Below the pieces are notes generated by a model. The model was not told the origin of the DNA. It searched no databases and worked only from the letters and a program-made list of their open reading frames with translations. From the NCBI GenBank assembly GCA_944393235.1, contig CALXZJ010000001.1, forward strand, positions 14,096 to 78,095: DNA of 64,000 nt. Reading direction: 5' to 3'. This DNA is from an uncultured Alphaproteobacteria bacterium (lineage in GTDB: Bacteria; Pseudomonadota; Alphaproteobacteria; RF32; CAG-239). Position numbers and translations under genes: made by a program. How positions within the stretch are numbered: position 1 is the stretch's first letter; every line of letters begins with the position of its first letter. This document shows positions 1 through 64,000 of the stretch, in pieces.

Positions 1-252
1 CATCGCCGCCAATCCAATTCCGGTATTTCCCGATGTCGCCTCCACAAAAACCGTTTCCGGTGTAATTTTATCGGCGTCTATTTTTTCCAACATCATCAAC
101 GCCACTCTGTCTTTAACCGAAAAAACCGGATTATAAAACTCGCATTTACCCCAAATTTTGGCTTTAAGCTTATGTTTTTCCGCCAACTGATTAAGCTGTA
201 CCAGCGGCGTGTGACCGACAAGTTCCGTAATGGATTGATATATCTTAGCCAT
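1..252 (-). CDS. cysK: cysteine synthase (O-acetylserine sulfhydrylase), N-terminal part; gene continues beyond window start
   Basis: Reverse translation from ATG at 250-252 gives MAKIYQSITELVGHTPLVQLNQL...SVKDRVALMMLE...EATSGNTGIGLAAM. These are the PLP-binding lysine motif and Gly-rich loop of CysK/CysM. The ORF runs off the window edge. Confidence 0.7.
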   Translation of the reverse strand, partial: MAKIYQSITELVGHTPLVQLNQLAEKHKLKAKIWGKCEFYNPVFSVKDRVALMMLEKIDADKITPETVFVEATSGNTGIGLAAM

Positions 253-277
253 TGCCTTACCTCCGGAATTAAAAACC

Positions 278-943
278 TCACAACACTTCTTTTGCTTCTT
301 TAATCAGTGAATCAACAAACGCCGGCAATCCGACTTGCCGCACACGTTTCATTCTCTCGCAGGAAATAATTTTTTGCACTTTGTAAATCGTATCTTCTAC
401 GTTTTCATTTACAATGACATAATCAAACTCGTTCCAATGCTCAATTTTTTCAACAATCATATTCATACGCTTATCTATCACCTCTTTAGAATCCGTGCCG
501 CGGTTGATAAGCCGTCGATGCACTTCTTTAACCGAAGGCGGCAGCAAATAAATCGTCACCACATCATCCGGTGCTTTTTGCCGCATTTGCCGAACACCAA
601 CCCAATCCATATCAAAAATAACATCCTGCCCGACATTAATAAAGCTGTCCACTTCCGAACGCAGCGTGCCATAACGTGAACCGTATTGCGAATCAACGTA
701 TTCATAAAAAGCGTCTTGTGCCAAATATTCATTATATTGTTCATCAGTGATATAATAATAATCAACCCCCTCTTGCTCGCCCTCGCGCTTGGCGCGAGTT
801 GTGACCGATACCGAAAACTTCAAATTGGAATCTCTTTTCAACAATTCTTTAATCACCGTGCTTTTGCCGGTTCCCGACGGTGCTTCAACAATAAACATGG
901 CGCCTTTACGGGTTTTTCTCAAAACATCAATAACATCAGCCAT
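278..943 (-). CDS. gmk: guanylate kinase
   Basis: Carries GTGKST P-loop and the TTRxxRxGE guanylate kinase signature. GGAG RBS sits about 10 nt upstream of ATG at 943. Confidence 0.9.
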   Translation of the reverse strand: MADVIDVLRKTRKGAMFIVEAPSGTGKSTVIKELLKRDSNLKFSVSVTTRAKREGEQEGVDYYYITDEQYNEYLAQDAFYEYVDSQYGSRYGTLRSEVDSFINVGQDVIFDMDWVGVRQMRQKAPDDVVTIYLLPPSVKEVHRRLINRGTDSKEVIDKRMNMIVEKIEHWNEFDYVIVNENVEDTIYKVQKIISCERMKRVRQVGLPAFVDSLIKEAKEVL

Positions 944-948
944 AATTT

Positions 949-1851
949 TTACTCCACATTTTGTACTTGTTCGCGAAATTGTTCAATAAAAGCTTTTAGA
1001 GCCATACCGCGATTTGTTTGTTCAATATCCATAGACTTGGAGCATAACGTATTTGCCTCGCGGTTGAGTTCTTGGCACAAAAAATCCAAACGCCGACCAA
1101 CCGGATTATTCTCTTCCAAAAGTTCTTCCGCGGTTTTAAGGTGCGCTTCCAAACGATCCAACTCTTCTTTAACATCAGCGCGCATAATCAAAAGCAAAGC
1201 TTCCTGATTGAGCCTGTCTTCGGAAACCGCGGCATCATCAGCCAGTTCTTTAATCTGTCGCCAAATTTTTTCTTTGATTTTTTCCGGTGCTTTTTCGCTA
1301 ATCTGCCGAACTTCTAAAACATTCTTCCGAATTTGCGCCAAAATCACCTGTAAAGCTTGTCCGATTTTTTCACCTTCACACTGCCGCGATTCTTTCAACG
1401 CCAGAGCTGCCTTTTCAAAACTCTGGCACAAGACCTTTCCCAATGCCGCCGTTTCTTCATCATCGGGCGTATTTTCGGCAGCTTTAATTACACCGTTTAT
1501 TTTCAAAAATTCAACCGGAGATGGTTTTGCAAAAAAATCAGGCTCAGTCTTGCAAACTTCACGGGCTTTGTCAACCAATGCCGCCAAAAGCCCCTCATCA
1601 ACCATCAATGACGGATTGGTATTTTCAACTTCCAACATCAGGTTGATATTGAATGTACCGCGCGAAAAAACACGCATGCATATGTTTTTAACATCGTTTT
1701 CCAGCATATCCAACCACTGCGGCAATCGGATTTTAACATCGGTGTTTTTGGCATTTACGCTTTTGATTTCCCACACCCACATATACCTTTTGTCTTGATA
1801 CGCAAAATCGGCTTTTTGTCGGGCAAAACCGGTCATACTGGATAAATGCAA
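949..1851 (-). CDS. yicC: YicC/YloC family stress-induced protein
   Basis: N-terminus MHLSSMTGFA parallels E. coli YicC MIRSMTAYA. AAGGAG RBS sits 7 nt upstream of the TTG at 1851. Conserved yicC-gmk adjacency. Confidence 0.8.
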   Translation of the reverse strand: MHLSSMTGFARQKADFAYQDKRYMWVWEIKSVNAKNTDVKIRLPQWLDMLENDVKNICMRVFSRGTFNINLMLEVENTNPSLMVDEGLLAALVDKAREVCKTEPDFFAKPSPVEFLKINGVIKAAENTPDDEETAALGKVLCQSFEKAALALKESRQCEGEKIGQALQVILAQIRKNVLEVRQISEKAPEKIKEKIWRQIKELADDAAVSEDRLNQEALLLIMRADVKEELDRLEAHLKTAEELLEENNPVGRRLDFLCQELNREANTLCSKSMDIEQTNRGMALKAFIEQFREQVQNVE

Positions 1852-1923
1852 AACTTTTCTCCTTTTATTTTTGATTTTATGTAGTATAGTTTGTATCGGT
1901 TAATATATTACTAGGAAATTCTC

Positions 1924-2688
1924 ATGAATAAAAACATAAAAAACATTTTAATAACAGGTGCCTCATCCGGCATCGGCGAAGCTTTGGCTCTATATTACGC
2001 CGGACAAGGAGCCGAACATTTGTTTTTATGCGGCCGCAACGCTCAAAGATTAAACAACGTTGCCGGCGAATGTTCGCGTTTGGGTGTCAAGGTGCATACT
2101 GAAATTTTAGATGTCACCGACCGCCAAAAAACCGCTGAATGGATTGAAAAATGCGAAAAAATTTCCCCACTTAACTTGATAATCGCCAACGCCGGCGTTT
2201 CCACCGGCGCAGAAACGCCCGAAAACATATACAACACCTTTAATACCAACATTTTTGGCGTTTTAAACACCATTACCCCCGGCATTGAAATATACCGCCG
2301 CCGCAATTCCGCAGAAAAAGCTGTTTTGGCAATTGTTTCCTCTATCGCCGGCTACCACGGCTTGGCCGGTTGCCCCTCATATAGCGCATCCAAAGCCTGT
2401 GTCAAAGCTTATGGCGAAGCCATGCGGATTCGCCTAGCCAAAGAAAACATCCAACTCAATGTCATCTGCCCGGGATTCGTTCGTTCACGCATCACAGACA
2501 AAAACACCTGCCCAATGCCGTTTTTCATGGAAGCCGAAAACGCCGCCGCCATCATTGCCGCCGGCATAGAAAAAAACATCGGGCTGATAACTTTCCCATG
2601 GCCGATGCGGCTGGCAGCGTGGCTGGGCGCAATTTTGCCCAACTGTATCAGTAATTTTATTTATGGCAAACTCCCCTACAAGGTCTGA
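1924..2688 (+). CDS. SDR family NAD(P)-dependent oxidoreductase
   Basis: TGASSGIG Rossmann motif. YxxxK catalytic pair follows (YSASK). Confidence 0.8.
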   Translation: MNKNIKNILITGASSGIGEALALYYAGQGAEHLFLCGRNAQRLNNVAGECSRLGVKVHTEILDVTDRQKTAEWIEKCEKISPLNLIIANAGVSTGAETPENIYNTFNTNIFGVLNTITPGIEIYRRRNSAEKAVLAIVSSIAGYHGLAGCPSYSASKACVKAYGEAMRIRLAKENIQLNVICPGFVRSRITDKNTCPMPFFMEAENAAAIIAAGIEKNIGLITFPWPMRLAAWLGAILPNCISNFIYGKLPYKV

Positions 2689-2696
2689 TTAAAAAA

Positions 2697-3215
2697 TCAA
2701 CTGCGTTTACGCCGCAAAAGCAAACACAAAGCGCCCGCACCGCCCATTTTTTCTTGCGGATGAATATAAGTCAGAATAAGCTGCTTTAAATTATCCTGAT
2801 TAAGCCATTGCGGCACCCGCTCACGCAACACACCTTTGGGCTGAAAAACATCTTCATCGGCATGATAAAGACCTTTACCGGTAATAATCATCACACAACG
2901 TTTGCCCGAAAGATACGATTCGGTCACAAACCGCCGCACCGCCTCATAAGCTTTGTCTTCCGTATAGCCATGCAAATCCAACACGCCTTCCACCGGAAAC
3001 GCGCCGCGTTTAAAACGCCGCATGGTGTTGCCGTCAATATCCGCGTGCGTGCCTAATTTCAAGTCATGTTTAATCAACTTAAGCGGTACGGCTTCTTCCC
3101 GTTCCCGCAATTGCAGTTTCTTTTGTTTTACCGGCGCGGCAATTTTATTTTCCGGCAACCGTTGAACATCACGAACACTTTCTTGCCAGAATTCTTCATC
3201 TTCATTATCGGTCAC
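2697..3215 (-). CDS. Smr domain protein
   Basis: LDLHGYTEDKAYEAV...IITGKG matches the Smr/MutS2 C-terminal domain. GTG start with GAGGTG RBS. Confidence 0.7.
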   Translation of the reverse strand: MTDNEDEEFWQESVRDVQRLPENKIAAPVKQKKLQLREREEAVPLKLIKHDLKLGTHADIDGNTMRRFKRGAFPVEGVLDLHGYTEDKAYEAVRRFVTESYLSGKRCVMIITGKGLYHADEDVFQPKGVLRERVPQWLNQDNLKQLILTYIHPQEKMGGAGALCLLLRRKRS

Positions 3216-4380
3216 TGATTTTCACCTCGGCATGACGCGGCAACAGAATATAATAACGCCCGACCGCATTCATTTTTCCGGCTGAAAGCAAAGCTTCTTC
3301 GCCGTGTCCCCAAAAATAATCGCCGCGCACCGCGCCTTTAATGGCACCGCCAATATCCTGCGCAGCCATCAATTTTTCAATCGGCTCTTTATCCGGACCG
3401 GTTGTTTCCAACCAAAGCAGGCTGCCGAGCGGAATATAACGATTATCCACCGCCAGACTTCTGCCTGCGGTCAACGGCACGCCCAAAGCGCCGATAGGAC
3501 CTGTCGCGTCTGACAACCTATGAAAAATAAAACGCGGGTTTTCATCCATGCTTTCTTTTGCCTTTTGCGGATTCTCTTTGAGCCAATCGCGGATTTTATC
3601 CATAGATGCCTGCCCCGGCTTTAACAAGCCTTTTTTTAACAAAATGCTGCCGATTCCTACAAATTTATGTCCGTTATTGTCGGCATAACGGATTCGCACC
3701 GCCGTTCCGTCATCCAAAACCGCCACTGCCGAACCCTGAATCTGCATCAAATAAATGTCCACCGCATCATCGCCCCACAACACCACCGGCGCATCAACAC
3801 CGTTGCGGCTGATTTCCGCACGGGTATAATACGGCACGACTTGATTGTTTTTCACCCGTCCCAACAAACGTTGACGCGGCAAACTTTCATCAAAATCACG
3901 CAAATTTATCTCAAGTAAATCGTTAGGCTTACCATAAATGGGATGTTGATATTTGCCGTGTTTATGCTTGGAAGCTCTGATCTCCGCTTCATAATAAGAC
4001 GTAAATTTCCCCTGCGGATTAAGATTTTCCATCACCAGATAAGGACGGAAATTTTCAATCAAAAAACGCCGCATGGCACGATTGCTTTTAACATCTTCCG
4101 TCACAAAACGCCGACAAATTTTAAGATAAGCTTCCGGTGCAATTTTTATTTGCGCCGTATTTAAAAGTTCCGGCTTTTTCTGCACAGCCTCACAACTCAA
4201 GCGCCACGCCGGAATAATTTGCATCAAATCATCATCGGCAAAATGACGCAAATCAGACCAACTTGCCGGTTGCAATTCCACCCCGCGTTCGGTCCCGACA
4301 ATAATTTGCGGTGAAGTTTTTTCTTTCACGCTGCAGGCAAACAACCCCAAAACCAACAATATAAGTCCGATTCGTTTCAT
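3205..4380 (-). CDS. mltA: membrane-bound lytic murein transglycosylase A (lipoprotein)
   Basis: Lipobox LGLFAC. MltA/3D-domain-like sequence. Start trimmed to MKRIGLI at 4380; the ORF-track start at 4428 would overlap the Tim44-like gene. Confidence 0.75.
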   Translation of the reverse strand: MKRIGLILLVLGLFACSVKEKTSPQIIVGTERGVELQPASWSDLRHFADDDLMQIIPAWRLSCEAVQKKPELLNTAQIKIAPEAYLKICRRFVTEDVKSNRAMRRFLIENFRPYLVMENLNPQGKFTSYYEAEIRASKHKHGKYQHPIYGKPNDLLEINLRDFDESLPRQRLLGRVKNNQVVPYYTRAEISRNGVDAPVVLWGDDAVDIYLMQIQGSAVAVLDDGTAVRIRYADNNGHKFVGIGSILLKKGLLKPGQASMDKIRDWLKENPQKAKESMDENPRFIFHRLSDATGPIGALGVPLTAGRSLAVDNRYIPLGSLLWLETTGPDKEPIEKLMAAQDIGGAIKGAVRGDYFWGHGEEALLSAGKMNAVGRYYILLPRHAEVKISDR

Positions 4381-4394
4381 AAAGCCCTTTCTTT

Positions 4395-5069
4395 TTAAGG
4401 ATGTTTTTTGGTTGAAACCAAAAGCCATGCCGGAGATTTTGCATTAAGGTCACGTTCAAAAGTCCACACATCCGTAATTTTCTGCACGAAATTTTCATCG
4501 CCTTCAATCACTTCTCCGGCAGCATTTTTCAACAAATTAATCTGTTCGCTGATAAACTTGACCACAATTTGAGCGATTCCTTTAGAAGAAATTTTTGCAT
4601 CTTCAATATTCATTTCATCAACTTTGATTAAATCCGTTTCGGCAACAATTCCCTCTTCGGTGCGCTGTTTGATAATTTCCTGAAATTTAGCAAACAACTT
4701 TTTACCGGTCAGCATTTTTAACGTTTCTTCATCACGGTTGGCAAAAGCACTCAAAATCATCTCAAAAGCCTTGCTGCAGCGGCGGCAGAAATCCGCCCTG
4801 TCAAAATGCGGAATAGAACACAAAACTTTATCCACACCTTCTGCTTCTTCAACATTTTGCGCTGTTTTTGTTACCGGCGCCAAATTCATTTTTTCTTCAA
4901 TTTCATGGCGCATTTTTTCATAAGCTTTTTCAAAATCCTCGCGTGAAACAATTCTCACCTCAGGCTTTCCCTCATCCGGTCTGGTTCCCAAAACACTCCG
5001 CAAACGGGCAAAAATCAAAACCGCAACAATAAGCAAAAAAATTATATCCAAATAAGCTGACATTTTCAT
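4395..5069 (-). CDS. Tim44-like domain protein
   Basis: N-terminal TM helix plus Tim44-like C-terminal region. Position between secB and mltA is conserved in alphaproteobacteria. Start could be 5069 or 5063. Confidence 0.7.
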   Translation of the reverse strand: MKMSAYLDIIFLLIVAVLIFARLRSVLGTRPDEGKPEVRIVSREDFEKAYEKMRHEIEEKMNLAPVTKTAQNVEEAEGVDKVLCSIPHFDRADFCRRCSKAFEMILSAFANRDEETLKMLTGKKLFAKFQEIIKQRTEEGIVAETDLIKVDEMNIEDAKISSKGIAQIVVKFISEQINLLKNAAGEVIEGDENFVQKITDVWTFERDLNAKSPAWLLVSTKKHP

Positions 5070-5131
5070 ACCTCTTTATTTAACCTAACTATATATATAA
5101 AAACTTTTCTTAACATTATCAACTATTATAT

Positions 5132-5160
5132 TTGACGGATTAGAATATTTGCGCTATGTA
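5132..5160 (+). promoter_or_regulatory. candidate sigma70 promoter for secB (TTGACG -35, 17-nt spacer, TATGTA -10)
   Basis: Hexamers read directly from the sequence about 45 nt upstream of the secB start. Confidence 0.35.
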
Positions 5161-5202
5161 ATACGGTAGAATTTTGTTTTGATTAAAAATAAGGAAAAAA
5201 AG

Positions 5203-5676
5203 ATGAGTGAAAACAATCAACAACCTGCTATTATGATTAATAGTCAATATATAAAAGATTTATCGCTTGAAATTCCGCACGCACCATCAATTTTTGCCAA
5301 GATGAACAAGCAGCCGACTTTAAAAGTTGATATCAATGTACAATCACAAAAACTGGAGAACTCAAGTTACAATGTAACATTAAATCTGGCTCTAAACGGC
5401 GACATTGAAAATGAAAAATTATTTATTCTGGAGCTTTCCTATGCCGCCGTTGTCACCTTAAACCTCCCTGAGGAGCACATTGAACCGGTTTTAGGCATTG
5501 AAATTCCGCGGCTGTTGTTCCCCTTTGCCCGCAACGTCATCACACAATGTTTAACCGAAGGCGGACTACCGCCCTTTATGTTAAATCCAATTGATTTTGC
5601 CGCCGTTTACAACGCACGTAAAGCAGCCGAAAACAACACGGCAAACAATACGACAAACGCTGCCAATAATGTTTAA
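5203..5676 (+). CDS. secB: protein-export chaperone SecB
   Basis: SecB family sequence. AAGGA RBS sits 7 nt upstream of ATG 5203; the ORF-track start at 5179 is a TTG extension. Confidence 0.85.
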   Translation: MSENNQQPAIMINSQYIKDLSLEIPHAPSIFAKMNKQPTLKVDINVQSQKLENSSYNVTLNLALNGDIENEKLFILELSYAAVVTLNLPEEHIEPVLGIEIPRLLFPFARNVITQCLTEGGLPPFMLNPIDFAAVYNARKAAENNTANNTTNAANNV

Positions 5677-5727
5677 ATCTGCGCGGCTGTGCACCAAATG
5701 GACAGCCGCAATTTATTGAGTTTATAT

Positions 5728-6201
5728 ATGCGTTTGGCTCTTTTTCAACCCGATATTCCCCAAAACACCGGCACGTTATTACGTCTTGGCGCATGTCTAA
5801 ATTTTCCGTTAGACATTATTGAACCCTGCGGTTTTATCTTCAATGAAAAAGCCATGCGCCGCGCCGGTATGGATTATCTTGAGCTGGCGCAATACCGCCG
5901 TCACAACTCATGGACGGATTTTTTGGAATACCGTCAAACGCACCCGCAAGAATACGGACGGATTGTTCTGTTAACCACCCACGCCTCAAAACCTTATACA
6001 GAGTTTTCGTTTTGCCCCAATGATATTATTTTAATGGGACGCGAAAGCGCCGGCGTCCCGCAGGAGGTTCATGAACTTGCTAACGCACGCCTTTTAATCC
6101 CGATGGCACCACAAGCACGGTCGGTCAACATGGCGGTTTCAGCAGCCATGGTCGTCGGCGAAGCCTTGCGTCAAACAGGTTTGTTTCCGCCGCAAGTCTG
6201 A
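5728..6201 (+). CDS. trmL: tRNA (cytidine/uridine-2'-O)-methyltransferase TrmL (SPOUT)
   Basis: MRLALFQPDIPQNTGTLLR parallels E. coli TrmL MLNIVLYEPEIPPNTGNIIR. Alternative starts exist at 5689 and 5698. Confidence 0.8.
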   Translation: MRLALFQPDIPQNTGTLLRLGACLNFPLDIIEPCGFIFNEKAMRRAGMDYLELAQYRRHNSWTDFLEYRQTHPQEYGRIVLLTTHASKPYTEFSFCPNDIILMGRESAGVPQEVHELANARLLIPMAPQARSVNMAVSAAMVVGEALRQTGLFPPQV

Positions 6202-6307
6202 TTGTTTTAAAAAAATCATTTTTTTTCATTTTAGGGGTAGATTTATGTCCAAAAATATGGTATATTCCAAACTGTTCTAAACAAAACACCAAACAAAAGG
6301 AGAGCTT

Positions 6308-6814
6308 ATGAGCACCAAAAAAACGCCGTCTCTGGCTTTTAATGCCGGAGAATATGTTGTTTACCCGACCCACGGCGTCGGCAAAGTTTCCGACATCTCC
6401 AAACAGACCATTGCCGGAAGCGAGCTGGAGCTGTTGGTGGTTAATTTTGACAAAGATAAAATGACTTTGCGGATCCCTGTTTCCAAAGTTGAACATGTCG
6501 GCTTGCGCAAAATTTCGGAAGCATCAACCATCAATGACGCTTTAACGACATTAAAAGGAAAACCTAAAGTCAAAAAAATTATGTGGTCGCGCCGCGCGCA
6601 GGAATATGAAAATAAAATCAATTCCGGCAATCCGGTTGCCATTGCCGAGGTCGTGCGTGATTTATACCGCCACGAGAATCTGGCCGAGCAATCATACAGC
6701 GAACGCCAAATTTATGAGCAAGCGCTTGACCGTTTAGCAAGTGAAGTTGCCGTTTTTGACAACACTTCGCTTGATATCGCCAACAAAAAGATTTTAGATA
6801 TCTTGGCAAAATAA
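6308..6814 (+). CDS. carD: CarD family transcriptional regulator
   Basis: YVVYPTHGVGKV N-terminal RNAP-interacting domain. AAGGAG RBS. Confidence 0.85.
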   Translation: MSTKKTPSLAFNAGEYVVYPTHGVGKVSDISKQTIAGSELELLVVNFDKDKMTLRIPVSKVEHVGLRKISEASTINDALTTLKGKPKVKKIMWSRRAQEYENKINSGNPVAIAEVVRDLYRHENLAEQSYSERQIYEQALDRLASEVAVFDNTSLDIANKKILDILAK

Positions 6815-6828
6815 TTTCAGTCATCAAA

Positions 6829-6863
6829 TAAAAAAACGACGTTAGCAAAACGTCGTTTTTTTA
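6829..6863. terminator. bidirectional rho-independent terminator between carD and rnd
   Basis: A-run, AACGACGTT/AACGTCGTT hairpin, then T-run. Confidence 0.6.
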
Positions 6864-8039
6864 TTTTTCTTTTTTGCCGCAATCAATAACAACTTCCTTA
6901 TCAATGGTGTCATACCTGATAGCTGCCAACCCTTTGCGAAAAGCCAAGGCATATTGTCCGAAAATTTCATAACGCCAACCATTTAACGCCGGATTTGTTT
7001 TATCATTCGTGCCACAGGCGATGTCGCGTAAATTTTTTTCCGAAGCCACAACACTTGAAACCACATCGTTTTGTTCGCTTTTGATTTTTAACAGCAGGCG
7101 CAGCACTTCCACCAAAGCGCCGACAGAACTTGGAACATTGACTTGGCGTTCACGGTCAATCTTTCTCAATTCGCTGCCAAAAGGCATTTGCCGCGCCTTG
7201 TCCAAAACTTCTAAGATTTCTTTCCCCAACTTGCCCTTGACGACATCTTGATGAATATTGCGCACTTTTTCCATATCCTCAGGCGTCTTCGGCGCCACCG
7301 CGGCAATATTGACAAGCATTTCGTCTTTTAAGATTGACTGCCGCGGCATATTACATTTCATGGCGCGCCGTTCTCGCCAGGCTGCCAACTCTTTAAGCAT
7401 TGCCAAAAACTGCGGACTATGCGCCGAATGGCGTATTTTAAGCCACACGCTATCCGGATCCGGCTTGTAAAGATTTTCATCGCACAAAGCGGCGGTTTCT
7501 TCATCAATCCAATGTTCGCGCCCGTGTTCCCGCAAATAAGCAGCAAGATATTGATAACACGGAATCAAAAACGTCACATCACGCAAAGCATATTCCAGCT
7601 GTTTGGTTGCAAGCGGTCGTTTGCTCCAATCAGTCAAGCGGCTGGATTTATCCAAATCAACTTTGGTAATCGCACGCACTAAATTGTCATAACTGATGGA
7701 AGGACCAAACCCGCAAACCATAGCAGCAATTTGCGTATCAAAAATCGGCGTCGGAATTTTGCCGCTCATATTATAAAAAATTTCAATATCCTGCCGACCG
7801 GAGTGAAAAACTTTCAAAATTTTTTCATCCGCCAAAACATCAAAAAACGCCGCAAAATCCATATTCGGCGCCAACGGGTCGACAATTGCGGCATCATCAA
7901 CCCAACCGATTTGCAGCAAACACAATTTCGGATAATATGTTTTCTCGCGCACAAATTCTGAATCCACAGTGATAAACGATTGTTGCCGCAGCTCCGAACA
8001 AAGTGCATTCAAGGTTTCTGTATTTTCAATTATTCTCAT
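6861..8039 (-). CDS. rnd: ribonuclease D
   Basis: DEDDy 3'-5' exonuclease domain (ITVDSEF...) plus HRDC-like C-terminus. Confidence 0.85.
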   Translation of the reverse strand: MRIIENTETLNALCSELRQQSFITVDSEFVREKTYYPKLCLLQIGWVDDAAIVDPLAPNMDFAAFFDVLADEKILKVFHSGRQDIEIFYNMSGKIPTPIFDTQIAAMVCGFGPSISYDNLVRAITKVDLDKSSRLTDWSKRPLATKQLEYALRDVTFLIPCYQYLAAYLREHGREHWIDEETAALCDENLYKPDPDSVWLKIRHSAHSPQFLAMLKELAAWRERRAMKCNMPRQSILKDEMLVNIAAVAPKTPEDMEKVRNIHQDVVKGKLGKEILEVLDKARQMPFGSELRKIDRERQVNVPSSVGALVEVLRLLLKIKSEQNDVVSSVVASEKNLRDIACGTNDKTNPALNGWRYEIFGQYALAFRKGLAAIRYDTIDKEVVIDCGKKEK

Positions 8040-8166
8040 CTGTATCTCTCATTGGTTGATTTAAAATACGCCTGATTGCTTAATATTTTTTTAATTTTAT
8101 TGTTGCTTTTCTCGCAAAACGGCTCTAAAAACAAAAAAGCTGTTTTAATAAAAAATTGAGGAAAAA

Positions 8167-9933
8167 ATGAACGAATATCGGACTCACACCTGCGGCGAAC
8201 TGCGCCGCGAAGACGCCGGCAAACAAGTCAAGCTGGCCGGCTGGATTCATCGCAAACGCAATTTGGGAAATTTGTGTTTCGTTGATTTGCGCGACCATTA
8301 CGGCATAACCCAATGCGTGGTGGATTCCTCGTCCGATTTGTTTGAAAAAATTGAAAACACCCGTGTAGAAAGCGTGGTCGGTTTTGTTGGCGAAGTCGCC
8401 GTGCGTGAAAGCATCAACAAAAACATGCCGACCGGCGAAATCGAACTCAAAGCAAAATCCATGGTGGTGTATTCCGCCGCTGATGTTTTGCCGATTCAGG
8501 TTTTTGGCGAAGATGACGCCCCTGAGGAATTGCGCTTAAAATACCGTTTTTTGGATTTGCGCAAAGAACGCATTCATAACAACATTATCCTGCGTTCAAA
8601 AGTGATTGCCGAAATGCGCCGTTTGATGACCGAACAAGGTTTTACCGAATATCAAACGCCGATTTTGACAGCCTCGTCGCCGGAAGGCGCGCGCGACTTT
8701 TTGGTGCCGTCACGCATCAACCCCGGCAAATTTTACGCTTTGCCGCAAGCCCCGCAACAATTCAAGCAATTATTGATGGTCTCCGGTTTTGACAAGTATT
8801 TTCAGATTGCCCCGTGTTTCCGTGATGAAGACCCGAGAGCCGACCGCAGCCCGGGAGAATTTTATCAACTGGATATGGAAATGTCTTTTGCCACGCAAGA
8901 AGATGTTTTTAAGGTTTTGGAACACACCATGGGCGGCATTTTCAACAAATTTGCCAACGGCAAAAAAGTCGATCAAGCGCCGTTTATCCGGATTCCGTTT
9001 AAGGAAGCAATGTTAAAATACGGCTCCGATAAACCGGATTTGCGCAATCCGCTGGTCATTGCCGACGCAACCGCGTTTTTTAACAATTCCGGCTTTGGGC
9101 TATATGACACAAAAGCAGCAAACGGCGAACAAATCCGCGCCATAGCCGCACCGAATGCCGGCGACAAGCCGCGTTCGTTCTTTGATAAGTTTGACGCTTT
9201 TGCCAAAGAAGAAGGAATGGGAGGCATAGCTTATGTCGCCTTTTCTTCCGCCGGCGCCAAAGGTATCGCCAAGTTTTTATCCGAAGAAAAATTAAACGAA
9301 CTGAAGCAAACATTTGGTATCAATGACGGGGATGCGGTATTGTTTATGGGCGGCGCCCCGAAGCTTATCAATAAATTTGCCGGCAAAGTCCGCAACAAAC
9401 TCGGCGAAGAACTGGGCCTGTTTGATTATAATGCGTTCAAACTCTGCTGGATTGTTGATTTCCCGATGTATGAAGAAAACGAAGAAACCGGCGAAGTCGA
9501 ATTTTCGCATAATCCGTTTTCCATGCCGCAGGGCGGTTTAGACGCTTTATTGAATAAAAATCCGCTGGAAATTTTGGCTTATCAGTATGACATGGTCTGC
9601 AACGGGGTAGAACTTGCCTCGGGCGCGGTCAGAAACCATCAACCGGAAATCATGTACAAAGCGTTTGAAATTGCCGGTTACGACCACAGCGTGGTAGATA
9701 ACAAGTTCGGCGGCATGATTAATGCTTTCAAATATGGTGCGCCGCCGCACGCCGGCTGCGCGCCGGGCATTGACCGCACGGTCATGCTTTTGCTTGACGA
9801 GCCGATTATCCGCGATGTGATTATTTTTCCGCTCAACGGCAAGGCGCAGGATTTGATGATGCAGGCGCCGAACACCGTCACCGAAAAACAGCTGAAAGAA
9901 TTACACATCAAGCTGGATTTGGAAGATAAATAA
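8167..9933 (+). CDS. aspS: aspartate--tRNA ligase
   Basis: 588 aa. Class II aaRS motifs ([10 protein letters not shown]..., [15 protein letters not shown]). Confidence 0.95.
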
Positions 9934-9957
9934 AATAAACGTTTAGCAACAACCATA

Positions 9958-9988
9958 AGCACCTGGAAATCTCAGGTGCTTTTTTTTG
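9958..9988 (+). terminator. rho-independent terminator after aspS
   Basis: AGCACCTG/AGGTGCT hairpin followed by T8. Confidence 0.6.
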
Positions 9989-10062
9989 TATAAAAGTTCT
10001 TGCTTTTTGTACAAAAATACATATTATATAAAACATACAAACCAATTATTAAATTACGCATT

Positions 10063-10659
10063 ATGGACATTATGAATTTAAATGATGAAATAATCTTTCT
10101 ACAACGTAGAGGTTATGACGAAGAAAAAGTTCGTGAAATTTTGTTAAAAAAGTTACAGTTAGAACAACAAGAAGTAAACCTTCCGCAACCGGAAGCCTTG
10201 ACCTTGGCAAGACGGATACGTCCGATTATAAGTGTCAGAAATGAAGCGGCCATAGCCTCAGACGAACCTGAAAATGAATATAGTTTACCAATAAACGGCA
10301 AACCTTATGGTAAAAAATATTGGATTGATGGTTTAAAAATTCGCACCCAAAGCTATGTGCTCGGGAATCATCTGTCAAAGAAACAGTTGCTTTGTCCCGC
10401 ACACAAATTAACGCCGATAACAGAAATCGAAACTTACCATCGGTGCGGCTATTGGGCATTTCTTAAACCTTCGGTTTATGAGGTTTTATACCAAATCCCG
10501 GAAGTGTTGCGAGATAAAGTCTGTGCTTTTGAACTTTATGCCGATTCTGAAAACGGCTTAAGTTTATACGACATGGATCTAGGGCGGCATCGTCTGCATT
10601 GCATTCTCTACCAAGGAGAAATACCGTTTATTGTTTCCTGCCGTAAAATAGAATGGTAA
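10063..10659 (+). CDS. hypothetical protein
   Basis: 199-aa ORF with no recognisable motif. No RBS; start uncertain (10000 TTG or 10063 ATG). A terminator follows. Confidence 0.4.
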   Translation: MDIMNLNDEIIFLQRRGYDEEKVREILLKKLQLEQQEVNLPQPEALTLARRIRPIISVRNEAAIASDEPENEYSLPINGKPYGKKYWIDGLKIRTQSYVLGNHLSKKQLLCPAHKLTPITEIETYHRCGYWAFLKPSVYEVLYQIPEVLRDKVCAFELYADSENGLSLYDMDLGRHRLHCILYQGEIPFIVSCRKIEW

Positions 10660-10667
10660 TCTAATCA

Positions 10668-10690
10668 AACGCCCGCTTGGGCGTTTTTTT
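10668..10690 (+). terminator. rho-independent terminator
   Basis: ACGCCC/GGGCGT hairpin followed by T7. Confidence 0.55.
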
Positions 10691-10840
10691 GTATATAAAA
10701 CTAACCTTATACACCTGTTTCTAGCCAAATGTTTAGATTAAATTTTCAAAATCCGAACTTATTTTTAAGAGCGCAAACACAAATTGCGAACAACTGAAAA
10801 AGCATTAAAATTTTTATTAACAAAATATCAGGAGGAGATT

Positions 10841-10984
10841 ATGGAAAAACAAAAAGGAAATATGCAAGCCTCAACCAAGGAAACCTCAAAAGCTTCTGCC
10901 AAAGGCGGTTGCGGCTGCAAATCTTCAAAACCATCAGACGATGAAGAAATAATAGAAATTGAAGAAGAGGAATGGAAATATTAA
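10841..10984 (+). CDS. small acidic protein (47 aa) with GGCGC motif
   Basis: CAGGAGGAG RBS. A terminator-like hairpin at 11010..11040 follows. Sequence is MEKQKGNMQASTKETSKASAKGGCGCKSSKPSDDEEIIEIEEEEWKY. Confidence 0.4.
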   Translation: MEKQKGNMQASTKETSKASAKGGCGCKSSKPSDDEEIIEIEEEEWKY

Positions 10985-11150
10985 AAATCCAAAACCAATA
11001 ATTTCAAAACCCCGTTCACCATAAAAGATGAGCGGGGTTTCATATTCAATAGCGGCAAAATTGTCGCTTGTTTTCCGTTGCTTAACCAAAATTTAAGCAA
11101 AAACCGCTAAACATAACACAACTGATCATATCTTTTCCTGAGGAGTCGCC

Positions 11151-14100
11151 ATGACCGTTCCATTTTTCAAAAAAGCAATCTGTTTGCTTTTAATGCCGCT
11201 GTTAATCATCAGCACGGCGATTCCGCCGGCAAGCGCTGCTTATAACAAACTTGCGCCCCATGATTTTTATGAAATGTATGCACTTGCCGCCAATGGCAAA
11301 ATTTCCAAATTAAGCAACGCCATCCACCGCGGTTTGGACATTGATGCCGTAAACCAAAACGGCGACACCGGTTTATGCGTTGCAGCCAAACAAAAAAATG
11401 CCAAAGCATACAACACCTTTCGGAACTTAGGCGCCAACCCCGCGCATCCTTGCACCCGGAACATTCCTCACTATCAGTCATTTGTCAATTCGCGTGCCGT
11501 GCAAGCCGGTGCTTTTTGGCAAGAAAGCAGCTATGCACCGCCGGCATACAACATGGAAAACTCCAGCTCCGACAAATGGAAACTCGCCGGCCTTTTATTA
11601 CTATTAGGCGGCGGAGCCGCAATCTTATTAAGCGGCGGCGGTGGTGGCGGCGGTAGCGATGATGAACCTGCTGAAAACCCGGGCTTGAGCTGCGAATACG
11701 GCTGCGCCGAAGAAGACGAAAACGGCAACTGCCTTGTCTGCAATGATGCCCCGGATCCTGCAGATCCCTGTGAAGAAGATCCGTGTGCGGAAGGTTGTTA
11801 TACCAATATTACCTGCGGTCCGGGTGAAACCTGCAGTCAGCAAAATGCTTGCGGCGGTTGTGAAGCATGTACGGCAACGGAAGAGCCTCCGGCCGAAGAA
11901 TGGGAGGAATTTGCCTTACAATTTTACATGTCTTCCAGCCACACAAGCTTTGAAAATGAAGAAGATATATATCATGAAAAGCCTGAAGATGTTTATGCCG
12001 AAATGGGGTATTGGGGGGGAATTAATGCTGGTCAGGGTTTTCTAACAAATACCGGAAACATAACTTTGACATCATCCGATAGTTTTTCCAGTACATGGGG
12101 GTTTGGGATTTTTAAAGGAAACTTCGACGACCGCTCTGATCTTTTAACCGATACAATGTGGAGTGCTGATTATGGTTTGACAAATTCCGGGGATATTACA
12201 ATTGATGCCCCTTCCGCTGCAACTTTGGGCATATTTACCCAAACACTTGGACAAATGGGGGATCGTGTCTTGGAGAAAATAGAATCTTTGGTAAATGAAG
12301 GAAAGATTACAATAACCGGAACCAACTCCAGCGGTATTATGCTTGTCGGCAACGGCAAACTTGACAATTCCGGTGCGATTAACATAAGCGGTCAGATGAA
12401 AAAGTCTAGACAGGGAGCTTTGTATAGTATGTATGGAACATATTCTACTCAAGCCGTTGTTGATGATAATTATATTTATCAATATGTTATGCCCACATTT
12501 CGCAATGCTGGTATATTTTTTGCCAACCATGACAGGGGGTATGGTATTGAATCGGTAATGAACAACAGCGTTACCAATTCCGGTGATATTACCTTAAATC
12601 TGGATAGTGATACCATAGATTTGGATACGCCTTTTGCGTCTGTCGGCGAAGATGAAGAGTTTCAAACCGCTGCCGGTATCAGCGTTGATTATTCGCCTCT
12701 AAATGAATATGACTTGTTAACGGTTTCAAATTCCGGCAATATTGATATTAATTTTACGTCCAGCCTGCTGGAAGAGAGTGAAGCTGATGCTGAGGCTATA
12801 TTTGCCGCACGGAAACGCTATTATATTGTCGGCTTAAATATTTCTTCTACAGAAGAAGGCAAAGATTTACTTAATGTTGAAAATACCGGAACTATATCTT
12901 TATCCGGTAATGGCTCAATGCATGGCATTGCTGCCAAAAATGCCGTTATTGAAAACAAAGGCAATATTTTTATTGATATGAACAGTCAAAAGTATGATGC
13001 CGAAACCCGTAATTTTGTATCTGTCGGTATACTGGCACAAGATTCTGTTATTAATCAATATGCCAATATTGACTATCAAATTTCCGGTGCCGGCGGTTCT
13101 TTTTATTCCGCGGCCATGTACAATAGTACCTTGAATGTCGGTCCTGATGCAAAAATTTCCGGCACCGTTGCTGCATATAACAGTACCGTTAATAATCTCG
13201 GAACAATTGAAGTGTCCGGGCAATCTGCAGATGAGAGTACTTACGGTCTTTGGCTGACCGGTGATTCCGGCGGCTATAATGAAGGGGTTATCCATGTTGA
13301 TGCATCCCAAAACGGTATTGGTGTTTATGCCGAACAAACAGAAACTGACGGTTTCGAAAACAAAGGTAGTATTATAGTTAATTCAACCAATGGCATCGGC
13401 ATGTATGCTAACAGCTATGAAGGCGGTATTCACGACCGTTATGTCAGACTTATCAACAGTGGTACGATTTCGGTTACCGGGGATAACAGTGTCGGTATGT
13501 ATGCCAACGGTGCCAATTCCGTTATTGTTAATACCGGAGAAATTATTGTTTCCGGCAATAACAGTCAGGAAACAGATACTGCGAATCGCGGTACATTTTC
13601 AGACGGCAGTAAAACAGAGGCACAGGCGTTCAGGCTTGTAAACGGTGCAGCGCTTTATAACCTTGGCACGCTGGAATCCGATGGTAATCTGGATTTTGAT
13701 GCTCTGACGGATAATCAAAGTAAAGTTATTGCTGGAAAAAGTTCTGTTATTAAGGCCGAAAGTGTTAACGGAACATTGTATGCAAGTGCAGATATTACCA
13801 CCGGCAGTAATGAGGATTATTATGAAAGCCGTGTGATTGAGGCAGAAGAAAACAATGCTACAGCAGCCTCCAACAGTGCCATGTTTGCTGCAGAAATGGC
13901 TGGCGATAAAATGGTCATGACGCGCTATGATTTTAATGAAATCGTAGCAGATAAAAATTTGGCGGCATATCTTGAGAATAATTATCAACAAGGTAACAGA
14001 GTTGATTTGTATGATACGTTTAAAGCTGCCCAAGATACTGAAGTTTTAAACAGCACAATCAGTTCTATGCTGGGAGCAGATTTTGTGCCGGCATTGGCGT

Positions 14101-14975
14101 ATCAGAATCTTGAGCGCGTACGTTATATTAACCGCACAATGGCGGATTTGATGCAGAACAATCAGTCCGATAAAGACGAACGCGTGAGTGTTATTTCCAA
14201 TAATTATTATCATGATATCAAAGCGCACGGCGGTGTCAGCGGTTATGAGGAAAAGCTGTTCGGTTTCAACGGCTTGTTTGATAAAAAAATTAATAATAAT
14301 TTTCGTTACGGCATTGGTTTGGGGCTTTACCGGGTAAATGTTGATTTTGATGACGGAATTGACCGCAATGATAATTTGTTTGAGGTTTATAATCCGTACT
14401 GGTTTGATTATGAACGCTGGGGCGCGCTTATTATGCCGTATGCCGGTTACAGCGACGGCGATTATGACCGCCGGGAAAATTCTAAAAAATACAGCGCGGA
14501 TTTAAAAGCCTGGTATTACGGCTTAAACAACCGTATTTACCTTAAAAATCAGGCTGCCGGTTTAGAAATCCGGCCGACGGCAGAATTAAACCTGAACGGC
14601 ATTTATCAGGATAATTTCAGCGAAGATGACGGGCTTTCGGTTAAAGGCAAAAATATGTTTTCAGCCGAGGCCGGGTTAGGCGCTTATGTTTCCAAGGCGG
14701 CGGATTTTGGCACCAAAGGCAAGCTCAACCTTAAAGCCGGCGCCATGTATTACTACGAGCTAAATGATGATGCCTACCAAAGCATTAATGCCCGTTTTGC
14801 CGGCATGAACGGCATGTATTATCTTGACGGATATGATAACCGCCGCAGCCGCGGCATTGTCAGCTTAAAAGCCAATTACCAATTCAAAGGTTGGAATTTG
14901 TATGCCGAAATCACACGCCTGCTTGAACATAACGACAATATGGTATATAATGCCGGCTTAAAGTACAGCTTTTAA
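11151..14975 (+). CDS. autotransporter outer-membrane protein with ankyrin-like repeats, Cys-rich module and repetitive passenger
   Basis: GAGGAG RBS. AxA signal peptide, 2 ankyrin-like repeats (NQNGDTGLCVAAKQKNAKAYNTFRNLGANP), hydrophobic/Gly segment, 14-Cys module. Passenger repeats of NSGDIT/NTGTISLSGN type. C-terminal amphipathic beta-strand region ends in the aromatic residue YSF. Confidence 0.8.
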   Translation: MTVPFFKKAICLLLMPLLIISTAIPPASAAYNKLAPHDFYEMYALAANGKISKLSNAIHRGLDIDAVNQNGDTGLCVAAKQKNAKAYNTFRNLGANPAHPCTRNIPHYQSFVNSRAVQAGAFWQESSYAPPAYNMENSSSDKWKLAGLLLLLGGGAAILLSGGGGGGGSDDEPAENPGLSCEYGCAEEDENGNCLVCNDAPDPADPCEEDPCAEGCYTNITCGPGETCSQQNACGGCEACTATEEPPAEEWEEFALQFYMSSSHTSFENEEDIYHEKPEDVYAEMGYWGGINAGQGFLTNTGNITLTSSDSFSSTWGFGIFKGNFDDRSDLLTDTMWSADYGLTNSGDITIDAPSAATLGIFTQTLGQMGDRVLEKIESLVNEGKITITGTNSSGIMLVGNGKLDNSGAINISGQMKKSRQGALYSMYGTYSTQAVVDDNYIYQYVMPTFRNAGIFFANHDRGYGIESVMNNSVTNSGDITLNLDSDTIDLDTPFASVGEDEEFQTAAGISVDYSPLNEYDLLTVSNSGNIDINFTSSLLEESEADAEAIFAARKRYYIVGLNISSTEEGKDLLNVENTGTISLSGNGSMHGIAAKNAVIENKGNIFIDMNSQKYDAETRNFVSVGILAQDSVINQYANIDYQISGAGGSFYSAAMYNSTLNVGPDAKISGTVAAYNSTVNNLGTIEVSGQSADESTYGLWLTGDSGGYNEGVIHVDASQNGIGVYAEQTETDGFENKGSIIVNSTNGIGMYANSYEGGIHDRYVRLINSGTISVTGDNSVGMYANGANSVIVNTGEIIVSGNNSQETDTANRGTFSDGSKTEAQAFRLVNGAALYNLGTLESDGNLDFDALTDNQSKVIAGKSSVIKAESVNGTLYASADITTGSNEDYYESRVIEAEENNATAASNSAMFAAEMAGDKMVMTRYDFNEIVADKNLAAYLENNYQQGNRVDLYDTFKAAQDTEVLNSTISSMLGADFVPALAYQNLERVRYINRTMADLMQNNQSDKDERVSVISNNYYHDIKAHGGVSGYEEKLFGFNGLFDKKINNNFRYGIGLGLYRVNVDFDDGIDRNDNLFEVYNPYWFDYERWGALIMPYAGYSDGDYDRRENSKKYSADLKAWYYGLNNRIYLKNQAAGLEIRPTAELNLNGIYQDNFSEDDGLSVKGKNMFSAEAGLGAYVSKAADFGTKGKLNLKAGAMYYYELNDDAYQSINARFAGMNGMYYLDGYDNRRSRGIVSLKANYQFKGWNLYAEITRLLEHNDNMVYNAGLKYSF

Positions 14976-14991
14976 GTAAAGGAGAAGCGTT

Positions 14992-16758
14992 TTGAACATA
15001 ACAAACAACAAACGGCTGACGGTATGGCAGTTTGTATGGAAATATGTTGTACAGGCAAAATATCAGCTGATTGCTTTTATCATAATTTTCTCATGTATGG
15101 CATTTATAATGCGGCTGCAAAACTATATTGCTGCTGAAATAATCGGCGTTGTTTCAAACACGGAAGCTTACCCGAACGTGGCGCAAACTTTGGCAAAATA
15201 TTTAGGCTTTATGCTGTTGGCGTTGTTCATTACTGCCGGAATTGAAATTATCCGACGCATTTTGGAAGCAAATTTCGTTCCGTTTGCCACGCTGAAAGTT
15301 TCCAAAGATTTGTTTATGATGGTACACAAACACTCCACCCGTTTTTTTGAAGAAGAGCTTTCCGGCAATATCTCCGGCAAAGTACGCAACATTATCAACA
15401 TGGTTGAACATTTTTATTTCAGTGTTTTGTTTGGTTTTTCTCTACCGATTATAGAAATTACCATGAGCCTTTGCTTTATCGGCACGGCTGATAAAAAACT
15501 GGCGTTGATTTTAGGCGGCGTCAACTTGTTCTTTTTGCTTATAGCAATTTATTTTCGCAAACAAGTCACCCCGTATACGGCAATGAAAGCCAAACTAAAC
15601 GCTGCCGCCAACGGCATTTTCGTAGACGGCGTCACCAACAGCCAACTGGTTAAAAGCTTTGCCAATTATTTTTACGAAAAGCGGCTTTATTTCAAAGCGG
15701 CGCGCGAAGCAGCCATCGCGCAAAGACGTGAGATGAACAAAGACATCTTTGTCCGCACGATTTCACAGTTTGTTTTTGATATATTAACAATTTTTTCATA
15801 CGCACTCATTCTTTATTTTTGGTATCGTTACAATTTAAGCATTGCCGATGTGGTGTTGTGCATTTCTTTGGTGCTCTCGCTGGTCGGCAACGTACGCGGC
15901 ATGAGTTATTATGCCAGCAATTTTGCCCAAGTTTACGGCACAATCCAAGACGGGCTTGATTTGTTGGCAACACCCAACGAGGTTGTGGACAAACCTGATG
16001 CTAAAATCTTAAAAATCAAAGAAAATCGTATTGATTATGATAAAATCACTTATCATTATAAAGATAGCAAACCGCTATTTAAAAATTTCAGCCTGCACAT
16101 TGCCCCGAACGAAAAAGTCGGTCTGGTCGGTCATTCCGGCAGCGGAAAATCAACCTTGATTAAACTTTTAAGCCGTTATTATGATTTACAAAAAGGTCAA
16201 ATCTTAATCAGCGGAAAAAACATTGCCGACGTTACACAGGAAAGTCTGCGTAAAAACATTGCCGTTATTCCGCAAGAAAGCACTTTATTTAACCGCACCA
16301 TCATGGAAAACATCCGTTACGGCAACCCCAAAGCCAGCGACAGACAAGTGATTGCCGCCGCCAAAAAAGCCTTTATTCATGATTTTATTATGAGCCTGCC
16401 CAACGGTTACCAAAGCAAAGTCGGCGAAAGAGGCGTCATGCTTTCCGGCGGCGAACGGCAGCGTATCGCCATTGCCCGGGCAATTTTGAAAAACGCCCCG
16501 ATTTTGATATTAGACGAAGCAACTTCGGCTTTAGACAGCGAAAGCGAACGCTATATCCAACGTTCACTCAAAAGTCTGATGCAAGGCAAAACCGTGATTG
16601 CCATTGCCCACCGGCTTTCCACCTTAAACGAAATGGATCGCTTGGTGGTCATGGACAAGGGCAAAATCGTCGAAACCGGCAAGCACCAAGAACTTTTGGC
16701 TAAAAAAGGCGCCTATTACAAATTTTATGAAATGCAAGCTTCCGGCTTTGAGCGATAA
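14992..16758 (+). CDS. ABC transporter, fused permease/ATP-binding protein (MsbA-like exporter)
   Basis: 6 TM N-terminal region. Walker A GHSGSGKST, signature LSGGERQRIAIARA, Walker B ILILDEATSALD. TTG start with AAGGAG RBS, 17 nt after the autotransporter stop. Confidence 0.85.
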   Translation: MNITNNKRLTVWQFVWKYVVQAKYQLIAFIIIFSCMAFIMRLQNYIAAEIIGVVSNTEAYPNVAQTLAKYLGFMLLALFITAGIEIIRRILEANFVPFATLKVSKDLFMMVHKHSTRFFEEELSGNISGKVRNIINMVEHFYFSVLFGFSLPIIEITMSLCFIGTADKKLALILGGVNLFFLLIAIYFRKQVTPYTAMKAKLNAAANGIFVDGVTNSQLVKSFANYFYEKRLYFKAAREAAIAQRREMNKDIFVRTISQFVFDILTIFSYALILYFWYRYNLSIADVVLCISLVLSLVGNVRGMSYYASNFAQVYGTIQDGLDLLATPNEVVDKPDAKILKIKENRIDYDKITYHYKDSKPLFKNFSLHIAPNEKVGLVGHSGSGKSTLIKLLSRYYDLQKGQILISGKNIADVTQESLRKNIAVIPQESTLFNRTIMENIRYGNPKASDRQVIAAAKKAFIHDFIMSLPNGYQSKVGERGVMLSGGERQRIAIARAILKNAPILILDEATSALDSESERYIQRSLKSLMQGKTVIAIAHRLSTLNEMDRLVVMDKGKIVETGKHQELLAKKGAYYKFYEMQASGFER

Positions 16759-16786
16759 GAAAATTGCCCTGCGCACCTTTTTTACA

Positions 16787-18523
16787 TTAAGCTTTGAGCA
16801 TAGCTTCCGGCGCTTCAATACCTAAAAGATAAAGCAGTTGTTTTAACATATCGCGCACCAAACGCGCCAATTTCAGGCGTGAGGCTGCAATTTCCGCAGT
16901 TTGCGCCGTCATAATCGGGCAGGTATTATAAAAATTGCTGAAATTCTGCGCCAACGTATAGGCATAATCAGTGATAACGCTGGGCTCTTTTTCTTCATGC
17001 GCCCGGAAAATAATATTGCCGAACTGCAAAAGCTTCAAAGCCAACGAACGCTCGTCATCGTTTTCAATAACAATATCGCCTTCCTCTAGATTTTGCGCCT
17101 TGGCTTTACGCAAAATAGAGTTGATACGGGCAATGGCATATTGAATATAAGGGCCGGTTTTACCGTCAAACTTGGCAAAATCTTCCAATTCAAAAACATA
17201 ACCGGAGCCGATATTGTTTTTTAAATCTTGAAATTTGATAGCGCCCAAGGCGATTTGCGAAACCAGTTTTTCAATCTCGTCAGCGCCGTAACCTTCAACT
17301 TCGCCGGGTTTAGGCATAGATTGACGCACTTTTTCTTTGCTTAGCTCAATCAAATCTTCCAAATTCATCACGCCGCCGTCGCGGGTTTTGAAAGGCTTGC
17401 CGTCCGTGCCGTTAACCGTGCCGAACCCGATGTGCGTCAACTTGACATTATCAGCAATACCGAGCATCTGCGCCACTTGAAACACCTGTTCAAAATGCAG
17501 CGTTTGCCGTTTGTCCACCACATAAATGATTTCATCGGCATGCAAATCTTCCACCCGCATTTTGATGGTAGCAATATCGGTTACCTGATAACCAACCCCG
17601 CCGTCCGATTTGACCAGAATAACCGGCGGCATCGGTTTGTTTGTTTCTGGCAGACGAACAATCGTTGCCCCTTCATCAACTTCCGACAACCTTTTTTCTT
17701 GCGCCAGTTTGATAACTTCGCCGCAAGCCGCATGAGCATCGCTTTCGCCGAGCCATAAGTCAAAATGCGCATCCAATTCGGCATAAATTTTCTTGACATC
17801 CGCCACCGACACATCGCGTAAATATTTCCAAGCCTTGCGGTATTCCGGATTGCCGTTTTGCAAATCGGCCGTTATCTGTCGTGCAATTTCTTTGGCTATC
17901 TCATCTTCTTTGCAACGAATATTCGCTTGCTTATAAAAAGCGGATATGGCGGCGACATCATAAGTTTCCACCTTGTCAAGATTACCGTCTTGACGGATAA
18001 TTTCGGCAATAATCATCCCCATCGGCGTTCCCCAATCGCCAAAATGCACGTCGGAAACCACCTCATTGCCGACAAATTGCTCAATCCGACGGATAGATTC
18101 GCCAACCACAGCCGAGCGCAAATGCCCAACATGTAAGGCTTTAGCGACATTCGGCCCGCCAAAATCCATCACAACTTTACTCGGGCTTGCGCTTTTTTCA
18201 CAACCAAAACGCTCATCTTGCGCTATCGAGTCGGCAAGTGCGCCGATAAAGCCGTTTTGCAAACTGATGTTGATAAACCCCGGACCATCAACAGAAACCG
18301 CGGCAATATCAGCATCTGCTTTGAGCTGCTCAGCAATATTCCCGGCAATTTCGCGCGGGTTTTTATGCAAGGTTTTAGCCAGTGCCAACGCGCCGTTACA
18401 TTGAAAATCGCTCAAATCAGGACGGTCAGACGGCTTCACGAAAGCAAATTTTGCGTCCAGTTCAAGTTCTTGAAATATTTTTTCCAGTTTTTGGTTCAGT
18501 TTTTGTTCTATGGATAAGCTCAT
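16787..18523 (-). CDS. argS: arginine--tRNA ligase
   Basis: 578 aa. Class I HIGH (HVGHLRS) and KMSK-like motifs. AAGGAA RBS. Confidence 0.95.
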   Translation of the reverse strand: MSLSIEQKLNQKLEKIFQELELDAKFAFVKPSDRPDLSDFQCNGALALAKTLHKNPREIAGNIAEQLKADADIAAVSVDGPGFINISLQNGFIGALADSIAQDERFGCEKSASPSKVVMDFGGPNVAKALHVGHLRSAVVGESIRRIEQFVGNEVVSDVHFGDWGTPMGMIIAEIIRQDGNLDKVETYDVAAISAFYKQANIRCKEDEIAKEIARQITADLQNGNPEYRKAWKYLRDVSVADVKKIYAELDAHFDLWLGESDAHAACGEVIKLAQEKRLSEVDEGATIVRLPETNKPMPPVILVKSDGGVGYQVTDIATIKMRVEDLHADEIIYVVDKRQTLHFEQVFQVAQMLGIADNVKLTHIGFGTVNGTDGKPFKTRDGGVMNLEDLIELSKEKVRQSMPKPGEVEGYGADEIEKLVSQIALGAIKFQDLKNNIGSGYVFELEDFAKFDGKTGPYIQYAIARINSILRKAKAQNLEEGDIVIENDDERSLALKLLQFGNIIFRAHEEKEPSVITDYAYTLAQNFSNFYNTCPIMTAQTAEIAASRLKLARLVRDMLKQLLYLLGIEAPEAMLKA

Positions 18524-18544
18524 AAGTTGTTCCTTGTCGTAAGA

Positions 18545-18877
18545 TTATTTAACACATTTGTAATAAGCGTGTGAAGGTAAAAACAGTTTGCATGAAAATG
18601 AAGTTTTCTTCACCCATTCGGCGTGTGTGCCGGTCTTGTGTTTTTTGCATTCGGCATCGGCCAAATTTTGCAAAGTTTGTTTATCTGTCCACAAGCCGTT
18701 ATAACAAACCGCCGGTGCTGCCGGTTTGGATTTTCCGACATAAAGGCGGCTGATATCCTGCGCGCCGGCATTGCGTCGTCGGTCAACAAACGGCTCAAAA
18801 AGCGAACAGGCGGAAAGTCCGCACAAAATTAAAACCGCAAGAGTGATTTTTAGACTGGACAATTTCAAAAACTCCAT
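18545..18877 (-). CDS. hypothetical lipoprotein
   Basis: Lipobox LSAC after a hydrophobic h-region. Five further Cys. Confidence 0.5.
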   Translation of the reverse strand: MEFLKLSSLKITLAVLILCGLSACSLFEPFVDRRRNAGAQDISRLYVGKSKPAAPAVCYNGLWTDKQTLQNLADAECKKHKTGTHAEWVKKTSFSCKLFLPSHAYYKCVK

Positions 18878-18923
18878 TAAATTAATAACAATGTTTAAGC
18901 ATAATATACAAAGAAGATTTTAA

Positions 18924-19526
18924 ATGCAAAGCGAAAATGAATATATCGGCGACGATAAGTTTAAAAAGTTTTTGGAGCACTATGAATGCCCGATGCCGTT
19001 GAATGTGGTGAAAATGCGTTTTGCCGGCGCCGTCTGCAGCCCGAACTTAAACCTTCGCCCGACCGACGTTATTTCCTCATTATGGGCAGAAAATCAAGCG
19101 CCGAGGTTGGAAACCAAAAAAGAGGCCGAGCTGTTTTTCAAGTTTTTTATGGGTTTATGGGATGAAATGTTTAAACTCGTCCGCGCCAACAGGCTCACGC
19201 TGCCCAAGCTTGGCAAATCCGCAGCGGCAGATTTGAGTTTAAGATGCCGCAACCGGCATGAAGAACTGGAACAAGGCTATCTTGAAGGTTTTTGGGGCGG
19301 AAAAGAAGATTTGAACATTCCGGCTTATATTGCCGAAATTTTGGATTCTCTTTCCGAACTTGCCGATGTTTATGCGGCTTTAGCAAAAAAAGCAACCGGC
19401 AAAGCTGATGATGAATTGTTAAAAACCGCTGCACATACCGACAAAATGGCAGAGCGTGCCATCGGTTTCATCATAGAAAATTCCGTACTGCCGCGGATTG
19501 AAGAATTGCAAAGAAAAGTCAATTAA
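18924..19526 (+). CDS. UPF0149 (YecA/YgfB-like) family protein
   Basis: GAVCSPNLNLRPTDVISSLW resembles the UPF0149 N-terminal motif. AAGAAG RBS. Confidence 0.45.
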   Translation: MQSENEYIGDDKFKKFLEHYECPMPLNVVKMRFAGAVCSPNLNLRPTDVISSLWAENQAPRLETKKEAELFFKFFMGLWDEMFKLVRANRLTLPKLGKSAAADLSLRCRNRHEELEQGYLEGFWGGKEDLNIPAYIAEILDSLSELADVYAALAKKATGKADDELLKTAAHTDKMAERAIGFIIENSVLPRIEELQRKVN

Positions 19527-19548
19527 TTTTTCACAAGGAGTTGAAGTT

Positions 19549-20085
19549 ATGGAACTTTTAGAAGGACTTTTAACCAGACGTTCGGTGCGTCAATTTGCTG
19601 CGGATAAAAAAGTCAGCAAAAAAGATATTGAAGAAATCTTAAAAGCGGCATCGTACGCGCCATCGGCGCACAACAAACAGCCATGGGAGTTTGTGGTGAT
19701 TGAAGATCCTGAAAAACGGGCGGGCTTCCGAACGGTACAACCTTGGACAAGCTTTGCTAAGAACGCCTCTTGCGTGATTGTTGTGTGCGGCAACACCGAT
19801 GAAACTTTCCATCGTGAAAAAGAAAACGAACACTGGAACTTTGCCGATGTGGATTGCGCTTTGGCGGCGCAAAACATTTTGCTTGCTTGCCATGCCAAAG
19901 GTTTGGGCGCTTGTTTCTGCGGTGCAGCACCGATGCCGTTGGTGATTGACGGTGTTCGCAAATATTTGAATTTGCCGGAAAACATCCGCCCGCTGGCAAT
20001 TATCCCGATTGGTTATCCGGCAGAATCCCCCAAGCAACCGGAAAACCGCTATAATCCAGCCAAAGTCCACTGGGAAAAGTGGTAA
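19549..20085 (+). CDS. nitroreductase family protein
   Basis: LLTRRSVRQF...APSAHNKQPWEF nitroreductase fold motifs. AAGGAG RBS upstream of MELLEG. Confidence 0.8.
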   Translation: MELLEGLLTRRSVRQFAADKKVSKKDIEEILKAASYAPSAHNKQPWEFVVIEDPEKRAGFRTVQPWTSFAKNASCVIVVCGNTDETFHREKENEHWNFADVDCALAAQNILLACHAKGLGACFCGAAPMPLVIDGVRKYLNLPENIRPLAIIPIGYPAESPKQPENRYNPAKVHWEKW

Positions 20086-20136
20086 CATTTTTTTGCAATT
20101 ATAAATTATAAGGGTGGGGATAACTTACAATCTATC

Positions 20137-20500
20137 GTCATGCCACTGCCGAGCAATGCTCGGCAGTTCAGGCATCTCTTCCTTTTTTCTCTGTCATGCC
20201 TCCGAGGTGTTGAAAACACCGAGGATAAGGCATCTCTTCCTTTTTTCTCTGTCATGCCTCCGAGGTGTTGAAAACACCGAGGATAAGGCATCTCTTCTCT
20301 ATATGTGCAACAGACGCCTAACCTCGAGTGCTGCGCACTCTCAAGGCGTGACAGAGAGGAACGAGCCGACGGCCACACACACCCTCGTCACCCCACGAGG
20401 ATACGCCAGCCCCACACCCTCGTCACCCCACGAGGATACGCCAGCCTCTAACCCCGTCACCCCACGAGCCGACAACGTCGGCGAGTTTAGGGGTCTCCCC
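20137..20500. repeat. modular palindromic repeat array A (downstream of pilin-like gene 1)
   Basis: Perfect palindrome CTGCCGAGCA-A-TGCTCGGCAG at 20146..20166. 58-bp tandem repeat at 20171..20286. Hairpin repeats CCTCGTCACCCCACGAGGATACGCCAGCC x2 at 20380..20446. GAGTTTAGGGGTCTCCCC at 20483..20500. All modules recur at 48463..48680. Confidence 0.75.
20171..20286. repeat. 58-bp perfect tandem direct repeat (2 copies plus partial third)
   Basis: GGCATCTCTTCCTTTTTTCTCTGTCATGCCTCCGAGGTGTTGAAAACACCGAGGATAA repeated head-to-tail. Contains a GGTGTT-GAA-AACACC hairpin. Confidence 0.8.
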
Positions 20501-20663
20501 TCCTTATCTAAAAGCAAACTCCCGCAACTTTTGTTACGAGAGTTTTTTTAGGGGAAAATATTATTTTTTTACGGCTAGGGAACCGATAAATAATATTTCC
20601 GTTTTTTTATGCCTCAAAGCCGCGTATAGGGATTGCCGCTCTCAAGCATAAAACACTCTTATA

Positions 20664-21320
20664 TTAGTAATATTTCCAAGCCACAGCGTTGGTAGAACCC
20701 GATCCAGCACATAAACCAACAGCTTTAGTAACGGTCATCGGTGTTCTTTGAGTTGCAGTTGTTGCACCAGGAATACTTACATCATCATTGCCGTCTGCAG
20801 TGGTGGTAAAAATATTCGCTAACTTGCCACTAGGCACGCCCTTACCGCCATTAGTTGTTGCAGTACCGGCAGATATACCAATCAAGCCGGAAGCCTGACC
20901 GGAACCCCAGTCACCGGTTGCAATCGTCACACAAGCTTCAGAAGACAAACCGGCATATTCAATAATGAAAGCTTCATTATCATTTAAGGCGCGGCCACCA
21001 GCTGCAGCAATGGTTACATCACCGCCAAAGGCATTTGTAATGTCGGATGTGCTGGCTGAACCGGCATTATACATATCTTCCGGAACCACACCGAATTTAA
21101 TGGCTTGTGCATTACTTAACCCCTGATAATTACCCTGTGAAGAGAACAACGTACGGATGTTGGCAACCAACATGGAAACTTGGTCTGTTGTTTTGTTGAT
21201 TTTGTATTTGTTCATGGCTTTGGAATAACCGGCAATACCACCAACCGACAGAACGCCGATAATCGCCAAAACGCCCAACATTTCGACCATCGAACGGCCG
21301 TTTTCATTAATATGTTTCAT
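20664..21320 (-). CDS. type IV pilin-like protein (prepilin-type N-terminus), paralog 1
   Basis: MKHINENG|RSMVEMLGVLAIIGVLSVGG has Gly before a hydrophobic helix and Glu at +5, as in class III/type IV prepilins. C-terminal Cys pair. AAGGAAGG RBS. The ORF-track start at 21398 is a 26-aa over-extension. Confidence 0.7.
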   Translation of the reverse strand: MKHINENGRSMVEMLGVLAIIGVLSVGGIAGYSKAMNKYKINKTTDQVSMLVANIRTLFSSQGNYQGLSNAQAIKFGVVPEDMYNAGSASTSDITNAFGGDVTIAAAGGRALNDNEAFIIEYAGLSSEACVTIATGDWGSGQASGLIGISAGTATTNGGKGVPSGKLANIFTTTADGNDDVSIPGATTATQRTPMTVTKAVGLCAGSGSTNAVAWKYY

Positions 21321-21844
21321 AGTAACCTTCCTTTTTTGTAAGTAAAAATCCTTAAAAAAAATCGCTTTCAAAAACCAAAAGCGACCGGAAGTAGACAACT
21401 ATGACAACGATATAGCGCGGTATATTGACCGCAAGGCTTATTCTACCGCCTTCCGGTCATTTTATAACAAACAACCAGTCGGCGTATAATGTTTAACGTC
21501 CTATACTTGCAGACGCGTTGTCATGGAATGTCTAATTCCCAGACGGCCAACACAGCCATCTTGCCTATAAGCATAAAAAAAATAGCAGAAAATGTCAATC
21601 AGACAATAGGCATATAACTTTGGTCATACCTTATCAAACAATCAATAGGCAATAATGCCTTCGAGGGTGCTGTCCTTTTTCTATCGTTAAATCTCCGAGG
21701 CACTAAAAGCGCTAAAGATTTGCATCGCAAACCAAACATCATATGCTCACCTGTTTATATGTTAGAAATTTTAGCTTGCAAATTTGAAAGGTTGCCTTAT
21801 ATTCTGCATAGAATTTATAGTAATTTTTAGTTAAGGAGAATGTT

Positions 21845-22879
21845 ATGCCTTTGATTTCTATGCGTCAAATTCTGGATCACGCAGCCGAAAACGGTTACGG
21901 CGTTCCGGCTTTTAACATTAATGATATGGAACAGATTATTGCCGTTTTGCAAGCCGCGCGCAAAGTTAACGCACCGGTGATTTTGCAAACCTCAACCGGT
22001 GCACGCAAGTTTGCCGGCGACCCGATGATTCGTCATATGGTCAAAGCCGGGATTGAAATGTTCCCCGAACTGCCGATTTGTCTGCATCAAGACCACGGCT
22101 CATCAGTTGATATTTGCCAATCAGCATTGGTAAACGGTTATTCTTCGGTAATGATGGATGGTTCTTTGGAAGCAGACGGCAAAACCCCTTCCTCTTATGA
22201 ATACAACGTTCATGTCACCAAAGAAGTCGTAGCGCGTGCACACGCCGTCGGCGCTTCGGTGGAAGGCGAATTGGGCGTTATCGGCTCATTAGAAACCGGC
22301 AAAGGCGATAAAGAAGACGGTCATGGCGCCGAAGGTGTGATTGATAAAAAACGTTTGGTTACCGATCCGGATGAAGCCGCACGCTTTGTGGCTGAAACCA
22401 ACGTAGACGCCTTAGCGGTTGCGGTCGGCACCTCACACGGAGCATATAAATTTACCCGCAAACCGGATGGAGATATTTTGGCAATTGATGTGATTGAAAA
22501 AATCCATCAAAAATTGCCCAATACCCATATGGTCATGCACGGTTCATCTTCAGTTCCGCAAGAATTGCAAGATTTAATCAATGCCTATGGCGGCACCATT
22601 CCGCAAACTTACGGCGTACCGGTGGAAGAAATCGTCCGCGGCATTAAATCCGGCGTGCGCAAGGTCAATGTCGATACCGACTGCCGTATGGCTATCACCG
22701 GCGCCATCCGCCGCTTGTTTGTCGAAAACCCGAAAGAGTTTGACCCGCGCAAATACTTAAAACCGGCAATTGAAGAAATGCAAAAAGTTTGCGAAGCGCG
22801 TTACATTGCTTTTGGCGCCGCTGGTCATGCCGATAAAATCAAGGTTATACCGCTTTCCGAAATGGCTAAGCGTTATTAA
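21845..22879 (+). CDS. fba: class II fructose-bisphosphate aldolase
   Basis: 344 aa with class II FBA metal-binding His motifs. AAGGAG RBS. Confidence 0.9.
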
Positions 22880-22899
22880 TCGCCAAAATCTCAACCACA

Positions 22900-22930
22900 A
22901 AAAATGCAGCATTAATGCTGCATTTTTTAT
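22900..22930. terminator. rho-independent terminator after fba
   Basis: TGCAGCAT-TA-ATGCTGCA hairpin followed by T6. Confidence 0.55.
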
Positions 22931-22986
22931 TTTACTTTTTTTCACACTGCCCTAATATATCATATTATAACCATTTTTAGGAGAAT

Positions 22987-24597
22987 ATGATGCATACCGT
23001 TATTATCGGCGGCGGCGCCGGAGGTTTAAGCTGCGCCGCACGTTTAAGAAGACTGGACAATTCCGCCCAAATCACCGTTTTGGAAAGAACCGATGAAGTT
23101 TCCATCGCAAGCTGTGGTTTACCCTATTACATCAGCGGCGTTATCGCCGAACGGGCTAATATGCAGGTTGCTTCCGCCTCTATGCTCAAAAAAGTGTTTG
23201 ATATTGATGTGCGCTTATCCTGCGGCGTTACCGGCATTAATCCGCAAACCAAAACCGTACGCCTGCAAGACGGCAGCGAACTTTCCTATGACAAACTCGT
23301 CTTAGCCCCCGGCGCCAAAGCGTTTGTGCCAAACATCAAAGGGACGGAGAATCCGCGTTGTTTTACGGTCAAAAGCTTAACTGATGCTGATAACATCAAA
23401 CAATACATCACAACACATAACGTCCGCACGGCGGCCGTTGTCGGCGGCGGATTCATCGGTGTTGAAGTGGCTGAAAACCTGCATGAAATGGGCATCAAAA
23501 CCACCCTTGCCGAAGCCGCAACACAAATACTGCCGCCTTTAGATTCGGACATTGTCTGCCAACTGCATACCCATCTGCGCCAAAAAGGGCTTAACCTTTG
23601 CCTTAACGATGGCATAAAAGAAATCACTTCTACCGGCATTATCTTAAACTCCGGCAAAGAAATTGCCTCTGATATTATCATTTTAGCCATCGGCGTCCGA
23701 CCGGACACGGCATTCTTAAACAATAGCGGCATAGAATTGACCGAAAAAGGCCTGATTAAAACCAACGAATATATGCAAACCAATATCGCAGATGTTTACG
23801 CCTGCGGCGACAGCGTGGCGGTCAAAGATTTTGTTTCCGACAAACCGGCAATGATTGCCCTTGCCGGCCCCGCCAACCGCCAAGGCCGGCTGATTGCTGA
23901 CCATATCGCCGGCAAGCCGTATCCGTACAACGCCTCGCAGGGCACCGGCATCGTTAAGGTTTTTGACCTGACCGCCGCTTTTGCCGGCAACAATGAAAAA
24001 CAACTGCAAAATAACCATATACCATACGAAAAAATGCTGATTTGGGCATCTTCGCACGCCGGTTATTATCCGAATGCCACGCCGCTTGCCTTAAAAATTT
24101 TATATAATCAGGAAGGAAAAATTTTGGGCGCGCAAGCTATCGGGGCTGAAAATGTTGATAAAATCATTGATGTTATCGCCACCGTTATGCGCTTGGACGG
24201 AACAACCGCCGACTTGCGCGATGCCGAGCTTTGTTATGCGCCGCCTTATTCTTCCGCCAAAAGTCCGGTTAATTTGATTGGCATGGCGGTTGAAAATATC
24301 CGTCAAAAACTGATTAAGCCGTATTTTGGCACGGATTTTTCCAATATGTTTGTGTTAGACGTTCGTCCGCCGCAAAATTATGAAGCCGAGCACATTAAAG
24401 GCGCCGTTAACATTCCCGCCGCCCAAATCCGCGCACGCTTAAACGAGCTGCCCAAAGACAAACCGATTTTGGTACACTGTTTTAAGGGCTATACCAGCTA
24501 TGTTATTTGCCGGATATTAATGGCTAACGGTTTTAACAATGTGTACAGCTATGCCGGCGGCTGGCAGCAATACAAAGCTGAAACAAACGATAAGTAA
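22987..24597 (+). CDS. CoA-disulfide reductase family oxidoreductase with C-terminal rhodanese domain (CoADR-RHD)
   Basis: FAD motif GGGAGG. Active-site SIASCGLPYY. C-terminal rhodanese-like domain with Cys (VHCFKG). Confidence 0.85.
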   Translation: MMHTVIIGGGAGGLSCAARLRRLDNSAQITVLERTDEVSIASCGLPYYISGVIAERANMQVASASMLKKVFDIDVRLSCGVTGINPQTKTVRLQDGSELSYDKLVLAPGAKAFVPNIKGTENPRCFTVKSLTDADNIKQYITTHNVRTAAVVGGGFIGVEVAENLHEMGIKTTLAEAATQILPPLDSDIVCQLHTHLRQKGLNLCLNDGIKEITSTGIILNSGKEIASDIIILAIGVRPDTAFLNNSGIELTEKGLIKTNEYMQTNIADVYACGDSVAVKDFVSDKPAMIALAGPANRQGRLIADHIAGKPYPYNASQGTGIVKVFDLTAAFAGNNEKQLQNNHIPYEKMLIWASSHAGYYPNATPLALKILYNQEGKILGAQAIGAENVDKIIDVIATVMRLDGTTADLRDAELCYAPPYSSAKSPVNLIGMAVENIRQKLIKPYFGTDFSNMFVLDVRPPQNYEAEHIKGAVNIPAAQIRARLNELPKDKPILVHCFKGYTSYVICRILMANGFNNVYSYAGGWQQYKAETNDK

Positions 24598-24602
24598 AAA
24601 CT

Positions 24603-24634
24603 AAAAGGCTCTGGTTGTTCATCAGAGCCTTTTG
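24603..24634. terminator. bidirectional terminator shared by convergent CoADR and rubredoxin-fusion genes
   Basis: AGGCTCTG/CAGAGCCT hairpin with flanking A/T runs. Confidence 0.6.
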
Positions 24635-24659
24635 CTTTATTTCATCAAATTATAGAAGT

Positions 24660-25322
24660 TTAACGCAATTCAAATTGGTCTTTACCAACGCCGCACAACG
24701 GGCAAACCCAATCTTCCGGCAAATCTTCAAACGGCACATCGCCATCATAAACATAACCGCACACAATACATGTCCATTTTTTATCTTCCATAACATTTTC
24801 TCCTTTCTGTTTCAAATTAGGTTGTTTTTTATATTTTTCAAAAGCTGTCATAACTTTATCTTTAAACCCGTCGCGATACATTTTATAAGTCAGCGGCTCG
24901 CCGGCTTGGCTGCCAAAAGCATCAACAACTTTAGCAAAAAACACTGTGTTACTCGGATATTCCAAGCTTTCTGTTACCTGACAGCGAATTTTTGCCAAAG
25001 CCTGACGCAAATACATCATACCGCCTTGCTCAATTCCATCAACTGCCGCCCATTTATCAGCATTGCGGCTGCTTTGATAACCAAAAATCCCTACCGTTAA
25101 AGGGTTAATATCCTGTGGCAAAACACTCAAAGCAAACTCTCCGGTTTCTTCCACCACCTTTTTTGTATAACTGCCGTTCATACAAGAAACCATCAAAAAA
25201 TCCGGATTAGCCGCTACTTGGCTTACGGCATCAATCAAAGAACCGACAAAACGCCCATTCTCTTCCTTTGCCGATAATATATATAATCCGTTAGAAATCG
25301 CAAACAATGCTTCCGGCTGCAT
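24660..25322 (-). CDS. flavin reductase-like domain / rubredoxin fusion (high-molecular-weight rubredoxin)
   Basis: N-terminal FMN-binding split-barrel-like region. C-terminal [10 protein letters not shown]...[11 protein letters not shown] rubredoxin CxxCG/CPxCG. AAGGAGG RBS. Confidence 0.8.
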
Positions 25323-25418
25323 ATTTCCTCCTTTGCTATAAAATATAAATAAAGCATAATGATTTTAAATAGCAATGTAAACTTAAAACTTCCACTTTCT
25401 AAGCATAAAAAATATCCC

Positions 25419-25466
25419 TTGACAAATGCCGTCAATCAGATAATATAGAGTATAGGGGTATATACT
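25419..25466 (+). promoter_or_regulatory. candidate sigma70 promoter plus G-tract dyad operator (AGTATA-GGGG-TA-TATACT) upstream of the csoR/rcnR-family gene
   Basis: TTGACA at 25419..25424. AT-rich -10 region. Dyad at 25449..25466 resembles RcnR/DmeR-type G-tract operators. Confidence 0.4.
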
Positions 25467-25481
25467 ATATAGGAGTTTGTT

Positions 25482-25760
25482 ATGACTTTCTGTTGTAATG
25501 ATGAAGAAAAGAAAAAATTAAAAATTCGCTTAAACCGCATAGAAGGTCAAATCCGTGGTATTAACAAAATGGTAGCGGAAAACCGCGATTGTATGGAAAT
25601 CTTAAACCAAATTGTTTCTTGCCAATCCGCCTTAAAAGGCGTCTGGAAAGAAGTTGTCCGCGGTCACTTGCAAAACTGCATTACCGATGCTTTAAAAACC
25701 GGCAAAAACAGCGCCGCTTTGATTGATGAATTGGTAGAACATCTGGAAAAAATGAAATAA
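25482..25760 (+). CDS. CsoR/RcnR/FrmR family metal-sensing transcriptional repressor (DmeR-like)
   Basis: 92 aa. Conserved Cys/His/Cys positions (C37, H62, C66). AGGAG RBS. Confidence 0.8.
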   Translation: MTFCCNDEEKKKLKIRLNRIEGQIRGINKMVAENRDCMEILNQIVSCQSALKGVWKEVVRGHLQNCITDALKTGKNSAALIDELVEHLEKMK

Positions 25761-25770
25761 GGAAAAGAAA

Positions 25771-26427
25771 ATGGATAATGAAATCTTAAAAAACAAAACG
25801 CTTTTGGTGATTATTGTCACTTTATTAACGATGTTTGCTGAAATCGGTTTCGGCATTTACACCAAATCCATGGCATTAACCGCCGACGGTTTTCACATGG
25901 GCACGCATGCGCTTGCTTTATCCATCACTTTTTTTGTTTGCATTATCGTTGCTCGCTACAAAAACCGCGAAGAAACCTTAAACGCTTTGGGCGGCTATAC
26001 CAGTGCCCTGTTTTTGGGTTTAACCTCTTTAGGGATCCTCTATGAATCAATTGAACGCTTCATTCATCCGCAATCCATTTCCTTTAATGAGGCAATTTTG
26101 GTCACCGTTATCGGGTTAATTGTCAACATCGTCTGCGTTTTGATTATGTCTGAAAACCACATTCATTGCCACACACATCAAGAACATACCAAACACACGC
26201 ACAAACACAAAGAAAACCTCAACTTCAAAGCGGCTTATCTGCACATTCTAGCCGACGCTTTAACCTCGGTTATGGCAATCATAGCCTTAACCTGCGGCAA
26301 ATATTTCGGTTGGGTGTTTTTAGACCCGTTAATCGGCATCGTGGGCGGACTCATCATCTTAAAATGGTCAGTCGGTTTAATTAAATCATCTTTTAACATA
26401 CTAATCGGTTCACCGCTCAAAAAATAA
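25771..26427 (+). CDS. cation diffusion facilitator family transporter (DmeF-like, short form with His-rich loop)
   Basis: CDF TM helices and His-rich loop HIHCHTHQEHTKHTHKHKE. Lacks the usual long C-terminal cytoplasmic domain. Confidence 0.7.
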   Translation: MDNEILKNKTLLVIIVTLLTMFAEIGFGIYTKSMALTADGFHMGTHALALSITFFVCIIVARYKNREETLNALGGYTSALFLGLTSLGILYESIERFIHPQSISFNEAILVTVIGLIVNIVCVLIMSENHIHCHTHQEHTKHTHKHKENLNFKAAYLHILADALTSVMAIIALTCGKYFGWVFLDPLIGIVGGLIILKWSVGLIKSSFNILIGSPLKK

Positions 26428-26493
26428 ACTTGAAAAACGAACCCCTCTTTGCTTATATTAATTTCGGCTGAAATGGATATGAGGACAAAAGCG

Positions 26494-27342
26494 ATGCGTA
26501 GTTGTTTAATTTTGGAAGGTGGCGCCAAACGAGGTATATACACTGCCGGCGTTTTGGATGTATTGTTAGAAAATAACATTATGACCGACGGCGTTATCGG
26601 CGTTTCCGCCGGCGCTATTCATGGCTGTTCCTATGTTTCAAAACAAATCGGTCGCAGCATTCGCTACAACTTAAAATACAATGACGATTATCGTTTTATG
26701 AGCTTCAAATCTTGGCTCAAAACCGGCAATATGGTTGATACTGATTTTGCCTACAACGAATTGCCTGAAAAATTAGATATATTCGACCACAAAACCTTTG
26801 AAAACAATCCGACAAATTTTTATGTCACTTGCTCTAATCTTAAAACCGGCAAAGCCGAATACATCCGTTGCCCTGAGATGAAAGACAAATACATGGACTA
26901 CCTGCGTGCTTCCGCCTCCATGCCGTTTGTTTCCAAAATCGTTGAGATTGATAACAAATCCTTCCTTGACGGCGGCATCACCGATAGCATCCCCTTACAA
27001 GCTGCTTTTGACCTTGGTTATGACAAAAACATTGTTGTTCAAACCCGTCCTGAAGGATATTCTAAAAAGCCTTTCACTTTAACATGGTTAGCTAAACTTG
27101 TTTACAAAAAGTTCCCTCAATTCATTAAAGCTTTGCAAAACAGACACACAATGTATAATCAGGAATTGGCACAAATTAACAAACTGCAAAAAGAGGGAAA
27201 AATTTTTGTTATCCGCCCAAGCCGCCACGTAAAAATCAGCCGGCTTGAAACCAACCCCGATATTATCAAAGAAATGTACGAACTCGGCCGATACGACGCA
27301 TCTGCCGCGCTTATGAAACTGAAAACATTTTTAAAAAAATAA
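26494..27342 (+). CDS. patatin-like phospholipase
   Basis: GGxKG oxyanion motif (GGAKRG), GxSxG (GVSAG), and an Asp of the dyad. GAGGA RBS upstream of MRSC. Confidence 0.85.
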   Translation: MRSCLILEGGAKRGIYTAGVLDVLLENNIMTDGVIGVSAGAIHGCSYVSKQIGRSIRYNLKYNDDYRFMSFKSWLKTGNMVDTDFAYNELPEKLDIFDHKTFENNPTNFYVTCSNLKTGKAEYIRCPEMKDKYMDYLRASASMPFVSKIVEIDNKSFLDGGITDSIPLQAAFDLGYDKNIVVQTRPEGYSKKPFTLTWLAKLVYKKFPQFIKALQNRHTMYNQELAQINKLQKEGKIFVIRPSRHVKISRLETNPDIIKEMYELGRYDASAALMKLKTFLKK

Positions 27343-27374
27343 AACCGCCTTGTTTTTCAAAGCGGCAAAATTAC

Positions 27375-27671
27375 TTAATCTTCTATATCTGCCTCATAGG
27401 CATAAACAATTTTACTGTCTTCTTCATTTTCCGTATTGCTCAACTCGCAAACCAAAAGTTTGTCGGCATCTGCCAAACTGTCAAATATATTGTCCGGCAC
27501 GCCGTCTAAGACGATAGATTCGTTTTCATTACGAAAAAGTTCTGCCGAATTGTTTTCCACATCTAAAACAATTTTTGCATCTGCCGGTTTATTTTCCCCG
27601 GCATACAAAAGCAACATAACTTCATCTTCATCATTAACAACAAAATCATAAGTAGCCGACTTATCCATCAT
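27375..27671 (-). CDS. hypothetical acidic protein
   Basis: Strong AAGGAGG RBS. 98 aa, very acidic, no known motif. Confidence 0.5.
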   Translation of the reverse strand: MMDKSATYDFVVNDEDEVMLLLYAGENKPADAKIVLDVENNSAELFRNENESIVLDGVPDNIFDSLADADKLLVCELSNTENEEDSKIVYAYEADIED

Positions 27672-27808
27672 TGCCTCCTTAAAACATCACTTTGCATATT
27701 ATATTCAAACGATTCGATAATTACAAGAATTTCTTTTGACTTTGTATTTATGTTGATAGTTTCATGAAAATTGCTGTACTTATAAAAAATAAATGGTAAT
27801 TAAAATAT

Positions 27809-28471
27809 ATGTCAAAACTTTTAGATAAAATAATCAACCTTTTTAAGTGGCCAATAGCCGTATATATGTTAATATCTATTCCGGCATTGTTTTCTTCCAT
27901 TGATTTTTTTAATTTTGGAAATTTTAAATTTTTAGCTTTTGGGGCCGGTTTTTTTATGTATTTTGTCGGTCGAACCATGGCAGATTCGTCGGTTAAAGTA
28001 TCCATGCAAATAATTGCACATGAACTCACGCACACTTTTTTTGCTTTACTAACTTTACACAAAATTGAACACATTCGCCTAAACCCCGATGACAGTGGCG
28101 GCGAAATGGGTTTTAAAGGCAGTGGTAACTGGTTGATTATTATTGCGCCATATTTTTTCCCATTATTTGGTATGTTTTATATGATACTAATGTGTTTTTT
28201 CCCAAACAACTTAATATTTAATGGAATATTAGGCTACTTTTTAGGCTATCACGCCGACACAGTCGCTTCACAAATTCACGACAAACAAACAGATCTTCCC
28301 AAAGTAACCTATACTTTCTGCTGGATGTTTTTACCTGGAGCAAACTTATGGATTATTGGCAGCTTTTTGGCTTTCAACAGCCGCGGTTGGGACGGCATTA
28401 CCGTTTATTTTGATTTGATAAACCAGCTTAATTTACAGAATTTTCAATATGTTTTAAATATGATTTTTTAA
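27809..28471 (+). CDS. membrane protein with HExxH motif (putative zincin-like/M50B-like metallopeptidase), paralog 1
   Basis: Multiple TM helices. IAHELTHTFF zinc-binding HExxH sits in a TM region. Paralog at 32272..32829. Confidence 0.5.
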   Translation: MSKLLDKIINLFKWPIAVYMLISIPALFSSIDFFNFGNFKFLAFGAGFFMYFVGRTMADSSVKVSMQIIAHELTHTFFALLTLHKIEHIRLNPDDSGGEMGFKGSGNWLIIIAPYFFPLFGMFYMILMCFFPNNLIFNGILGYFLGYHADTVASQIHDKQTDLPKVTYTFCWMFLPGANLWIIGSFLAFNSRGWDGITVYFDLINQLNLQNFQYVLNMIF

Positions 28472-29349
28472 TATTCTACTTCACACTTATCGGCGTTTAA
28501 CAAAACTTTTCCGCCAATTGGCAAAATAAAGCGGCTTTTTTGATGCCCGTAAGGAAAATATGCCACAATCGGGACATTGGCTTCTGCTGCAAAATCTCGC
28601 AAAATTTCTTCTATTGTTCCATCTCCGGCATCGGCTTCCGCACAATTAACAAACTGCCCGAAAACAATCCCTTTAATTTTGGAAAATCCTGACTGTAACC
28701 TGATTTGCCCGAGCATGCGCTCTATCCTATAAGTTTTTTCACCAATATCTTCAAGCAGCAAAATCTTATCCTCTAAATTCGGAAAATAAGGCGTTCCGCA
28801 CAAACTGCAAAAAACGCTCAAACACCCACCAACCATCACGCCTTCTGCTTGTCCTTTCTTAAGGCATTTGCCGCCTTTAACATATTGCCTTTCACCAAAC
28901 AAAACATGTTTTAACGATTCTTCAAGTTGCGCATCCAACGCTCCATCATTAAAATCATAAACCGGCAAAAAACCTGTGTATGAAACATTACCTGATTTTG
29001 TATAAAGTGCATTTTGCAATGCTGTTGAATCGCTCAAACCAAATACAGGTTTAGGCATTTTCTGAACGGCAGAATAATCGATTTTATCCAAAAGATTCAA
29101 ACTTCCGGCACCGCCGCGCACACAAAACGCCGCCTTAATATCTTCTCTCGTAAAACATTCATTAATATCGGCAGCTCGTTCAACATCTATACCGCCCATA
29201 TTTCGATATGTTGAAAAAACATGTGGCATAATTTCGGTACAGATTCCTTTATCTGCAAACCATTTTTGAGCCGCTGACAAATCAGTCTTTTTAATTGCTG
29301 ATGATGGAGCGATAAAAGCAACTTTGTCATTTTTTGCAATTAAACTCAT
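28468..29349 (-). CDS. ldcA: LD-carboxypeptidase (muramoyltetrapeptide carboxypeptidase, S66)
   Basis: S66 family sequence. Start trimmed to MSLIAK at 29349 (GAGGAG RBS), which overlaps the mpl stop as ATGA. Confidence 0.8.
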   Translation of the reverse strand: MSLIAKNDKVAFIAPSSAIKKTDLSAAQKWFADKGICTEIMPHVFSTYRNMGGIDVERAADINECFTREDIKAAFCVRGGAGSLNLLDKIDYSAVQKMPKPVFGLSDSTALQNALYTKSGNVSYTGFLPVYDFNDGALDAQLEESLKHVLFGERQYVKGGKCLKKGQAEGVMVGGCLSVFCSLCGTPYFPNLEDKILLLEDIGEKTYRIERMLGQIRLQSGFSKIKGIVFGQFVNCAEADAGDGTIEEILRDFAAEANVPIVAYFPYGHQKSRFILPIGGKVLLNADKCEVEY

Positions 29350-30716
29350 TTTTTCAACTCCTCTAAAATCTGTCGGCAAAAATCAGACAAAGTATTATCT
29401 CTTGCCCCCATAACAACAATTCTATCCTTAGGTTTTGCCAACTCTAACAAACGTGTTTTAATTTCATCTCGAGTTTGATAAAATTCCGCTTTAACACCCA
29501 AAGAAACAGCATAATCAATTAAATCTCTTGAAGAAATATCTTTTTTGACTGTTCCGCCGGCATAATAAATTTCCGGAACAAACAATCTATCATTCGGCGA
29601 CATAGCCTGCGCAAAACTTTGTATAATCTCTTTGCCCATCATACGCATTGGTGAAAATCCGTGCGGTTGAAACATAATCAACAAGCGCCCGTCATAATCA
29701 CGTAAAGCACTCATAGAAGCGGCAACTTTACTCGGATTATGAGCAAAATCATCAATAACCGTCACATTATTTTGGCTGCCGACAACATCAAGCCGACGTT
29801 TTGTTCCGGCAAATTTTTCCAAAACGGCTGCCGCTTCAAATTTATCTATCCCAAAAAACTGACATACTGCCATAGCCGCCAACGCATTAGCCACATTAAA
29901 ACGTCCGGGAATTTTTAACTTAAAAACTTTACCGTCCATTTCATAAACAACCCCGTCAGGCAATGGCTTTATATTATAAGCATACACATCAGCTTGTGGG
30001 TTTATAACTGAAAAAGTAACCACATGCGCATTCTTATTCAAAAACATTTTTGAATTTGGGCAATCTAAATTAACCACAGCACCGCTCATAGCTTTTGATA
30101 CAAAATCGGCAAAAAGCTTTTGCAGTTCCGCAAGACTTTTATGGTCAAGCGCCACATTATTCACCACAGCCACATACGGATTATATTTTTCAATAGAGCC
30201 GTCACTTTCATCGGCTTCTACCACGCAAATATCGCCAGAATTTAAAATAACATTTGGAATTCCCGGTTTGTCGGCATAATTTTTAAGCAAACCGCCGTTA
30301 ATCACCAACGGTTTTTTCCCCAAACTGTCAAGCACAAAACCAACCATGGCCGTAACGGTTGTTTTCCCGCTGGTTCCGCCAACCGCAACGCCGTATTTAT
30401 GCGCATTAAAAATTTCTGCCAACAAATCCGAGCGTTTTTTTATCGGAACATGTTTATCAAGCGCGGCCTTAACATCCGGAATTGAATCTTCCACCGCCGT
30501 TGAAACATACAAACAATCCAAATCCTGGACAATTGCCGACCCGTCTTGCGGATAAATCTTTATACCGATATTTTCCAGTGCATTTTTTTGTTCTGCATCC
30601 TTGCCCTGGTCAAAGCTGCGATCCGACCCGCTAACCTCATAGCCTTCTGCTTTCAACACTTGTGCCAATGCACTCATGCCGCTGCCGGATATGCCGCAAA
30701 AACTGACCTTTTTCAT
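29346..30716 (-). CDS. mpl: UDP-N-acetylmuramate:L-alanyl-gamma-D-glutamyl-meso-diaminopimelate ligase
   Basis: Mur ligase family. N-terminus MKKVSFCGISGSGMSALAQVL is typical of Mpl. GTSGKTT ATP motif. Confidence 0.85.
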   Translation of the reverse strand: MKKVSFCGISGSGMSALAQVLKAEGYEVSGSDRSFDQGKDAEQKNALENIGIKIYPQDGSAIVQDLDCLYVSTAVEDSIPDVKAALDKHVPIKKRSDLLAEIFNAHKYGVAVGGTSGKTTVTAMVGFVLDSLGKKPLVINGGLLKNYADKPGIPNVILNSGDICVVEADESDGSIEKYNPYVAVVNNVALDHKSLAELQKLFADFVSKAMSGAVVNLDCPNSKMFLNKNAHVVTFSVINPQADVYAYNIKPLPDGVVYEMDGKVFKLKIPGRFNVANALAAMAVCQFFGIDKFEAAAVLEKFAGTKRRLDVVGSQNNVTVIDDFAHNPSKVAASMSALRDYDGRLLIMFQPHGFSPMRMMGKEIIQSFAQAMSPNDRLFVPEIYYAGGTVKKDISSRDLIDYAVSLGVKAEFYQTRDEIKTRLLELAKPKDRIVVMGARDNTLSDFCRQILEELKK

Positions 30717-30735
30717 GATAAAGTCCTTTGAATTA

Positions 30736-31557
30736 TTACAGCGCGTTATATAAATCTTCCATTTCTTTCCGACCTGCTGTTAAGTTTTTATAATCAACCA
30801 CAATATATGTTTGATTATTACCGTCAGCAAGCAATGCCAATGTTACACCAACTGTTGCATTTTCAAAAGTAGAATACAAGGTTGCCTCGCCGCTTGCCAG
30901 CTTTTGCAAGAAACCATCGGAGCCTCTGGGCATTTCTTTTTGCACCAGATTAACCTTCGTTGTACCATCTGCTGCAGTTATATTTTCATCAACATTAACC
31001 ACGGCAGGAACATAAAACTCATGTGCATTTCCATACTTTTTTGCCAACAATCTATAATATTTTTCATACTCTTTTAAGCCTTTGGCAGCCGTACTGTCAT
31101 CATCAATAAATTTACCATATGCCTCGATTCGCCACAAAGCATCATCTTCACCGAAACTTATGATAACTTCCCTAAATGCCGAAACCGGATTAGGCAAATT
31201 CGTTGCAATATAAGAATTCGGCAAATCTTTACGCTCAATTGATTGCAAGCGCACATGTAAATACTCTATTTCCTCAACGGTTGCCAACCATTTCAAGCCC
31301 AAAGGCGCCGGTTCGCGAACGATTGGTGCGGCTTTTTCGGTTTCCACTCTCTCTACCCGAAGTTTTTTACGTTCCACTTTCAAAGCCTTAGGTTTACTAT
31401 CCAAAATTTTCCCGGCATCAAACTGCCCGGAGATACTTTCTTGTTCTTGTTTTATCTCTTCAGGCACGATAAGATCACCAAAAAAATCTTCTTGAGCATA
31501 AGCTTGGCTCAAAAAAAGCAAATTTATCAGAAAAACAAAACCAAAAAATTTTCTCAT
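30736..31557 (-). CDS. hypothetical secreted protein
   Basis: AAGGAG RBS. Signal peptide MRKFFGFVFLINLLFLSQAYAQE. No known motif. Confidence 0.5.
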   Translation of the reverse strand: MRKFFGFVFLINLLFLSQAYAQEDFFGDLIVPEEIKQEQESISGQFDAGKILDSKPKALKVERKKLRVERVETEKAAPIVREPAPLGLKWLATVEEIEYLHVRLQSIERKDLPNSYIATNLPNPVSAFREVIISFGEDDALWRIEAYGKFIDDDSTAAKGLKEYEKYYRLLAKKYGNAHEFYVPAVVNVDENITAADGTTKVNLVQKEMPRGSDGFLQKLASGEATLYSTFENATVGVTLALLADGNNQTYIVVDYKNLTAGRKEMEDLYNAL

Positions 31558-31661
31558 AAAAATCTCCTTGTATCTTAAAGAAAAAAATTGAACAGTGTTC
31601 ATTTTTATTATAATGTAAGTTATAATACATAAAATTTGTTAATTTAGATATAAGATTTGAC

Positions 31662-32255
31662 ATGAACAAAGACAATATACAAGAAAATCTGGTTAATAAA
31701 GGCCGTGAGCTCATCAAAGAAAAAGGTGCTGAATTTTTAACAGCCCGGAAACTTTCCGAAGCTTCCGGATATTCTGTTGGCACTATTTATAATCAATTCG
31801 GAAACATGGACAATTTTGTTCTTATCCAAAACTATCTTACACTAGACAATTTATACGCTCGTCTGGCAAAATTACGCGCTTCCGGCACTGCTTATCAGCG
31901 CTTAAACCTTTACACGCAGGAATTTATTGATTTTGTTTTGGAAAATAAAAACTTATGGTTTTTGGTTCATAACTTTCATTTGCATAACAATAACCGGCGT
32001 TTTTCTAAAATATACTTACGCCGTGTGGTGCAGATAACCCAGTTGGTTGAAAGCGCATTTAAAGCACTTTTTCCCGACATTCCGTTGCCGGAACGAATTC
32101 TATCCTTACAGGTTTTGTGGATTTCGCTTTTTTCTTTAAGCGCATTTTTAACAACCGACACATTAGACAGCTTCAGCAAAATCAACAAACGTTCCTTGTG
32201 CGAGCTGCTTTTAAACACTTACCTTGCCGGCATGAAAGTTTTGGAAAAGTTATAA
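31662..32255 (+). CDS. TetR/AcrR family transcriptional regulator
   Basis: N-terminal HTH LTARKLSEASGYSVGTIYNQF. Confidence 0.75.
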   Translation: MNKDNIQENLVNKGRELIKEKGAEFLTARKLSEASGYSVGTIYNQFGNMDNFVLIQNYLTLDNLYARLAKLRASGTAYQRLNLYTQEFIDFVLENKNLWFLVHNFHLHNNNRRFSKIYLRRVVQITQLVESAFKALFPDIPLPERILSLQVLWISLFSLSAFLTTDTLDSFSKINKRSLCELLLNTYLAGMKVLEKL

Positions 32256-32271
32256 TTTCAACGGAGATGAC

Positions 32272-32829
32272 ATGGATTTTGCCAGATTATTTTTTCATAA
32301 AATTGGTTTATTCCTGAGCAGTCCGGAAACTTTAAGCATGGCGGTCAATAACCGCTTTTTGCTGATACTGCTGGTTATCGTTTTGCTAAAAATGAAATAC
32401 GCCACTTATTCCAGCATGTGGATAAGCGCTCTGATTAATATTCCCGGAACAATATTGCACGAAAGCATGCACTTCATTGTCGGCCTCCTTTTAAATGCCT
32501 ATCCCACAAGTTTTGACTTAATTCCCCGCAAAGATGGCTTCGGCAACTATGTTATGGGCAGTGTCGGTTTCCGCAATGTAACTTTTTATAATGCCCTGCC
32601 TGCAGCTTTGGCGCCCTTGTTCTTACTGCCAATAGGCTATTATTTCAACCATTGGTATTTCAACAACATAGACATCACACTCGGCAACTATTTATTATAT
32701 ATTTTATTACAAACCGTCATTATTGAAAATGCCGTCCCTTCCATGACCGATTTCAAGGTTGGTTTTTCATATCCCGCCGGAGTTGTTTTATATGCAGCAG
32801 TCTTCGTTTTGGCGGTAATATTCATATAA
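32272..32829 (+). CDS. membrane protein with HExxH motif (putative metallopeptidase), paralog 2
   Basis: ILHESMHFIVGLLL in a TM helix. Architecture similar to 27809..28471. GGAG RBS. Confidence 0.5.
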   Translation: MDFARLFFHKIGLFLSSPETLSMAVNNRFLLILLVIVLLKMKYATYSSMWISALINIPGTILHESMHFIVGLLLNAYPTSFDLIPRKDGFGNYVMGSVGFRNVTFYNALPAALAPLFLLPIGYYFNHWYFNNIDITLGNYLLYILLQTVIIENAVPSMTDFKVGFSYPAGVVLYAAVFVLAVIFI

Positions 32830-32838
32830 GGATAAAAA

Positions 32839-33420
32839 ATGCAAATTTTATGGAAACTTTTTACCTCGTTTTTCAAAACCGGTTTATTTACTTTCGGCGG
32901 CGGCTATGCCATGCTGCCGCTTTTAAAAGCCGAAGTGGTTGAAAAACAAAAATGGGCAACCGAAGACGAACTGTTGGATTACTTTTCCATTGGTCAATGC
33001 ACGCCGGGAATTATCGCCGTCAATGTTTCCACTTTTTGCGGTTATAAGCTCAAAGGCGTCATTGGTGCCATCACCGCCACCACCGCTATTATTTTACCTT
33101 CTTTGATTATTATTACCTTAATTGCCGCCGTGCTGGAAAAATATATGCATCTGCCGGCAGTTGCCAGCGCTTTTGCCGGAATACGCTTGGGCGTAACCGC
33201 CCTGCTCGTCAATCTGATTTTTGATATGGGCAAAAAGATTTTTACAAAAAATCCGCATTGGCGTTTACATGCCGCCATTTTCAGCATTGCCTTTGCCTTG
33301 CTGATGTTCGGCGATGTTTCCGCTGTTCTGATTGTGATTATGGCGGCGGTTTTCGGATTTGTCCCAAATTTGTTCGGTAAAAACAAAATCCCTTTTATCA
33401 AAAGAGGCAATAAAAAATGA
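32839..33420 (+). CDS. chrA: chromate transporter family protein (CHR, short form, N-terminal-type half)
   Basis: FTFGGGYAMLPLL CHR family motif. AAGGA RBS. Confidence 0.8.
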   Translation: MQILWKLFTSFFKTGLFTFGGGYAMLPLLKAEVVEKQKWATEDELLDYFSIGQCTPGIIAVNVSTFCGYKLKGVIGAITATTAIILPSLIIITLIAAVLEKYMHLPAVASAFAGIRLGVTALLVNLIFDMGKKIFTKNPHWRLHAAIFSIAFALLMFGDVSAVLIVIMAAVFGFVPNLFGKNKIPFIKRGNKK

Positions 33421-33935
33421 TTTACTGGCTTTTGTTTTATGAATTTTTCAAAATCGGATTGTTTGCCATTGGCGGCGGCGCGGTCACCATTCCTTTTTTG
33501 TTTGATTTGGGTGAAAAATACCATTGGTTTACCACCGAACAGTTGGTTAACATGATTGCCGTTTCAGAATCAACCCCCGGTCCGATGGGCGTGAATATGG
33601 CAACTTTTACCGGCTACCAGACCGCCGGTATTTTAGGCGGCGTTATTGCCACCTTTGGACTAACGTTGCCTTCCGTCATCATTATTATCTTAATTGCCAA
33701 GCTGCTAAACCGTTTTGCTGATAATACTTATGTACAAACCTTACTTGCCTCAATCCGCCCCGGGGTTTTGGCTTTAATTATCTTTGCCGGTTGGCAAATT
33801 GCCCGCATCAGCATCACTGACTGGCTTTCCGCCGCCATTTTCACCGGCATTTTAATTGCCAGCCGCTTTTTCAAATCAAGCCCGATTTTTTATATTCTTT
33901 TGTCGGCAATTGTTGGTATTGTCTTGCAATTATAG
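33417..33935 (+). CDS. chrA: chromate transporter family protein (CHR, short form, C-terminal-type half)
   Basis: FAIGGGAVTIPFL CHR motif. ATGA start/stop overlap with the upstream half. Confidence 0.8.
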   Translation: MIYWLLFYEFFKIGLFAIGGGAVTIPFLFDLGEKYHWFTTEQLVNMIAVSESTPGPMGVNMATFTGYQTAGILGGVIATFGLTLPSVIIIILIAKLLNRFADNTYVQTLLASIRPGVLALIIFAGWQIARISITDWLSAAIFTGILIASRFFKSSPIFYILLSAIVGIVLQL

Positions 33936-33971
33936 ACTTTATGCATATAAATAAAGAGTAAGGAGATAAAC

Positions 33972-34988
33972 ATGAAAGATACGGATACGATTTATGATGT
34001 TGTCGGCATCGGCAACGCAATGGTTGATGTTTTAGCCAAAGTCGGCGACGGCTTTTTAACCGAAAGAAACTTGCATAAAGGCGGCATGACCTTGCTTGAC
34101 GCCGCCACAGCCGGTAAAATCTACCAAGACATTGTTCCCGAGCGTGAAGTTTCCGGTGGCTCAGCAGCCAACACTGTTGCCGGTATGGCTTCGTTAGGAG
34201 CGGATTGCGCCTTTATCGGCAAAGTCCACGATGACGAACTCGGGCAAAATTTTCGCCGCGATGTCGGCGCCGCCGGCATAGATTTTTTCACCCCGCCTTT
34301 GTTAGAAGGTCCTGCCACCGGACGCAGCATCGTTTTGGTCACGCCTGATGCCGAACGCTCCATGTTCACCTACTTGGGCGCCGCCACGCGTCTGACCGCC
34401 GATGACATAGATGAAAACATCATTAAAGCGTCAAAATACGTTTATCTGGAAGGATATCTTTGGGATGAAGACAGCTCTAAAGAAGCGGTTTTAAAAGCTT
34501 GCGAAATTGCACATAAACATAACCGCAAAGTTGCTTTTACGCTTTCCGACAAAGGCTGCATTGCTCGCCATCAACCTTCCATATTAGATTTAATCAAAGA
34601 CCATGTAGATATTTTGTTTGCCAATGAAAAAGAAATCAAAATCCTGTTTAACAGCGATGATTTTATGGCTACTCTTGACCTAGTTAAGCCGATGGTCGAA
34701 ATTGCCGCCGTCACCCGCGACGCCCGCGGTTCGGTAATTGTTAACGGTCGAGTTAAAATCTTTGTGGAAGCCGAAAAAATTGACAATGTGGTGGATTCCA
34801 CCGGCGCCGGCGATATGTACGCCGCCGGATTTTTATACGGCATGAACACCGAGCGCAGCCTTGGCACTTGCGCCATGATCGGCAGCATTGCCGCCTCGGA
34901 AATCATCACGCATTACGGCGCTCGTCCGGAAGTTTCGCTGCGTGGTTTTGTCCGCAACAAGCTTTTGCAATACGGCAAAAAGTTTTAA
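33972..34988 (+). CDS. PfkB family carbohydrate/nucleoside kinase (adenosine kinase-like)
   Basis: GGSAANT and DTTGAGD ribokinase-family motifs. AAGGAG RBS. Confidence 0.8.
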   Translation: MKDTDTIYDVVGIGNAMVDVLAKVGDGFLTERNLHKGGMTLLDAATAGKIYQDIVPEREVSGGSAANTVAGMASLGADCAFIGKVHDDELGQNFRRDVGAAGIDFFTPPLLEGPATGRSIVLVTPDAERSMFTYLGAATRLTADDIDENIIKASKYVYLEGYLWDEDSSKEAVLKACEIAHKHNRKVAFTLSDKGCIARHQPSILDLIKDHVDILFANEKEIKILFNSDDFMATLDLVKPMVEIAAVTRDARGSVIVNGRVKIFVEAEKIDNVVDSTGAGDMYAAGFLYGMNTERSLGTCAMIGSIAASEIITHYGARPEVSLRGFVRNKLLQYGKKF

Positions 34989-35125
34989 TAATAATATCAT
35001 CTGATAAATTTGAAAATTGTAAACTATCTGATAAATTTCAATGGAAGGATGGTTTTATTATTGACGTTTTTAACATTTTATTTTATTGTAAAAAAAGTTA
35101 TTAATTAGTCTAAAATTATTAATAT

Positions 35126-35395
35126 ATGGAATGGATTTTTTTTGGTCTCCTTATTTTATTCTGTCTCCCTCTTTCGTTAAGCAGTTTTATTCCGCGAATA
35201 AAAATTCCTGTTAAAGAAGGAACGGCCGTTTTAGTATATAAAACTGCGGAAGATTATGTTTGGATTTGTGAATACAAGAAAAACGACCAAATTTGTGTTG
35301 CTTTAGTATCTTGCTACAAAAAACACAAAATCGGCGATGAGATTGAGATAAAAGAAAAATCTCAAATAGTCATTTCCGTTTTTCAGGAACTTTAA
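35126..35395 (+). CDS. hypothetical small secreted protein
   Basis: 89-aa ORF with a signal-like N-terminus, followed by a strong terminator. No RBS. Confidence 0.35.
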   Translation: MEWIFFGLLILFCLPLSLSSFIPRIKIPVKEGTAVLVYKTAEDYVWICEYKKNDQICVALVSCYKKHKIGDEIEIKEKSQIVISVFQEL

Positions 35396-35424
35396 AAAAA
35401 GCTGCTTTAAGCAGCTTTTTTTTA
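35394..35424. terminator. bidirectional rho-independent terminator
   Basis: A7-GCTGCTT-t-AAGCAGC-T8. Confidence 0.6.
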
Positions 35425-36087
35425 ATCCAATAGTTCTAAAGTCTTTTTTTGTAATTCCAAAATCCGTGCATAATTTTTCTTATCTTTAGCATAACTATAA
35501 ATATCCAAAAGCCGCGCACAAATCGTCAATGTATTTTTACATTTTTCAAAAACAGACACATTTTCATGCGTAACAAAATTCAGCGCGTGCTCCAAATATT
35601 TAGCCTGCAATTTCAAATCATCCGTATTATTTGCCAACTCTGTAAATGCTTGGCGTTTCATATCATCATCTTGGATTAAAGCCATTTGCTCATGAGTTTT
35701 ACGCCACCCTTGTTCATCTTGTAGTTCACCGTAAATATGAGAAATTTTCTCCAAAACATGATGTTTATCACTAATATTTTTTGTAAATTCCAAAGCGTTT
35801 TGATAATATTCAACAGCATAAAGATAATTATGCGCATCCATATGTTTATGATTTTTTTCTAAAAATATATCTCCAATACTATTATAAGTCCAAAACAAAA
35901 TCTGATTACGCTTAATACTGTCATCAAGTTGACATTGCTTAGAATGAGAACAATAATCAATCACCTCATTATAAGCCAACAACTTATCATCAGCATCGCG
36001 GAAATATTTAGATTTTTCATATGCTGCGCGATAGATTTTCAATAAATCATTTGCACTTTGAAAAGGTCTATCGGTATATTTAAACAT
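35422..36087 (-). CDS. hypothetical protein (TPR-like helical repeats)
   Basis: AAGGA RBS upstream of MFKYTD. Helical-repeat-like composition. Confidence 0.5.
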   Translation of the reverse strand: MFKYTDRPFQSANDLLKIYRAAYEKSKYFRDADDKLLAYNEVIDYCSHSKQCQLDDSIKRNQILFWTYNSIGDIFLEKNHKHMDAHNYLYAVEYYQNALEFTKNISDKHHVLEKISHIYGELQDEQGWRKTHEQMALIQDDDMKRQAFTELANNTDDLKLQAKYLEHALNFVTHENVSVFEKCKNTLTICARLLDIYSYAKDKKNYARILELQKKTLELLD

Positions 36088-36107
36088 TTTATATCCTTGG
36101 CAATTTA

Positions 36108-36383
36108 TTATAGACCACCTGTTTTCAAACAATATTCATGCCTGCATAAATGATACTTCTGAAAAACCGAACACTTTTCACACAAACAGCCACGATCCAA
36201 ATGAATACAATTACTTTTTTCAAAAGCACAAAACATTTTTTCGTAATGCGTTTTATTGGCAAGACTTTCAGTCGGCTGATTAACATTGTTCGGCGCATTT
36301 TTTAATTTACAAACTTGCGAATACGATGGGCAATACATACAAATACATTGAGCAACATTTTCTGCCGTTTTTTCAACTTTCAT
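36108..36383 (-). CDS. DUF2769-like cysteine-rich small protein
   Basis: CICMYCPSY...FCAFEKSNCIHLDRGCLCEKCSV...YC spacing matches the DUF2769 family as I recall it. AAGGAG RBS. Confidence 0.55.
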   Translation of the reverse strand: MKVEKTAENVAQCICMYCPSYSQVCKLKNAPNNVNQPTESLANKTHYEKMFCAFEKSNCIHLDRGCLCEKCSVFQKYHLCRHEYCLKTGGL

Positions 36384-36475
36384 TCATTTTCTCCTTTTAC
36401 CCTTTTCAAAAATAATTCGGATAAAAAGAAAAACAAGCTGTCCCTAACATAAGTCTATGTTTTAAGCAAACTGTT

Positions 36476-36763
36476 TCAAATTCGCTCAAAAACACCATCT
36501 TCAATAGGCGGAAGAAAAAAATTCGTCCTTTCAGGCAAAAAAGCCACATTATCAACTCTTGCCAACAACGGACCATGGTAACAAGAAAGCACCATTTGCT
36601 CAATTTTTTCATCAGCGCCGCGCATAAAAATTTCTACACTTCCATCTTCGGCATTACGCACCCAACCGGAAATATCCCCGATTTTTTGAGCCTGGCGTTC
36701 CGTCCATCGACGAAAACCAACACCTTGCACTCTACCACTGATTTTAAGATAAATTTCTCTCAT
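36476..36763 (-). CDS. acyP: acylphosphatase
   Basis: VxGxVQGVGFR and GWVRN motifs. Confidence 0.85.
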   Translation of the reverse strand: MREIYLKISGRVQGVGFRRWTERQAQKIGDISGWVRNAEDGSVEIFMRGADEKIEQMVLSCYHGPLLARVDNVAFLPERTNFFLPPIEDGVFERI

Positions 36764-37257
36764 TGCCTCAAATATTTCTCTACAGCAACAATACTTTTCT
36801 TCAAATTATCGCGCCGTTTTTCTGCTTCCGGAACTTTTCCCCATTTTTGCGCCTGATACAATTCTTCCAACTCAGACATTTCAAAAGCCTGCTCTGCATT
36901 AATAAAACCTTTTACCAATGCCAAAGCCAGCAGAACTGAGCGCATATTTAATGCTGCAATATAAAACGCTGCCAGCTCTTTATCTGAAAATTGATGAATA
37001 TATTTACTTAACTCCAGTGCCGATTCGGCATTAATTGCAGGCGTATCAATCCCCGAAGTTGTTTTAAATCGGGCATTAACATTTTCATCAACCCAATGAA
37101 TAACCGGCATCCACTTTTTCTCCTGCTCATGCCGCAAATCTTCATCGCTGCTCCAAAACAACAAAACATCATTAAGTGAAAATTTAACCAAGCGCTCAAT
37201 TAATTCTTCACGATGCTGACGAATATCTTCTTCAATTTTGGTCCATTCGTAGTTCAT
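36760..37257 (-). CDS. ATP12 family ATP synthase F1 assembly chaperone
   Basis: C-terminal LLALALVKGFINAEQAF matches the ATP12 family core. Common in alphaproteobacteria. Confidence 0.6.
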   Translation of the reverse strand: MNYEWTKIEEDIRQHREELIERLVKFSLNDVLLFWSSDEDLRHEQEKKWMPVIHWVDENVNARFKTTSGIDTPAINAESALELSKYIHQFSDKELAAFYIAALNMRSVLLALALVKGFINAEQAFEMSELEELYQAQKWGKVPEAEKRRDNLKKSIVAVEKYLRQ

Positions 37258-37259
37258 TA

Positions 37260-39401
37260 TCAGTTCTTTCTTTTAAACATATTCAAAACATCTTTTGCTG
37301 TATTTGTCAAAGCGTCAACACTGTCTGAGATAGCCTCACTTGTTCCCTGATAAACACCTTGTCCGGCCGCCTTGGCACCTTTTGGCGCCGGGAACATATC
37401 TTGATAAGCAGTCCCTTTCAAGGCTGTATAACACGGGGATTCATCGACATCCAGCATCATTTGTGAACCCAAAAACGCAGGACCTGCAGCAGCCACACCA
37501 ACCACGTTTTTAATCACAGCCGAATCATCAATAGCAATTTTAGGCTCTTCAACCGTCCCTGCCACCTTAATCATGGAAGAAATCGCCTGAACCACATTTG
37601 TATCAGCCAGCTTACCGTTAAATGGATTGATTGTGAAATCAATTTTATCATTTTTCAAATTAACCGCGCCGTCGCTAACAATTGCCAATTGTTTAGAATT
37701 AAAGACAATGCCTTTGGGAAAAGAAGCTTTTCCGCTGCCAATATCCGTGCGAACAACGGCACAACTCAATTCCAAATTCTTTTTTTGTTTATCAATTTTC
37801 AAAGTCTTAAGCAATTGCGTTACAAAATTACCGGTCAAATATTTTAGCGCCCCAGTCTGAATTTTAGATTCATCGACAATAGCCACCACTTGTCCGTCTA
37901 AACTTTCGACCATTTGACGCAAAGTTTTTCCTTGCCCGCTCAACTGAACTGAAAGTGTAGTGTTTCCCCCTGAAATAATACCAAACGTACCGGCATCCGT
38001 TGCCGCCAAACCTTTCCACAAATTTTGCAACACAACATCTTTACCGGTTAAAGTCAAATCAAACGCATTGTTTGTTGCCGCAACTGAGAACATTCCGTTA
38101 ACATCGCCACCCCCGGCATTAAGCGACAAAGGGGACACATTCAGCTTGCCATTTTGCAAAACAGCCTTCACTTGAACATTTTCCAAAACCAAATCCGGAT
38201 TAACAATCAACGACTTTACATCTGCCGATGCTTGCGCATTAACACTATTTAAGACCGACAAATCAAGCGGTGTATTCGGCACATATTCTGCCGCCGCAGC
38301 AACAGGAATTAAAGCAAAAGATGCTGTCTTCACCGGCGTTGCCGTCAATGTCTGCAAATTAAGGCTCGTGCTGTGCAAAGCCGCCTTTATATTGGGTTTA
38401 TTACCGTTTAAATCCACATCAGCTGTACCGTTAATAACATTTCCGGCCACGTTTAACGAATTGATTTTAAGAGCAATGTTTTTAGGTGTTCCGGAAAATT
38501 CTGCTTCCAAAGAAACAGCCGGAGCGCCAAAATTTCCGGATGGATTTTTCAGCACTGCCGAACCGTTAAAGCCCAAATCAGTCATCATATTTGTTAAAAC
38601 GACATCTGCTTGAGCCTTTGCACCAAAAGCCGCCACTTCTGCTTTTACGGGATACTTTTCCGCACCTTGCAAAATCGCATTAATTGAGCCCGCCGTTGCC
38701 GTGCCGGAAATTTCCTCGCCGTTAAACACCAAATCAAAAGCAATATCCAAATCCGCATTCATACTTTCTGTGCGCAAAGTCAATGAATTAACCTGTAAAT
38801 TGGTAACAGAACCCGTCGTCATGTCTTGATAAATCAGCTTAGCATTTTCAATATTAACTTGCTTAGCCAAAAAGCCCGCCAGCAAAGGCGCGGCATTCGT
38901 TGTTGAATTTGCAGAAGTTTCCTGTTCAACCGCAATTTCTACCATGGTGTCAACATCGCCTTCAACCGTACTAATCTGATTATTTTCAGCTTTAACCTGC
39001 GGCTTGGAAAATTCCCAGTTTGCCTTACCATCGGCATTGACGGCTAAATAAACTTCAGGCTCAATCAGATTAACCGTATCAATCACCACTTCTTTATGCA
39101 ACAAGGGCATGATGGAAACCGCCACTTCCACACTTTTAGCTTTTATCATTTCCGGCTCTTCCGCCCAAGAAGCATTGCTAAAACTTACATCATTTAAAAC
39201 AACTGTTGGTATTAATGATATTTTTAAGCCGGCATCGCCTGTCAATGATAATTTCCGACCGGTCTGCTCATACGTAATTTTTTCCACGTATGACTTGTAC
39301 TTGTTCAAATCAAACGTCTTAATAAAAACAAATCCGCCGACAATCACAATCAATAACAAAACCATGATTGTCCAAAAAATAAATTTCAGAAATTTTTTCA
39401 T
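37260..39401 (-). CDS. asmA: AsmA family protein
   Basis: N-terminal TM anchor then a long periplasmic beta-rich region, typical of AsmA. Confidence 0.75.
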   Translation of the reverse strand: MKKFLKFIFWTIMVLLLIVIVGGFVFIKTFDLNKYKSYVEKITYEQTGRKLSLTGDAGLKISLIPTVVLNDVSFSNASWAEEPEMIKAKSVEVAVSIMPLLHKEVVIDTVNLIEPEVYLAVNADGKANWEFSKPQVKAENNQISTVEGDVDTMVEIAVEQETSANSTTNAAPLLAGFLAKQVNIENAKLIYQDMTTGSVTNLQVNSLTLRTESMNADLDIAFDLVFNGEEISGTATAGSINAILQGAEKYPVKAEVAAFGAKAQADVVLTNMMTDLGFNGSAVLKNPSGNFGAPAVSLEAEFSGTPKNIALKINSLNVAGNVINGTADVDLNGNKPNIKAALHSTSLNLQTLTATPVKTASFALIPVAAAAEYVPNTPLDLSVLNSVNAQASADVKSLIVNPDLVLENVQVKAVLQNGKLNVSPLSLNAGGGDVNGMFSVAATNNAFDLTLTGKDVVLQNLWKGLAATDAGTFGIISGGNTTLSVQLSGQGKTLRQMVESLDGQVVAIVDESKIQTGALKYLTGNFVTQLLKTLKIDKQKKNLELSCAVVRTDIGSGKASFPKGIVFNSKQLAIVSDGAVNLKNDKIDFTINPFNGKLADTNVVQAISSMIKVAGTVEEPKIAIDDSAVIKNVVGVAAAGPAFLGSQMMLDVDESPCYTALKGTAYQDMFPAPKGAKAAGQGVYQGTSEAISDSVDALTNTAKDVLNMFKRKN

Positions 39402-40339
39402 TGACTTCTATGCTCCCTAAAATTCAAACCCAAAAACCTGATGTCTTCTTTAAAATAATCCGGCAAAGGCGCTTTGACAACAAACTTTTTGCGATATACC
39501 GAAGATAAATCAATTTGGTAAGCATGCAAATGCAATTTTTGGCTTAAATTTTGCAAACGGTATCGTTTAAGACCAAAATATTTATCATCGCCCAAAATGG
39601 GGCAGCCGATATACTCCAAATGTACTCTGATTTGATGCGTTCTGCCGGTCAAGGGCTCTGCGGCAATCAAACAAAACTTTTCACCAACGGTATCTAAAAC
39701 TTCAAATGTCGTAACCGCTTTTTTACCACCGTCCGTCACTTGCATTTTTTCGCCGATTTTTTCCAACGGCGCTTTTATTTCGCCGTTTTTTTGCAAGGGT
39801 ATGCCGACGCACAACGCCAAATAAGTTTTTTGCAAATCATGTTCCCGAAAAGCCTTGGTCAAAATTTCGGCATATTTTCTGTTGCGTGCCAAAACTAAAA
39901 TTCCGCTGGTATCTTTATCAATCCGGTGCACCAACTTGGGTCGTTCATTCAACTCATAGGCCAACGCATCCAACATGCCGTCAAGATGTCTTGTCGTCTT
40001 GGTTCCGCCCTGCACGGCAAGCCCCGAAGGCTTGTTTAAAACAATAATGTTTTCATCTTTAAACAAAACCAATGAACGAACAAAATCCACATCTGTTTTT
40101 GATACAACTTTCTCATTTTTTACAGCTTTTTCATTATCTAACGGCGGTAAACGGATTTCTTGCCCGGCACACAAACGCAAACTTGTCTCGGCTTTTTTGC
40201 CGTCAACCTTAATTTGCTTGGTACGCAGCAACTTCTGCAACCTGCTTAAAGATAAAGACGGGTATTCACGTAAAAACCACCGATTTAAACGTATACCATC
40301 ATCTTCTGGTTTAATTTTGATAAACGTAACTCCGGACAT
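39398..40339 (-). CDS. RluA family pseudouridine synthase (RluC/RluD-like)
   Basis: S4 domain plus catalytic HRLDKDTSG motif. Confidence 0.85.
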   Translation of the reverse strand: MSGVTFIKIKPEDDGIRLNRWFLREYPSLSLSRLQKLLRTKQIKVDGKKAETSLRLCAGQEIRLPPLDNEKAVKNEKVVSKTDVDFVRSLVLFKDENIIVLNKPSGLAVQGGTKTTRHLDGMLDALAYELNERPKLVHRIDKDTSGILVLARNRKYAEILTKAFREHDLQKTYLALCVGIPLQKNGEIKAPLEKIGEKMQVTDGGKKAVTTFEVLDTVGEKFCLIAAEPLTGRTHQIRVHLEYIGCPILGDDKYFGLKRYRLQNLSQKLHLHAYQIDLSSVYRKKFVVKAPLPDYFKEDIRFLGLNFREHRSQ

Positions 40340-40351
40340 TTCTTCCCTGTC

Positions 40352-40648
40352 TTAGCGTAAATATATATTATTTTGTTCCTTGTTCGTCTGATGATTTGCC
40401 AAAGACGATAAACGATAATTCAATCGATGCAACATAACATTGCCTTTAGCCGCATTTATACCTTTTGGCAAAACCGTATTAAGCCGTTTAACATCTTCTG
40501 ATGACAACCCTTTCGACAACGGCAGCAAGCCATTTTCATTGCAAACGACGATTCCCACGCCATACCTGCTGGCATTTTTCCTAAGCTCATCTGAGATTTT
40601 ATCGGCTATATCTGGTTGAACCAACAGAACATGATCATATTCAGTCAT
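40352..40648 (-). CDS. hypothetical protein
   Basis: AGAGG RBS. 98 aa, no confident family assignment. Confidence 0.45.
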   Translation of the reverse strand: MTEYDHVLLVQPDIADKISDELRKNASRYGVGIVVCNENGLLPLSKGLSSEDVKRLNTVLPKGINAAKGNVMLHRLNYRLSSLANHQTNKEQNNIYLR

Positions 40649-40766
40649 TTTTTACCTCTACTTTTCTTTGCTTGTTTTTTTCTTTCCGCAGATTATCAAA
40701 ATAATCTACCCTCTTTTTTATTTCCCGCTCAAAGCCTCGTTCAACCGGATAATAAAGCTTAACCCG

Positions 40767-41972
40767 TTAAATTCCGTCCGGGAAATAATTCTGTCCGGAA
40801 AAACCGTCGTCCAAATCCTGATCATAAATATAACCGTCATGATAACCCAATTGTTTCATCAATTTAGTCGGCGCATTCAAAATATGTTTGGGCGGCATCA
40901 GCGAACCGGTTTTTTTAGCCAAGGCAAAAGCTTTGTCCATAGCCTTGTACACCGCTGCTGATTTCGGTGCCGTTGCCAAATAAGCCGTCAACTGCATAAT
41001 AGCAAGTTCGCCTTCCGGCGAGCCGAGCCGTTCATATACTTCAGCACAAGCCAAAGCCTGTGTCACCGCATTTGGGTCTGCCAAAGACACATCTTCTACC
41101 GCAAAACGTATCAAACGTCGCAAGATATAACGCGGATCTTCTCCGGAAGCGAGCATGCGCGCCACCCAATACAAGGCGGCGTCCACATCTGTTCCGCGCA
41201 AAGATTTATGCACAGCCGAAATCAGATTATAATGCCCGTCGCGGCCTTTGTCATATACCGGCGCCCGTGAACGGATAACGTTGATAATATTGTCTTTATT
41301 AAAAATTTCACCGTCTTTGGCATACGCCCACACGCTTTCGGCTAAATTAAGAATATAACGCCCGTCGCCGTCTGCCGTATCTTTCATCAACTGACGAGCT
41401 GCCTCATCAACCGGAAGTTTCTTGCCCATTTCTTTTTCTGCCCGCTGCAGCAGCACTTCAAAATCATCTGCCGTCAAACGGTTAAGCACAAACACCTGAC
41501 AACGCGAAAGAAGCGCGGCATTAAGCTCAAATGACGGATTTTCCGTTGTTGCGCCCACCAAAACAACCGTGCCGTCTTCCACATAAGGCAAAAAGCCGTC
41601 TTGTTGCGATTTATTAAAACGATGAATTTCATCAACGAACAACAATGTTCCCTTACCCTGATTGGCACGACGTTCCTGCGCATACTGAAACACGCGTTTC
41701 AAATCTGCCACGCCTGAAAAAACAGCTGAAATTTGTTCAAAATAAAGATTTGTATGTTCAGCAATCAGACGAGCAATTGTGGTTTTGCCGCACCCTGGCG
41801 GTCCCCATAAAATAAAAGAAGATATTTTTCCGGTTGCCAACATCCGCCCGATAGGAGAATCCTTGCCGACCAAATGATTCTGTCCAACCACCTCGTCCAA
41901 CGTGCGGGGACGCAGTCGATCTGCCAGAGGTCTTTTCACCTGATTTGAAAACAGCGTATCTTCCATAATCAT
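40767..41972 (-). CDS. rarA: replication-associated recombination protein A (AAA+ ATPase)
   Basis: GPPGCGKTT Walker A, DEIHRFNK Walker B, and the RarA C-terminal domain. Confidence 0.9.
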   Translation of the reverse strand: MIMEDTLFSNQVKRPLADRLRPRTLDEVVGQNHLVGKDSPIGRMLATGKISSFILWGPPGCGKTTIARLIAEHTNLYFEQISAVFSGVADLKRVFQYAQERRANQGKGTLLFVDEIHRFNKSQQDGFLPYVEDGTVVLVGATTENPSFELNAALLSRCQVFVLNRLTADDFEVLLQRAEKEMGKKLPVDEAARQLMKDTADGDGRYILNLAESVWAYAKDGEIFNKDNIINVIRSRAPVYDKGRDGHYNLISAVHKSLRGTDVDAALYWVARMLASGEDPRYILRRLIRFAVEDVSLADPNAVTQALACAEVYERLGSPEGELAIMQLTAYLATAPKSAAVYKAMDKAFALAKKTGSLMPPKHILNAPTKLMKQLGYHDGYIYDQDLDDGFSGQNYFPDGI

Positions 41973-42112
41973 TTACCGGTTTAATTTTCAAGATATTAAG
42001 TCAAAATATTCCGACAATCGCAATCATATTGCGATTCGCCGGAATAAAGCAAAAAGATAATACCACAAATTTTATGTTCAACAACCTTTATTTTTAAAAT
42101 TTTTTCTTAAAA

Positions 42113-43366
42113 TCAACCACGCTCGCGCTGCCCTCGGCTACGCATCATACTTATCTGATCAAAAACAGCCTGCTCAAAAACTTTGTTTTTTCCGGAATCA
42201 TCTTTCGACTGCCGCAATTTATTTTCTTGCTCGATTTTTTTAGCCTGCTCATATGCTGCATAATCCGTAATATCAATATGTTGCGGCGTTGGATTTTCCT
42301 TATCTTCAGAACGACTGGCCATAACTTCGCGTTTATGTTTTTCAATAATTTTTCGCATTTCGCTATTATGTTCTTTGGCAATAGAATCCTGCTTTTCATC
42401 ACGAGCCTGATGGAACTGCTCCATAATTTCTTCATCTTTCGGATCCGGTCGTCCCACCACGGCATTATAAAGTTGTTTGCCGGATTTCAACAACTGTGCC
42501 ACCGTAATTCCCGGATGCTTAGTTAAATCCCAAACACCGGCGGTACCGCGCCCATCAAAAAATTCTGTAAAATCGACACCCCTGAATTTCTTCTTTTTTC
42601 TTTTAGGCGCCAAAATCTGGCGCAGTTCTTTCGGTGTCGGCATCCGCCCCAACGCTTGCGCTATTTGTTCAGGGCTAATAATACATTCGCTTAAATCCAA
42701 TTCATAAACATTAACACCGGTAAAATCGACACCCGTAAAATCAACCCCTCTTAAGTCAACCATACTCAAATCGATTCGAGAGAAATCAAGCAATGTCAGA
42801 TTCATCCGTCTAAGATTTAATTTATGCGGATAATAAACAGCTAAAAACTCCACCAATGCCTGCAATTCTTCAATTGCCAGCGCATCCATTTCCACATCAA
42901 GCAAAATGGCATCTTGAATATCGGCATCAACCAAAACCACGCCATTCATCTTGGCGCCGGTAAAATTAGTTCCGCGCAGCCGAGCACCCGTAAAAACCGC
43001 CCCGTTCAGGTTTGCGCCGCTTAAATTAGCGCCTGACAAATCGGCATCCGAAAAATCTGCTCCATCTAATTTAGCATGAGAAAAATCCGTTTCTCTTAAA
43101 TCAGCACCGGAAAAAACCGCTTTTTGCAAATTTTCACCAGCATATTTCCCGCCGCACAACACTTTTCCGCTAAAATTAAAATCATTGTTTTGCAAAGAAG
43201 CTGAAATTTCTGATATGGATTTTGGTTCTGTAACAGCTTTTGAAATTGCCTGCCAGGAAAAATTATTTTGATACATCCTTTCGACATCGACATCATCATT
43301 CCGCACCGCTTTAACCTTATTGCGGATAGCCGGAATATGAAATGTTTTTTTGTCGTTTGCTGACAT
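42113..43366 (-). CDS. pentapeptide repeat-containing protein
   Basis: Two blocks of A(D/N)LSG-type pentapeptide repeats (ADLSGANLSGANLNGAVFTGARLRGTNFTG...). K-rich patch KRKKKK. C-terminal charged region. Confidence 0.8.
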   Translation of the reverse strand: MSANDKKTFHIPAIRNKVKAVRNDDVDVERMYQNNFSWQAISKAVTEPKSISEISASLQNNDFNFSGKVLCGGKYAGENLQKAVFSGADLRETDFSHAKLDGADFSDADLSGANLSGANLNGAVFTGARLRGTNFTGAKMNGVVLVDADIQDAILLDVEMDALAIEELQALVEFLAVYYPHKLNLRRMNLTLLDFSRIDLSMVDLRGVDFTGVDFTGVNVYELDLSECIISPEQIAQALGRMPTPKELRQILAPKRKKKKFRGVDFTEFFDGRGTAGVWDLTKHPGITVAQLLKSGKQLYNAVVGRPDPKDEEIMEQFHQARDEKQDSIAKEHNSEMRKIIEKHKREVMASRSEDKENPTPQHIDITDYAAYEQAKKIEQENKLRQSKDDSGKNKVFEQAVFDQISMMRSRGQRERG

Positions 43367-43434
43367 TTTAAAAACCCCGCATTCAAAACTTTTTTCTAGT
43401 TTAACTCATTTTTCCTTGTTTGACAAACAAATAA

Positions 43435-44721
43435 TTACTTTTGCCGTTGCCACAACCATTTCACGGCATAAATACCCGGCAAACTAAACATCGCGGCAAT
43501 AACAAAAAACACCGACCATGAAACCGCTTCCGCCAGCAACCCGCTTGTCGCCGCAAAAACATCGCGCGCCAAGCTCATCAATGACGAAAGCAAAGCATAT
43601 TGCGTTGCTGTATAAAGCACATTACACAAAGATGATAGATATGCCACAAAAGCCGCCGTCGCCATGCCGGAAGAAAAATTCTCGAGCGTAATAATACCGG
43701 TCAACATCCACAAATTATGTCCGGCCATGGCTTGAAATGCAAACAACAATGTTGTTAAACCTTGTATAATACCACAAATATAAAGCCCTTTAAACAAACC
43801 GGTTTTTTTAAGCATAATCCCGCCAAACAAACCGCCGGCAATTGCCGCCGCCATACCGTAAATTTTGATAACATAAGCAATTTCGGTTTTGCTAAAACCC
43901 ATATCATCATAAAAAACAAAAGCCATCGGCGCAAAATATGCATCACCCATCCGATAAATAAAAATCAAAAAAACAATCATCAGCCAATGCGGTTTATTAA
44001 TAAAATCAGCAATTGGATTTTTCACGGCTTTTACAAAAAAATCTTTTGCATTAAGCGTTGCCGTTTTTTTCTTTTTTGTTTGATATTTAAATTTTGTTTT
44101 AGGCTCTTTAACAAGCAAAATTGTAACCAACCCAACCAAAGAGCCTGTTGACATCAACAAATAAACCAAATTCCAGCTCAAAAAATCTGCCAGCCACAAA
44201 GCACCCGCGCCGGAAAAAATCAATCCCAAACGATACCCCAAAACAAACACGGCAGCTCCGGCAGCCTGCTCATCTTCATGACGTTGAAAACTTTCCACGC
44301 GGTACGCATCCAAAACAATATCCAGCGAGGCGGAAGCAAAACTTACCAAAGAAGCCCACAACCATATCATAAACGGCTTTTCGGCAGGGCTACTCCCTGC
44401 CATAGCCGCAACAAACACCAACAGTAAAACCTGCATTAAAAATGCCCAACTGCGCCGCCGTCCCAACCGCCACAACAACGGAAGTTTCAAATTATCCAAC
44501 AATGGCGCCCACAACCATTTAAATGCATATGGAATTTTCACCAACGAAAAAGCGCCAATGGCGGCATAAGTCCATCCGGCATCTTTGAGCCACCAGCTTA
44601 ACGTGCTAAACACTAACAAAAACGGAAAACCGCTGGCAAAACCAAGGGCAACCATCGCCGCCATGGTTCGATTTCCATAAACTTGCCAAACATTCTTCAA
44701 TTTATCTATCATAAAAATCAT
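43435..44721 (-). CDS. ampG: AmpG family muropeptide MFS permease
   Basis: LGFASGFPFLL and KFLWAPLLD motifs parallel E. coli AmpG. Confidence 0.85.
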   Translation of the reverse strand: MIFMIDKLKNVWQVYGNRTMAAMVALGFASGFPFLLVFSTLSWWLKDAGWTYAAIGAFSLVKIPYAFKWLWAPLLDNLKLPLLWRLGRRRSWAFLMQVLLLVFVAAMAGSSPAEKPFMIWLWASLVSFASASLDIVLDAYRVESFQRHEDEQAAGAAVFVLGYRLGLIFSGAGALWLADFLSWNLVYLLMSTGSLVGLVTILLVKEPKTKFKYQTKKKKTATLNAKDFFVKAVKNPIADFINKPHWLMIVFLIFIYRMGDAYFAPMAFVFYDDMGFSKTEIAYVIKIYGMAAAIAGGLFGGIMLKKTGLFKGLYICGIIQGLTTLLFAFQAMAGHNLWMLTGIITLENFSSGMATAAFVAYLSSLCNVLYTATQYALLSSLMSLARDVFAATSGLLAEAVSWSVFFVIAAMFSLPGIYAVKWLWQRQK

Positions 44722-44768
44722 TACACATCAAACGGCTTAAATTTAAGTTAAAGCTGCAAATATATTAC

Positions 44769-44790
44769 AAAAAAAGCGCCCGAAGGCGCT
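44769..44790 (-). terminator. rho-independent terminator after lipoprotein gene
   Basis: AGCGCC-CGAA-GGCGCT hairpin with a T-run on the minus strand. Confidence 0.55.
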
Positions 44791-44817
44791 CCGCAAATTT
44801 TGTTGCATCGGCAAGAT

Positions 44818-45435
44818 TTAATATTCCCTGATAACCTGATTATCTTTCACATACATATTTAAGTATTGATGAATATTTTCTTCCATCCGCAAATTAAATT
44901 CTTCAAACAATTTATAGACCATCTCATTCCAATATTTCTCTTTATCTTCAATACTGGTATCAATCGGCATTATCAGCTCACGCCAAGCCTCAATGGATGT
45001 CTGAGCCTGCGACTGACCATTCGCCGAACTGATTTTCAACACAACCGCCAATGTTGCCCGATATTTCAAACTGTCTTTATAAAACAATTGCGATGCTTTT
45101 TCTTCAACCTCTGTCACACTGGCGTCTTTAATAATAAATTCTGCCACGCGGTTTGAAGCAAAATCGACTGCTTCCAAGCGGTCGCGCGCCCATATACGGG
45201 CTGCTCTTTCAATAGAAACCGGAAAAAGATGTTCAACATTCGGACGCGTAAACGACGGGGTAAATTCAGATATAACATCAATTTTATTCACTTCCAACTC
45301 AATTTTTGGCTGATCATCAAAACGCGGTTCGACATAACGCCGTGTTTCAGCCACATCCTGATTGCTGGCGCAAGCACTCAAAAAAGCCACGGCAGCGGCT
45401 GCAAAAAACTTATTCAAACTTCTCATCATTTTCAT
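44818..45435 (-). CDS. hypothetical lipoprotein
   Basis: Lipobox FLSACAS. Confidence 0.5.
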   Translation of the reverse strand: MKMMRSLNKFFAAAAVAFLSACASNQDVAETRRYVEPRFDDQPKIELEVNKIDVISEFTPSFTRPNVEHLFPVSIERAARIWARDRLEAVDFASNRVAEFIIKDASVTEVEEKASQLFYKDSLKYRATLAVVLKISSANGQSQAQTSIEAWRELIMPIDTSIEDKEKYWNEMVYKLFEEFNLRMEENIHQYLNMYVKDNQVIREY

Positions 45436-45514
45436 CCGTTGTTAAACCCAAAACACGTCCCCTTCGGCGACATCTTTTTTTTAATACATTTTTTCAGCCG
45501 ATGCAAGCACTTAA

Positions 45515-46438
45515 TTAATGTTTTAGCAATTCGTCTGTATCAAAAACATATTTTTCCGAACAAAAACTGCAAGTGGCGGTAATTTTTCCGTTATCAGACA
45601 TCTCTTCAATTTCATCCTTACCAAAACCGCTCAGAGTCGAAAACAACTTATCGCGGCTGCAGCGGCATCCGAATTCATACCTCTTTTCTTTGCCGATTTC
45701 CAACTTATGGGCATGAAACAAACGATACAAAATTTCTTCCGAACTTAAATCGGCATTAAAAATCTCATCGGCGGACAAACTGCCGATAAAGACCTCTGCT
45801 TCGTTCCATACTTCTTTCAAAACGTCTTCATCTTCTAAAAATTCTTTGCCGCCTTTGACCGGCACTTTTTGCAGCAAAATCCCTGCCGCCTGCCAGCTTT
45901 GGCTCTCGCCTTGCGGATGCTTGACGAACAACTTCAAAATCGTGTCGATTTGTTCCGATTGTTTAAAATAACGCAACGCCAACTCGGTCAAATTTTTTCC
46001 CTGCAAATCAACCACGCCTTGATAAAGCTCGGTTTCCGGTCCCTGATCAATGGTAAAAGCCATATAACCGCCGCCCACCAGATGCGGAACTTCCTCAATT
46101 TCATCTTCCGTTTTGCGTAAAGCTTTGGCTTGGTCAAGCTTATCTTCATCAAATTTGGCTGAAGCGCGCACTTTTCCTTCTGAGGTTACATCGGCAACCA
46201 ACAGCGAAACCGGTCCATTGCCTTGAATTTGCAGCGTAAACAATCCTTTATATTTCAAAGCATTTGCCAGCAGCACCGCCAATGCCGTCGTTTCGGACAA
46301 AGCCGCTGACACGTTTACGGGGTAATCATGGCGTTTCAAAATATCTTGCAAAACATCGTTTAAGCGCACCAAGCGACCGGCAAACGCACCGTTATGAATA
46401 TGAAAAGACACACAATTGTCAAAATTTTTGTTACTCAA
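45515..46438 (-). CDS. hslO: Hsp33 family redox-regulated chaperone
   Basis: C-terminal CxC...CxxC zinc centre (CRCSRD...CSFCSEKY). TTG start with AAAGGA RBS. Confidence 0.9.
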   Translation of the reverse strand: MSNKNFDNCVSFHIHNGAFAGRLVRLNDVLQDILKRHDYPVNVSAALSETTALAVLLANALKYKGLFTLQIQGNGPVSLLVADVTSEGKVRASAKFDEDKLDQAKALRKTEDEIEEVPHLVGGGYMAFTIDQGPETELYQGVVDLQGKNLTELALRYFKQSEQIDTILKLFVKHPQGESQSWQAAGILLQKVPVKGGKEFLEDEDVLKEVWNEAEVFIGSLSADEIFNADLSSEEILYRLFHAHKLEIGKEKRYEFGCRCSRDKLFSTLSGFGKDEIEEMSDNGKITATCSFCSEKYVFDTDELLKH

Positions 46439-46505
46439 TTTTTATAATTCCTTTATATTATCAAACATTCGTGTACAATTTAGGAAAAATAAAAGGAATT
46501 TTCAA

Positions 46506-47051
46506 GTGTTAGAAGAAGCTCAAAACAAACCCCGCCAAAAAGCGCCGCGCAAAATAACGCGACAGCGCCTAAAAAACATTGGCTTATATTATCTAAAACG
46601 TTTTGAATCTTCGGTTGAAAACCTGCGCCGTGTTTTGAAACGCCGAGTCGATGATTACGCCCGCCAAACGCCTGATTTTAACAAAGCCGAAGCTTATGGC
46701 TGGATTGAAGAACTCTTACAAGAGTTTGAAAGCTGGCATTATCTGGATGACGAGCGCTATGCCGAAATCAAAATCCGCGATTATTTAAGCGCCGGCAAAC
46801 CCGAACGCTACATCAAAACCAAGCTTTTCCAAAAAGGCATTGCCGAAGAAACCATCAACCGTCTTTTGAACAATCAGGAATACGACCCGCGCGAGATGGC
46901 TCTAAAACTTGCCCGCAAGAAAAAAATCGGTCCTTTCCGCCCCGATGATGAAAGCCGCAGGCAAAATCGTCAAAAAGACATGGCTGCGCTTGTCCGCGCC
47001 GGTTTTGACTATGACCTCGTCTGCGACATTTTAAATGAGGATTTTTCTTAA
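46506..47051 (+). CDS. recX: regulatory protein RecX
   Basis: RecX three-helix repeat family. GTG start preferred (AAGGAA RBS); the upstream TTG at 46416 would overlap hslO. Confidence 0.65.
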   Translation: MLEEAQNKPRQKAPRKITRQRLKNIGLYYLKRFESSVENLRRVLKRRVDDYARQTPDFNKAEAYGWIEELLQEFESWHYLDDERYAEIKIRDYLSAGKPERYIKTKLFQKGIAEETINRLLNNQEYDPREMALKLARKKKIGPFRPDDESRRQNRQKDMAALVRAGFDYDLVCDILNEDFS

Positions 47052-47105
47052 AAAAACAAAATTTTCCCGTCGATTCTGCCGATAAAGCTGCACCACCGCT
47101 GCAAC

Positions 47106-47588
47106 TCAACGCCGCGGCGCATTGCGAAAATGGGCATGGGTAATGGCAATTGCCAACGCATCCGACGAGTCGTTATTTTTCGGCTTACATCCGGGGAGCA
47201 AAACTTTAACCATTGTTTCTACCTGATCTTTAGCCGCCTTGCCGACGCCGACCGTCGCCTTTTTGACCTTGTTCGGCTCATACTCAAACAGCGGAATACT
47301 ATACGTCCCCGGCGCCAAAATCACCACCCCGCGCGCCATGCTTAATTTTAAAGTGGAATGCGGATTCGTATTGAGAAAAACAATTTCGATTGCCGCCTCA
47401 TCGGGCTTGTAAGTTTCAATCACATTGCAAATGCTGCGATAAAGAAAATCCAACCGCTGTTCAATCGGAAGTTTAGCATCTGTTGGGATAAAACCGTCGG
47501 CGATATAACGCAGACGGTTGTTTTCCACCTCAATAACCCCCCATCCGGTAGAGGAAAGGCTGGGGTCAAGTCCCAACACTTTAACCAA
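47106..47588 (-). CDS. ruvC: crossover junction endodeoxyribonuclease RuvC
   Basis: VLGLDPSLSSTGWGV N-terminus with catalytic Asp residues. Confidence 0.9.
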   Translation of the reverse strand: MVKVLGLDPSLSSTGWGVIEVENNRLRYIADGFIPTDAKLPIEQRLDFLYRSICNVIETYKPDEAAIEIVFLNTNPHSTLKLSMARGVVILAPGTYSIPLFEYEPNKVKKATVGVGKAAKDQVETMVKVLLPGCKPKNNDSSDALAIAITHAHFRNAPRR

Positions 47589-47591
47589 AAT

Positions 47592-48347
47592 TTATTCCTG
47601 TTCCAATTGCGCCATCACCTCGTCGGCGATTTCCGCATTGTGATAAACGTGTTGCACGTCGTCATCTTCTTCCAACGCGTCAATAAATTCCAAAAACTTT
47701 TTCGCCGTTTCCAAATCGGTGATTTCGGTTTTAACCATCGGTTTCCAGTCCAAACGCGAAACCGAAGGCGTACCGAATTGTTTTTCCAACGCATCGGTAA
47801 CGGCTGACAAATCATCCGGCAAAGTTTCGATTTCATGAAATTCTTCATCTGAAACCACATCATTAGCACCGGCTTCCAAAGCCGCCTCAAACATTTTATC
47901 AGCTTCTGCTGCCGCCGCCGGATATTGAATATGGCCGATTCGTTCAAAATTAAACGTCACCGAACCACTTTCACCCATCGCACCGCCACGCTTACCGAAA
48001 ATCGTGCGGACATTGCCGGCTGTACGGTTTTTATTATCAGTCAAAGCTTCAACAATAACAGCGGCTTTGTTGGGCGCATAACCTTCATAACGCATGCTGA
48101 CAAAATCAGCGCCGCCGGCAGTTTGCGTAGCTTTGGCAATAGCACGTTCAATATTGTCTTTGGGCATACTTTCCGCACGTGCGGCTTGAATCGCCAGACG
48201 CAAGCGCGGGTTTTTATCAGGCTCCGGCAAGCCGCTTTTGGCAGCCACCGTAATTTCTCGAGCCAATTTGGCAAACACACGGGCTTTTTTGGCGTCTTGT
48301 GCGCCTTTACGATACATAATATTTTTAAACTGCGAATGTCCGGACAT
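47592..48347 (-). CDS. yebC: YebC/PmpR family DNA-binding transcriptional regulator
   Basis: MSGHSQFKNIMYRKGAQDAKK N-terminus. Conserved yebC-ruvC adjacency. Confidence 0.9.
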   Translation of the reverse strand: MSGHSQFKNIMYRKGAQDAKKARVFAKLAREITVAAKSGLPEPDKNPRLRLAIQAARAESMPKDNIERAIAKATQTAGGADFVSMRYEGYAPNKAAVIVEALTDNKNRTAGNVRTIFGKRGGAMGESGSVTFNFERIGHIQYPAAAAEADKMFEAALEAGANDVVSDEEFHEIETLPDDLSAVTDALEKQFGTPSVSRLDWKPMVKTEITDLETAKKFLEFIDALEEDDDVQHVYHNAEIADEVMAQLEQE

Positions 48348-48462
48348 TTTTCATATTCTCCTAAAAAACTGTTCTTTGTAAGCTGCTTATAAACCATGAC
48401 ATTGTTTTCGGCAACATTTTTTTTCATGCAAAACAAAAAAATTATTTTCCGCCACATCATCC

Positions 48463-48680
48463 ACAACCCAACCTCATCACCCCATGAGGATACGTCAACC
48501 CCTAACATCCTCACCCCACGAGGATACATTAGCATCCGAGTTTAGGGGTCTCCCAAAGGACGCCTTAATCGCCACGTAATAGCGCGTCGGTGGCGTGACA
48601 GCACAAAACGTCATGCCACTGCCGAGCACTGCTCGGCAGTTTAGGCATCTCTTCCCTTGTGCGTGCAACAGCCGCCCTGC
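48463..48680. repeat. modular palindromic repeat array B (downstream of pilin-like gene 2)
   Basis: CCTCATCACCCCATGAGG and CCTCACCCCACGAGG hairpins. GAGTTTAGGGGTCTCCC at 48538..48554. Palindrome CTGCCGAGCA-C-TGCTCGGCAG at 48619..48639. GGCATCTCTTCCC and TGTGCGTGCAACAG. Same modules as array A in a different order. Confidence 0.75.
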
Positions 48681-48742
48681 GTAATAAAAATAGAACCGGC
48701 AAGCCGCCCCTAAAATTAACTTATTTGCCTTTTTTAACAACA

Positions 48743-48772
48743 AAAGACTCCCTTGCAAAAAGGGAGTCTTTT
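48743..48772 (-). terminator. rho-independent terminator 28 nt downstream of pilin-like gene 2
   Basis: 11-bp stem AAAGACTCCCT / AGGGAGTCTTT with a 7-nt loop and flanking T-rich sequence. Confidence 0.6.
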
Positions 48773-48799
48773 GTTTCGGTAAAAACCTAACCAATCGGC

Positions 48800-49456
48800 T
48801 TAGTAGTATTTCCAAGCCACCACATTGGTAGAACCATCACCATTACAAGCAGCAACGGCATTGGTAATTGTCATCGGTGTCGGGTAAGTAGCATCACCCG
48901 GAATAGCTATTGCCGCAGTACCAGTGCTACCGGAAGTATAAATTGTATCCAACGCGGTACCAACACTTGACAATTCACCGGCTTCCGCATTTTCATCAGC
49001 ACCGGCAGTAATAGCAATCAAACCGGAACCTTGACCGGAACCCCAGTCACCGGTGGCAACCGTCACACAAGCTTCAGATGTCAAGCCGGCATATTCGATA
49101 ATGAAAGCTTCATCAGCCTGACCAGCACGAGCCGGAGAAGCTTCAATTGTCACTGCACCGTTAAAAGCATTGTGCATGCTCAAACCACCTGAAGAACCGG
49201 CTTCATACATATCTTCCGGAACCACACCGAATTTAACCGCTGCACTATTGTCCAAACCGTCATAATTGCCCTGTGAAGAGAACAATGTACGGATGTTGGC
49301 AACCAGCATGGAAACTTGGTCTGTTGTTTTGTTGATTTTATATTTGTTCATGGCTTTGGAATAACCGGCAATACCACCAACCGACAGAACGCCGATAATG
49401 GCCAGAACGCCTAACATTTCGACCATCGAACGGCCGTTTTCATTAATATGTTTCAT
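48800..49456 (-). CDS. type IV pilin-like protein (prepilin-type N-terminus), paralog 2
   Basis: First ~65 codons nearly identical at the nucleotide level to 20664..21320. Conserved EAFIIEYAGL...TGDWGSGQ and C-terminal VAWKYY blocks are separated by divergent segments. Confidence 0.7.
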   Translation of the reverse strand: MKHINENGRSMVEMLGVLAIIGVLSVGGIAGYSKAMNKYKINKTTDQVSMLVANIRTLFSSQGNYDGLDNSAAVKFGVVPEDMYEAGSSGGLSMHNAFNGAVTIEASPARAGQADEAFIIEYAGLTSEACVTVATGDWGSGQGSGLIAITAGADENAEAGELSSVGTALDTIYTSGSTGTAAIAIPGDATYPTPMTITNAVAACNGDGSTNVVAWKYY

Positions 49457-49730
49457 AATATTTTCCCCTAAAAAAATATTTCTGTTTACACTTTACATTA
49501 AAAACTATACTGCAAAACATCAATCCCGGCAAGCCTATCTTTAGTCATAAAGAAAGATATATAACCTTATTATCTGGATTAACCCACACAGTACATACCA
49601 AACTGAACATAGTCTTAACTTTCTTAAAAAAGCTTTAATTTTATCTGACTTTTTAAGACAACGGACTTGACTTAAACGCTTAATGTTATACTATCCTGCC
49701 ATACTTGAGATAAATAATTAAGGAGCAAAA

Positions 49731-50531
49731 ATGACTTTTGAAGAACTCGGTTTGAGCGAACAAACCATTAAAGCCATCAAAGAACTTGGCTTTGAATGCC
49801 CGACCACCGTACAAAAAGATGTTATCCCCTCTGTTTTATCCGGCAAAGATATATTTGCCATTGCCCCCGGTCGTTGCGGCAAAACCTGTTCTTATGTTTT
49901 TCCGCTTATAGACATCATCTCCCGCAAACAAGGGCAAAATATCTTGATTATAACTGCCGATTCCAAACAATCGGTTATTGTTTCTGACCGCTTGGCAATC
50001 TTCAATAAATATCACGAAATTAATGAAGAAACTCTGCAGGAAAATACCCAAGACATCAACAATGAAGCCAATGTGATTATTGCCGCACCGGATTTGCTTT
50101 TAGACATTGCCGCCGAAGGCAAAATCGACCTTTCCAAAATCAACATTTTGGTAGTTGATGATATCAATCTCATTAAAAAGAAACACCAATTGTCAAACTT
50201 AGAAAAAGTGTTAGAAATGCTCCCGGCTGAAAAACAAAACATTGTTTTTACCAACCGCCGCTCCAAAGAAACACAAGATATTTTAGATAAAATATTAAAA
50301 ACCCCGGCAGAAATCAAAGTTGACCGTGCCAAAGAAGATGAAGCTTCTTTTGAAGTTTCTGCCGCCGACAAAACAAAAACAGCAGACAAACAAACTGTTC
50401 CAACCCCGACAGCACCCAAACCACAGGTTGATCAAGAAGCTGTCAGCTTAATGAACCAATATAAAACTTTTGGTGATAAAACACCTGCTTTTCTGCTGGT
50501 AAAATGCGAGCTGGCACAAAACGAAAATTAA
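49731..50531 (+). CDS. DEAD-box helicase-like protein, degenerate (RecA-like domain 1 only, low-complexity C-terminus)
   Basis: Q-motif/motif I-like region (PTTVQKDVIPSVLSGKDIFAIAPGRCGKT). DEAD replaced by VVDD. No second helicase domain. K/E/T/P-rich tail. AAGGAG RBS. Confidence 0.55.
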   Translation: MTFEELGLSEQTIKAIKELGFECPTTVQKDVIPSVLSGKDIFAIAPGRCGKTCSYVFPLIDIISRKQGQNILIITADSKQSVIVSDRLAIFNKYHEINEETLQENTQDINNEANVIIAAPDLLLDIAAEGKIDLSKINILVVDDINLIKKKHQLSNLEKVLEMLPAEKQNIVFTNRRSKETQDILDKILKTPAEIKVDRAKEDEASFEVSAADKTKTADKQTVPTPTAPKPQVDQEAVSLMNQYKTFGDKTPAFLLVKCELAQNEN

Positions 50532-50602
50532 TGACAACGCCCTGAAAAAAACGCCGTTATCCTAAAAGATAGCGGCATTTTTTTGTTTTGTTTTTTTAAA
50601 AA

Positions 50603-51004
50603 TTAATTCAATCGGGAACCGTTTTCATAACTCCCGATTAATTGAACCGCCGGAATTTTAATGTCTTTAACAAGATTTTGTTCTTCTTTGACGATTCGGC
50701 AGCTACCGTATAAAACCGCCATTGCCGATTTAACCGGTGCACTGCTGGCAAACTCAAAATATTCTCCCGGTTCAAGTTCCGGAATTTCCCCTTTAAATCC
50801 CGGCGCATTGTCGCAAAAGCTGTTGCCGCGATCGTCAGTAAAATTAAAATCTTTGCCTAATATCTGGATTTTTTCATCTGAATTATTTTCGATTCGCAAA
50901 TAATAACTGCAGCTGTCTGCCTCATCTTCTTCCAAAAAAGCCTGACAAGCCGAAATCACAATATCATCGGTTTGCGCCGTCACATATTCTATATCAAAAT
51001 CCAT
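50603..51004 (-). CDS. apaG: ApaG (DUF525) domain protein
   Basis: About 130 aa. YYLRIENNSDEKIQILGKDFNFTDDRGN...GEIPELEPGEYFEF fits the ApaG pattern. AAGGA RBS. Confidence 0.6.
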   Translation of the reverse strand: MDFDIEYVTAQTDDIVISACQAFLEEDEADSCSYYLRIENNSDEKIQILGKDFNFTDDRGNSFCDNAPGFKGEIPELEPGEYFEFASSAPVKSAMAVLYGSCRIVKEEQNLVKDIKIPAVQLIGSYENGSRLN

Positions 51005-51154
51005 GGCATAATTCCTTCATCACAATTAAGCTTTGTGTTAACTATTAATTAACTTTTTATGATTCGCAACCACCGAAACATTTTGTTCACAATTTTATAC
51101 ACAACAAAAAACGGAGCTGTTTAAGCCCCGTTTTTTGTTATATTTTTTGCGTTT

Positions 51155-51517
51155 TTATACCCGTCCATAGACGTCTTCAAAACGGACGATATCATTTTCA
51201 TCCAAGTTATCGCCGGTCTGAATTTCAATAAAAACCACATCAGATTTACCATCATTCTGGATTCGGTGTTTTGTTTCTGCCGGAATATAAACCGATTCGT
51301 TTGCTTTGCGGACAAATTTTTCTTCGCCCAAAGTCACCACGGCTTCGCCACAAACAATAATCCAATGTTCGGCGCGATAATGATGCATTTGCAAAGACAG
51401 TTTCCCGCCGGGGATAACACATATCTTTTTAACGCAATAACTTTCGCCGGCTTCCAAAACTTCCCACGTTCCCCACGGACGTGTATCCTTACTACCTTTT
51501 TTATATTTATTTTCCAT
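51155..51517 (-). CDS. cupin domain protein (mannose-6-phosphate isomerase type II C-terminal-like)
   Basis: Cupin motifs G(X)5HxH(X)3,4E (MHHYRAEHW) and a second His motif (PAETKHR). Confidence 0.6.
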   Translation of the reverse strand: MENKYKKGSKDTRPWGTWEVLEAGESYCVKKICVIPGGKLSLQMHHYRAEHWIIVCGEAVVTLGEEKFVRKANESVYIPAETKHRIQNDGKSDVVFIEIQTGDNLDENDIVRFEDVYGRV

Positions 51518-51661
51518 CTCAATAATACGTTAATTATGTTAAAACCAATTTAGACTATATTCTTTTTTGTCTTTAAAATCAAGGTAAAAACAAAGTTTGC
51601 ACTTGATGAAAATAAATATAAATAATATAAAGGAAGAAACAAAATTAAAACGGGAAAAAAC

Positions 51662-53890
51662 ATGCAGACAAATGCGGCAAACAAAGCAATGGATATTCTC
51701 AAACGGATTCAACAAGCCGTTTCTGAAAATGACGAACCTGCCGTCAAGCTTGAAAACACCATGCACATTCTAACCGAAAGTTTTGCTTCTGATGCAGCCG
51801 TTTGTTATGTAACCGTTGATGACAACTACCTTGAGCTTTTAAGCCAATATGGCGCTTCTGCAGATGCCTTCAAACGCAACATTCGTTATGGCGAAGGGTT
51901 TGCCGGCAACATTGCCGCCAGTCGGCGCTCACTGTTTCGGGTAGATAAAGGCAATCACCTGTATCAAGCCACGCTTGGCGTGCCGCTTTTGCGCTGGAAC
52001 CGTACCGCCGGCATTATCATAATTGCTCACAAACAAGCATATCAATATACCCAAACAGAAGTCGAAACACTCGAAACGGTTGCTTTGTTCTTAACGGCAA
52101 CACTTTCCAGTGAAGAAATGATTAATTATAAAAAGAAATTAATCAAATCACGCGGCTTAAATTTAAAAGACCGGCTAAAAGGCGTCATCTTAAACAAAGG
52201 CTACGGCGTCGGCAATGCCGTTGTTCATCAGCGCCGCCAAGCCCTAACCAAAATCTTTGCTGAAGACAAAGCCAAAGAACTGGCGCGCTTAGAAGACGCT
52301 AAAGAACGCATGAATAAAAGCTTGGATGAAAAATTTAATACCACCCGTTTAGGCTTAGGCGAACACACCGACATTCTGGAAACTTACCGCATGTTTGCCC
52401 GCGACAAAGGTTGGTATCAAAAAATTTCTGATAACATAGAAAACGGTTTAACAGCAGAAGCCGCCGTTGAACGCGCTTATGAAGACGCATGGAACCGCCT
52501 TTCCGGCAGCAGCGACATATATTTAAAAGAACGCCTGCATGACTTGCGCGATGTTGCTGATCGGCTGCGCTTATTTTTAAGCGGCGATAATGAAAAGATT
52601 AATCCGGAACAAACCAATGATGACATTATCATTGTTGCTCAAACCATGGGACCGGCAGATTTAATGGATTACGACTATAAAAAAATCCGCGGATTAATTA
52701 TTGAAGACGGCACGCCGACCATGCATGTTTCTATTGTTGCCAAAGCCTTAAACATTCCGGTCATTGCCAAAATCCGCGGCATTTTTAAAGACGTTAAAGA
52801 AGGCGAAAGGCTGGCATTGGACGGACAAGAAGGCTATGTTTATATCAATCCTGCCGACGATATCGTCCAAAAATTCAAATCCCGCCAAAAAAACATGGCG
52901 CTTTTACTGGAGCAGCTGCAAAAACTAAAACGTTTTCCAAACAAAAGTTTAGACGGCGTTAAAATCAATTTAAGCATCAACGTCGGTCTTGATTTTGATT
53001 TTGATTATCTCGATTCGACCAAATGCGACGGCGTCGGCTTGTACCGTACTGAAATCCCATTTATGTCATCTGAAAAAATGCCGGGCGTACAAGATCAGGT
53101 TGAATTTTATAAACGTTTGCTGGAAAAAGCCGGACGAAAAAAAGTTATTTTCCGTAGCCTGGACGTCGGCTCTGACAAACTTTTGCCATACTGGAACGAT
53201 ATGAAAGAAGATAACCCTGCCATTGGCTGGCGTTCCATTCGTATCACACTTGACCGCCGCGCCATTTTACGCCAACAAATGAAAGCTTTTTTAAAAGCCG
53301 CCGCGGGTGTTGAACTCAATGTTATGTTTCCGATGATTGCTAGTTTGGAAGAATTTCTAGAAGCCAAAGAAACACTGCTTTTAGAGCTCGAAAAAGAAAA
53401 ACGCCGCGGCGAAGAAGTCCCCAAAAAAGTCAATGTAGGTTTAATGATTGAAGTTCCTTCCATTATCTTTCAGCTTGATGACGTTTTAAAAGAGGCTGAT
53501 TTCATATCTGTCGGCACCAACGATTTAGCACAGTTTATTTTTGCCTGCGACCGTGGCAACCCGCGCTTGAGTGATCGCTATGACGTATTATCGGCACCGT
53601 TTTTAAGAGTAATGCGCGAAATCGTCAAAAAAGCGGACAAAGCCGGTGTTTTATGTTCGGTTTGCGGCGAAATGGCAAGCAATCCTGTTGAAGCTATGGC
53701 TCTTATCGGCTTAGGCTTTCGCCGATTATCCGTTGCCGGTTCTGCCTATGGCAACGTCAAAAGCATGATTCGTTCGTTGCAGGTTCAAGATATCACCGAT
53801 TACGTGCAAACACTGCTTAAATCACCTAAAAGGACATTGCGACCACAATTATTAGCATATGCTTGCGATCATGGTATTGCAATCTCATAA
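51662..53890 (+). CDS. ptsP: phosphoenolpyruvate--protein phosphotransferase PtsP (GAF-domain enzyme I-Ntr)
   Basis: N-terminal GAF domain plus enzyme I PEP-utilising domains. Catalytic His region GLYRTE. 742 aa. Confidence 0.9.
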   Translation: MQTNAANKAMDILKRIQQAVSENDEPAVKLENTMHILTESFASDAAVCYVTVDDNYLELLSQYGASADAFKRNIRYGEGFAGNIAASRRSLFRVDKGNHLYQATLGVPLLRWNRTAGIIIIAHKQAYQYTQTEVETLETVALFLTATLSSEEMINYKKKLIKSRGLNLKDRLKGVILNKGYGVGNAVVHQRRQALTKIFAEDKAKELARLEDAKERMNKSLDEKFNTTRLGLGEHTDILETYRMFARDKGWYQKISDNIENGLTAEAAVERAYEDAWNRLSGSSDIYLKERLHDLRDVADRLRLFLSGDNEKINPEQTNDDIIIVAQTMGPADLMDYDYKKIRGLIIEDGTPTMHVSIVAKALNIPVIAKIRGIFKDVKEGERLALDGQEGYVYINPADDIVQKFKSRQKNMALLLEQLQKLKRFPNKSLDGVKINLSINVGLDFDFDYLDSTKCDGVGLYRTEIPFMSSEKMPGVQDQVEFYKRLLEKAGRKKVIFRSLDVGSDKLLPYWNDMKEDNPAIGWRSIRITLDRRAILRQQMKAFLKAAAGVELNVMFPMIASLEEFLEAKETLLLELEKEKRRGEEVPKKVNVGLMIEVPSIIFQLDDVLKEADFISVGTNDLAQFIFACDRGNPRLSDRYDVLSAPFLRVMREIVKKADKAGVLCSVCGEMASNPVEAMALIGLGFRRLSVAGSAYGNVKSMIRSLQVQDITDYVQTLLKSPKRTLRPQLLAYACDHGIAIS

Positions 53891-53937
53891 TTTTTATGCT
53901 TAAATACTAAAAATTTTAAAATTTAAGGACAACCGCA

Positions 53938-54864
53938 TTGGAAAAACAAAACGATACACCGGAAACAAATTTTGAAAATGCCGCTTCTGTCGGGGCTTCT
54001 TTAAAACGTGCACGGCTGGCTCAAAAAAAGACATTAGACATTGTCAGCAAAGCGCTATGCATTCGTAAAATTTATATTAAAGCCATAGAAGAAAACAACT
54101 ATGATGAACTGCACCCCGTCCCGTATGGCATTGGTTTTGTGCGCTCATATGCCGAATATTTAGGTTTAAACAGTGAGCCTATCGTCCAACGCTACAAAGA
54201 AGAAGCTATGCCGCAAAAGAAGGAAGAAAGTTCAAAAAACACCTCCGTATCTTCCCACAAAATTGTAACCATGCCCAATCGGCGGCAAATTTTAATTGGT
54301 ATTTTTATCATTTTCGGCATCTACTTAATATGGCTGCTTTCCTATTGCCAAACAGAAACCGAAATGGAACAAACAAATTTACAGACCATCAAAACCGTAG
54401 AAACACCAACAGATACAGAAAAAGATTTTCCTTTGCCGGAATTGCCGATTTTAACCATACCTGATAAAAATTCCACCATAACTGAAGATGTTGCGACAGA
54501 TGCTGAAACATCCGCCCCAACCACAGAAGATACAAATGAAAATTCTGCCCAAATATCACAAATAAAAATAACTGAAGAAAGTTACGACGATACATCAATA
54601 AAAGCAAATTTGCCGGAAACAAATTCCAGAGTCGTGGTTAAATTTAAAGGTGAATCATGGCTTGAAATTCGCGACGACAAAAAAATCTACATTACTGGCA
54701 TTTTTGAAAAAGACTACGTTTATAACGTACCTGACCTGCCGGGGCTCAAGCTCTCTGTCGGGCGATACTACAATGTTGATATATACATTGACGGCAAGCT
54801 GACAACGGTTGCCCGTCCACGCAAGCAAACAAACATTGATTTAGATTCGTTTTTAAACCATTAG
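53938..54864 (+). CDS. rodZ: RodZ-like cytoskeleton protein (HTH, TM, DUF4115)
   Basis: XRE-type HTH, then a single TM (ILIGIFIIFGIYLIWLL), then a C-terminal DUF4115-like beta region. TTG start. Confidence 0.65.
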   Translation: MEKQNDTPETNFENAASVGASLKRARLAQKKTLDIVSKALCIRKIYIKAIEENNYDELHPVPYGIGFVRSYAEYLGLNSEPIVQRYKEEAMPQKKEESSKNTSVSSHKIVTMPNRRQILIGIFIIFGIYLIWLLSYCQTETEMEQTNLQTIKTVETPTDTEKDFPLPELPILTIPDKNSTITEDVATDAETSAPTTEDTNENSAQISQIKITEESYDDTSIKANLPETNSRVVVKFKGESWLEIRDDKKIYITGIFEKDYVYNVPDLPGLKLSVGRYYNVDIYIDGKLTTVARPRKQTNIDLDSFLNH

Positions 54865-54945
54865 ATTAATCAAAATTCAAGAGATGGCTCAGTTTTTGCT
54901 GCGCCGTTTCTTTGTTTAAATGATTAAAGAAGTTAGGAAAAAGAT

Positions 54946-56178
54946 ATGGAAAAATTACAAAATGTTCGCGGCACATATGACCTATACGGTACTGCCAAAA
55001 GAAAAGCCAAAAAAGTGATTGCAACAGCTTCAGAAGTTGTTGAAAAGTACGGTTTCGACGAAATTGAAACGCCGATTTTCGAATTTACCGAAGTTTTTGC
55101 GCGCAATTTAGGCGACACAACCGATATTGTCACCAAAGAAATGTACTGTTTTGAAGACCGCGGCGGCGAAAGCCTGACCCTGCGCCCCGAAGGTACGGCC
55201 GGTGTCGTCCGTTCATTTATCTCCGAAGGCATGCAACAAAACCTGCCGGTCAAATTATATTACGCCGGTCCGATGTTTCGCTATGAACGGCCGCAGAAAG
55301 GACGCCAACGCCAATTTACCCAATTTGGTGTGGAAATGCTCGGTGTAGCAAGTCCGCAAGCCGACATTGAAGTCATTGCCATGGCTTATGAATTTTTGGA
55401 AAATTTAGGGCTTGCCGGTGCCGTAACCGTTGAAATCAATTCTTTAGGCGATGCCGAAAGCCGCAAGGCATACCGTGAAAAGCTCGTCAATTATTTAAAA
55501 CAACATTATGACGAATTGTCGGAAGACAGCAAAAACCGGCTGGAGAAAAATCCGCTGCGCGTGCTGGATTCCAAAGAAGAATGCGATAAAAGAATTGTTG
55601 AAAACGCACCGCTTTATGCCGACAGCTTAAACGAGACTTCCGCCGCTTTCTTTCAAGAGGTGTTAAAAGGTTTGGATTCGCTCGGCATTAAATATCGCGT
55701 TAACAACCGGTTGGTCAGAGGGCTGGATTACTATTCGCACACCGTTTTTGAACTGACAACCGATAAACTCGGCGCGCAAGGAACGGTTTTGGCCGGCGGT
55801 CGCTACGACGGTCTGGTTGCCCAAATGGGCGGCGGCGATGTTCCCGGTATCGGTTGGGCTTGCGGCGTGGAACGTTTGAGCATGCTTTTGGATAAAGATG
55901 TTGATTTACCTCGACCGATAACCGTCATACCGGTCGGTGACGATGCTCAAGAAGCAGCGCTCAAAATTGCTTATGATTTGCGTAAAGCCGGTTTCAGGGT
56001 TGAACACGGCTATTCCGGAAACCTAAAAAAACGGATGATAAAAGCTAACAAAGTCAATGCTTACAAAGCCGTCATCATCGGTTCGGAAGAATTAAACACA
56101 GGCTTTGTTACCGTTAAAGATCTGGACAGCGGCGAACAAAAAAGCATTAATCTGGAAAATCTGATTAAGGAAATTTAA
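54946..56178 (+). CDS. hisS: histidine--tRNA ligase
   Basis: Class II aaRS motifs ([24 protein letters not shown]) and an anticodon-binding domain. Confidence 0.95.
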
Positions 56179-56179
56179 A

Positions 56180-57250
56180 ATGAATTTTGAAGAAAAACTA
56201 GATGGCGTTGTCCGCCGCCATGAAGAAATTGAAGCTCTTCTTGCCGCCGGCGCCGGCGGTGAAGAATTGGTCAAACTCAACAAAGAGTTTGCCACCCTGT
56301 CCCCAATTGTCGAAGCCATCAAAAAATACCAAAAATGCTCTCAAGATGCCGAAGACGCCAAGCAAATGATGGAAGATACTTCCCTAGATAAAGAAATGCG
56401 CGACATGGCAGAAATCGAATATTACGAACTCAAAGAGCAACTCCCGAAAATGGAACACGAAATCAAAATTTTACTGCTGCCAAAATCAGAAGACGATGAA
56501 AAAAATGCCATTTTGGAAGTTCGTGCCGGCACCGGCGGCGACGAGGCTGCCTTATTTGCCGCCGTCTTATTTGAAATGTACCAACGTTATAGCCAAAAAC
56601 AAGGCTGGAAATTTGAAGTGATTGACGCCAATGAAAATGGCTTAGGCGGTTATAAAGAGGCATCAGCCAAAATCACCGGCAAAGATGTATTTGCCAAGCT
56701 CAAGTTTGAATCCGGCGCTCATCGCGTTCAACGTGTTCCGGTAACCGAATCTCAAGGACGCGTTCACACCTCGGCGGCAACCGTTGCTGTTCTGCCTGAA
56801 ATTGAAGAAGTCGATTTATACATCAATCCGGCAGATTTAAAAATTGACGTATATCGCGCATCGGGTGCCGGCGGACAACACGTTAACCGAACGGAATCAG
56901 CCGTACGCATCACCCATATTCCAACCGGAATTGTTGTACAATGCCAAGACGACCGTTCGCAATACAAAAACAAAGAAAAAGCCATGAATCACTTGCGTGC
57001 CAAACTGTACGATATGCAAAAAGAGGCTATCGACAGCAATTATTCCGAAAAACGCAAAGCTATGATTGGCTCCGGCGACCGCAGTGAACGTATCCGCACT
57101 TATAACTATCCGCAAGGACGCGTTACCGACCACCGCATTAACTTAACTTTATATAAATTAGATGAAGTTGTATCCGGTGAAGCTTTGGGTGAAATTATTG
57201 ATGCCCTTATAACCGAAGACCAAGCACAGCGTTTAGCAGAATTAGAATAA
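56180..57250 (+). CDS. prfA: peptide chain release factor 1
   Basis: GGQ motif (SGAGGQHVN). RF1-type PxT tripeptide (PVT). Confidence 0.9.
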
Positions 57251-57305
57251 TTTCCGGTTCTAACCTCAACCCCCGCTCTTTTAACAAGAGCGGGGTTTTA
57301 AGTTA

Positions 57306-57557
57306 TTAATTATCAATAACATCTTCAAAGCGGATAACGACACGTTTTTCAAACGCAGCGGCGATGAGATACAGATAATATAAATCAAGATACCCTTTAC
57401 CGATTTCCCAACGTTCAATGATTATCGGCGGAACGTTCGCTTTATGACTTAAAACATCCAAACTTATTCTATGCTGTCGGCGCAATTCGTATATTTGCTG
57501 CCCGATTTCCCGAATGGTTTGTTTGCGGTTTTTAATTGAAGTTTTTTTATCAAGCAT
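57306..57557 (-). CDS. XRE family helix-turn-helix protein
   Basis: AAGGAG RBS. HTH LRRQHRISLDVLSHKANVPPIIIERWEIG. Confidence 0.6.
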   Translation of the reverse strand: MLDKKTSIKNRKQTIREIGQQIYELRRQHRISLDVLSHKANVPPIIIERWEIGKGYLDLYYLYLIAAAFEKRVVIRFEDVIDN

Positions 57558-57803
57558 TTTTATAAGCTCCTTTTTTGTTAAATTAAAACAAAACCGCTTT
57601 GAAAAATTCCAAAGCGGGGAGCCGTAAAACTGTAACTACTCAGTCCTCGTTATTCGTGCATAGCCTTATTTCCGAGACTCCCCTAGAAAGGAGTTTTGTA
57701 GTTAAGATGTCTTATGGACACCACCGCCAACCGGCGACATGACTTATATTAAAGAAAACCACATATTTTTCAAGGATAAAGTATAATCTAAATTTTAAAA
57801 TAT

Positions 57804-57830
57804 TAAAAAAACCGGCACAACGCCGGTTTT
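57804..57830. terminator. rho-independent terminator after gpsA
   Basis: A7-CCGGC-ACAAC-GCCGG-T4. Confidence 0.6.
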
Positions 57831-57853
57831 CCCATACTTAAAAACAAAAAGTA

Positions 57854-58831
57854 TCAAACATTTGCATAATCAAACTCTTTTTTCAAGCTGCGCTCAAACA
57901 TTTCTCGAATGGTTGCTTTAATATCTGCATCCTCATAAATAACTTTATAAAGCGCCTGACAAATCGGCATATCAATATTTTCTTTATCGGCAATAATTTT
58001 AACCGCTTTAAGTGTTGCCACACCTTCTGCCAGTTTACCGAAACGCTCGCCTTTGGCAAACATTTCACCATACATACGGTTATGGCTGTGTTTAGAGAAC
58101 AAAGTTGCCTCATAATCGCCCAAATGCGCCAGACCATAAGCTGTAAACGGATTGCCGCCAAAATGTTTGATGAGCCGCCCAACCTCAACCGGCGCACGCG
58201 CCATCAAAGCACCTTTCAACCCGTACCATTCCAACCCGTCCAAAATACCGGCAGCAATACCTACCACATTTTTCAAAGCCGCCCCTATTTGATTCCCGAT
58301 AACATCATTACCATAATAAAACCGAATCAAATCACTCTGTAATAGTTTAATCCAATTATCTTTTGCATTTTCATCATAGCTGTCTATCACTGCGCAAGAG
58401 GGAACTTTTTTCATATAATCTTGCACATGCCCCGGACCGCCTAAGCACGCCACCTGTACATTTTGCTTGATTTCTTCATTAAAAACATCAACCAAAGTTT
58501 TAGCACTTGGTTCTTCCAGCCCTTTCATTGCAAGCAAAAAGCTTTTACCATTCAAATCATAGCCATTTAATTGTTTGGCTAAATCGCGCAAATGCTGGCA
58601 ACCGATAGAAATGATAATATAATCGTTTTGCAAAATCTTGTTCAAATCCGGAGTCAAAACCATATTATCACTCAACTCCAAATACGAATTGCGCCGTGTA
58701 TCTTGAAGCTCAACAAAATTAGGCGATGTCGGAATATCATAAAGGACAACGCTGTCAACACAGTAATTGGCGGCATACCAACCCAAAAATGTCCCCCAAC
58801 GACCACAACCGATAACTGATATTTGTTTCAT
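57854..58831 (-). CDS. gpsA: NAD(P)H-dependent glycerol-3-phosphate dehydrogenase
   Basis: MKQISVIGCGRWGT NAD-binding N-terminus. GAGGAT RBS. The ORF-track start at 58855 is a TTG extension. Confidence 0.85.
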   Translation of the reverse strand: MKQISVIGCGRWGTFLGWYAANYCVDSVVLYDIPTSPNFVELQDTRRNSYLELSDNMVLTPDLNKILQNDYIIISIGCQHLRDLAKQLNGYDLNGKSFLLAMKGLEEPSAKTLVDVFNEEIKQNVQVACLGGPGHVQDYMKKVPSCAVIDSYDENAKDNWIKLLQSDLIRFYYGNDVIGNQIGAALKNVVGIAAGILDGLEWYGLKGALMARAPVEVGRLIKHFGGNPFTAYGLAHLGDYEATLFSKHSHNRMYGEMFAKGERFGKLAEGVATLKAVKIIADKENIDMPICQALYKVIYEDADIKATIREMFERSLKKEFDYANV

Positions 58832-58956
58832 AACATCCTCTGCAAACAATGACAAAACATGGCTATTAGTTTAATGACAATCTCAAACTATTGCAACGAT
58901 GAATATCAAAAAGTTAACAAGCTGTTTAATCACCCAGAACAAAGAACATCAATGCT

Positions 58957-59316
58957 TTACAAATGAGTTTTTTTCATTCTTTGCCGACCGATAATGGCAT
59001 TAATATAATCAAAATTTTGGAAAGACTGATAAGCATGATCAAAACTTTTCTTATCATAAATATAAAAAACTTTATTAGCCATACTTTTTATGGCGTTATC
59101 TATTTTTCCAAACGCCTCATTATAATCTTTATTGTAATTATTTTTAGCTTTTTTCTGAACAATATCATGATAAGCGGCAATCACTTTAGCTGTTTCATCA
59201 GCAGAATTTGCATAACCTTTTTCTTCAAAATCATGCATAATCTGCGCCGTCATCTGATAAAAGCATTTATTTGTTAAAATATTTCTTTGCAAAGTATCAT
59301 TGCTATTGATAATCAT
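58957..59316 (-). CDS. hypothetical protein
   Basis: 119-aa ORF with no recognised motif. Confidence 0.4.
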   Translation of the reverse strand: MIINSNDTLQRNILTNKCFYQMTAQIMHDFEEKGYANSADETAKVIAAYHDIVQKKAKNNYNKDYNEAFGKIDNAIKSMANKVFYIYDKKSFDHAYQSFQNFDYINAIIGRQRMKKTHL

Positions 59317-59475
59317 GGCAAATAAATAACCTTTCCCAAAAAATCACTATTTACATATCACATTTTTTATTAAAATGCAAGTAAGTTATATACAGCTTTT
59401 TTCAAATCAAAAGACAAACATCCGTCCGTTATGGGCGGATGTTTGCAATTTTTTGGTAAAAATCAATCAGAAAGA

Positions 59476-60444
59476 TTAACCATCCAAACATCTTTTAGCA
59501 GAAGAATCATACGGGCAAGCGACATATCTTCCGGTACAAGATTTATCCGTATAACCCAATTCTTCACAAACCGTGCTCTTTTGAGAATTACATTTTGCAG
59601 TAAAATCCCAATATCCGTTATCACAAGAACAGGTCTTTCCACAAACCCCTTTCAAACCTGAAAAAGTTTCAGCACAAACAACATGCGCCGGAATAGAACC
59701 TTTATAATCATAGTAATCATCTGAGCAATCGTTAACGCAATTGCCGCTATAGCTGTAACCACAAATACAATCAGGTATCGAGCAAACTTTACATCTATAA
59801 ACTGTTGAGGAAACTTTTGAGCCGTTTATATTTGTACAAGAAGCATCAACACCACAGCAACAATCATTGCTACTGGTTACCCAACCATCAGCGCTTGTCG
59901 GACACACGCATCTTTCATACTTCAGTCCTTCTTCATCCTCACATGTGGCCCCCTCGCCTTTAGCAGAACTGGCACATTCATGATATTCAGACGAACATTT
60001 ACAAGTTTCATAATACTTCACACCGTCCGCACTGACACAAGCTTCACCGACACCTTCTTGGCCTTGATTTTCACAAGCAATCCAATCTTCATCACATACA
60101 CATTTTCCTACTTCACAACCCATGTACGAACCGGTGCTTGCTGAACCGATACATGTTTCACCTGTACAAACTTCGCCGGGACCATTACAATCTTCATAAA
60201 GACTGCCGTTAGAACAACAATCTTCCGGAAGATAATAATTTTCACCACCGTCTGTACAAGACTTAGCTGAACTGCTTGGAATAGTACATGTTGCATAACC
60301 GGGGCAAGCACTACTAAACGCAGCCGTCGTTAAGCAATTACTGGTATCACCACTGTCTGCCAAAAAACAAACTCGTGCTTGAGCAGGAATGCTTAACAAC
60401 AACACTCCTGTCAAAATTAAGAAGAATTTACTAATTTTAAGCAT
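59476..60444 (-). CDS. cysteine-rich secreted protein (about 46 Cys in 320 aa)
   Basis: Signal peptide MLKISKFFLILTGVLLLSIPAQA. Dense Cys pattern including CNGPGEVCTGETC. Own promoter and RBS. Confidence 0.6.
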   Translation of the reverse strand: MLKISKFFLILTGVLLLSIPAQARVCFLADSGDTSNCLTTAAFSSACPGYATCTIPSSSAKSCTDGGENYYLPEDCCSNGSLYEDCNGPGEVCTGETCIGSASTGSYMGCEVGKCVCDEDWIACENQGQEGVGEACVSADGVKYYETCKCSSEYHECASSAKGEGATCEDEEGLKYERCVCPTSADGWVTSSNDCCCGVDASCTNINGSKVSSTVYRCKVCSIPDCICGYSYSGNCVNDCSDDYYDYKGSIPAHVVCAETFSGLKGVCGKTCSCDNGYWDFTAKCNSQKSTVCEELGYTDKSCTGRYVACPYDSSAKRCLDG

Positions 60445-60480
60445 CACAGCCCCCGATAATAAACAACCATACATACTACA

Positions 60481-60509
60481 TATCTTACTAGAAAAAGCCA
60501 AAAATGTCA
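60481..60509 (-). promoter_or_regulatory. candidate sigma70 promoter of the Cys-rich protein gene (TTGACA -35, 17-nt spacer, TAAGAT -10)
   Basis: Read on the minus strand about 35 nt upstream of the start codon. Confidence 0.4.
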
Positions 60510-60607
60510 ACTGTCCTTTTATTTAGACGCAAACACCAAAGCATTACTTTAAATCAACTAATGCCAACCGGTAAATTTTTGGTTGGCATTATTGTATTGC
60601 AATGCAA

Positions 60608-61204
60608 TTACTTGCTTTTTTCTCGCAAATTAGCAATCAAACCATCAACACCGTCCGGTGATTTTTTAATAAATGCGGCATATTCGTTACGTGCCGTAAT
60701 TGCCAAACTGACATTTTCAATAATAATATCAACTATCTTAAATTTTCCATCATCTTCTTTAACCCGCCAAACAACCTTTGCCGGCGCACCTTGCTCCATT
60801 GGCACTTCAGTATTTACAAAAATCTGACCGGCTGAATTTGATGGCGTCGTTCCCTTAAAAACAAAAGTTTTGCCCTTAAACTCATCAAAACGTTTTGACC
60901 ATGTTTTAATATTCATCTCTCGATAAACATCAATAAATTCCGTACGCTGCTTGGGTGTTGAAGTTCGCCAATAACGCCCCAAAACAAAGCGCCCGATAAA
61001 ATCCAGGTCCAGATATTCATTAAAAAGTTTGGCAAAGCGGGCATCTTTTTCTTCCACAGACACATCAGAATTAATAATTTCTTCAATTCCCTGCGTTGTA
61101 ACCTTTTTAATAAAGTCTTCGGCTTTTTGTGCATTAACTTCGGCTTGAGCCAAACCTGTCGACAACAAAAAAACCGCTGCCATAAAAGTCAACAATTTCC
61201 GCAT
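60608..61204 (-). CDS. mlaC: MlaC/Ttg2D family phospholipid-binding periplasmic protein
   Basis: Signal peptide plus Ttg2D-family sequence. AAGGAG RBS. Confidence 0.8.
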   Translation of the reverse strand: MRKLLTFMAAVFLLSTGLAQAEVNAQKAEDFIKKVTTQGIEEIINSDVSVEEKDARFAKLFNEYLDLDFIGRFVLGRYWRTSTPKQRTEFIDVYREMNIKTWSKRFDEFKGKTFVFKGTTPSNSAGQIFVNTEVPMEQGAPAKVVWRVKEDDGKFKIVDIIIENVSLAITARNEYAAFIKKSPDGVDGLIANLREKSK

Positions 61205-61225
61205 ATTTTCATCTCCTTAAAAAGT

Positions 61226-62017
61226 TTATTCCATTTCTTCATCAAAGGCATCATCATAGCCAAAGTCAAAATCATAGCTTAAAGCATCTTCATCGGCGTT
61301 ATTCTCTGCGCACAAGCTGGTAAATTTTTGCCGATTTTGTAAAAAGGCAGACTTCATCGTTGCATAAAAATCAACCGAACCCTCTTCCAAGCTTTCCAAC
61401 AATCCCATATTTTCGGCATAAATATTAATATATTTAAGCCCTGTTGCACCGACAACTGCTGCATCAACCCCATCATCTTCCACATCTATCAGCGCCCAGA
61501 ACAACGGACTGGCATAGGCATCAGCCGACCAGCCGATAACATACCGCGGTGTTGCCGGACCGATAATCGGCAAAATAAAGAAAGGGCCGTCCGGCACACA
61601 ATACTTTGCCATTGTTTGGTCAAAGCTGTTCTTTTTTTTCTCAAGCCCCCAACCGGCAGCCACATCAAAAGTGCCGGCCAAACCCAAAGTTGTATTAATC
61701 AAAAAGCGCCCGACAGAAACGCCGCTGTTTTTGATTTCGCCTTGGAAAAGATTGTTTACAAAATAAGCCGGCTCTTCCAGGTTATTAAAAAAAGCACTAA
61801 CCCGGTCGCGAAAAAACTGATTTGTAACGCTTTTATACCCCTCTGCCACCGGTTTCATAACCTTTTTATTAAATTGATAATTAAAATTAAACATGGCACG
61901 GTTATAATATTCCACCCCTGATTCCTCATCATCGGCAGACAATTTGCTTCCATCCGGATTCGTGGCGCAAGCAGCAAGACTAAAAATCAAAAACACTAAC
62001 AGGGAAATTTTTTTCAT
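61226..62017 (-). CDS. mlaA: MlaA/VacJ family outer-membrane lipoprotein
   Basis: Lipobox LAAC. VacJ-family sequence. Start trimmed to MKKISLL at 62017. Confidence 0.8.
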   Translation of the reverse strand: MKKISLLVFLIFSLAACATNPDGSKLSADDEESGVEYYNRAMFNFNYQFNKKVMKPVAEGYKSVTNQFFRDRVSAFFNNLEEPAYFVNNLFQGEIKNSGVSVGRFLINTTLGLAGTFDVAAGWGLEKKKNSFDQTMAKYCVPDGPFFILPIIGPATPRYVIGWSADAYASPLFWALIDVEDDGVDAAVVGATGLKYINIYAENMGLLESLEEGSVDFYATMKSAFLQNRQKFTSLCAENNADEDALSYDFDFGYDDAFDEEME

Positions 62018-62222
62018 AAGCTTATCCTTCTTCATCCTGCTCAAATTGCTATAAATATATCAACTCCGCTGATTAAATCAATAAAAATATAAAAAACCTT
62101 GATGATATATTAGTATGGAAAACATTTTTTTGTTACAATCAAGAAATATCTTGTGTGTTGCATCAATAATATAAGTAACCTATTATCACACCCAGTTTTG
62201 AACTTTATTAAAGGATAGAAAA

Positions 62223-63383
62223 ATGACAAACAAACCTTCTAAAAAAATTAATTTATTTGACTGCGCCACATCACAAAACATTATCGGCCGTGGTAAAATT
62301 ATGGCGGCATTAGAAAAAGTTTTGGAACATGGTGCTTATTGTCAAGGCCCTGAAACCAAAGAACTGGATGAAAAATTAGCACAATACTCCGGCACCAAAT
62401 ATTGCGCAACCTGTGGTTCCGGCACTGATGCCCTCACTTTGGCCTTAATGGCTTGGGATGTCAAACCGGGCGATGCTGTTTTTGTTTCATCGTTTACGTT
62501 TGTATCTTCTGCTGAAGCGCCGGTATTGCTTGGCGCCACGCCGATTTTCATTGATTCCAAACCAGATACCTACAACATGGATCCTGAAGATTTGAAACGC
62601 GCCATTGCCGAAGTCAAAAAAGAAGGCAAGCTCAATTTAAAAGCCGTTATTCCGGTTGATATTTTCGGTTCACCTTGTGAATTGGATGAAATCATCAAAA
62701 TCGCCCATGACAACGGCATGAAAGTTCTTTCCGACTCTTGCCAATCTTACGGTTCGGTTTATCATGGCAAAAAAGCCGGCTCAATTTCTGATATGACCGC
62801 CACCTCATTTTACCCAACCAAACCCTTAGCCGGTTACGGCGACGGCGGTGCAGTTTTCACCAACGACAGCAAAGAAAATGACTTGGTTGTATCTTGCCGC
62901 GTTCATGGCATGAGCCCTGAAGATCATTATGATAACGTTCGTTTAGGCATGACCGGCCGTATGAACTCTTTCCAGGCTGCGGTTATTTTGCAAAAACTGA
63001 CGGTTTTTGATAAAGAACTGGAAGATCGTTACCGCATTGCCAAACGTTATGATACGGAATTAAGCCCGTACTTCGGCAAACAGCGCATTTTGGACAACTG
63101 CCGCTCGGCTTATGCGCTTTATACCATTAATTGCGAACATCGTGATGAACTGATGGCTTATTTAAAAGAAGCCGGCATTCCCTGCGGTGCATATTATCCG
63201 CGTCCGGTCAACACCCAAACAGCGTATGAAAAATGGAATACCCGTTCGGTTCCGGTCTGTGAAAAACTTTCCAAAACCGTATTAAGCATTCCGATGCATC
63301 CGTACTTGGAAGAAGACGAACAGTCTTATATCATTGAAACGATGAATAAGTTTGCTGATAAATATTCAGCCAAAGCGGCTTAA
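62223..63383 (+). CDS. DegT/DnrJ/EryC1/StrS family PLP-dependent aminotransferase
   Basis: N-terminus aligns with DegT IPFLDL...GxGTDAL. PLP-Lys region present. AAGGA RBS. Confidence 0.85.
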   Translation: MTNKPSKKINLFDCATSQNIIGRGKIMAALEKVLEHGAYCQGPETKELDEKLAQYSGTKYCATCGSGTDALTLALMAWDVKPGDAVFVSSFTFVSSAEAPVLLGATPIFIDSKPDTYNMDPEDLKRAIAEVKKEGKLNLKAVIPVDIFGSPCELDEIIKIAHDNGMKVLSDSCQSYGSVYHGKKAGSISDMTATSFYPTKPLAGYGDGGAVFTNDSKENDLVVSCRVHGMSPEDHYDNVRLGMTGRMNSFQAAVILQKLTVFDKELEDRYRIAKRYDTELSPYFGKQRILDNCRSAYALYTINCEHRDELMAYLKEAGIPCGAYYPRPVNTQTAYEKWNTRSVPVCEKLSKTVLSIPMHPYLEEDEQSYIIETMNKFADKYSAKAA

Positions 63384-63502
63384 TTTTCCCCGCTTCTATA
63401 ACGCCTGTCTTTAAAAAGGCAGGCGTTTTTTTATATGTTCATTGATTTTTAATAAAAAAATTTCTATATTATTTCTCAGGTAAATTTTTTAAGGAGAAAA
63501 CT

Positions 63503-64000
63503 ATGGAAACAAAAACTTATACTTCAGCTGTAGAAAGAAGCGGCGTTGACGAAGGTTTACGCGGCTTTATGCTTAAAGTATACAACTACATGGCAGCCGG
63601 TTTGTGTTTAACTGCCTTGGTAGCATATTTGATTGCCAACACCGGCTTAATCAGATTGTTTTTCAACTTCAACCCGGCAACTAACACCCCCAGCATGTCC
63701 GGACTTGCTTGGTTGGTTTTGATTGCACCGCTGATTTTGGTTTTTGCTTTCAACTGGGCAATCACGCGCGGTTCAACAGCACAAGTTCAAGGCATATTTT
63801 GGGCTTATTCCGCTTTAATTGGTGCGTCATTAACACCGATTGTTCTGGCATACACAGCCTCCAGCTTAACCCGCGTCTTTTTAATTACCGCCGGCACTTT
63901 TGGCGCTATGAGCTTGTATGGTTACACCACCAAGCGTGACTTAACAGGCTTGGGTTCGTTTATGATTATGGGCTTGTGGGGCGTTATCATTGCCAGCATT
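63503..64000 (+). CDS. Bax inhibitor-1/YccA family membrane protein (partial, runs off window end)
   Basis: AAGGAG RBS. Multiple TM helices. GYTTKRDLT motif typical of the BI-1 family. Confidence 0.75.
   Translation, partial: METKTYTSAVERSGVDEGLRGFMLKVYNYMAAGLCLTALVAYLIANTGLIRLFFNFNPATNTPSMSGLAWLVLIAPLILVFAFNWAITRGSTAQVQGIFWAYSALIGASLTPIVLAYTASSLTRVFLITAGTFGAMSLYGYTTKRDLTGLGSFMIMGLWGVIIASI

Follow-up and report, generated by a model that had tools for sequence, protein, structure and literature searches.

In type Va autotransporters, all sequence N-terminal of the barrel is passenger by default. The closest described relatives of the protein reported here are those of the BigA type (Salmonella BigA), with which it shares a C-terminal 12-stranded barrel, a pore helix, a terminal Phe and an acidic repeat passenger. 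Behind its signal peptide, it carries an ankyrin domain and a hydrophobic/poly-Gly segment, and our literature searches returned no BigA-type or other type Va protein described with these elements ahead of its passenger. An extra hydrophobic element at the N terminus of a large autotransporter is known from ESPR-bearing (EspP/Hbp) and lipoprotein (NalP/SphB1) autotransporters, in which it is thought to affect timing or anchoring; our protein shares such an element but has neither an ESPR nor a lipobox Cys, and a folded domain lies between its two hydrophobic stretches. The autotransporter passenger of Helicobacter pylori VacA inserts into target membranes through a Gly-rich hydrophobic segment at its N terminus. 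We treat the resemblance, a Gly/Ala-rich hydrophobic stretch near the N terminus of an autotransporter passenger that is beta-helical in VacA and presumed to be so here, as a lead only: the VacA segment sits directly at the mature N terminus and has tandem GxxxG motifs, whereas in the family described here a 110-aa ankyrin domain comes first and the glycine zipper GxxxGxxxG was found in 0 of 90 unique hydrophobic segments.

Three further systems bear on where such an N terminus could reside. Type Ve proteins (intimin and invasin, with an N-terminal periplasmic LysM) likewise begin with a signal peptide and, behind it, a small, conserved domain, which in our protein would be periplasmic under one of the readings weighed below. 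The type Ve order is periplasmic domain, barrel, passenger, whereas our protein has its passenger behind the N-terminal domain and ahead of the C-terminal barrel, and this domain could stay periplasmic only if the chain crossed the membrane a second time. In the type Vb pair CdiA/CdiB, the passenger is partly exported with one end in the periplasm (PMC9086364), which is the only precedent for that topology; it differs in being a two-partner system, in retaining the C-terminal half and in owing its arrest to a YP domain, and it has no sequence relationship to our family. Bdellovibrio Bd3460 (PDB 5cea) is a short ankyrin-repeat domain exported by a signal peptide, and our family profile matches it (E = 3.9e-12). 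Extracytoplasmic ankyrins of this kind are free-standing and soluble, in contrast to our protein, and lack the barrel, the hydrophobic/poly-Gly segment and the Cys pair that replaces the TPLH histidine.

The window, a 64,000-nucleotide stretch of DNA from an uncultured alphaproteobacterium, contains the gene as an open reading frame at 11151..14975 (+) that starts with ATG and encodes a 1274-aa protein (Table 1). Only three sense codons separate the upstream stop from this ATG, making the start unambiguous, and a Shine-Dalgarno sequence, GAGGAG (11141..11146, +; read from the sequence), lies 5 nt 5' of it. The terminator-like hairpin of the upstream gene suggests that a separate transcription unit starts with the autotransporter gene. 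An ABC exporter gene is the next gene and begins at 14992, 17 nt after the autotransporter stop codon. The exact protein is present in two further assemblies. Judged by its sequence, the product is an intact classical (type Va), BigA-like outer-membrane autotransporter of an uncultured gut-type alphaproteobacterium.

Table 1. Features of the autotransporter gene and its upstream flank, in window coordinates.
Feature	Position	Strand	Remarks
Intrinsic-terminator-like hairpin of the upstream gene	10667..10686	+	8-bp stem with 5 GC pairs, then T-run
Signal peptide, aa 1-29	11151..11237	+	KK n-region, hydrophobic core, ASA/A site
Ankyrin domain, aa 30-120	11238..11510	+	Two ANK repeats (about aa 39-98) plus helical cap
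Variable linker, aa 121-142	11511..11576	+	AF2 pLDDT <50 for aa 127-139
Trp-capped Gly/Ala-rich hydrophobic segment W143-S161, then G162-G168	11577..11654	+	Sequence, homologues
Acidic segment with Cys-rich module	11655..11900	+	12 Cys at aa 181-240 (11691-11870)
Acidic passenger, aa 251-960	11901..14030	+	16 NxGx[IVLF] repeats; hypervariable part of the protein
Pre-barrel junction, aa 961-1022	14031..14216	+	Includes pore-spanning linker helix
12-stranded type Va beta-barrel, aa 1023-1274	14217..14972	+	PF03797; AF2 and Foldseek of homologous barrel
Stop codon	14973..14975	+	

The sequence-only reading had recognized a C-terminal autotransporter barrel behind a passenger of degenerate repeats, and both assignments stood. 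PF03797 matched aa 1023-1254 (E = 5.2e-20; 72.7 bits against a cut-off of 26) and was the sole Pfam match of the protein at E ≤ 1; neither an ESPR motif nor LysM was found in these Pfam searches. The AF2 model of the homologous barrel from a minimal homologue, P0184, had pLDDT >90, and Foldseek related it to the autotransporters EstA, AaaA, NalP (TMt 0.79-0.80), EspP, Hbp, BrkA and AIDA-I. The chain ends in KYSF, an aromatic beta-signal. Within the junction, the linker helix begins at F978 (nt 14082; FVPALAYQNLERVRYINRTMADLMQ), and the equivalent helix of P0184 (aa 237-260) was modelled with pLDDT >90. Precomputed annotation places BigA_3rd (PF27417) on P0001, which is 98% identical to the window protein, and on most homologues, and BigA_4th (PF27415) and BigA_beta (PF25783) were also assigned to homologues. 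The 16 passenger motifs fall at aa 300-837, about 24-51 aa apart, a spacing consistent with the beta-helix that we presume for this region; the passenger had no sequence match in the PDB.

At the other end, the signal peptide is cleavable-looking, as had been proposed, with a predicted cleavage, judged by rule from sequence features, at A27-S28-A29/A30. The AxA site, mostly AQA/Y, is conserved across an alignment of 36 family sequences. The window protein has no lipobox Cys after either hydrophobic stretch and no Tat RR motif.

Ankyrin-like repeats had been suggested to follow the signal peptide, and a two-repeat ankyrin domain at the N terminus is supported by profile matches, an AF2 model and Foldseek. 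A profile built from 36 family N termini matched ankyrin-repeat proteins in the PDB with E-values of 1.7e-34 to 1e-11 over profile positions ~39-98, among them ankyrin-1/2 (1.7e-34) and designed 169-aa ANK proteins (2e-21), with i-E-values of about 2e-3 for single repeat pairs. AF2 predicted two helix-turn-helix pairs (39-47/51-59 and 74-80/84-92) plus a helical cap, with pLDDT >90 over aa 40-120, and the top matches of this model in a Foldseek search of the PDB were all ankyrins or DARPins (probability 1.0, E about 1e-2). Pfam Ank did not match the window protein even at E ≤ 10, and was sub-threshold in the homologue P0063 (16.9 versus 27.3 bits). Invariant residues of the domain are Y43, A46, G71, T73, C76, G94, A95 and C101; the TPLH motif is not conserved as such, in that T73 is kept and the histidine position is the invariant C76. 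In the window protein the domain is basic (net +5, pI 9.5). The sequence-only reading named the host cytosol as the usual site of action of ankyrin domains; this does not hold for the present protein, in which the invariant C76 and C101, together with the conserved n-h-AxA signal peptide, point to an extracytoplasmic ankyrin domain.

The linker behind this domain varies in length across the alignment and is almost missing in P0043. It leads to the second hydrophobic segment with its seven glycines, present as described in the sequence-only reading and found at about aa 130-165 in nearly all homologues. The segment is only marginally hydrophobic (best 17-mer summed on the Hessa scale, -0.87 in the window protein; family median, +1.2 kcal/mol), and the 25 aa after the segment have a mean net charge of -2.4 in the family. 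Because marginal hydrophobicity is followed by Gly and acidic rather than basic residues, the segment is not expected to act as a stop-transfer sequence in the inner membrane. Four-fold small-xxx-small patterns occurred in 32 of the 90 unique segments, against 27 of 90 in shuffles. AF2 gave the segment a pLDDT of about 30-35, with no contact or placement. The poly-Gly codons are a mixture of GGC and GGT, so that the tract is not a slippage repeat.

Beyond the glycines lies the Cys-rich module, for which 14 Cys in 70 aa had been counted; an extracellular-type module is present, but it comprises 12 Cys in 60 aa (181-240), arranged as one CX3CX8CX2C unit and one 8-Cys unit (C-x4-C-x3-C-x5-C-x5-C-x5-C-x2-C-x2-C). 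Other cysteines are C11 in the signal peptide and C76 and C101 in the ankyrin domain, and there are none in aa 241-1274. The window module matched no EGF family, the Pfam search returning zf-CXXC alone (E = 1.4), and neither a PDB relative of the 8-Cys profile nor a Pfam relative of the module was found. Close relatives carry one to three copies of the 8-Cys unit, and in others it is missing or swapped for EGF-type modules. True EGF modules are found in relatives at the site of the Cys module; P0063, for one, has laminin EGF there (24.8 versus 21 bits).

We found 136 of these N-terminal modules, each at the N terminus of the same kind of protein from uncultured Alphaproteobacteria, and none of them is encoded as a separate gene of about 170 aa, the arrangement that would have betrayed a misassembly. 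Nor is the combination a lineage-specific fusion, as had been asked: ankyrin domain and hydrophobic/poly-Gly segment are family-wide, defining and the most conserved feature. The family barrel was found in all 32 complete representatives that carry the module (E 1e-70 to 1e-115) and in no generic ankyrin protein. On the sequences, this is a large, undescribed and unnamed family defined by a Sec signal peptide, an ankyrin domain of two repeats in which two Cys are invariant, a Trp-capped Gly/Ala-rich hydrophobic segment and poly-Gly, followed by an optional Cys-rich/EGF-like slot, an acidic repeat passenger ranging in length from zero to about 2000 aa and a 12-stranded barrel. The earlier suspicion of a novel topology was borne out to the extent that, by our literature searches, this layout is apparently undescribed.

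Conservation and charge divide the protein unevenly. The ankyrin domain is its most conserved part, with 46-56% identity where the barrel has 25-33%; among window-type alleles, diversity is 0.4% in the ankyrin domain, 11% in the barrel and 18-40% in the passenger, and aa 251-600 of the passenger show 29-75% identity among alleles with N-terminal modules 98-100% identical. Passenger-less alleles of 520-532 aa, consisting of module, acidic linker and barrel, are kept at the same locus; they are intact in at least four clusters, one with 14 members, and are mutually 74-89% identical. The sign of the charge switches exactly at the hydrophobic segment, with the basic ankyrin domain before it (family median pI 9.1, net +3) and all sequence after poly-Gly acidic (passenger median pI 4.45, never above 6.0). 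A net charge of +3 or above is reached in just 1% of the 95-aa windows taken from passengers, and in 70 of 117 proteins no stretch ahead of the barrel is more basic than the ankyrin domain.

We lean, tentatively and without calling it probable, towards a reading in which a BigA-like adhesin displays its whole N terminus on the cell surface, as a distal head. Sec export would be driven by the signal peptide, which is very hydrophobic and would be cut at ASA/A, and the second hydrophobic segment would cause no stop-transfer, letting the entire chain reach the periplasm; inner-membrane arrest is unlikely because the Cys-rich/EGF-type modules and the beta-barrel lie downstream and would be non-functional in the cytoplasm. 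BAM would then insert the barrel, and the acidic passenger would be threaded outward from C terminus to N terminus. According to published work (PMC4174580), a disordered passenger depends critically on acidic residues for its secretion, and passengers in nature are predominantly acidic; together with the family passenger pI, this suggests that acidic passengers and linkers are well suited to crossing the outer membrane. The N-terminal module would come out last as a membrane-distal adhesin head, with a basic, disulfide-stapled ankyrin binding domain beside the Cys-rich modules. The Gly/Ala-rich segment may be a membrane-inserting or self-associating element of this head (fusion-peptide-like or VacA-like) or, alternatively, may fold back onto the bacterium's own outer membrane, and passenger-less alleles would present this head by way of a short, acidic tether. 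Several observations sit poorly with surface display. A surface-exposed distal head is expected to be variable, yet no part of the protein is more conserved than the ankyrin domain; the charge flip at the segment looks like a boundary between two compartments; and a basic domain that folds fast and is locked by disulfides makes poor cargo for an autotransporter. The surface model also offers no compelling role for an invariant hydrophobic segment in water, and this segment has no canonical glycine zipper and is left unplaced by AF2. The charge and conservation data cast doubt on surface exposure for aa 30-161 only.

The same conservation above the barrel, and the contrast of a basic ankyrin domain with an acidic passenger, speak for a programmed secretion arrest, which we regard as possible, if on the unlikely side. 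Translocation from C to N terminus would halt at the hydrophobic/poly-Gly segment, which would be released laterally from the BamA-barrel hybrid or threaded beside the linker as a second crossing of the outer membrane. The disulfide-locked ankyrin domain would remain in the periplasm at the inner leaflet, its basic surface binding a conserved periplasmic partner (the cell wall, the assembly machinery or itself), and the acidic Cys-rich modules and passenger would form a surface loop anchored at both ends. A Trp cluster at the N-terminal edge of a hydrophobic core of ~15-19 residues, a length fitting the thin outer membrane, would suit such a crossing, as would poly-Gly, the thinnest possible chain; C76 and C101 are invariant, extracellular-type EGF/Cys modules always lie beyond the segment, and the minimal alleles retain exactly module, linker and barrel. 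CdiA, with its C-terminal half held in the periplasm, offers a conceptual type V precedent (PMC9086364), and periplasmic ankyrin proteins exist, such as Bd3460 (PDB 5cea), which the family profile matched. Against arrest, neither a periplasmic N-terminal domain nor an outer-membrane crossing by an alpha-helix is known for any type Va protein, the hydrophobicity of the segment is marginal, its acidic outer flank would face LPS and AF2 shows no contact or placement for it. The Cys-rich modules moreover indicate that the pathway tolerates Cys-rich cargo, and the ankyrin Cys pair thus need not block export.

That the module works during export only, as an oversized functional counterpart to the extended signal peptides found on large autotransporters, seems improbable to us. 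Ankyrin domain and segment would briefly hold the N terminus on a chaperone or on the periplasmic side of the inner membrane, keeping a long passenger unfolded until the barrel is assembled, after which the module would be passively displayed or clipped, for example within poly-Gly. Autotransporters of the EspP/Hbp type are known to be tethered transiently to the inner membrane by unusual signal peptides, the module is highly conserved and coupled to the barrel rather than to a particular passenger, and the segment follows a signal-peptide-like grammar (mildly basic, hydrophobic core, small residues, acidic). Passenger-less alleles, however, keep the module although they lack any long passenger in need of protection, a tether requires less than a folded ankyrin domain whose surface carries invariant residues, there is no ESPR motif, and a segment with both flanks periplasmic cannot be a normal transmembrane helix. 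The protein could also be an artefact, with its N-terminal 170 aa fused to an autotransporter by frameshift or misassembly, or a dead end, with the second hydrophobic segment a true inner-membrane stop-transfer anchor and the remainder cytoplasmic; at first sight, two hydrophobic segments in one precursor do resemble a signal peptide plus a membrane anchor. We give this next to no credence, and the homologue survey effectively refutes it: the architecture is continuous in more than 130 proteins from many independent assemblies, with barrel identity down to about 25%, and the exact window protein recurs in two further assemblies. The alignment contains no conserved Met ahead of the segment and hence no internal start, cytoplasmic retention would strand the EGF/Cys modules and the beta-barrel, and the acidic downstream flank contradicts the positive-inside rule.

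Surface display of the distal head remains the reading that we prefer. Were secretion arrest to hold instead, the passenger-less alleles would be barrel-anchored periplasmic ankyrin proteins, and the family would represent a new topological class of type V secretion.

Pfam recognizes a single domain in the 1274-residue window protein, the autotransporter beta-domain (PF03797, residues 1023–1254, E = 5.2e-20, with a score of 72.7 bits where 26 is the cut-off), and NCBIfam returned no match. The beta-domain match, together with a C-terminal end of ...KYSF, bears out the autotransporter assignment that had been made from sequence alone. The N terminus, MTVPFFKK-AICLLLMPLLIISTAIPP-ASA/AY, reads as a textbook Sec signal. 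The second hydrophobic stretch and heptaglycine tract proposed earlier lie at W143–S161 (WKLAGLLLLLGGGAAILLS) and G162–G168, and the degenerate passenger repeats are represented by 16 NxGx[IVLF] motifs from residue 300 to 837. The module said to hold 14 cysteines in 70 residues has 12 by our count, within residues 181–240; the remaining cysteines are C11, C76 and C101, and none lies beyond residue 240.

Pfam ankyrin models found no match in the isolated N terminus of the window protein, even at E ≤ 10. We then searched the PDB with a profile of 36 aligned family N termini, which matched ankyrin-1/2 (1.7e-34), designed 169-aa ANK proteins (2e-21) and the periplasmic Bdellovibrio protein Bd3460 (3.9e-12). 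The profile positions matched in PDB ankyrin proteins were always approximately 39–98, corresponding to two repeats. AF2 run on the same alignment gave a pLDDT of >90 for residues 40–120, with helix pairs at 39–47/51–59 and 74–80/84–92 and three short capping helices, and the top matches of this model in a Foldseek search of the PDB were all ankyrin or DARPin proteins. The suggestion of ankyrin-like repeats is thus upheld by profile and fold, with Pfam silent. Family-invariant residues of the domain are Y43, A46, G71, T73, C76, G94, A95 and C101; C76 takes the position of the TPLH-motif histidine and C101 is position 1 of the would-be next repeat. We infer that a predicted structural disulfide, C76–C101, adapts the ankyrin fold to an oxidising compartment.

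To characterize the hydrophobic segment, we compared 90 unique segments aligned at the poly-Gly tract. Three features stand out: an N-terminal edge rich in Trp, where aromatic residues reach 48% at most; a core of about 15 residues, about half of them Gly or Ala, with a central GG(G); and Ser at position −1. A glycine zipper was rejected, as the canonical GxxxGxxxG is absent and small-xxx-small runs are no commoner than in shuffled sequences. Hydrophobicity is marginal (best 17-mer on the Hessa scale: family median +1.2 kcal/mol, window protein −0.87), and the mean net charge is about 0 ahead of the segment and −2.4 over the 25 residues past it. With marginal hydrophobicity, and with glycines and acidic residues behind it, such a segment should not act as stop-transfer in the inner membrane, and a stop there would strand the EGF-type modules and the beta-barrel in the cytoplasm, so the whole precursor should reach the periplasm. 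An internal start at the Met before the segment is excluded because this residue, found in three sequences, lacks conservation across the 36 aligned N termini. The poly-Gly codons are mixed GGC and GGT, which argues that the tract is selected at the protein level; a role in slippage or phase variation was rejected on this codon mixture and on a TRF result limited to one weak, score-30 row.

A full-length search identified 98 relatives of 900–2200 aa, almost all of them MAG proteins ('Alphaproteobacteria bacterium'), and nearly all have a signal peptide at approximately residues 5–28 and the second hydrophobic segment at approximately 130–165. We also searched 1.84 billion representatives exhaustively by HMM and obtained 630 proteins at E ≤ 1e-30, many of them generic multi-ankyrin proteins. 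The complete N-module (signal peptide, two-repeat ankyrin domain, hydrophobic segment and poly-Gly) occupied residues 1–170 in 41 of the 139 matches that we examined. In all 32 complete proteins with the N-module, the family barrel was matched at E = 1e-70 to 1e-115 and the last residue was Phe; no generic ankyrin protein among the 139 had this barrel. The sequence-only reading had allowed that the N-terminal 170 residues might be a frameshift or misassembly fusion, or a lineage-specific one; the architecture is instead continuous in more than 130 homologs, and the N-module is family-wide. Pfam names at the homologs' contigs (PF27417 BigA_3rd, PF27415 BigA_4th and PF25783 BigA_beta) mark the passenger and barrel as BigA-like. 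We consider it secure, and close to certain, that the window protein is intact, that it is a type Va autotransporter of the BigA-like kind, and that its ankyrin and hydrophobic/poly-Gly N-module defines the family. In the literature that we searched, this architecture is described nowhere. A single-protein scan of the genome collection returned only three close relatives, from 'uncultured Alphaproteobacteria bacterium' MAGs, and the window protein is also present, exact, in other assemblies. The family member P0091 (1132 aa) represents a 90%-identity cluster of 1496 members with many long contigs, up to 402 kb, suggesting that both the protein and its host organism occur very frequently in the (gut-type) metagenomes sampled.

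Conservation differs sharply between regions. Across five window-type alleles, amino-acid diversity is 0.4% in the ankyrin domain, 0% in the hydrophobic/poly-Gly segment, 10% in the Cys module, 18–40% in the passenger and 11% in the barrel; identity to distant homologs is 46–56% for the ankyrin domain, 25–33% for the barrel and 21–30% for the passenger. Alleles at the autotransporter locus in different MAGs measure 1274, 1743, about 1830 and 532 aa, and AspRS and ABC-exporter genes flank the locus in the window and in the homologous loci L001 and L003. Identity over residues 251–600 falls to 29% between alleles with the first 168 residues 98–100% identical, and these sequences point to passenger replacement driven by recombination. 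The 532-aa allele, P0184 (L003:5491-7089), found in one MAG at the same locus with the AspRS and ABC genes on either side, consists of signal peptide, ankyrin domain, hydrophobic/Gly segment, an acidic Ser/Thr-rich linker of about 65 residues and barrel, and nothing else. Such minimal forms, the only class that a barrel-only homolog search (word-index pre-filter) returned, fall into at least four 90%-identity clusters that are mutually 74–89% identical, with all reading frames intact; one cluster comprises 14 members, drawn from many samples. As intact minimal forms recur in at least four clusters, module and barrel together have been kept as a functional unit: they act as constant flanks to a passenger that is exchanged as a cassette.

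Not every family member has the Cys module. Close relatives carry one to three copies of an 8-Cys unit, C-x4-C-x3-C-x5-C-x5-C-x5-C-x2-C-x2-C, for which no recognisable relative was found in Pfam or the PDB; Fe-S and zinc-finger readings of its CxxCxxC end were rejected, with chance-level matches only (PsaC, E = 0.17; zf-CXXC, E = 1.4). Elsewhere in the family this slot is filled by laminin- or teneurin-type EGF modules, and some members lack cysteines beyond the ankyrin pair. Eukaryote-type EGF modules follow straight after the poly-Gly in P0043, P0063, P0025 and P0089, with up to 76 cysteines; the laminin EGF match in P0063 passes the gathering threshold, and the teneurin-type match in P0043 is weak. 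The layout of EGF-bearing members (ANK, hydrophobic segment, EGF) recalls eukaryotic type I receptors such as Notch, with the order reversed.

The gene has a GAGGAG ribosome-binding site 5 nt before its ATG, and only three sense codons separate the upstream stop from this start. A 460-nt leader lies between the gene and an upstream ORF that matches no Pfam family, and no Rfam match near gathering scores indicated a regulatory RNA in the leader. No terminator was found in the gap before the ABC exporter gene, which is probably co-transcribed with the autotransporter without being a dedicated partner: the synteny is present in the close relatives L001 and L003 and absent beside distant family members, and as the neighbourhoods of distant homologs are unrelated, it reflects close relatedness and not partnership. 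We found no tandem paralogs of the autotransporter in the window or in seven loci. Directly upstream of the family member P0024 is a LolCE-like ABC pair and directly downstream a 124-aa ORF with faint EF-hand matches (L005:16301-16675, L006:14689-15063); neither was seen beside other members.

Coordinates of the autotransporter locus (window positions unless a homologous locus, L001–L003, is named)
Feature	Position	Strand	Remark
219-aa ORF	10000-10659	+	TTG start as listed; then hairpin 10667-10686
Terminator-like hairpin, strong	10667-10686		closes gene upstream of autotransporter
Autotransporter ORF, 1274 aa	11151-14975	+	
Alleles of one locus (window: passenger)	window 11901-14030; L001:5995-11226; L002:2307-7787; L003:5491-7089		compared across MAGs
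ABC exporter (ABC_membrane + ABC_tran), 588 aa	14992-16758	+	begins 17 nt past autotransporter stop

Where the N-module ends up can be approached from its charge. Basic values mark the ankyrin domain (median pI 9.1 and net +3 in the family; pI 9.5 and +5 in the window protein); in 70 of 117 proteins, no other stretch ahead of the barrel is as basic. All that lies past the poly-Gly is acidic (median passenger pI 4.45, never above 6.0), with −21 over the first 80 residues in the window protein, and just 1% of 95-aa passenger windows reach a net charge of +3 or more. According to the literature, autotransporter secretion of a disordered passenger depends critically on acidic residues, and natural passengers are mostly acidic (PMC4174580). 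We modelled a natural minimal protein with AF2 from a 50-sequence alignment. The model reached pLDDT >90 for ankyrin domain, pore helix and barrel, and the barrel matched EstA, AaaA, NalP, EspP, Hbp, BrkA and AIDA-I; the segment and linker were at about 30–35, with no placement relative to the barrel.

By default, all parts of a type Va protein N-terminal of the barrel go outside. The ankyrin domain and Cys modules would then be the head, at the distal end, of a surface-displayed BigA-like adhesin, a reading that we hold tentatively, at slightly short of an even chance. Surface display sits uneasily with three features that would fit retention in the periplasm: no part of the protein is more conserved than the supposed adhesin tip, the charge changes sign at the segment between the basic ankyrin domain and the acidic remainder, and the hydrophobic stretch is invariant with no obvious role in water. 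Under retention, the ankyrin domain would fold in the periplasm and secretion would arrest at the hydrophobic/poly-Gly segment, which would form a second outer-membrane crossing. We regard retention, the main rival, as less likely than surface display. Its closest parallel is CdiA, a type Vb protein whose secretion undergoes a programmed arrest (PMC9086364); no type Va example is known. A purely biogenetic role for the N-module, as a tether or timer, seems to us quite improbable, and the remaining probability falls to other possibilities.

Among surface-display systems, autotransporters are the simplest and have been engineered most widely. The natural family described here is large and abounds in metagenomes of gut and rumen type. 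What its members conserve best is a basic ankyrin domain, ahead of barrel and adhesin, and a hydrophobic/poly-Gly segment parts this domain from the acidic passenger. The passenger-less alleles represent a natural reduction to module, tether and barrel, and the 532-aa allele could serve as a minimal construct just as it stands. Display of the module would make this the first ankyrin-headed autotransporter adhesin, with eukaryote-like ANK and EGF-type modules adjoining. If the module is retained, type Va secretion could be stopped on purpose and a non-barrel segment could cross the outer membrane; only then would the architecture be categorically new.

Follow-up and report, generated by a model that had tools for sequence, protein, structure and literature searches.

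The window analysed here, the whole stretch of 64,000 nucleotides, carries two compact arrays of one hairpin repeat unit beside two type IVb major pilin genes, and the reading that we favour, at a probability of about 0.5 and largely by analogy with described systems, is that such an array is an intergenic mosaic in the style of NIMEs and BIMEs, composed of oriented, asymmetric DNA hairpin repeats that may be recognised by an Ssn nuclease and may shape recombination of the pilin genes. The broader assignment is made with good confidence: the units very probably constitute a DNA-level repeat family of the REP/NTS class, not an RNA or an element of the pilin mRNA. The closest repeats to this family are the NTS/dRS3 repeats of Neisseria surface-antigen genes. 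Hairpin mosaics next to surface-antigen genes are known in Neisseria and SRM repeats are reported to be widespread, so that the arrays do not represent a new kind of thing; what is new here comprises (i) the longer, two-helix units, (ii) the covarying closing pairs, and (iii) the compact arrays at type IVb pilin loci in an uncultured alphaproteobacterial lineage.

Genomic Setting of the Arrays

Array 1 is located in the intergenic region 20086-20663, which separates two convergent genes encoding a nitroreductase (plus strand) and pilin 1 (minus strand), with its onset ~50 nt after the nitroreductase stop (20085) on one side and 164 nt past the pilin 1 stop codon (20664) on the other (Table 1). 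The minus strand carries both pilin paralogues, at a distance of 28,136 bp; they are 71% identical, residues 1-65 being identical throughout. Downstream of pilin 2, a non-coding interval of 452 bp leads to yebC and ruvC, array 2 (locus 2) being situated between the pilin 2 terminator and the likely yebC promoter. Beyond the two pilin genes, no pilin-derived repeats or silent pilin copies were seen in the 64-kb window. The pilin family is very large and variable (>6,400 matches), and the pilin loci coincide with synteny breakpoints among the related loci compared. The contigs that carry the same proteins derive from metagenome assemblies and from MAGs labelled as uncultured Alphaproteobacteria.

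A first-pass annotation of this DNA, made from the sequence alone, had placed the repeats immediately 3' of pilin gene 1 and had entertained a role for them as terminators or mRNA stabilisers. The array is indeed downstream of the gene, but past the pilin's own terminator (20516-20545), whose stem is perfect in the related loci L001 and L003. The window, L047, L048, and L060 display the same order of elements, comprising the pilin stop, conserved 3' hairpins, an intrinsic terminator, and the array; the arrays are therefore distal to the pilin terminators and outside the pilin mRNA unless read-through occurs, which argues against the proposed role for the pilin transcript. At locus 2, the terminator hairpin (48741-48775) is absent from the output of a simple terminator scan. 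The same annotation had dismissed the open reading frame 20114-20551, which runs through the repeats, and a miscalled protein gene finds no support either in the search results: a six-frame composite translation query against 5.8 billion proteins returned nothing at E<=1.

Architecture of the Repeat Unit

The first-pass annotation had described four discrete modules in a 360-bp stretch, and all four are present at the positions that it gave. Their details required some revision. The palindrome of module 1 is perfect, as claimed, but comprises 11+1+11 nucleotides (ACTGCCGAGCA-A-TGCTCGGCAGT, 20145-20167) in place of 10+10, and sits inside the larger GTCATGCC...GGCAT; none of 100 shuffles contained any match to this module, and the modules are not expected by chance. 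The perfect tandem duplication reported for the 58-bp unit of module 2 was confirmed, at 2.2 copies (20170-20297). The hairpin unit of module 3 is real and belongs to a 35-nt unit, CACACCCTCGTCACCCCACGAGGATACGCCAGCC, present in 2.6 copies at 20378-20468, against the two copies claimed, whereas module 4 corresponds, as annotated, to GAGTTTAGGGGTCTCCC at 20483-20499. What did not hold is the view of the modules as discrete kinds, as they are instead whole, truncated, or duplicated copies of one unit.

A single unit grammar covers every module. All of them reduce to a ~55-nt unit, yTCTG-TCA-N1N2-CC, interior, GG-N2'N1'-TC-T, which comprises (i) a pyrimidine-rich 5' flank that ends in (C/T)G and is followed by TCA-N1N2-CC; (ii) an interior of 22-28 nt that holds a separate 6-bp hairpin together with a 3-nt bulge and ends in ..GAGGTTA or ..AGTTYA; and (iii) a 3' end formed by GG-N2'N1'-TC and then T(C/G)TT. 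The closing helix consists of five base pairs (A-N1-N2-C-C / G-G-N2'-N1'-T), with an invariant C directly 3' of the helix, and occurs in four closing-pair types, TG/CA, CG/CG, CC/GG, and, in L060, TC/GA. The variable positions of this helix are complementary in every aligned unit; complementarity was a condition of the search pattern and is therefore not countable as independent evidence.

The inner helix, by comparison, was not part of the selection pattern. It is 81.5% paired, with double changes at six of its six pairs, and its covariation score of 0.484 compares with 0.16 in shuffled alignments (reached in 0 of 500) and with 0.04-0.10 when the partners are slid, the helix keeping its register across interiors of quite different sequence. 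When folded as single-stranded DNA with DNA parameters, seven of the eight units in the window adopt one common predicted shape (z -0.6 to -6.4), comprising four unpaired 5' nucleotides, the closing helix, the 3-nt bulge on the 3' side, and the inner helix. The hairpin architecture is maintained through compensatory change.

Table 1. Features of the two arrays and of the genes around them in the 64-kb window (CM, covariance model)
Feature	Position	Strand	Evidence or remark
Nitroreductase gene	19549-20085	+	convergent with pilin 1
Leader motif: T-run, then GCAATT..TAAA..GGTGGGGATAACTTACAA	20088..20130	+	abuts array 1
Unit a, closing pairs TG/CA, holds the 11+1+11 palindrome (module 1)	20130..20184	+	CM R1, 56.2 bits
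Two identical units b (58-bp duplication)	20186-20242, 20244-20300	+	repeat and CM searches
Unit c, closing pairs CG/CG	20305..20359	-	strongest CM match, 66 bits
Two tandem truncated units, CC-type 5' half (TCACCCC-ACGAGGATAC...), module 3	20378..20448	+	
Complete unit h, closing pairs CC/GG	20449..20503	+	CM, 51.6 bits; ssDNA fold z -3.0
Pilin 1 intrinsic terminator, T/A runs on both sides	20516..20545	-	13 pairs
Type IVb major pilin gene 1, 218 aa	20664..21320	-	Pfam PilS N-terminal 2.1e-16, Bundlin 3.9e-13
Truncated CC-type unit, locus 2	48469..48502	+	repeat search
Unit i, closing pairs CC/GG	48503..48558	+	CM, 50.8 bits
Unit g, closing pairs CG/CG	48551..48606	-	CM, 44.4 bits
Unit a', 94% identical to unit a	48603..48657	+	repeat and CM searches
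Degenerate 3' end of a further unit (GGCGGCTGTTGCAC on the minus strand)	48660..48676	-	matched to 20305-20318
Bidirectional terminator hairpin between pilin 2 and array	48741..48775	.	perfect stem GACTCCCTT/AAGGGAGTC, folded
Type IVb major pilin gene 2, 218 aa	48800..49456	-	Pfam PilS 4.3e-19 and Bundlin

Both unit orientations are present within single arrays, unit c, which is absent from the first-pass annotation, lying opposite to its neighbours in array 1. Unit a shows a predicted ssDNA fold of -15.9 kcal/mol (z -6.2) and has compensatory variants in L035, the inner stem of unit i is perfect in L053, and module 4 is the 3' end of unit h, GAGTTTAGGGGTCTCCCC. The leader motif ahead of array 1 also abuts the arrays in L001, L047, L021, and L035 and is found reversed at the far end of the L024 array; the 64-kb window holds no second copy. 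The recurrence of the modules 28 kb away, behind the second pilin gene, was confirmed for modules 1 (48609-48658), 3 (48469-48535), and 4 (48538-48554), which keep the orientation of locus 1 in a different order, but is limited for module 2 to its 13-nt 3' end. No additional copies of any module occur in the 64 kb.

Variation of the Arrays among Related Strains

Strains differ through gain, loss, truncation, and tandem duplication of units. Whole units distinguish relatives whose surrounding 6.7 kb is ~96% identical. The same-species relatives L001 and L047 carry one unit b, against two in the window, and display at the position of unit c a different interior, type d. Among the ~96%-identical relatives, half of unit a has been deleted, junctions fall at short shared sequences, and the truncated unit at locus 2 varies from 2 to 5 copies among strains. 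Strains that are 99.7-99.8% identical over the 6.7 kb around share a locus 2 of the same length, without rearrangement.

Units also appear in combination in otherwise dissimilar DNA. The window, L024, and L035 share, at 93-95% identity, a ~130-nt block formed by units b(+) and c(-), although the flanks of this block are unrelated. In L048, direct copies of one unit, at 9602 and 10890, bracket a pilin gene together with its leader.

Distribution and Association with Pilin Genes

When the 64 kb are searched without filters, a covariance model of the unit, R1, recovers eight full units, each of them in one of the two arrays, and the next match has E = 1.2. In ~250 kb of related loci, the model places units inside arrays only, and it recovered arrays on which it had not been trained, in L060/61, L047 (10820), L021 (6491), and L045 (569).

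Arrays flank 5 of the 10 distinct pilin loci and none of the ~150 other intergenic regions in the same DNA, which gives a rough Fisher p of ~3e-7; the figure of ~150 is approximate, and the pilin gene served as the entry point for retrieving most of the loci. The pilin loci with an array comprise (i) window locus 1, with L001, L003, and L047; (ii) window locus 2, with L004-7 and L053-55; (iii) L048; (iv) L060/61; and (v) L035, with its array on the upstream side of the pilin gene. The five pilin loci without one are L049-51, L052/L071, L056-59, L065-67, and L068-70. Conversely, the array of L045 has an aldolase gene on one side and a thioesterase gene on the other and adjoins no pilin gene; this contig is the only one returned by a metagenome scan for unit c. 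Of the loci found via the repeats, L035 adjoins a pilin gene, L045 does not, and L021 and L024 run into contig ends within or near the array. The association with pilin genes is thus strong within the sampled DNA but not exclusive, and the tie to these genes that the first-pass annotation had drawn holds to the same extent.

A scan of genome collections with a strict pattern yields 1-2 matches per related MAG, the pattern missing known variants and MAGs losing repeats. The same scan returns ~30 chance matches in coding DNA, approximately the number expected from the pattern length, which therefore provide no evidence of wide distribution. The earlier suggestion that the elements could be a modular, dispersed family of palindromic repeats of the REP/MITE-like class is supported.

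Comparison with NTS/SRM Repeats and Ssn Nucleases

A literature match through the sequence GTCATTCCCGC leads to the report on Ssn nucleases (Chenal et al. 2025, PMC11893778), where NTS is defined as CGTCATTCCCGCGMAVGCGGGAATCYRG and generalised to Ssn-related motifs (SRM). SRM repeats are reported there to be widespread, Ssn enzymes and their hairpin repeats having been described only in 2025 (PMC11893778). The substrate of SsnA, a single-domain GIY-YIG protein of 94 aa, is the forward strand folded as ssDNA, which the protein binds and cleaves a few nucleotides upstream. For SsnA binding no base matters more than the C that directly follows the palindrome, NTS cleavage is governed by the 3 nt upstream of the palindrome, and SsnA activity is lost when the palindrome is given another sequence, even if the hairpin is retained (PMC11893778). 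In addition, NTS/dRS3 cluster around important, variable surface genes, and SsnA reduces transformation by NTS-containing DNA (PMC11893778).

The present units resemble NTS/SRM in being oriented hairpins with an unpaired 5' (C/T)GTC, a palindrome that runs from A to T, and a C directly after it, and in being extragenic and, within the DNA sampled, non-randomly clustered at particular variable, surface-related genes. Structurally, they differ: the core is ~43 nt here and 28 nt in NTS/SRM, and a 5-bp closing helix, a 3-nt bulge, and a highly variable second hairpin take the place of the one 7-bp helix of NTS. The four covarying closing types and the tight mosaics with truncated and tandem copies further distinguish the units described here.

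The SRM 5' block HGTCWY is matched in 20 of the 21 aligned units (TC and A belonged to the search pattern; H, G, and Y did not), and the 3' block RNCYNB in all 21 (C belonged to the search pattern; the Y and B positions did not). Three positions, T9, C10, and A11, show no variation across the aligned units, and G8 occurs in 90% or more. The invariant unit positions, GTC, then A...T, then C, are those found important by mutagenesis in NTS and generalised as SRM. The full SRM pattern, HGTCWYN(0-2)YYVSBRHN(0-5)WNVSBRGN(0-2)RNCYNB, which was verified by hand to match Neisseria NTS, gives 0 matches in the window and 17 loci, because the interior of the units is too long and forms a second helix in place of a short loop. 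Since the published pattern misses two-helix units, censuses that use it probably undercount the family.

Neither the 64-kb window nor the related loci fetched contain a GIY-YIG gene, an absence that carries little weight for a single-copy gene. Among the unrelated genomes in the scan, clustered matches are confined to a Chitinophagaceae MAG, which carries tandem arrays of TTGTCATGCC-N9-GGCATCTCTTC units whose termini are identical to those of the units here; the full SRM pattern gives 0 matches even in these arrays. In one of its loci (L040), the array ends 54 bp from a 116-aa, single-domain GIY-YIG open reading frame (496-846; PF01541, 2e-13), and a degenerate unit is located on the other side of this frame. 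This adjacency of array and GIY-YIG frame lends independent support to the likeness with Ssn systems, from a single locus in another phylum.

Other Repeat Systems and Alternative Explanations

Neisseria dRS3 repeats and Neisseria intergenic mosaic elements (NIMEs) were reportedly described by Parkhill et al. in 2000, and the dRS3 palindrome reads ATTCCC-N8-GGGAAT. The arrays share with them the organisation as intergenic mosaics of short repeats bounded by small palindromes, the enrichment by isolate-variable surface-antigen genes, including pil, and a proposed capacity to promote or shape recombination. The differences lie in (i) the host, Betaproteobacteria there and Alphaproteobacteria here; (ii) the palindrome sequence, the nearest form here being TCATCCC...GGGATC in L060; and (iii) the pilins, which are of type IVb here, with silent pilS-like cassettes not seen.

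At Neisseria pilE/pilS, the Sma/Cla and RS1-RS3 sequences are associated with RecA-dependent gene conversion from silent copies. That the arrays are analogous, dedicated signals of pilin recombination or gene conversion, and not members of a general repeat family, we regard as quite unlikely. Both systems have conserved repeats immediately 3' of pilin genes, common to the pilin loci of one genome, arrays flank both window paralogues and half of the pilin loci overall, the direct unit copies of L048 bracket a pilin gene, and the loci themselves are synteny breakpoints of a very large and variable family; but the two paralogues look expressed, silent copies are not seen in the window, five pilin loci lack an array, L045 has one off a pilin gene, and the Chitinophagaceae genome has the same termini in other contexts. 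RAYT-associated REPs, on the other hand, typically carry a 5' GTAG/GTGG tetranucleotide at the foot of the hairpin. Classical REP/BIME elements, that is, REPINs mobilised by a RAYT with incidental effects on neighbouring genes, are an unlikely identity for the units, although there are likenesses: both are extragenic imperfect palindromes in clusters of alternating orientation, located between convergent genes and present or absent according to the strain, and the inverted doublet found across genome records, b(+)/c(-), arranged tail to tail over ~130 nt with 13-nt inverted ends (TCTCTGTCAYGCC), resembles the REPIN design (PMC3116915, PMC3337134). Against this, the invariant 5' sequence is GTCA, not GTAG/GTGG, and the invariant positions suit NTS/SRM better; the interior is variable and the ends are conserved, the reverse of REP; no called transposase gene stands beside any array in the fetched loci, and no RAYT is seen; and neither a high copy number nor any sign of hundreds of copies was seen in the DNA sampled.

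A structured RNA, whether a small RNA gene reaching from leader to terminator or a 3'-UTR stabiliser or insulator of the neighbouring gene, would account for the conserved leader with TTGCAA ahead of the arrays in four genome records, for the plus-strand terminator after the array in the window and L035, and for the fold check that had been proposed with the first-pass annotation, in which both strands of the array are far more stable than shuffles (z -4.9 to -7.8). It is improbable in view of the mixed unit orientations within one array, the inverted leader of L024, and the coming and going of whole units between ~96%-identical strains; moreover, the pilin terminators come before the arrays, a promoter-like site upstream of locus 2 was not found, and Rfam 15 has no match in the window at gathering thresholds, with chance-level matches only at E<=5. 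The stem mismatches (G-T 4 versus A-C 11) show no G-T excess, in a strand test that is uninformative and leans, if at all, away from selection at the RNA level. As for inert debris from a segmental duplication of the pilin gene with its 3' flank, later scrambled, the paralogy of the two genes, their common strand, and their spacing are in keeping with it, yet the sequences right after the two stop codons and both terminators are unrelated, the distal units are 94-100% identical as compared with 73-78% for the 3' coding halves of the pilin genes, the same units occur in unrelated contexts in other genome records, and the hairpin architecture is preserved by compensatory changes; this origin is very hard to credit.

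Several further candidates were considered and rejected. Integron attC sites were set aside on finding GCCTAAC in unit c with no GTTRRRY partner, mixed orientations, and no open reading frames between units; a sponge RNA of the CsrB/RsmZ type, on inspection of the GGA motifs, which are few and within stems; and a DNA-uptake sequence, as no other copies occur in the 64 kb. Scans of viral contigs with the four modules returned one probable chance match and were otherwise empty, which speaks against a phage link. No tRNA or tmRNA was found.

Proposed Mode of Action and Implications

For the reading as a mosaic of Ssn-recognised hairpins, the mode of action can be sketched by analogy. The elements would act at the DNA level, the folded strand being recognised by an Ssn-like nuclease encoded elsewhere in the genome. 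By analogy with NTS/dRS3, the arrays would serve as recombination hot spots and would influence how the flanking pilin alleles recombine or are replaced through transformation, possibly by cleaving incoming single strands, by supplying conserved homology, or by both. Since SsnA is intolerant of changes in its palindrome, either a permissive enzyme or more than one enzyme would be required to handle the four closing types and the seven or more interiors.

A more far-reaching version, which we consider a long shot, is that the two-helix units, with their conserved Ssn-type ends and diversified, covarying interiors, represent a distinct branch of ssDNA-hairpin repeats that, working with a cognate nuclease, would enclose pilin genes as exchangeable cassettes and set the boundaries and the rate of allele replacement, a form of surface-antigen variation in uncultured Alphaproteobacteria that would parallel that of Neisseria and would have evolved separately. 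The direct unit copies on either side of the L048 pilin gene and its leader would be an arrangement of this kind. Neisseria-like hairpin mosaics around a hypervariable pilin recur in an unrelated, uncultured lineage, which suggests that repeats of this sort and the turnover of surface-antigen genes are linked more generally. The arrays probably also contribute to the frequent breaks of metagenome assemblies at the pilin loci of this group.

Genomic context and flanks of the pilin genes

Judged by gene order, the pilin loci are synteny breakpoints. When locus L056 is compared with L057/L058, one and the same pilin, P0034, is preceded by rplM-rpsI in one contig and by the aldolase gene elsewhere, and the segment comprising the DEAD-helicase and the pilin gene is inverted relative to yebC in the window when compared with L065/L068, with the window array located at the junction of the inverted segment. 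In addition, the 3′ flank of the pilin gene appears to be an insertion hot spot, another sign of which comes from L071, where comparison with L052 reveals an inserted gene of the GmrSD family (type IV restriction) immediately downstream of that for the pilin. The flank of pilin 1 also contains the 22-nt TTTTTTTAGGGGAAAATATTAT, the exact reverse complement of the ribosome-binding-site/start region of pilin 2, and the 3′ flanks of the pilin genes in L047, L048, L049, L052 and L060 preserve TTAGGGGAAAATATTAT(G), a portion of an AT-rich hairpin.

Pilin 1 in the window and its orthologues in five other loci are preceded by a conserved 5′ leader of ca. 250 nt, comprising (i) a promoter-like TTGACW-N17-TATGCT, (ii) several helices displaying compensatory changes, and (iii) a terminal stem-loop, GGTCGCT...AGCGATTTTTT, immediately ahead of the ribosome-binding site. 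The leader is absent from pilin 2, L065 and L068, and the comparison with Rfam returned no match; the leader resembles a riboswitch or an attenuator of a kind not previously described.

Coordinates of the pilin-associated and repeat-associated features
Feature	Record	Position	Remark
Inverted DEAD-helicase-plus-pilin segment	window	47592-50531	
GmrSD-family insertion	L071	11298-13142	
22-nt complementary pair	window	20543-20564	pilin 1 3′ flank
22-nt complementary pair	window	49455-49476	pilin 2 start
Pilin 5′ leader	window	21321-21610	minus strand
Pilin 5′ leader	L048; L049; L052	9710-10000; 9460-9750; 9710-10000	
Pilin 5′ leader	L060; L056	2710-3000; 2210-2500	
Array leader motif	window	20088-20130	
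Array leader motif	L021; L024; L035	~6695; ~433; ~1674	
Array with additional units	L045	480-740	
STL-BAC26 array	L014	6995-7518	
STL-BAC26 arrays and GIY-YIG gene region	L040	18-442 (array); 496-846 (GIY-YIG gene)	
Direct copies	L049	14505-15275	

Array-associated motifs and related repeats

The arrays in four genome records are abutted by a so-called leader motif, formed by a T-run followed by GCAATTTTAAAGAGTCTGGTGGGGATAA, which in L024 is inverted and placed at the far end of the array. Its TTATCCCCA differs from a DnaA box at a single position, and the motif could serve as a promoter, as a site for protein binding or as a terminal inverted repeat. Because the L045 array, the sole one without a nearby pilin, also holds the units GTCATTGCGAGGCAT (reverse strand) and CCCCCTA...TAGGGGG, the hairpin-repeat family has more than four closing-helix types.

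In the Chitinophagaceae MAG STL-BAC26, units of 31-38 nt, TTGTCATGCC-GAGGAACGA-GGCATCTCTTC, are repeated in long tandem arrays, and one of these arrays adjoins the gene for a 116-aa single-domain GIY-YIG protein. The published pattern for Ssn-related motifs (SRM) does not match these units, and the arrays together with the GIY-YIG gene probably represent an Ssn/SRM system outside that pattern.

A 770-bp intergenic gap in L049 contains two direct copies of a GC-rich, structured-looking element of ca. 300 nt (..CTGTCGCCGATTGGCGGCGGTGTC..CTCCTTGATAAGGGGAG..). Both copies have a terminator at their end and may be paired small-RNA genes.

Follow-up and report, generated by a model that had tools for sequence, protein, structure and literature searches.

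Two dispersed, complete type IVb major pilin paralogues of an uncultured gut alphaproteobacterium, with a mosaic that probably reflects family constraint and occasional recombination

Are two pilin-like genes with near-identical 5' ends and strongly diverged inner segments the parts of an antigenic variation system, or can their patchwork arise without any programmed exchange? The question is raised by a stretch of 64,000 nucleotides (hereafter, the window) of assembly GCA_944393235.1, contig CALXZJ010000001.1, from an uncultured human-gut alphaproteobacterium (RF32; CAG-239). A first-pass annotation, made from the letters alone, had taken the patchwork as the product of gene conversion between pilin copies, as in pilE/pilS. 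We examined the 64 kb of the source genome together with about 570 kb from relatives, and we consider it likely that the window carries two dispersed, complete type IVb major pilin paralogues whose mosaic results from constraint on the whole family plus occasional recombination, with no programmed switch. Both reported open reading frames are present on the minus strand. In the comparisons below, WIN_A and WIN_B denote copies A and B of the window, and FB_A denotes the A ortholog in the MAG BRZ_FB_bin86. The genes and their blocks are as follows.

20664..21320, minus strand: pilin copy A, complete, 218 aa (PilS_N 2e-16, Bundlin 4e-13, above cut-off)
48800..49456, minus strand: pilin copy B, complete, 218 aa (PilS_N 4e-19, Bundlin 3e-12; AlphaFold model and fold matches)
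21126..21320, minus strand: 5' constant block of copy A, codons 1-65, with leader, cleavage site and hydrophobic alpha-1 helix
49262..49456, minus strand: 5' constant block of copy B, codons 1-65, which resembles copy A more than it does the B orthologs
20976..21125, minus strand: variable alpha-beta loop region of copy A, codons 66-115, variable across the family
49112..49261, minus strand: variable alpha-beta loop region of copy B, codons 66-115, from alignments and pS/pN
20871..20975, minus strand: internal constant block of copy A, codons 116-150, EAFIIEYAGLSSEACVTIATGDWGSGQASGLI, which holds the invariant Cys130 and is conserved family-wide
49007..49111, minus strand: internal constant block of copy B, codons 116-150, from alignments, family conservation and the model
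20751..20870, minus strand: hypervariable part of the D-region of copy A, about codons 151-190, between Cys130 and Cys204 (copy B numbering)
48887..49006, minus strand: hypervariable part of the D-region of copy B, about codons 151-190, where the differences between conspecific alleles cluster

The two-copy observation holds in its details. The first ~195 nt, described as almost identical, are indeed near-identical and not identical (188/195 nt, or 96.4%, between copies A and B); codons 1-65 encode the same protein in both, and the 7 differences per 195 nt (positions 45, 52, 57, 117, 151, 171 and 189) are synonymous. The shared internal block, EAFIIEYAGL..GDWGSGQ.SGLI (codons ~116-150), is ~89-93% identical (89.4% over 113 nt by blastn), and the last codons are common to both copies as well, with 89% identity over the final 36 nt. 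Between these shared blocks, the segments are diverged as reported, with 33-77% identity per 30-nt window and with indels, and no relation is seen between the sequences that precede the two start codons. The copies lie in direct orientation, 28 kb apart, and a 23-nt probe from the shared block matched only these two sites, with a chance expectation of 0. The longest exact run common to both is ~60 nt, and the loci were regained with the same flanks in independent assemblies (n=6 for copy B, n=3 for copy A), which makes an assembly artefact unlikely.

That both genes encode type IVb major pilins follows from Pfam, the alignment to TcpA, a structural model and its fold matches. The first reading as pilin-like is borne out by two families above their gathering cut-offs, PF08805 (PilS_N; 60.7-69.3 bits for the two copies, cut-off 22) and PF05307 (Bundlin; 47-50 bits, cut-off 22.3), and by the type IVb fold. 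PF08805 PilS_N is the type IVb pilin family of Salmonella Typhi and R64, and it is unrelated to the silent pilS cassettes of gonococci. In NCBIfam, pilin matches were sub-threshold only. Among solved structures, the best sequence match was TcpA of Vibrio cholerae (E = 3e-5). An AlphaFold model of copy B, built with 43 family members, reached a pLDDT of 77, with mostly 70-93 in the globular part, and a Foldseek search of it against the PDB returned type IVb pilins as all of the best 16 matches (CofA, TcpA and S. Typhi PilS), with E values of 3e-7 to 7e-5 and TM scores of 0.45-0.65 for the CofA and TcpA chains; no type IVa pilin was among the significant PDB fold matches. In the model, the internal constant block forms a strand-helix-strand unit. 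Cys130 and Cys204 are invariant in the 43 sequences and enclose a D-region of 74 residues. The mature protein has 210 residues, within the ~180-210 expected for a type IVb major pilin.

The N-terminus shows the features of a class III signal peptide of the type IV pilin superfamily: its motif, G8, R9-S-M-V-E13 followed by MLGVLAIIGVLSVGGIAG, puts Gly at -1 and Glu at +5 ahead of the hydrophobic helix of ~20 residues that marks this class. In the alignment to TcpA, Glu13 falls on Glu5 of TcpA, which places the cleavage site between Gly8 and Arg9; a prepilin peptidase is therefore predicted, from this motif, to cut before Arg9. The leader, MKHINENG, has 8 residues, shorter than the ~13-30 residues typical of type IVb pilins, which is a tendency and not a strict criterion, and homologue alignments show this length family-wide. 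The Arg at +1, remarked on earlier as atypical, is real and unusual, but it is a trait of the whole family. A +1 residue other than Phe is normal among type IVb pilins, and TcpA starts with Met. The N-terminal methylation models both remained below threshold (PF07963, 14.4 bits with a cut-off of 21.2; TIGR02532, 11 bits with a cut-off of 16.3), and the Arg at +1 probably lowers these motif scores.

The family is large. A homology search gave at least 7,983 clusters at 90% identity; the best 120 homologues are 55-100% identical to copy B, and almost all are without a protein name; in one NCBI record the protein, from an Alphaproteobacteria MAG, is called "type 4 pilus major pilin". In a scan of genome collections, the relatives turned up in MAGs from uncultured Alphaproteobacteria of the gut, mostly of humans and in part of rabbits, with 2-4 copies per genome. 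The long N-terminal extension that a second class of pilin-like proteins seemed to have in L040 was an ORF-calling artefact; a GTG start gives a leader of 11 residues. A literature search on the N-terminal motif, on RF32 pilins and on type IVb pilins of gut Alphaproteobacteria returned nothing relevant.

What would assemble such subunits? As had been noted, there is no pilus assembly gene within the 64-kb window (Pfam context for ~40 kb, with the remaining ORFs read by hand), and a prepilin peptidase gene was found neither there nor in the relatives' loci that we examined. Among annotated relatives, the nearest (24-35% identity) are enterobacterial plasmid genes for a "type 4 pilus major pilin", and the one examined, on a Salmonella plasmid, sits in an R64-type pil operon. 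The same gene order is seen in one relative (L047), whose operon reads TcpQ-secretin-PilO-?-T2SSE-T2SSF-bundlin-like-pilin-pilin; both of its pilins have the same GRSMVEMLGVLAIIGVLSVGGIAGYSKAM N-terminus as the window pilins, with a leader of 11 residues. In another (L024), the B-locus pilin sits among genes for a T2SSF platform, a bundlin-like protein and a T2SSE ATPase of 317 residues. The window pilins may hence be assembled by an R64-like machine encoded elsewhere in the source genome.

The R64/IncI thin-pilus system serves liquid mating, and it is imaginable that the two proteins are subunits of a thin pilus for DNA uptake or conjugation (as R64 PilS), or pseudopilins of a secretion system, instead of subunits of an adhesive or motility pilus. 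PilS_N as the best family and the operon order of L047 fit the R64/IncI thin pilus, and the frequent recombination imports in the species (see below) would suit a role in DNA exchange. Against this, both genes lie on the chromosome, scattered among housekeeping genes, and the window has no conjugation genes near them; neither the window nor L047 contains a PilV shufflon or an Rci recombinase; and the mature size of 210 residues and the fold are those of a major type IVb pilin, not of a pseudopilin of ~140 residues. We therefore regard this assignment as highly improbable.

With the identity of the proteins settled, their patchwork can be compared with that of the family. The same constant blocks run through 118 homologues and 30 genes from 17 other MAGs: conservation reaches at least 95% in the N-terminal ~55 residues of the mature protein, in the internal block with Cys130 and in the VAWKYY strand at the C-terminus, and the alpha-beta loop (~66-115) and the D-region (~151-190) vary across the family. 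The conserved blocks are the N-terminal helix, the core sheet with the disulphide cysteines and the C-terminal strand. Between copies A and B, pS and pN are 0.54 and 0.33 in the alpha-beta loop (codons 66-115) and 0.26 and 0.06 in the internal block (codons 116-150), and the D-region is 33-62% identical at the nucleotide level, with indels. In TcpA and CofA, the variable loops are exposed on the outside of the filament, and by analogy the variable regions here probably are, too. Hence, the patchwork itself, which had been offered as evidence of conversion between the two copies, loses that force: since the same blocks recur in 118 homologues from many species, the mosaic at the protein level is the conservation profile of the family and not the trace of an exchange between these two genes.

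It might then be asked whether any recombination is needed at all, or whether plain divergence after an old duplication, under purifying selection that includes codon or mRNA-structure constraint at the 5' end, would suffice. The constant blocks are conserved at the amino acid level in the whole family, and highly expressed genes can show codon constraint, both as this explanation would have it. The silent sites of the 5' block argue otherwise. Ortholog and paralogue pairs from other genomes differ there by ~0.12 per nt on average (23-25 differences per 165-186 nt), so these sites evolve at a normal rate; the differences between genomes resemble those at third positions of the flanking housekeeping genes (0.26-0.47 between species), and no general constraint is seen. 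Against this background, three pairs stand out as outliers: WIN_A/WIN_B with 6 differences per 186 nt (pS 0.16, 0.03 per nt), WIN_A/FB_A with 2 and L029/L030 with 0. Copy A differs from its ortholog in BRZ_FB_bin86 by 2/186 nt in the 5' block, and the housekeeping genes of the two genomes are 12-14% apart. The 5' block of copy B is 6/186 from copy A versus 18/186 from its own orthologs.

Furthermore, segments of one and the same gene have different nearest relatives, with Fisher p values down to 3e-17. For copy B, informative sites are divided 15:3 in the 5' part versus 59:61 in the 3' part (p = 0.01). In the chimeric FB_A, a 5' end of the WIN_A type is joined to a 3' part of the RN_A type, from which it shows 0 differences in two segments, and informative sites are divided 18:1 in the 5' part versus 8:143 in the 3' part (p = 3e-17). 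The alpha-beta loop of RN_B is of the RN_A type (p = 3e-5), and the D-region and C-terminus of WIN_A are nearest not to its A orthologs but to KS_B, which occupies the B locus in another species (p = 6e-8). Plain divergence without recombination is disfavoured by these conflicts and by the outliers; we hold it to be very unlikely.

Recombination is also evident among alleles of one species, to which GCA_949286435.1 belongs as well and which is carried, for example, by samples ERZ24773268, ERZ28613582 and ERZ28614444. In two conspecific genomes (L045 and L046), the flanks of copy B, namely the DEAD gene and both intergenic regions, show 0/801, 0/274 and 0/452 differences from the window, and inside copy B there are 42/462 differences (~9%; pS 0.12). 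These are densest at nt 457-535, where pN (0.20-0.25) is about equal to or above pS (0.20). Similar islands of divergence exist beyond the pilin genes, in Hsp33 (99/924 in L002) and in the DEAD-box helicase gene (80/795 in L044), and recombination may thus be general and not focused on pilins. Recombination breakpoints separate the blocks, which suggests that the constant blocks act as crossover anchors for the exchange of variable regions between paralogues, strains and species. As to the shared 5' block of copies A and B, a homogenisation, with its direction and donor, looks the same in these data as two separate imports out of a common pool. In sum, that recombination or gene conversion shaped the genes stands, on the grounds of silent-site divergence and of conflicting segment relatives; that the patchwork alone proves it does not.

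The setting of the two genes bears on whether the exchange is programmed. The copy A locus adjoins a divergently transcribed gene for fructose-bisphosphate aldolase, and the same type of locus is found in 4 other species; the copy B locus adjoins a divergently transcribed gene for a DEAD-box helicase, as in at least 11 other genomes. Both loci recur across several species and are hence old, predating speciation. The neighbours in the window are housekeeping genes (aldolase, nitroreductase, ArgRS, DEAD helicase, YebC, RuvC and others). The two copies follow unrelated upstream regions, and each starts from a start codon and a ribosome-binding site that belong to it alone; the upstream region is conserved among orthologs, the translated context being "KVT-M" in genes of A loci and "ENI-M" in those of B loci. 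Downstream of the genes lie the following elements.

20136..20500, no strand assigned: REP-like hairpin repeats downstream of copy A, species-specific, with a perfect 58-nt tandem duplication at 20170-20285
48469..48660, no strand assigned: the same REP-like repeat units in another order downstream of copy B, from repeat comparison
48737..48776, minus strand: long hairpin AAACAAAAGACTCCC..GGGAGTCTTTTGTT right after the stop codon of copy B, a probable terminator read from the sequence
20516..20545, minus strand: terminator-like hairpin downstream of copy A, from a sequence scan

The REP-like repeats are species-specific and absent from the relatives, and that they are part of the pilin system is unproven. 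Consensus scans for promoters and terminators gave weak, unspecific matches only, and the terminator scan did not pick up the long hairpin after copy B. A sigma-54 promoter for copy B was rejected by eye, its spacing being off by one. In Rfam, no match in the window reached its gathering threshold, and the regions around the two genes gave nothing above chance level, which leaves no known riboswitch or small RNA. Among the neighbours, there is no gene for a site-specific recombinase, which argues against a shufflon or invertible switch such as R64 PilV-Rci or Moraxella Piv, and no inverted repeats were detected near either pilin gene.

This leaves programmed antigenic variation of the pilE/pilS type, in which one or both genes would be expression sites, often fed with variable minicassettes by silent or paralogous copies at other places of the genome, the constant blocks guiding a non-reciprocal transfer. 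Several features are consistent with it: the genes are mosaics with constant blocks flanking variable ones; related genomes have 2-4 copies; the 5' block of the window pair and the alpha-beta loop of the RN pair bear signs of transfer from paralogue to paralogue; and the replacement in the conspecific alleles is sharply bounded inside the gene. CCGG sites, reported to be the site class cut during gonococcal pilin variation (PMC13321361), are unusually dense in both pilin genes. This density is explicable, however, by codon pairs for Ala, Ser or Thr followed by Gly.

The organisation of the genes is not that of an expression site with silent partners. All copies examined from the 17 other MAGs (30/30) are complete, with full N-termini and start codons, and neither tblastn nor short-word blastn detected a truncated or silent pilin copy in the 64-kb window. 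A G-quadruplex motif (G3+N1-7 x4) was absent from both strands across the window. Furthermore, the alleles are stable: six samples from two projects yielded long contigs with an identical copy B allele at one and the same locus, and each locus keeps its own type of variable region, A or B, from strain to strain. For the variant tract of L045, the 120 nearest homologues offer no donor but alleles of the same locus, and islands similar to it have been imported into other housekeeping genes. With complete genes only, no truncated cassette or G-quadruplex in the window and stable, locus-specific alleles, the analogy to pilE/pilS that had been drawn from the patchwork finds no support, and we think a programmed system of this type unlikely.

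We therefore return to two old paralogues under family-wide constraint with occasional recombination, and propose the following model. The two independently transcribed genes would encode the major subunit of a pilus of the R64/PilS-TcpA-CofA class. A prepilin peptidase would remove the MKHINENG leader before Arg9, and the invariant hydrophobic helix would serve both as the membrane anchor of the subunit and as the filament core, the globular domain bearing the D-region between Cys130 and Cys204. The mosaic would be built up in two layers. In the first, purifying selection across the family would keep helix, core sheet and C-terminal strand constant, and the two regions at the surface, namely alpha-beta loop and D-region, would be free to vary or be under diversifying selection, for which host immunity, phages or receptor diversity may be the selective agent. 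In the second, occasional homologous recombination would use the constant blocks as crossover anchors. Gene conversion between the paralogues of one genome may be one form of it, the most recent event having homogenised the 5' block in this lineage, and import of alleles from other strains and species may contribute as well. The result would be a store of mosaic pilin alleles, held by the population at two old loci. The two paralogues could form alternative or mixed filaments, and each might be a local donor for conversion of the other.

A further step is imaginable, in which the complete paralogues (2-4 per genome) act as an archive for each other and conversion of the alpha-beta loop or D-region, anchored on the invariant blocks, is frequent enough to alter the pilus surface while one host is being colonised. 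The repeats downstream of the genes, which are species-specific, or the high density of CCGG sites might help such exchange. We judge this doubtful; if true, it would be the first antigenic variation of a type IVb pilus by gene conversion, and this in a commensal of the human gut.

The two genes belong to a very large and unstudied family of type IVb major pilins from uncultured gut Alphaproteobacteria, on which we found no paper. The hallmarks of the family are the almost invariant N-terminus of 55 residues, the Arg at +1 and the hypervariable surface regions. In pathogens, pili of the type IVb class serve in colonisation and aggregation and are phage receptors; the pili considered here may govern the persistence of a common uncultured gut lineage and its diversification between hosts. 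Two conserved loci with mosaic alleles would also offer handy strain markers and a natural system for the measurement of recombination in gut populations.

How does this arrangement compare with known pili? It is closest to the R64 and S. Typhi PilS pilus in that PF08805 is the best Pfam family and the fold matches include S. Typhi PilS, and the R64-type order of TcpQ-like gene, secretin, PilO, ATPase, platform and pilin recurs in the relative L047. In contrast to the R64 type, the pilin genes here are chromosomal and stand outside the operon, as a duplicated pair at two housekeeping loci; they have a leader of 8 residues and an Arg at +1; neither a PilV shufflon nor an Rci recombinase came to light; and it is the major pilin that varies instead of the tip adhesin. 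With TcpA, CofA/LngA and bundlin (BfpA), the window pilins share the fold, the match to the Bundlin family, a mature length of ~200 residues and two cysteines that bound a large D-region, whereas sequence identity to TcpA, CofA and BfpA is only 12-23%. The genes of those pilins are single-copy, stand at the head of an operon or inside it and encode leaders of 13-25 residues, unlike the 2-4 dispersed paralogues per genome with an almost invariant N-terminus of 55 residues that we find here. Alleles of tcpA and bfpA likewise vary most in surface regions.

The pilE/pilS system of Neisseria is similar in that constant segments flank variable ones, there are signs of segments moving between copies, and repeats lie downstream of the genes. 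It is a type IVa system, however, whereas the copies here are of type IVb, complete and 28 kb apart at conserved housekeeping loci, with alleles that are stable across hosts, with no truncated promoterless cassette or G-quadruplex in the window and with downstream repeats that are species-specific and absent from the relatives. A parallel for more than one complete major-pilin gene with shared N-termini is reportedly given by PilA1, PilA2 and PilA3 of Streptococcus sanguinis (PMC11121087), which differ from the pair described here in that they are type IVa pilins encoded in tandem within the pil cluster. Recombinational mosaicism of pilins, with diversification of the surface between conserved anchors, is already well known, and the two genes of the window probably extend it to complete, dispersed type IVb paralogues at two old chromosomal loci.

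Hairpin repeats resembling REP elements are confined, in the whole 64-kb window, to the downstream sides of two type IVb pilin genes, copy A (20664-21320, minus strand, beside an aldolase gene) and copy B (48800-49456, minus strand, beside a DEAD-box helicase gene). The repeats and a further hairpin element on the 5′ side of copy A lie as follows:

20136-20500, REP-like hairpin repeats downstream of copy A
48469-48660, REP-like hairpin repeats downstream of copy B
21360-21386, minus strand, weak hairpin followed by a T run (GGTCGCTTTTGG..GAAAGCGATTTTTTTTT), about 40 nt upstream of the start codon of copy A

The REP-like units (CCTCGTGGGGTGACGAGG, CTGCCGAGCAnTGCTCGGCAG, and GAGACCCCTAAACTCG) are arranged in unlike order at the two sites and vary in copy number from strain to strain, and the array downstream of copy A contains a perfect 58-nt tandem duplication (20170-20285). 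Among the loci compared, the units are species-specific: they were present only in the loci of the window's own species (L001-L009) and were absent from 33 loci of related MAGs. The weak hairpin with its T run falls within the presumed 5′ leader of copy A and may represent either an attenuator or a fortuitous match.

The surroundings of copy B differ among species in gene order. In the window (47106-50531) and in L037, the order is DEAD/pilin-YebC-RuvC, and in other species (L011, L012, L016, and L020, among others), YebC-RuvC lies across the DEAD gene, on its far side. Therefore, the region downstream of the pilin gene is a rearrangement junction in the species of the window. The compared regions 45515-46438 and 49731-51004 contain islands of divergence in housekeeping genes. 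Conspecific locus L002 differs from the window at 99 of 924 positions in the Hsp33 gene, and conspecific locus L044 differs at 80 of 795 positions in the DEAD gene and at 34 of 402 in the DUF525 gene. All three islands are sharply bounded, with flanks that differ by less than 0.5%, and homologous import appears to be frequent across the genome in this species.

A complete type IVb pilus operon resembling that of R64 is present in a relative (L047, 3349-13297), with the gene order TcpQ, secretin, PilO, an unknown 472-aa protein, T2SSE, and T2SSF, followed by a bundlin-like 191-aa protein and a tandem pair of pilins; a gene for a PilT-sized T2SSE ATPase is located close to it. In L024 (138-6016), genes for T2SSF, a bundlin-like protein, and a 317-aa ATPase are dispersed around the B-locus pilin gene. 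Related MAGs also encode a second pilin-like class (L041, 174-842 and 5986-6612; L040, 5647-6612; also L021, L029, and L042), which has the N-terminus GRSMVEMLGVLAIIGVLSVGAIAGYSKAM in common with the pilins and an unrelated, cysteine-rich C-terminal domain without a Pfam domain. These proteins may be minor or alternative pilins; no member is encoded within the window.

The window also encodes a 1274-aa autotransporter (11151-14975; Pfam Autotransporter), whose ortholog gives a weak BigA_3rd match, and a 417-aa pentapeptide-repeat protein (42113-43366).

Both pilin genes are rich in CCGG, probably owing to Ala/Ser/Thr-Gly codon pairs. Compared to a mean of 4.2 sites per 657-nt stretch of the window, copy B has 12, the highest of any such stretch; copy A, with 8, falls at the 95th percentile. 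This density is worth noting because a 2026 paper (PMC13321361) ties gonococcal pilin variation to CCGG-cutting restriction systems.

Follow-up and report, generated by a model that had tools for sequence, protein, structure and literature searches.

Background

The elements reported here resemble two described groups of repeats. The first are the CGTC-tagged REPs, which carry a terminal CGTC tag (or TGTC or CCTC), have complementary A-T residues at the first two positions of the stem and occur mostly in alpha-Proteobacteria (Di Nocera et al. 2013, PMC3733652). They are often arranged as head-to-head dimers, and a dedicated transposase was not known at the time. The Neisseria dRS3 and Rickettsia RPE-4/-6 repeats belong to this group as well (PMC3733652). 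The second are the targets of the Ssn system. In Neisseria, the 28-nt NTS CGTCATTCCCGCGMAVGCGGGAATCYRG, which contains dRS3, is bound by SsnA as single-stranded DNA only and in one orientation only (Chenal et al. 2025, PMC11893778). With its 94 aa, SsnA consists of a single GIY-YIG domain (cd10448); it makes its cut a few nucleotides upstream and shows no RNA binding. The critical positions of the NTS are the three bases that precede the palindrome and the C that follows it (PMC11893778). Across bacteria, ssnA genes are found with such repeats on both flanks. NTS clusters adjoin membrane or host-interaction genes, the dRS3 repeats composing NIMEs are enriched beside genes that vary between isolates, and the Ssn system reduces the integration of repeat-carrying transforming DNA (PMC11893778).

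Here we describe two hairpin arrays in a 64-kb stretch of DNA from an uncultured alphaproteobacterium (referred to as the window). From their sequence and that of related contigs we consider it likely that both arrays consist of one family of REP-like oriented units of the CGTC-REP/Ssn-related class, and form putative Ssn targets at the 3' side of two pilin genes.

Two pilin genes and their flanking regions

The window contains two paralogous type IVb-like major-pilin genes, both on the minus strand: pilin 1 at 20664-21320 (Pfam PilS_N 2e-16, Bundlin 4e-13) and pilin 2 at 48800-49456 (PilS_N 4e-19, Bundlin 3e-12). Each encodes a protein of 218 aa. Residues 1 to 65 are identical between the two and the whole proteins are 70% identical, the C-terminal halves being variable. 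A mechanical ORF call starts pilin 1 at TTG 21398 (244 aa) instead of ATG 21320 (218 aa); the ATG is the likely start, because the N-terminal 65 residues that result are those identical to pilin 2. Pilin 2 has approximately 8000 relatives, the sole source-named one being 'type 4 pilus major pilin [Alphaproteobacteria bacterium]'.

Locus A is the interval between a nitroreductase gene (19549-20085, plus strand) and pilin 1, and locus B the interval between yebC (47592-48347, minus strand) and pilin 2. The intergenic lengths 3' of the pilins (578 bp and 452 bp, respectively) are unusually long for an otherwise compact chromosome. The window has approximately 68 genes, of which two only encode pilins, and its only two clusters of hairpin units adjoin these two. 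Long gaps are otherwise few; one of them, of 491 bp (10660-11150), lies upstream of the gene for a 1274-aa autotransporter, whose orthologue has BigA_3rd and Autotransporter domains, and is without hairpin units. Open reading frames run through both arrays (20114-20551, plus strand, 145 aa; 48495-48815, minus strand, 106 aa), but these consist of repeat sequence and are almost certainly not genes.

Each array is separated from its pilin gene by a further hairpin. Between pilin 1 and its array the terminator scan found an intrinsic terminator with a 13-bp stem and a T-run on both strands (20516-20545). Between pilin 2 and its array lies a terminator-like hairpin, AAAAGACTCCCTT / AAGGGAGTCTTTT (48742-48773), which is fully paired in the folds of both strands and was not listed by the simple terminator scan.

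Composition of the two arrays

Read along the plus strand, the order of elements at locus A is P1(+) P2(+) P2(+) Q(-) R R T(+). At locus B it is R T(+) Q(-) P1(+), followed by a truncated Q(-). Bit scores given below refer to the covariance model R1, which is described in the next section.

Locus A starts with unit A1 (P1; 20134-20181, plus strand; 48.0 bits, E 2e-12). It has a CGTC tag, the foot ATGCC/GGCAT, a 10-bp upper stem CTGCCGAGCA/TGCTCGGCAG, the bulge TTC and the tail CT, and folds as single-stranded DNA with -15.9 kcal/mol (z -6.9). Unit A2 (P2, first copy; 20190-20239, plus strand; 53.2 bits) also folds; it has a TGTC tag, the foot ATGCC/GGCAT and an upper stem with CGAG/CGAG tandem G.A. 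Unit A3 (20248-20297, plus strand; 53.2 bits) is a second, identical copy. The 58-bp tandem duplication at 20170-20297 (2.2 copies, 100% identical, TRF score 256) equals one P2 unit plus a 10-nt linker, with its junctions within the conserved 3' foot/tail AGGCATCTCTTCC. P2 and P1 are different hairpin units that have only the conserved ends GTCATGCC ... AGGCATCTCTTCC in common, and locus B is without P2. The initial annotation had described the duplication as expanded and seeded on one of the motifs of locus A. It is indeed confined to that locus, but it is no expansion of the palindrome module: what is duplicated is this second, different unit.

Unit A4 (Q) is inverted (20308-20355, minus strand; 45.1 bits). 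It was matched by the regex on the minus strand as GTCACGCC...AGGCGTCTGTTG, and on the plus strand it reads TGTGCAACAGACGCC...GGCGTGACAG. Next come two 35-bp half-units R (20378-20455, plus strand; TRF period 35, 2.6 copies; CCTCGTCACCCCACGAGGATACGCCAG). Half-unit R is a tandem repeat of the tag, 5' foot and 5' arm of a T-type unit, and at locus A each one folds into a small alternative hairpin, CCTCGT/ACGAGG. The array is completed by unit A5 (T; 20453-20500, plus strand; 45.8 bits) with a CGTC tag, the foot ACCCC/GGGGT, CGAG/CGAG, the stem GCCGAC/GTCGGC and the bulge TTT.

Locus B has one half-unit R (48469-48506, plus strand). It is followed by the degenerate T-type unit B1 (48507-48555, plus strand; 35.8 bits), with the tag and foot CTCACCCC, an A.C mismatch in the upper stem and a weak single-stranded fold (z -1.3). 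Unit B2 is inverted (48554-48602, minus strand; GTCACGCC...AGGCGTCC; 42.6 bits). Unit B3 is of the P1 type (48607-48654, plus strand; 47.8 bits; fold -15.9 kcal/mol) and differs from A1 in the loop base (C, not A), the bulge (TTT, not TTC) and one change in the tail. The last element is a truncated inverted unit (48659-48677, minus strand), of which the 3' foot and tail only are present (GGCGGCTGTTGCACGCACA on the minus strand), as judged against the full inverted units at locus A and in strain contig L002.

Its two strands taken together, the window also contains three long-loop G-quadruplex-like runs (four tracts of three or more G, loops up to 15 nt). Two of these coincide with the half-unit repeats on the pilin-sense (minus) strand, at 20391-20429 and 48467-48517. 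Canonical G-quadruplexes, with loops up to 7 nt, were found nowhere in the window.

The initial annotation had reported the same modules in a different order behind the two genes, and this is correct, including the coordinates. At locus A the palindrome CTGCCGAGCA-A-TGCTCGGCAG with GGCATCTCTTCC (20146-20182) is distal to pilin 1, and the CACCCCACGAGG hairpins with GAGTTTAGGGGTCTCCC (20378-20499) are proximal. At locus B the hairpins with GAGTTTAGGGGTCTCCC (48469-48554) are distal to pilin 2, and the palindrome with GGCATCTCTTCC and TGTGCGTGCAACAG (48619-48672) is proximal. Because these modules all read on the plus strand at both loci, the order truly differs, and the claim that the arrays are not collinear holds. 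The central base of the palindrome also differs in the way described, being A at 20156 and C at 48629. The 17-mers of the motifs occur 2 to 5 times against approximately 0.05 expected, and are absent elsewhere in the window. Finally, the common unit is 94% identical between the loci (A1 against B3, 47/50 nt) whereas the array-to-pilin spacers are unrelated, which bears out the suggestion that the arrays are no passive co-duplication with the gene.

A single oriented hairpin unit

All modules derive from one oriented hairpin unit. This unit is approximately 42 nt long (35-44 nt) and consists of a non-palindromic 5' (C/T)GTC tag, a foot of 5-6 bp, an upper stem and a C-T tail. The foot is formed by A-Y-S-C-C(T) pairing with (A)G-G-S-R-T. 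A 3-nt bulge lies on the 3' side and the loop is 3-4 nt. The sequence of the upper stem varies freely, often including CGAG/CGAG tandem G.A in a Py-GA-Pu context. In these terms, the palindrome with GGCATCTCTTCC is one P1 unit, GAGTTTAGGGGTCTCCC is the 3' half of the T unit with foot ACCCC/GGGGT, and the module TGTGCAACAG ACGCC ... GGCGTGACAG is a hairpin unit on the opposite strand (GTCACGCC ... AGGCGTCTGTTGCACA). The half-unit GTCACCCCACGAGGATACGCCAG was compared with the full units GTCATGCCACGAGGATACGCCAGTATCCGAGTTTAGGCATCT (L002) and GTCACCCCACGAGGATACGTCAGTATCCGAGTTTAGGGGTCT (L017). The arrays thus mix direct and inverted full units with tandem 5' half-units, and junction sequences recur: GGCGTGACAG-CACRAAAC-GTCATGCC is found at locus B and at locus A of L002.

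This changes the interpretation of the differing orders. The initial annotation had read them as a shuffling of modules of a common ancestor. The modules are, however, one oriented unit in direct or inverted form, plus half-units, and differing orders are normal for clusters of interspersed repeats, so the shuffling reading is not supported. The two arrays are different samples of one grammar and not a shuffled common ancestor.

The definition of the unit is supported by 58 distinct units extracted from the window, other strains and related genomes (20+ contigs). The extraction regex fixed part of the tag and of the bases after the palindrome, and left foot positions 2 and 3 free. In 51 of the 58 units the first interior loop leaves exactly three bases unpaired on its 3' side and none on its 5' side. 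Foot pair 1 is A-T throughout (58/58). The foot covaries nearly perfectly at the next two pairs, with TA in 43, CG in 14 and another combination in 1 for pair 2, and GC in 36, CG in 21 and another combination in 1 for pair 3. The tags are TGTC (31), CGTC (15) and AGTC (11).

In alignment A1 (34 sequences) the GTC is invariant and a C follows the foot in 34/34. When its 14-pair structure is applied, 85.7% of the cells pair, against 60.8 +/- 1.5% for shuffled sequences and 29-38% for slid partners. Both sides change in 10 of the 14 pairs, and double-change cells number 123 against 41 +/- 5 in the shuffles. This alignment served to build the covariance model R1, with which the 64 kb were searched, filters being off. 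Exactly 8 full units were recovered, each of them inside one of the two arrays (35.8-53.2 bits, E between 1e-8 and 5e-14); the best match beyond these scores 11.6 bits (E 0.3), and on 8 unrelated control loci there were no matches. Tag, foot and bulge are intact in all 8 window units. Two of the locus B units fold poorly as single-stranded DNA, so part of this array may be decaying. No Rfam family was found anywhere in the window at gathering thresholds, and a scan with TCACCCCACGAGGATAC of a genome-contig collection without this species returned only 19 single chance matches in unrelated phyla.

Neither of two approaches to choosing a strand was informative. By RNA folding energy both strands are approximately equal (-15.2 against -15.0 kcal/mol mean per unit), the sense fold being better for 32 of the 58 units. 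By wobble pairs, the few single-base variants give A.C and not G.T on the unit-sense strand, which gives no sign of selection on that strand. A K-turn reading of the G.A pairs and bulge was discarded, since a distance of two pairs separates the one from the other. Ideas of a CsrA/RsmZ-like or C-rich-loop sRNA were given up in view of the two orientations of the units and the many loci that carry them.

The strong folds might suggest elements that act as RNA, be it by stabilising the 3' ends of transcripts of the convergent genes, by terminating these transcripts, or as a small structured RNA from the plus strand. Folding is far stronger than in shuffled sequences for either strand (z -4.5 to -8.3), a terminator-like hairpin follows each array on the plus strand, and REPs are frequently located downstream of genes and able to stabilise mRNA (PMC3733652). 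We nevertheless regard this explanation as improbable. Intrinsic terminators separate each pilin gene from its array, both orientations occur within one array, and the orientation relative to the pilin varies between species: the units are mostly antisense in the window, and sense in the contigs L044 and L069 of two related species. Moreover, the non-palindromic tag and the bulge track the unit and not the direction of transcription, the arrays have no Rfam match and no convincing plus-strand promoter before them, and SsnA does not bind RNA (PMC11893778). It is the intervening terminators, the two orientations and the species-varying orientation to the pilin that make RNA roles less likely.

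Variation among strains

The initial annotation had proposed to look for copy-number variation in other strains, and the result is clearly positive at both loci. Strains are represented by metagenome contigs of the same species, found by exact-protein look-up. Arrays are present in all strains seen. The intergenic length at locus A ranges from 478 to 729 bp; the 58-bp unit occurs in one copy in L001, L002, L004 and L006-L008 and in two in the window, L003 and L009, the inverted unit occurs one or two times and the 35-bp half-units zero to four times. In full, the arrays at locus A read P1 P2 Q T (L008), P1 P2 Q R T (L004), P1 P2 Q R R T (L006), P1 P2 Q Q R R R T (L007), P1 P2 Q Q R R R R T (L001), P1 P2 Q P3 Q R R R T (L002) and P1 P2 P2 Q P3 Q R R R T (L003 and L009, which are identical and come from different samples). 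At locus B the half-units vary from one to three, and eight contigs from different samples have an array identical to that of the window. In L017 and L018 an extra 65-nt insert (...CACCCCATAAACAAACGCCAACTCCAAACGCCGCCCCTTGAACCGACGATACTCGCAAACCCTC...) interrupts the half-unit at approximately window position 48478; the pilin-2 allele of these two contigs is 93% identical. The contigs L005 and L010 terminate inside the array, as expected for repeats.

Arrays of different strains differ by whole-unit indels, and the junctions of gained or lost units lie in the conserved foot and tail sequences, which fits slippage or unequal exchange. The flanking genes are 96-100% identical among strains, L002 dropping to 88% in one stretch of the downstream aldolase gene, and the central part of the pilin falls to 80-95% identity.

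Two strains show larger changes in pilin 1. L008 (1000-2309) is homologous to the window only as far as a point within the array; in place of pilin 1 it encodes a Cys-rich secreted protein of 356 aa, which has a signal peptide, internal repeats CDGYxLTQCPTNGxCSxCxSGSTTKYKLDSC and no Pfam match. The pilin-1 allele of L007 (1600-2319; 239 aa) has a very different C-terminal half, and an in-frame duplication of seven residues (LAIIGVL-LAIIGVL) in the N-terminal hydrophobic helix, which could be real or an assembly artefact.

Such differences could be taken as signs of a pilin-variation system in which the arrays serve as sites where the two pilin loci exchange sequence by site-specific or RecA-dependent recombination, similar to Neisseria pilE/pilS. 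The paralogous pilins have identical N-termini and variable C-terminal halves, alleles differ between strains up to the replacement in L008, the units provide short homology between the loci, and on the pilin-sense strand the long-loop G-runs occur only in the half-unit repeats. We consider this very improbable. The Neisseria system relies on promoterless silent cassettes and an adjacent G-quadruplex, neither of which was found in the window: its two pilin-like sequences are both full-length, each with its own upstream region, and there are no silent pilin cassettes or extra pilin fragments. Canonical G-quadruplexes are lacking, as mentioned above, and each gene has units on one flank only. 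A recombinase, for which the initial annotation had proposed to search, was not seen near either locus, nor was a transposase (annotated genes surrounding the two loci, and 20 further ORFs of the window). Without silent copies, recombinase or canonical G-quadruplex, a pilE/pilS-like system is not supported.

Repeat units in related species

A pattern derived from P2 matched 19 metagenome contigs. In related low-GC genomes the units occur at many intergenic sites, including non-pilin sites, which speaks against a recombination system specific to the pilins as had been implied at first. The relatives typically have two unit types, GTCATGCC..AGGCATCT and GTCATCCC..AGGGATCT, in opposite orientation, and one contig has five unit sites in 13.8 kb. 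Units also follow a pilin gene directly in L051 and L060. Among five pilin loci of other species, picked regardless of repeats, L044 has a full array, L067/L068 a single weak upstream unit, and at the other three (L042, L065 and L066) units are absent.

In four other species (L044/L047, L058, L064 and L069) units are found on both sides of a gene that encodes a GIY-YIG-only protein of 92-98 aa. In L064 all 7 units of the 17.7 kb lie within 420 bp of this gene. The gene order in L044 and L069 is pilin, terminator, units, GIY-YIG, units. Of the families searched, Pfam PF01541 is the only one confirmed for these proteins, which have no PDB or NCBIfam match. Their residues Y4, Y15 and E62 align with Y6, Y17 and E64 of Neisseria meningitidis SsnA, at an offset of two residues.

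The small GIY-YIG gene is located beside TrbC/VirB-type conjugation genes in L069 (692-13613) and L064 (10001-11444). In L069 it lies between the conjugation genes and a type IVb pilus operon (TcpQ, secretin, PilO, ATPase, platform protein and two pilins), and one more unit (12829-12875) is found just upstream of a further PilS-type pilin. Contigs with close homologues of the gene are mostly under 2 kb, consistent with assembly breaks at flanking repeats. Censuses based on metagenome-assembled genomes may therefore under-sample it.

The window itself contains no GIY-YIG/ssn homologue (tblastn best E 0.19-1.5). In L044 and L069 the ssn-type gene occupies the position where the window has units only, and the unit density is two clusters in 64 kb here against several per 10 kb in the relatives. 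Together with the degenerate, truncated and half-units in the arrays, this makes it plausible, although on balance less likely, that the same repeat family persists as a relic. The units would then be non-functional leftovers of an ssn-associated selfish element that once resided behind a pilin gene, and the copy-number changes neutral replication slippage in a tolerant intergenic region. Such decay is harder to reconcile with A1 and B3, which are still 94% identical and fold perfectly despite their unrelated surrounding spacers, with the intact tags, feet and bulges of the 8 units, and with the persistence of the arrays in every strain seen.

Comparison with known repeat systems

The units resemble the SRM/NTS repeats of the Ssn system in the 5' (H)GTC tag, the A-T/T-A start of the stem and the C directly after the palindrome. 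They fall within the stated range of 20-50 nt and form intergenic clusters beside surface-protein genes. In the related species the likeness extends to the gene for a single-domain GIY-YIG protein of 92-98 aa that they flank. Differences are the longer, bipartite stem (foot, 3-nt bulge and upper stem, often with tandem G.A), the tandem half-units and a window without ssn gene. The published SRM pattern, HGTCWYN(0-2)YYVSBRHN(0-5)WNVSBRGN(0-2)RNCYNB, matches 0 of the 58 units and has no matches in the window or in L044, L046, L049, L058 and L064. It misses the units because their stem is longer and bipartite; an ends-only version of the pattern matches 56 of the 58.

With the CGTC-tagged REPs the units share the CGTC/TGTC tag, the A-T stem start, the alphaproteobacterial host, the frequent pairs in opposite orientation and the location downstream of genes. 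However, the families CGTC-1 to -4 have an uninterrupted stem of 8-9 bp, a loop of 4-5 nt and a CCA tail, whereas the units here have a stem of 6 + approximately 8 bp with a 3-nt bulge, a loop of 3-4 nt and a CT(T/C) tail. Neither stem, loop nor tail agrees with any of these four families.

The arrays as a whole are similar to NIMEs and to the BIMEs of E. coli: mosaic intergenic arrays of two or three short palindromic unit types with alternating orientation, specific linkers and a copy number that varies between strains. Here they are small, with 3-5 full units, and unlike NIMEs the sequence has no dRS3 consensus (ATTCCC-N8-GGGAAT). They also differ from REPs and BIMEs that are associated with RAYT (GTAG tag, Y1 transposase), as the tag is (C/T)GTC; a RAYT or transposase domain was not found among the genes annotated around both loci and the 20 further ORFs.

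Conclusions

The explanation we favor, that of REP-like, Ssn-related units, invokes a known kind of element. What is new is a longer-stemmed member in an uncultured alphaproteobacterium. By analogy with the class, the hairpin would form in single-stranded DNA and on one strand only, and a small single-domain GIY-YIG nuclease (Ssn) would bind it and cut a few nucleotides upstream. Under the Neisseria model, incoming transforming DNA would be trimmed at repeat clusters around surface-protein genes. Each cluster would then act as a cut site and recombination boundary on the 3' side of its variable major-pilin gene: single strands, whether incoming or replicating, would be cut there, and recombination tracts would be cut short where the surface gene ends. 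The short homology shared by the units would at the same time feed slippage, unequal exchange and unit expansion.

For the annotation of such loci, a speculative reading of active shuffling at the pilin loci is replaced by a concrete, testable identity. Censuses based on regular expressions undercount motifs of this kind, whereas a small covariance model finds the units cleanly.

For the biology, the recently described Ssn/hairpin-repeat system would reach an uncultured lineage of Alphaproteobacteria and include a longer form of the hairpin, with a bulge. The recurring arrangement of pilin, repeats and nuclease gene may be used for testing whether repeats of this kind shape how surface-antigen genes are exchanged outside Neisseria. 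A more specific idea, which we put forward tentatively and think rather doubtful, is that long-stemmed Ssn-related hairpins and their GIY-YIG gene are tied to the 3' side of type IVb pilins and bound transformation-mediated allele replacement by nuclease cuts. If true, this would provide a parallel to the Neisseria NTS clusters around surface genes in a separate lineage, that of uncultured gut-type Alphaproteobacteria, and would link the pilus to the control of what incoming DNA can overwrite.
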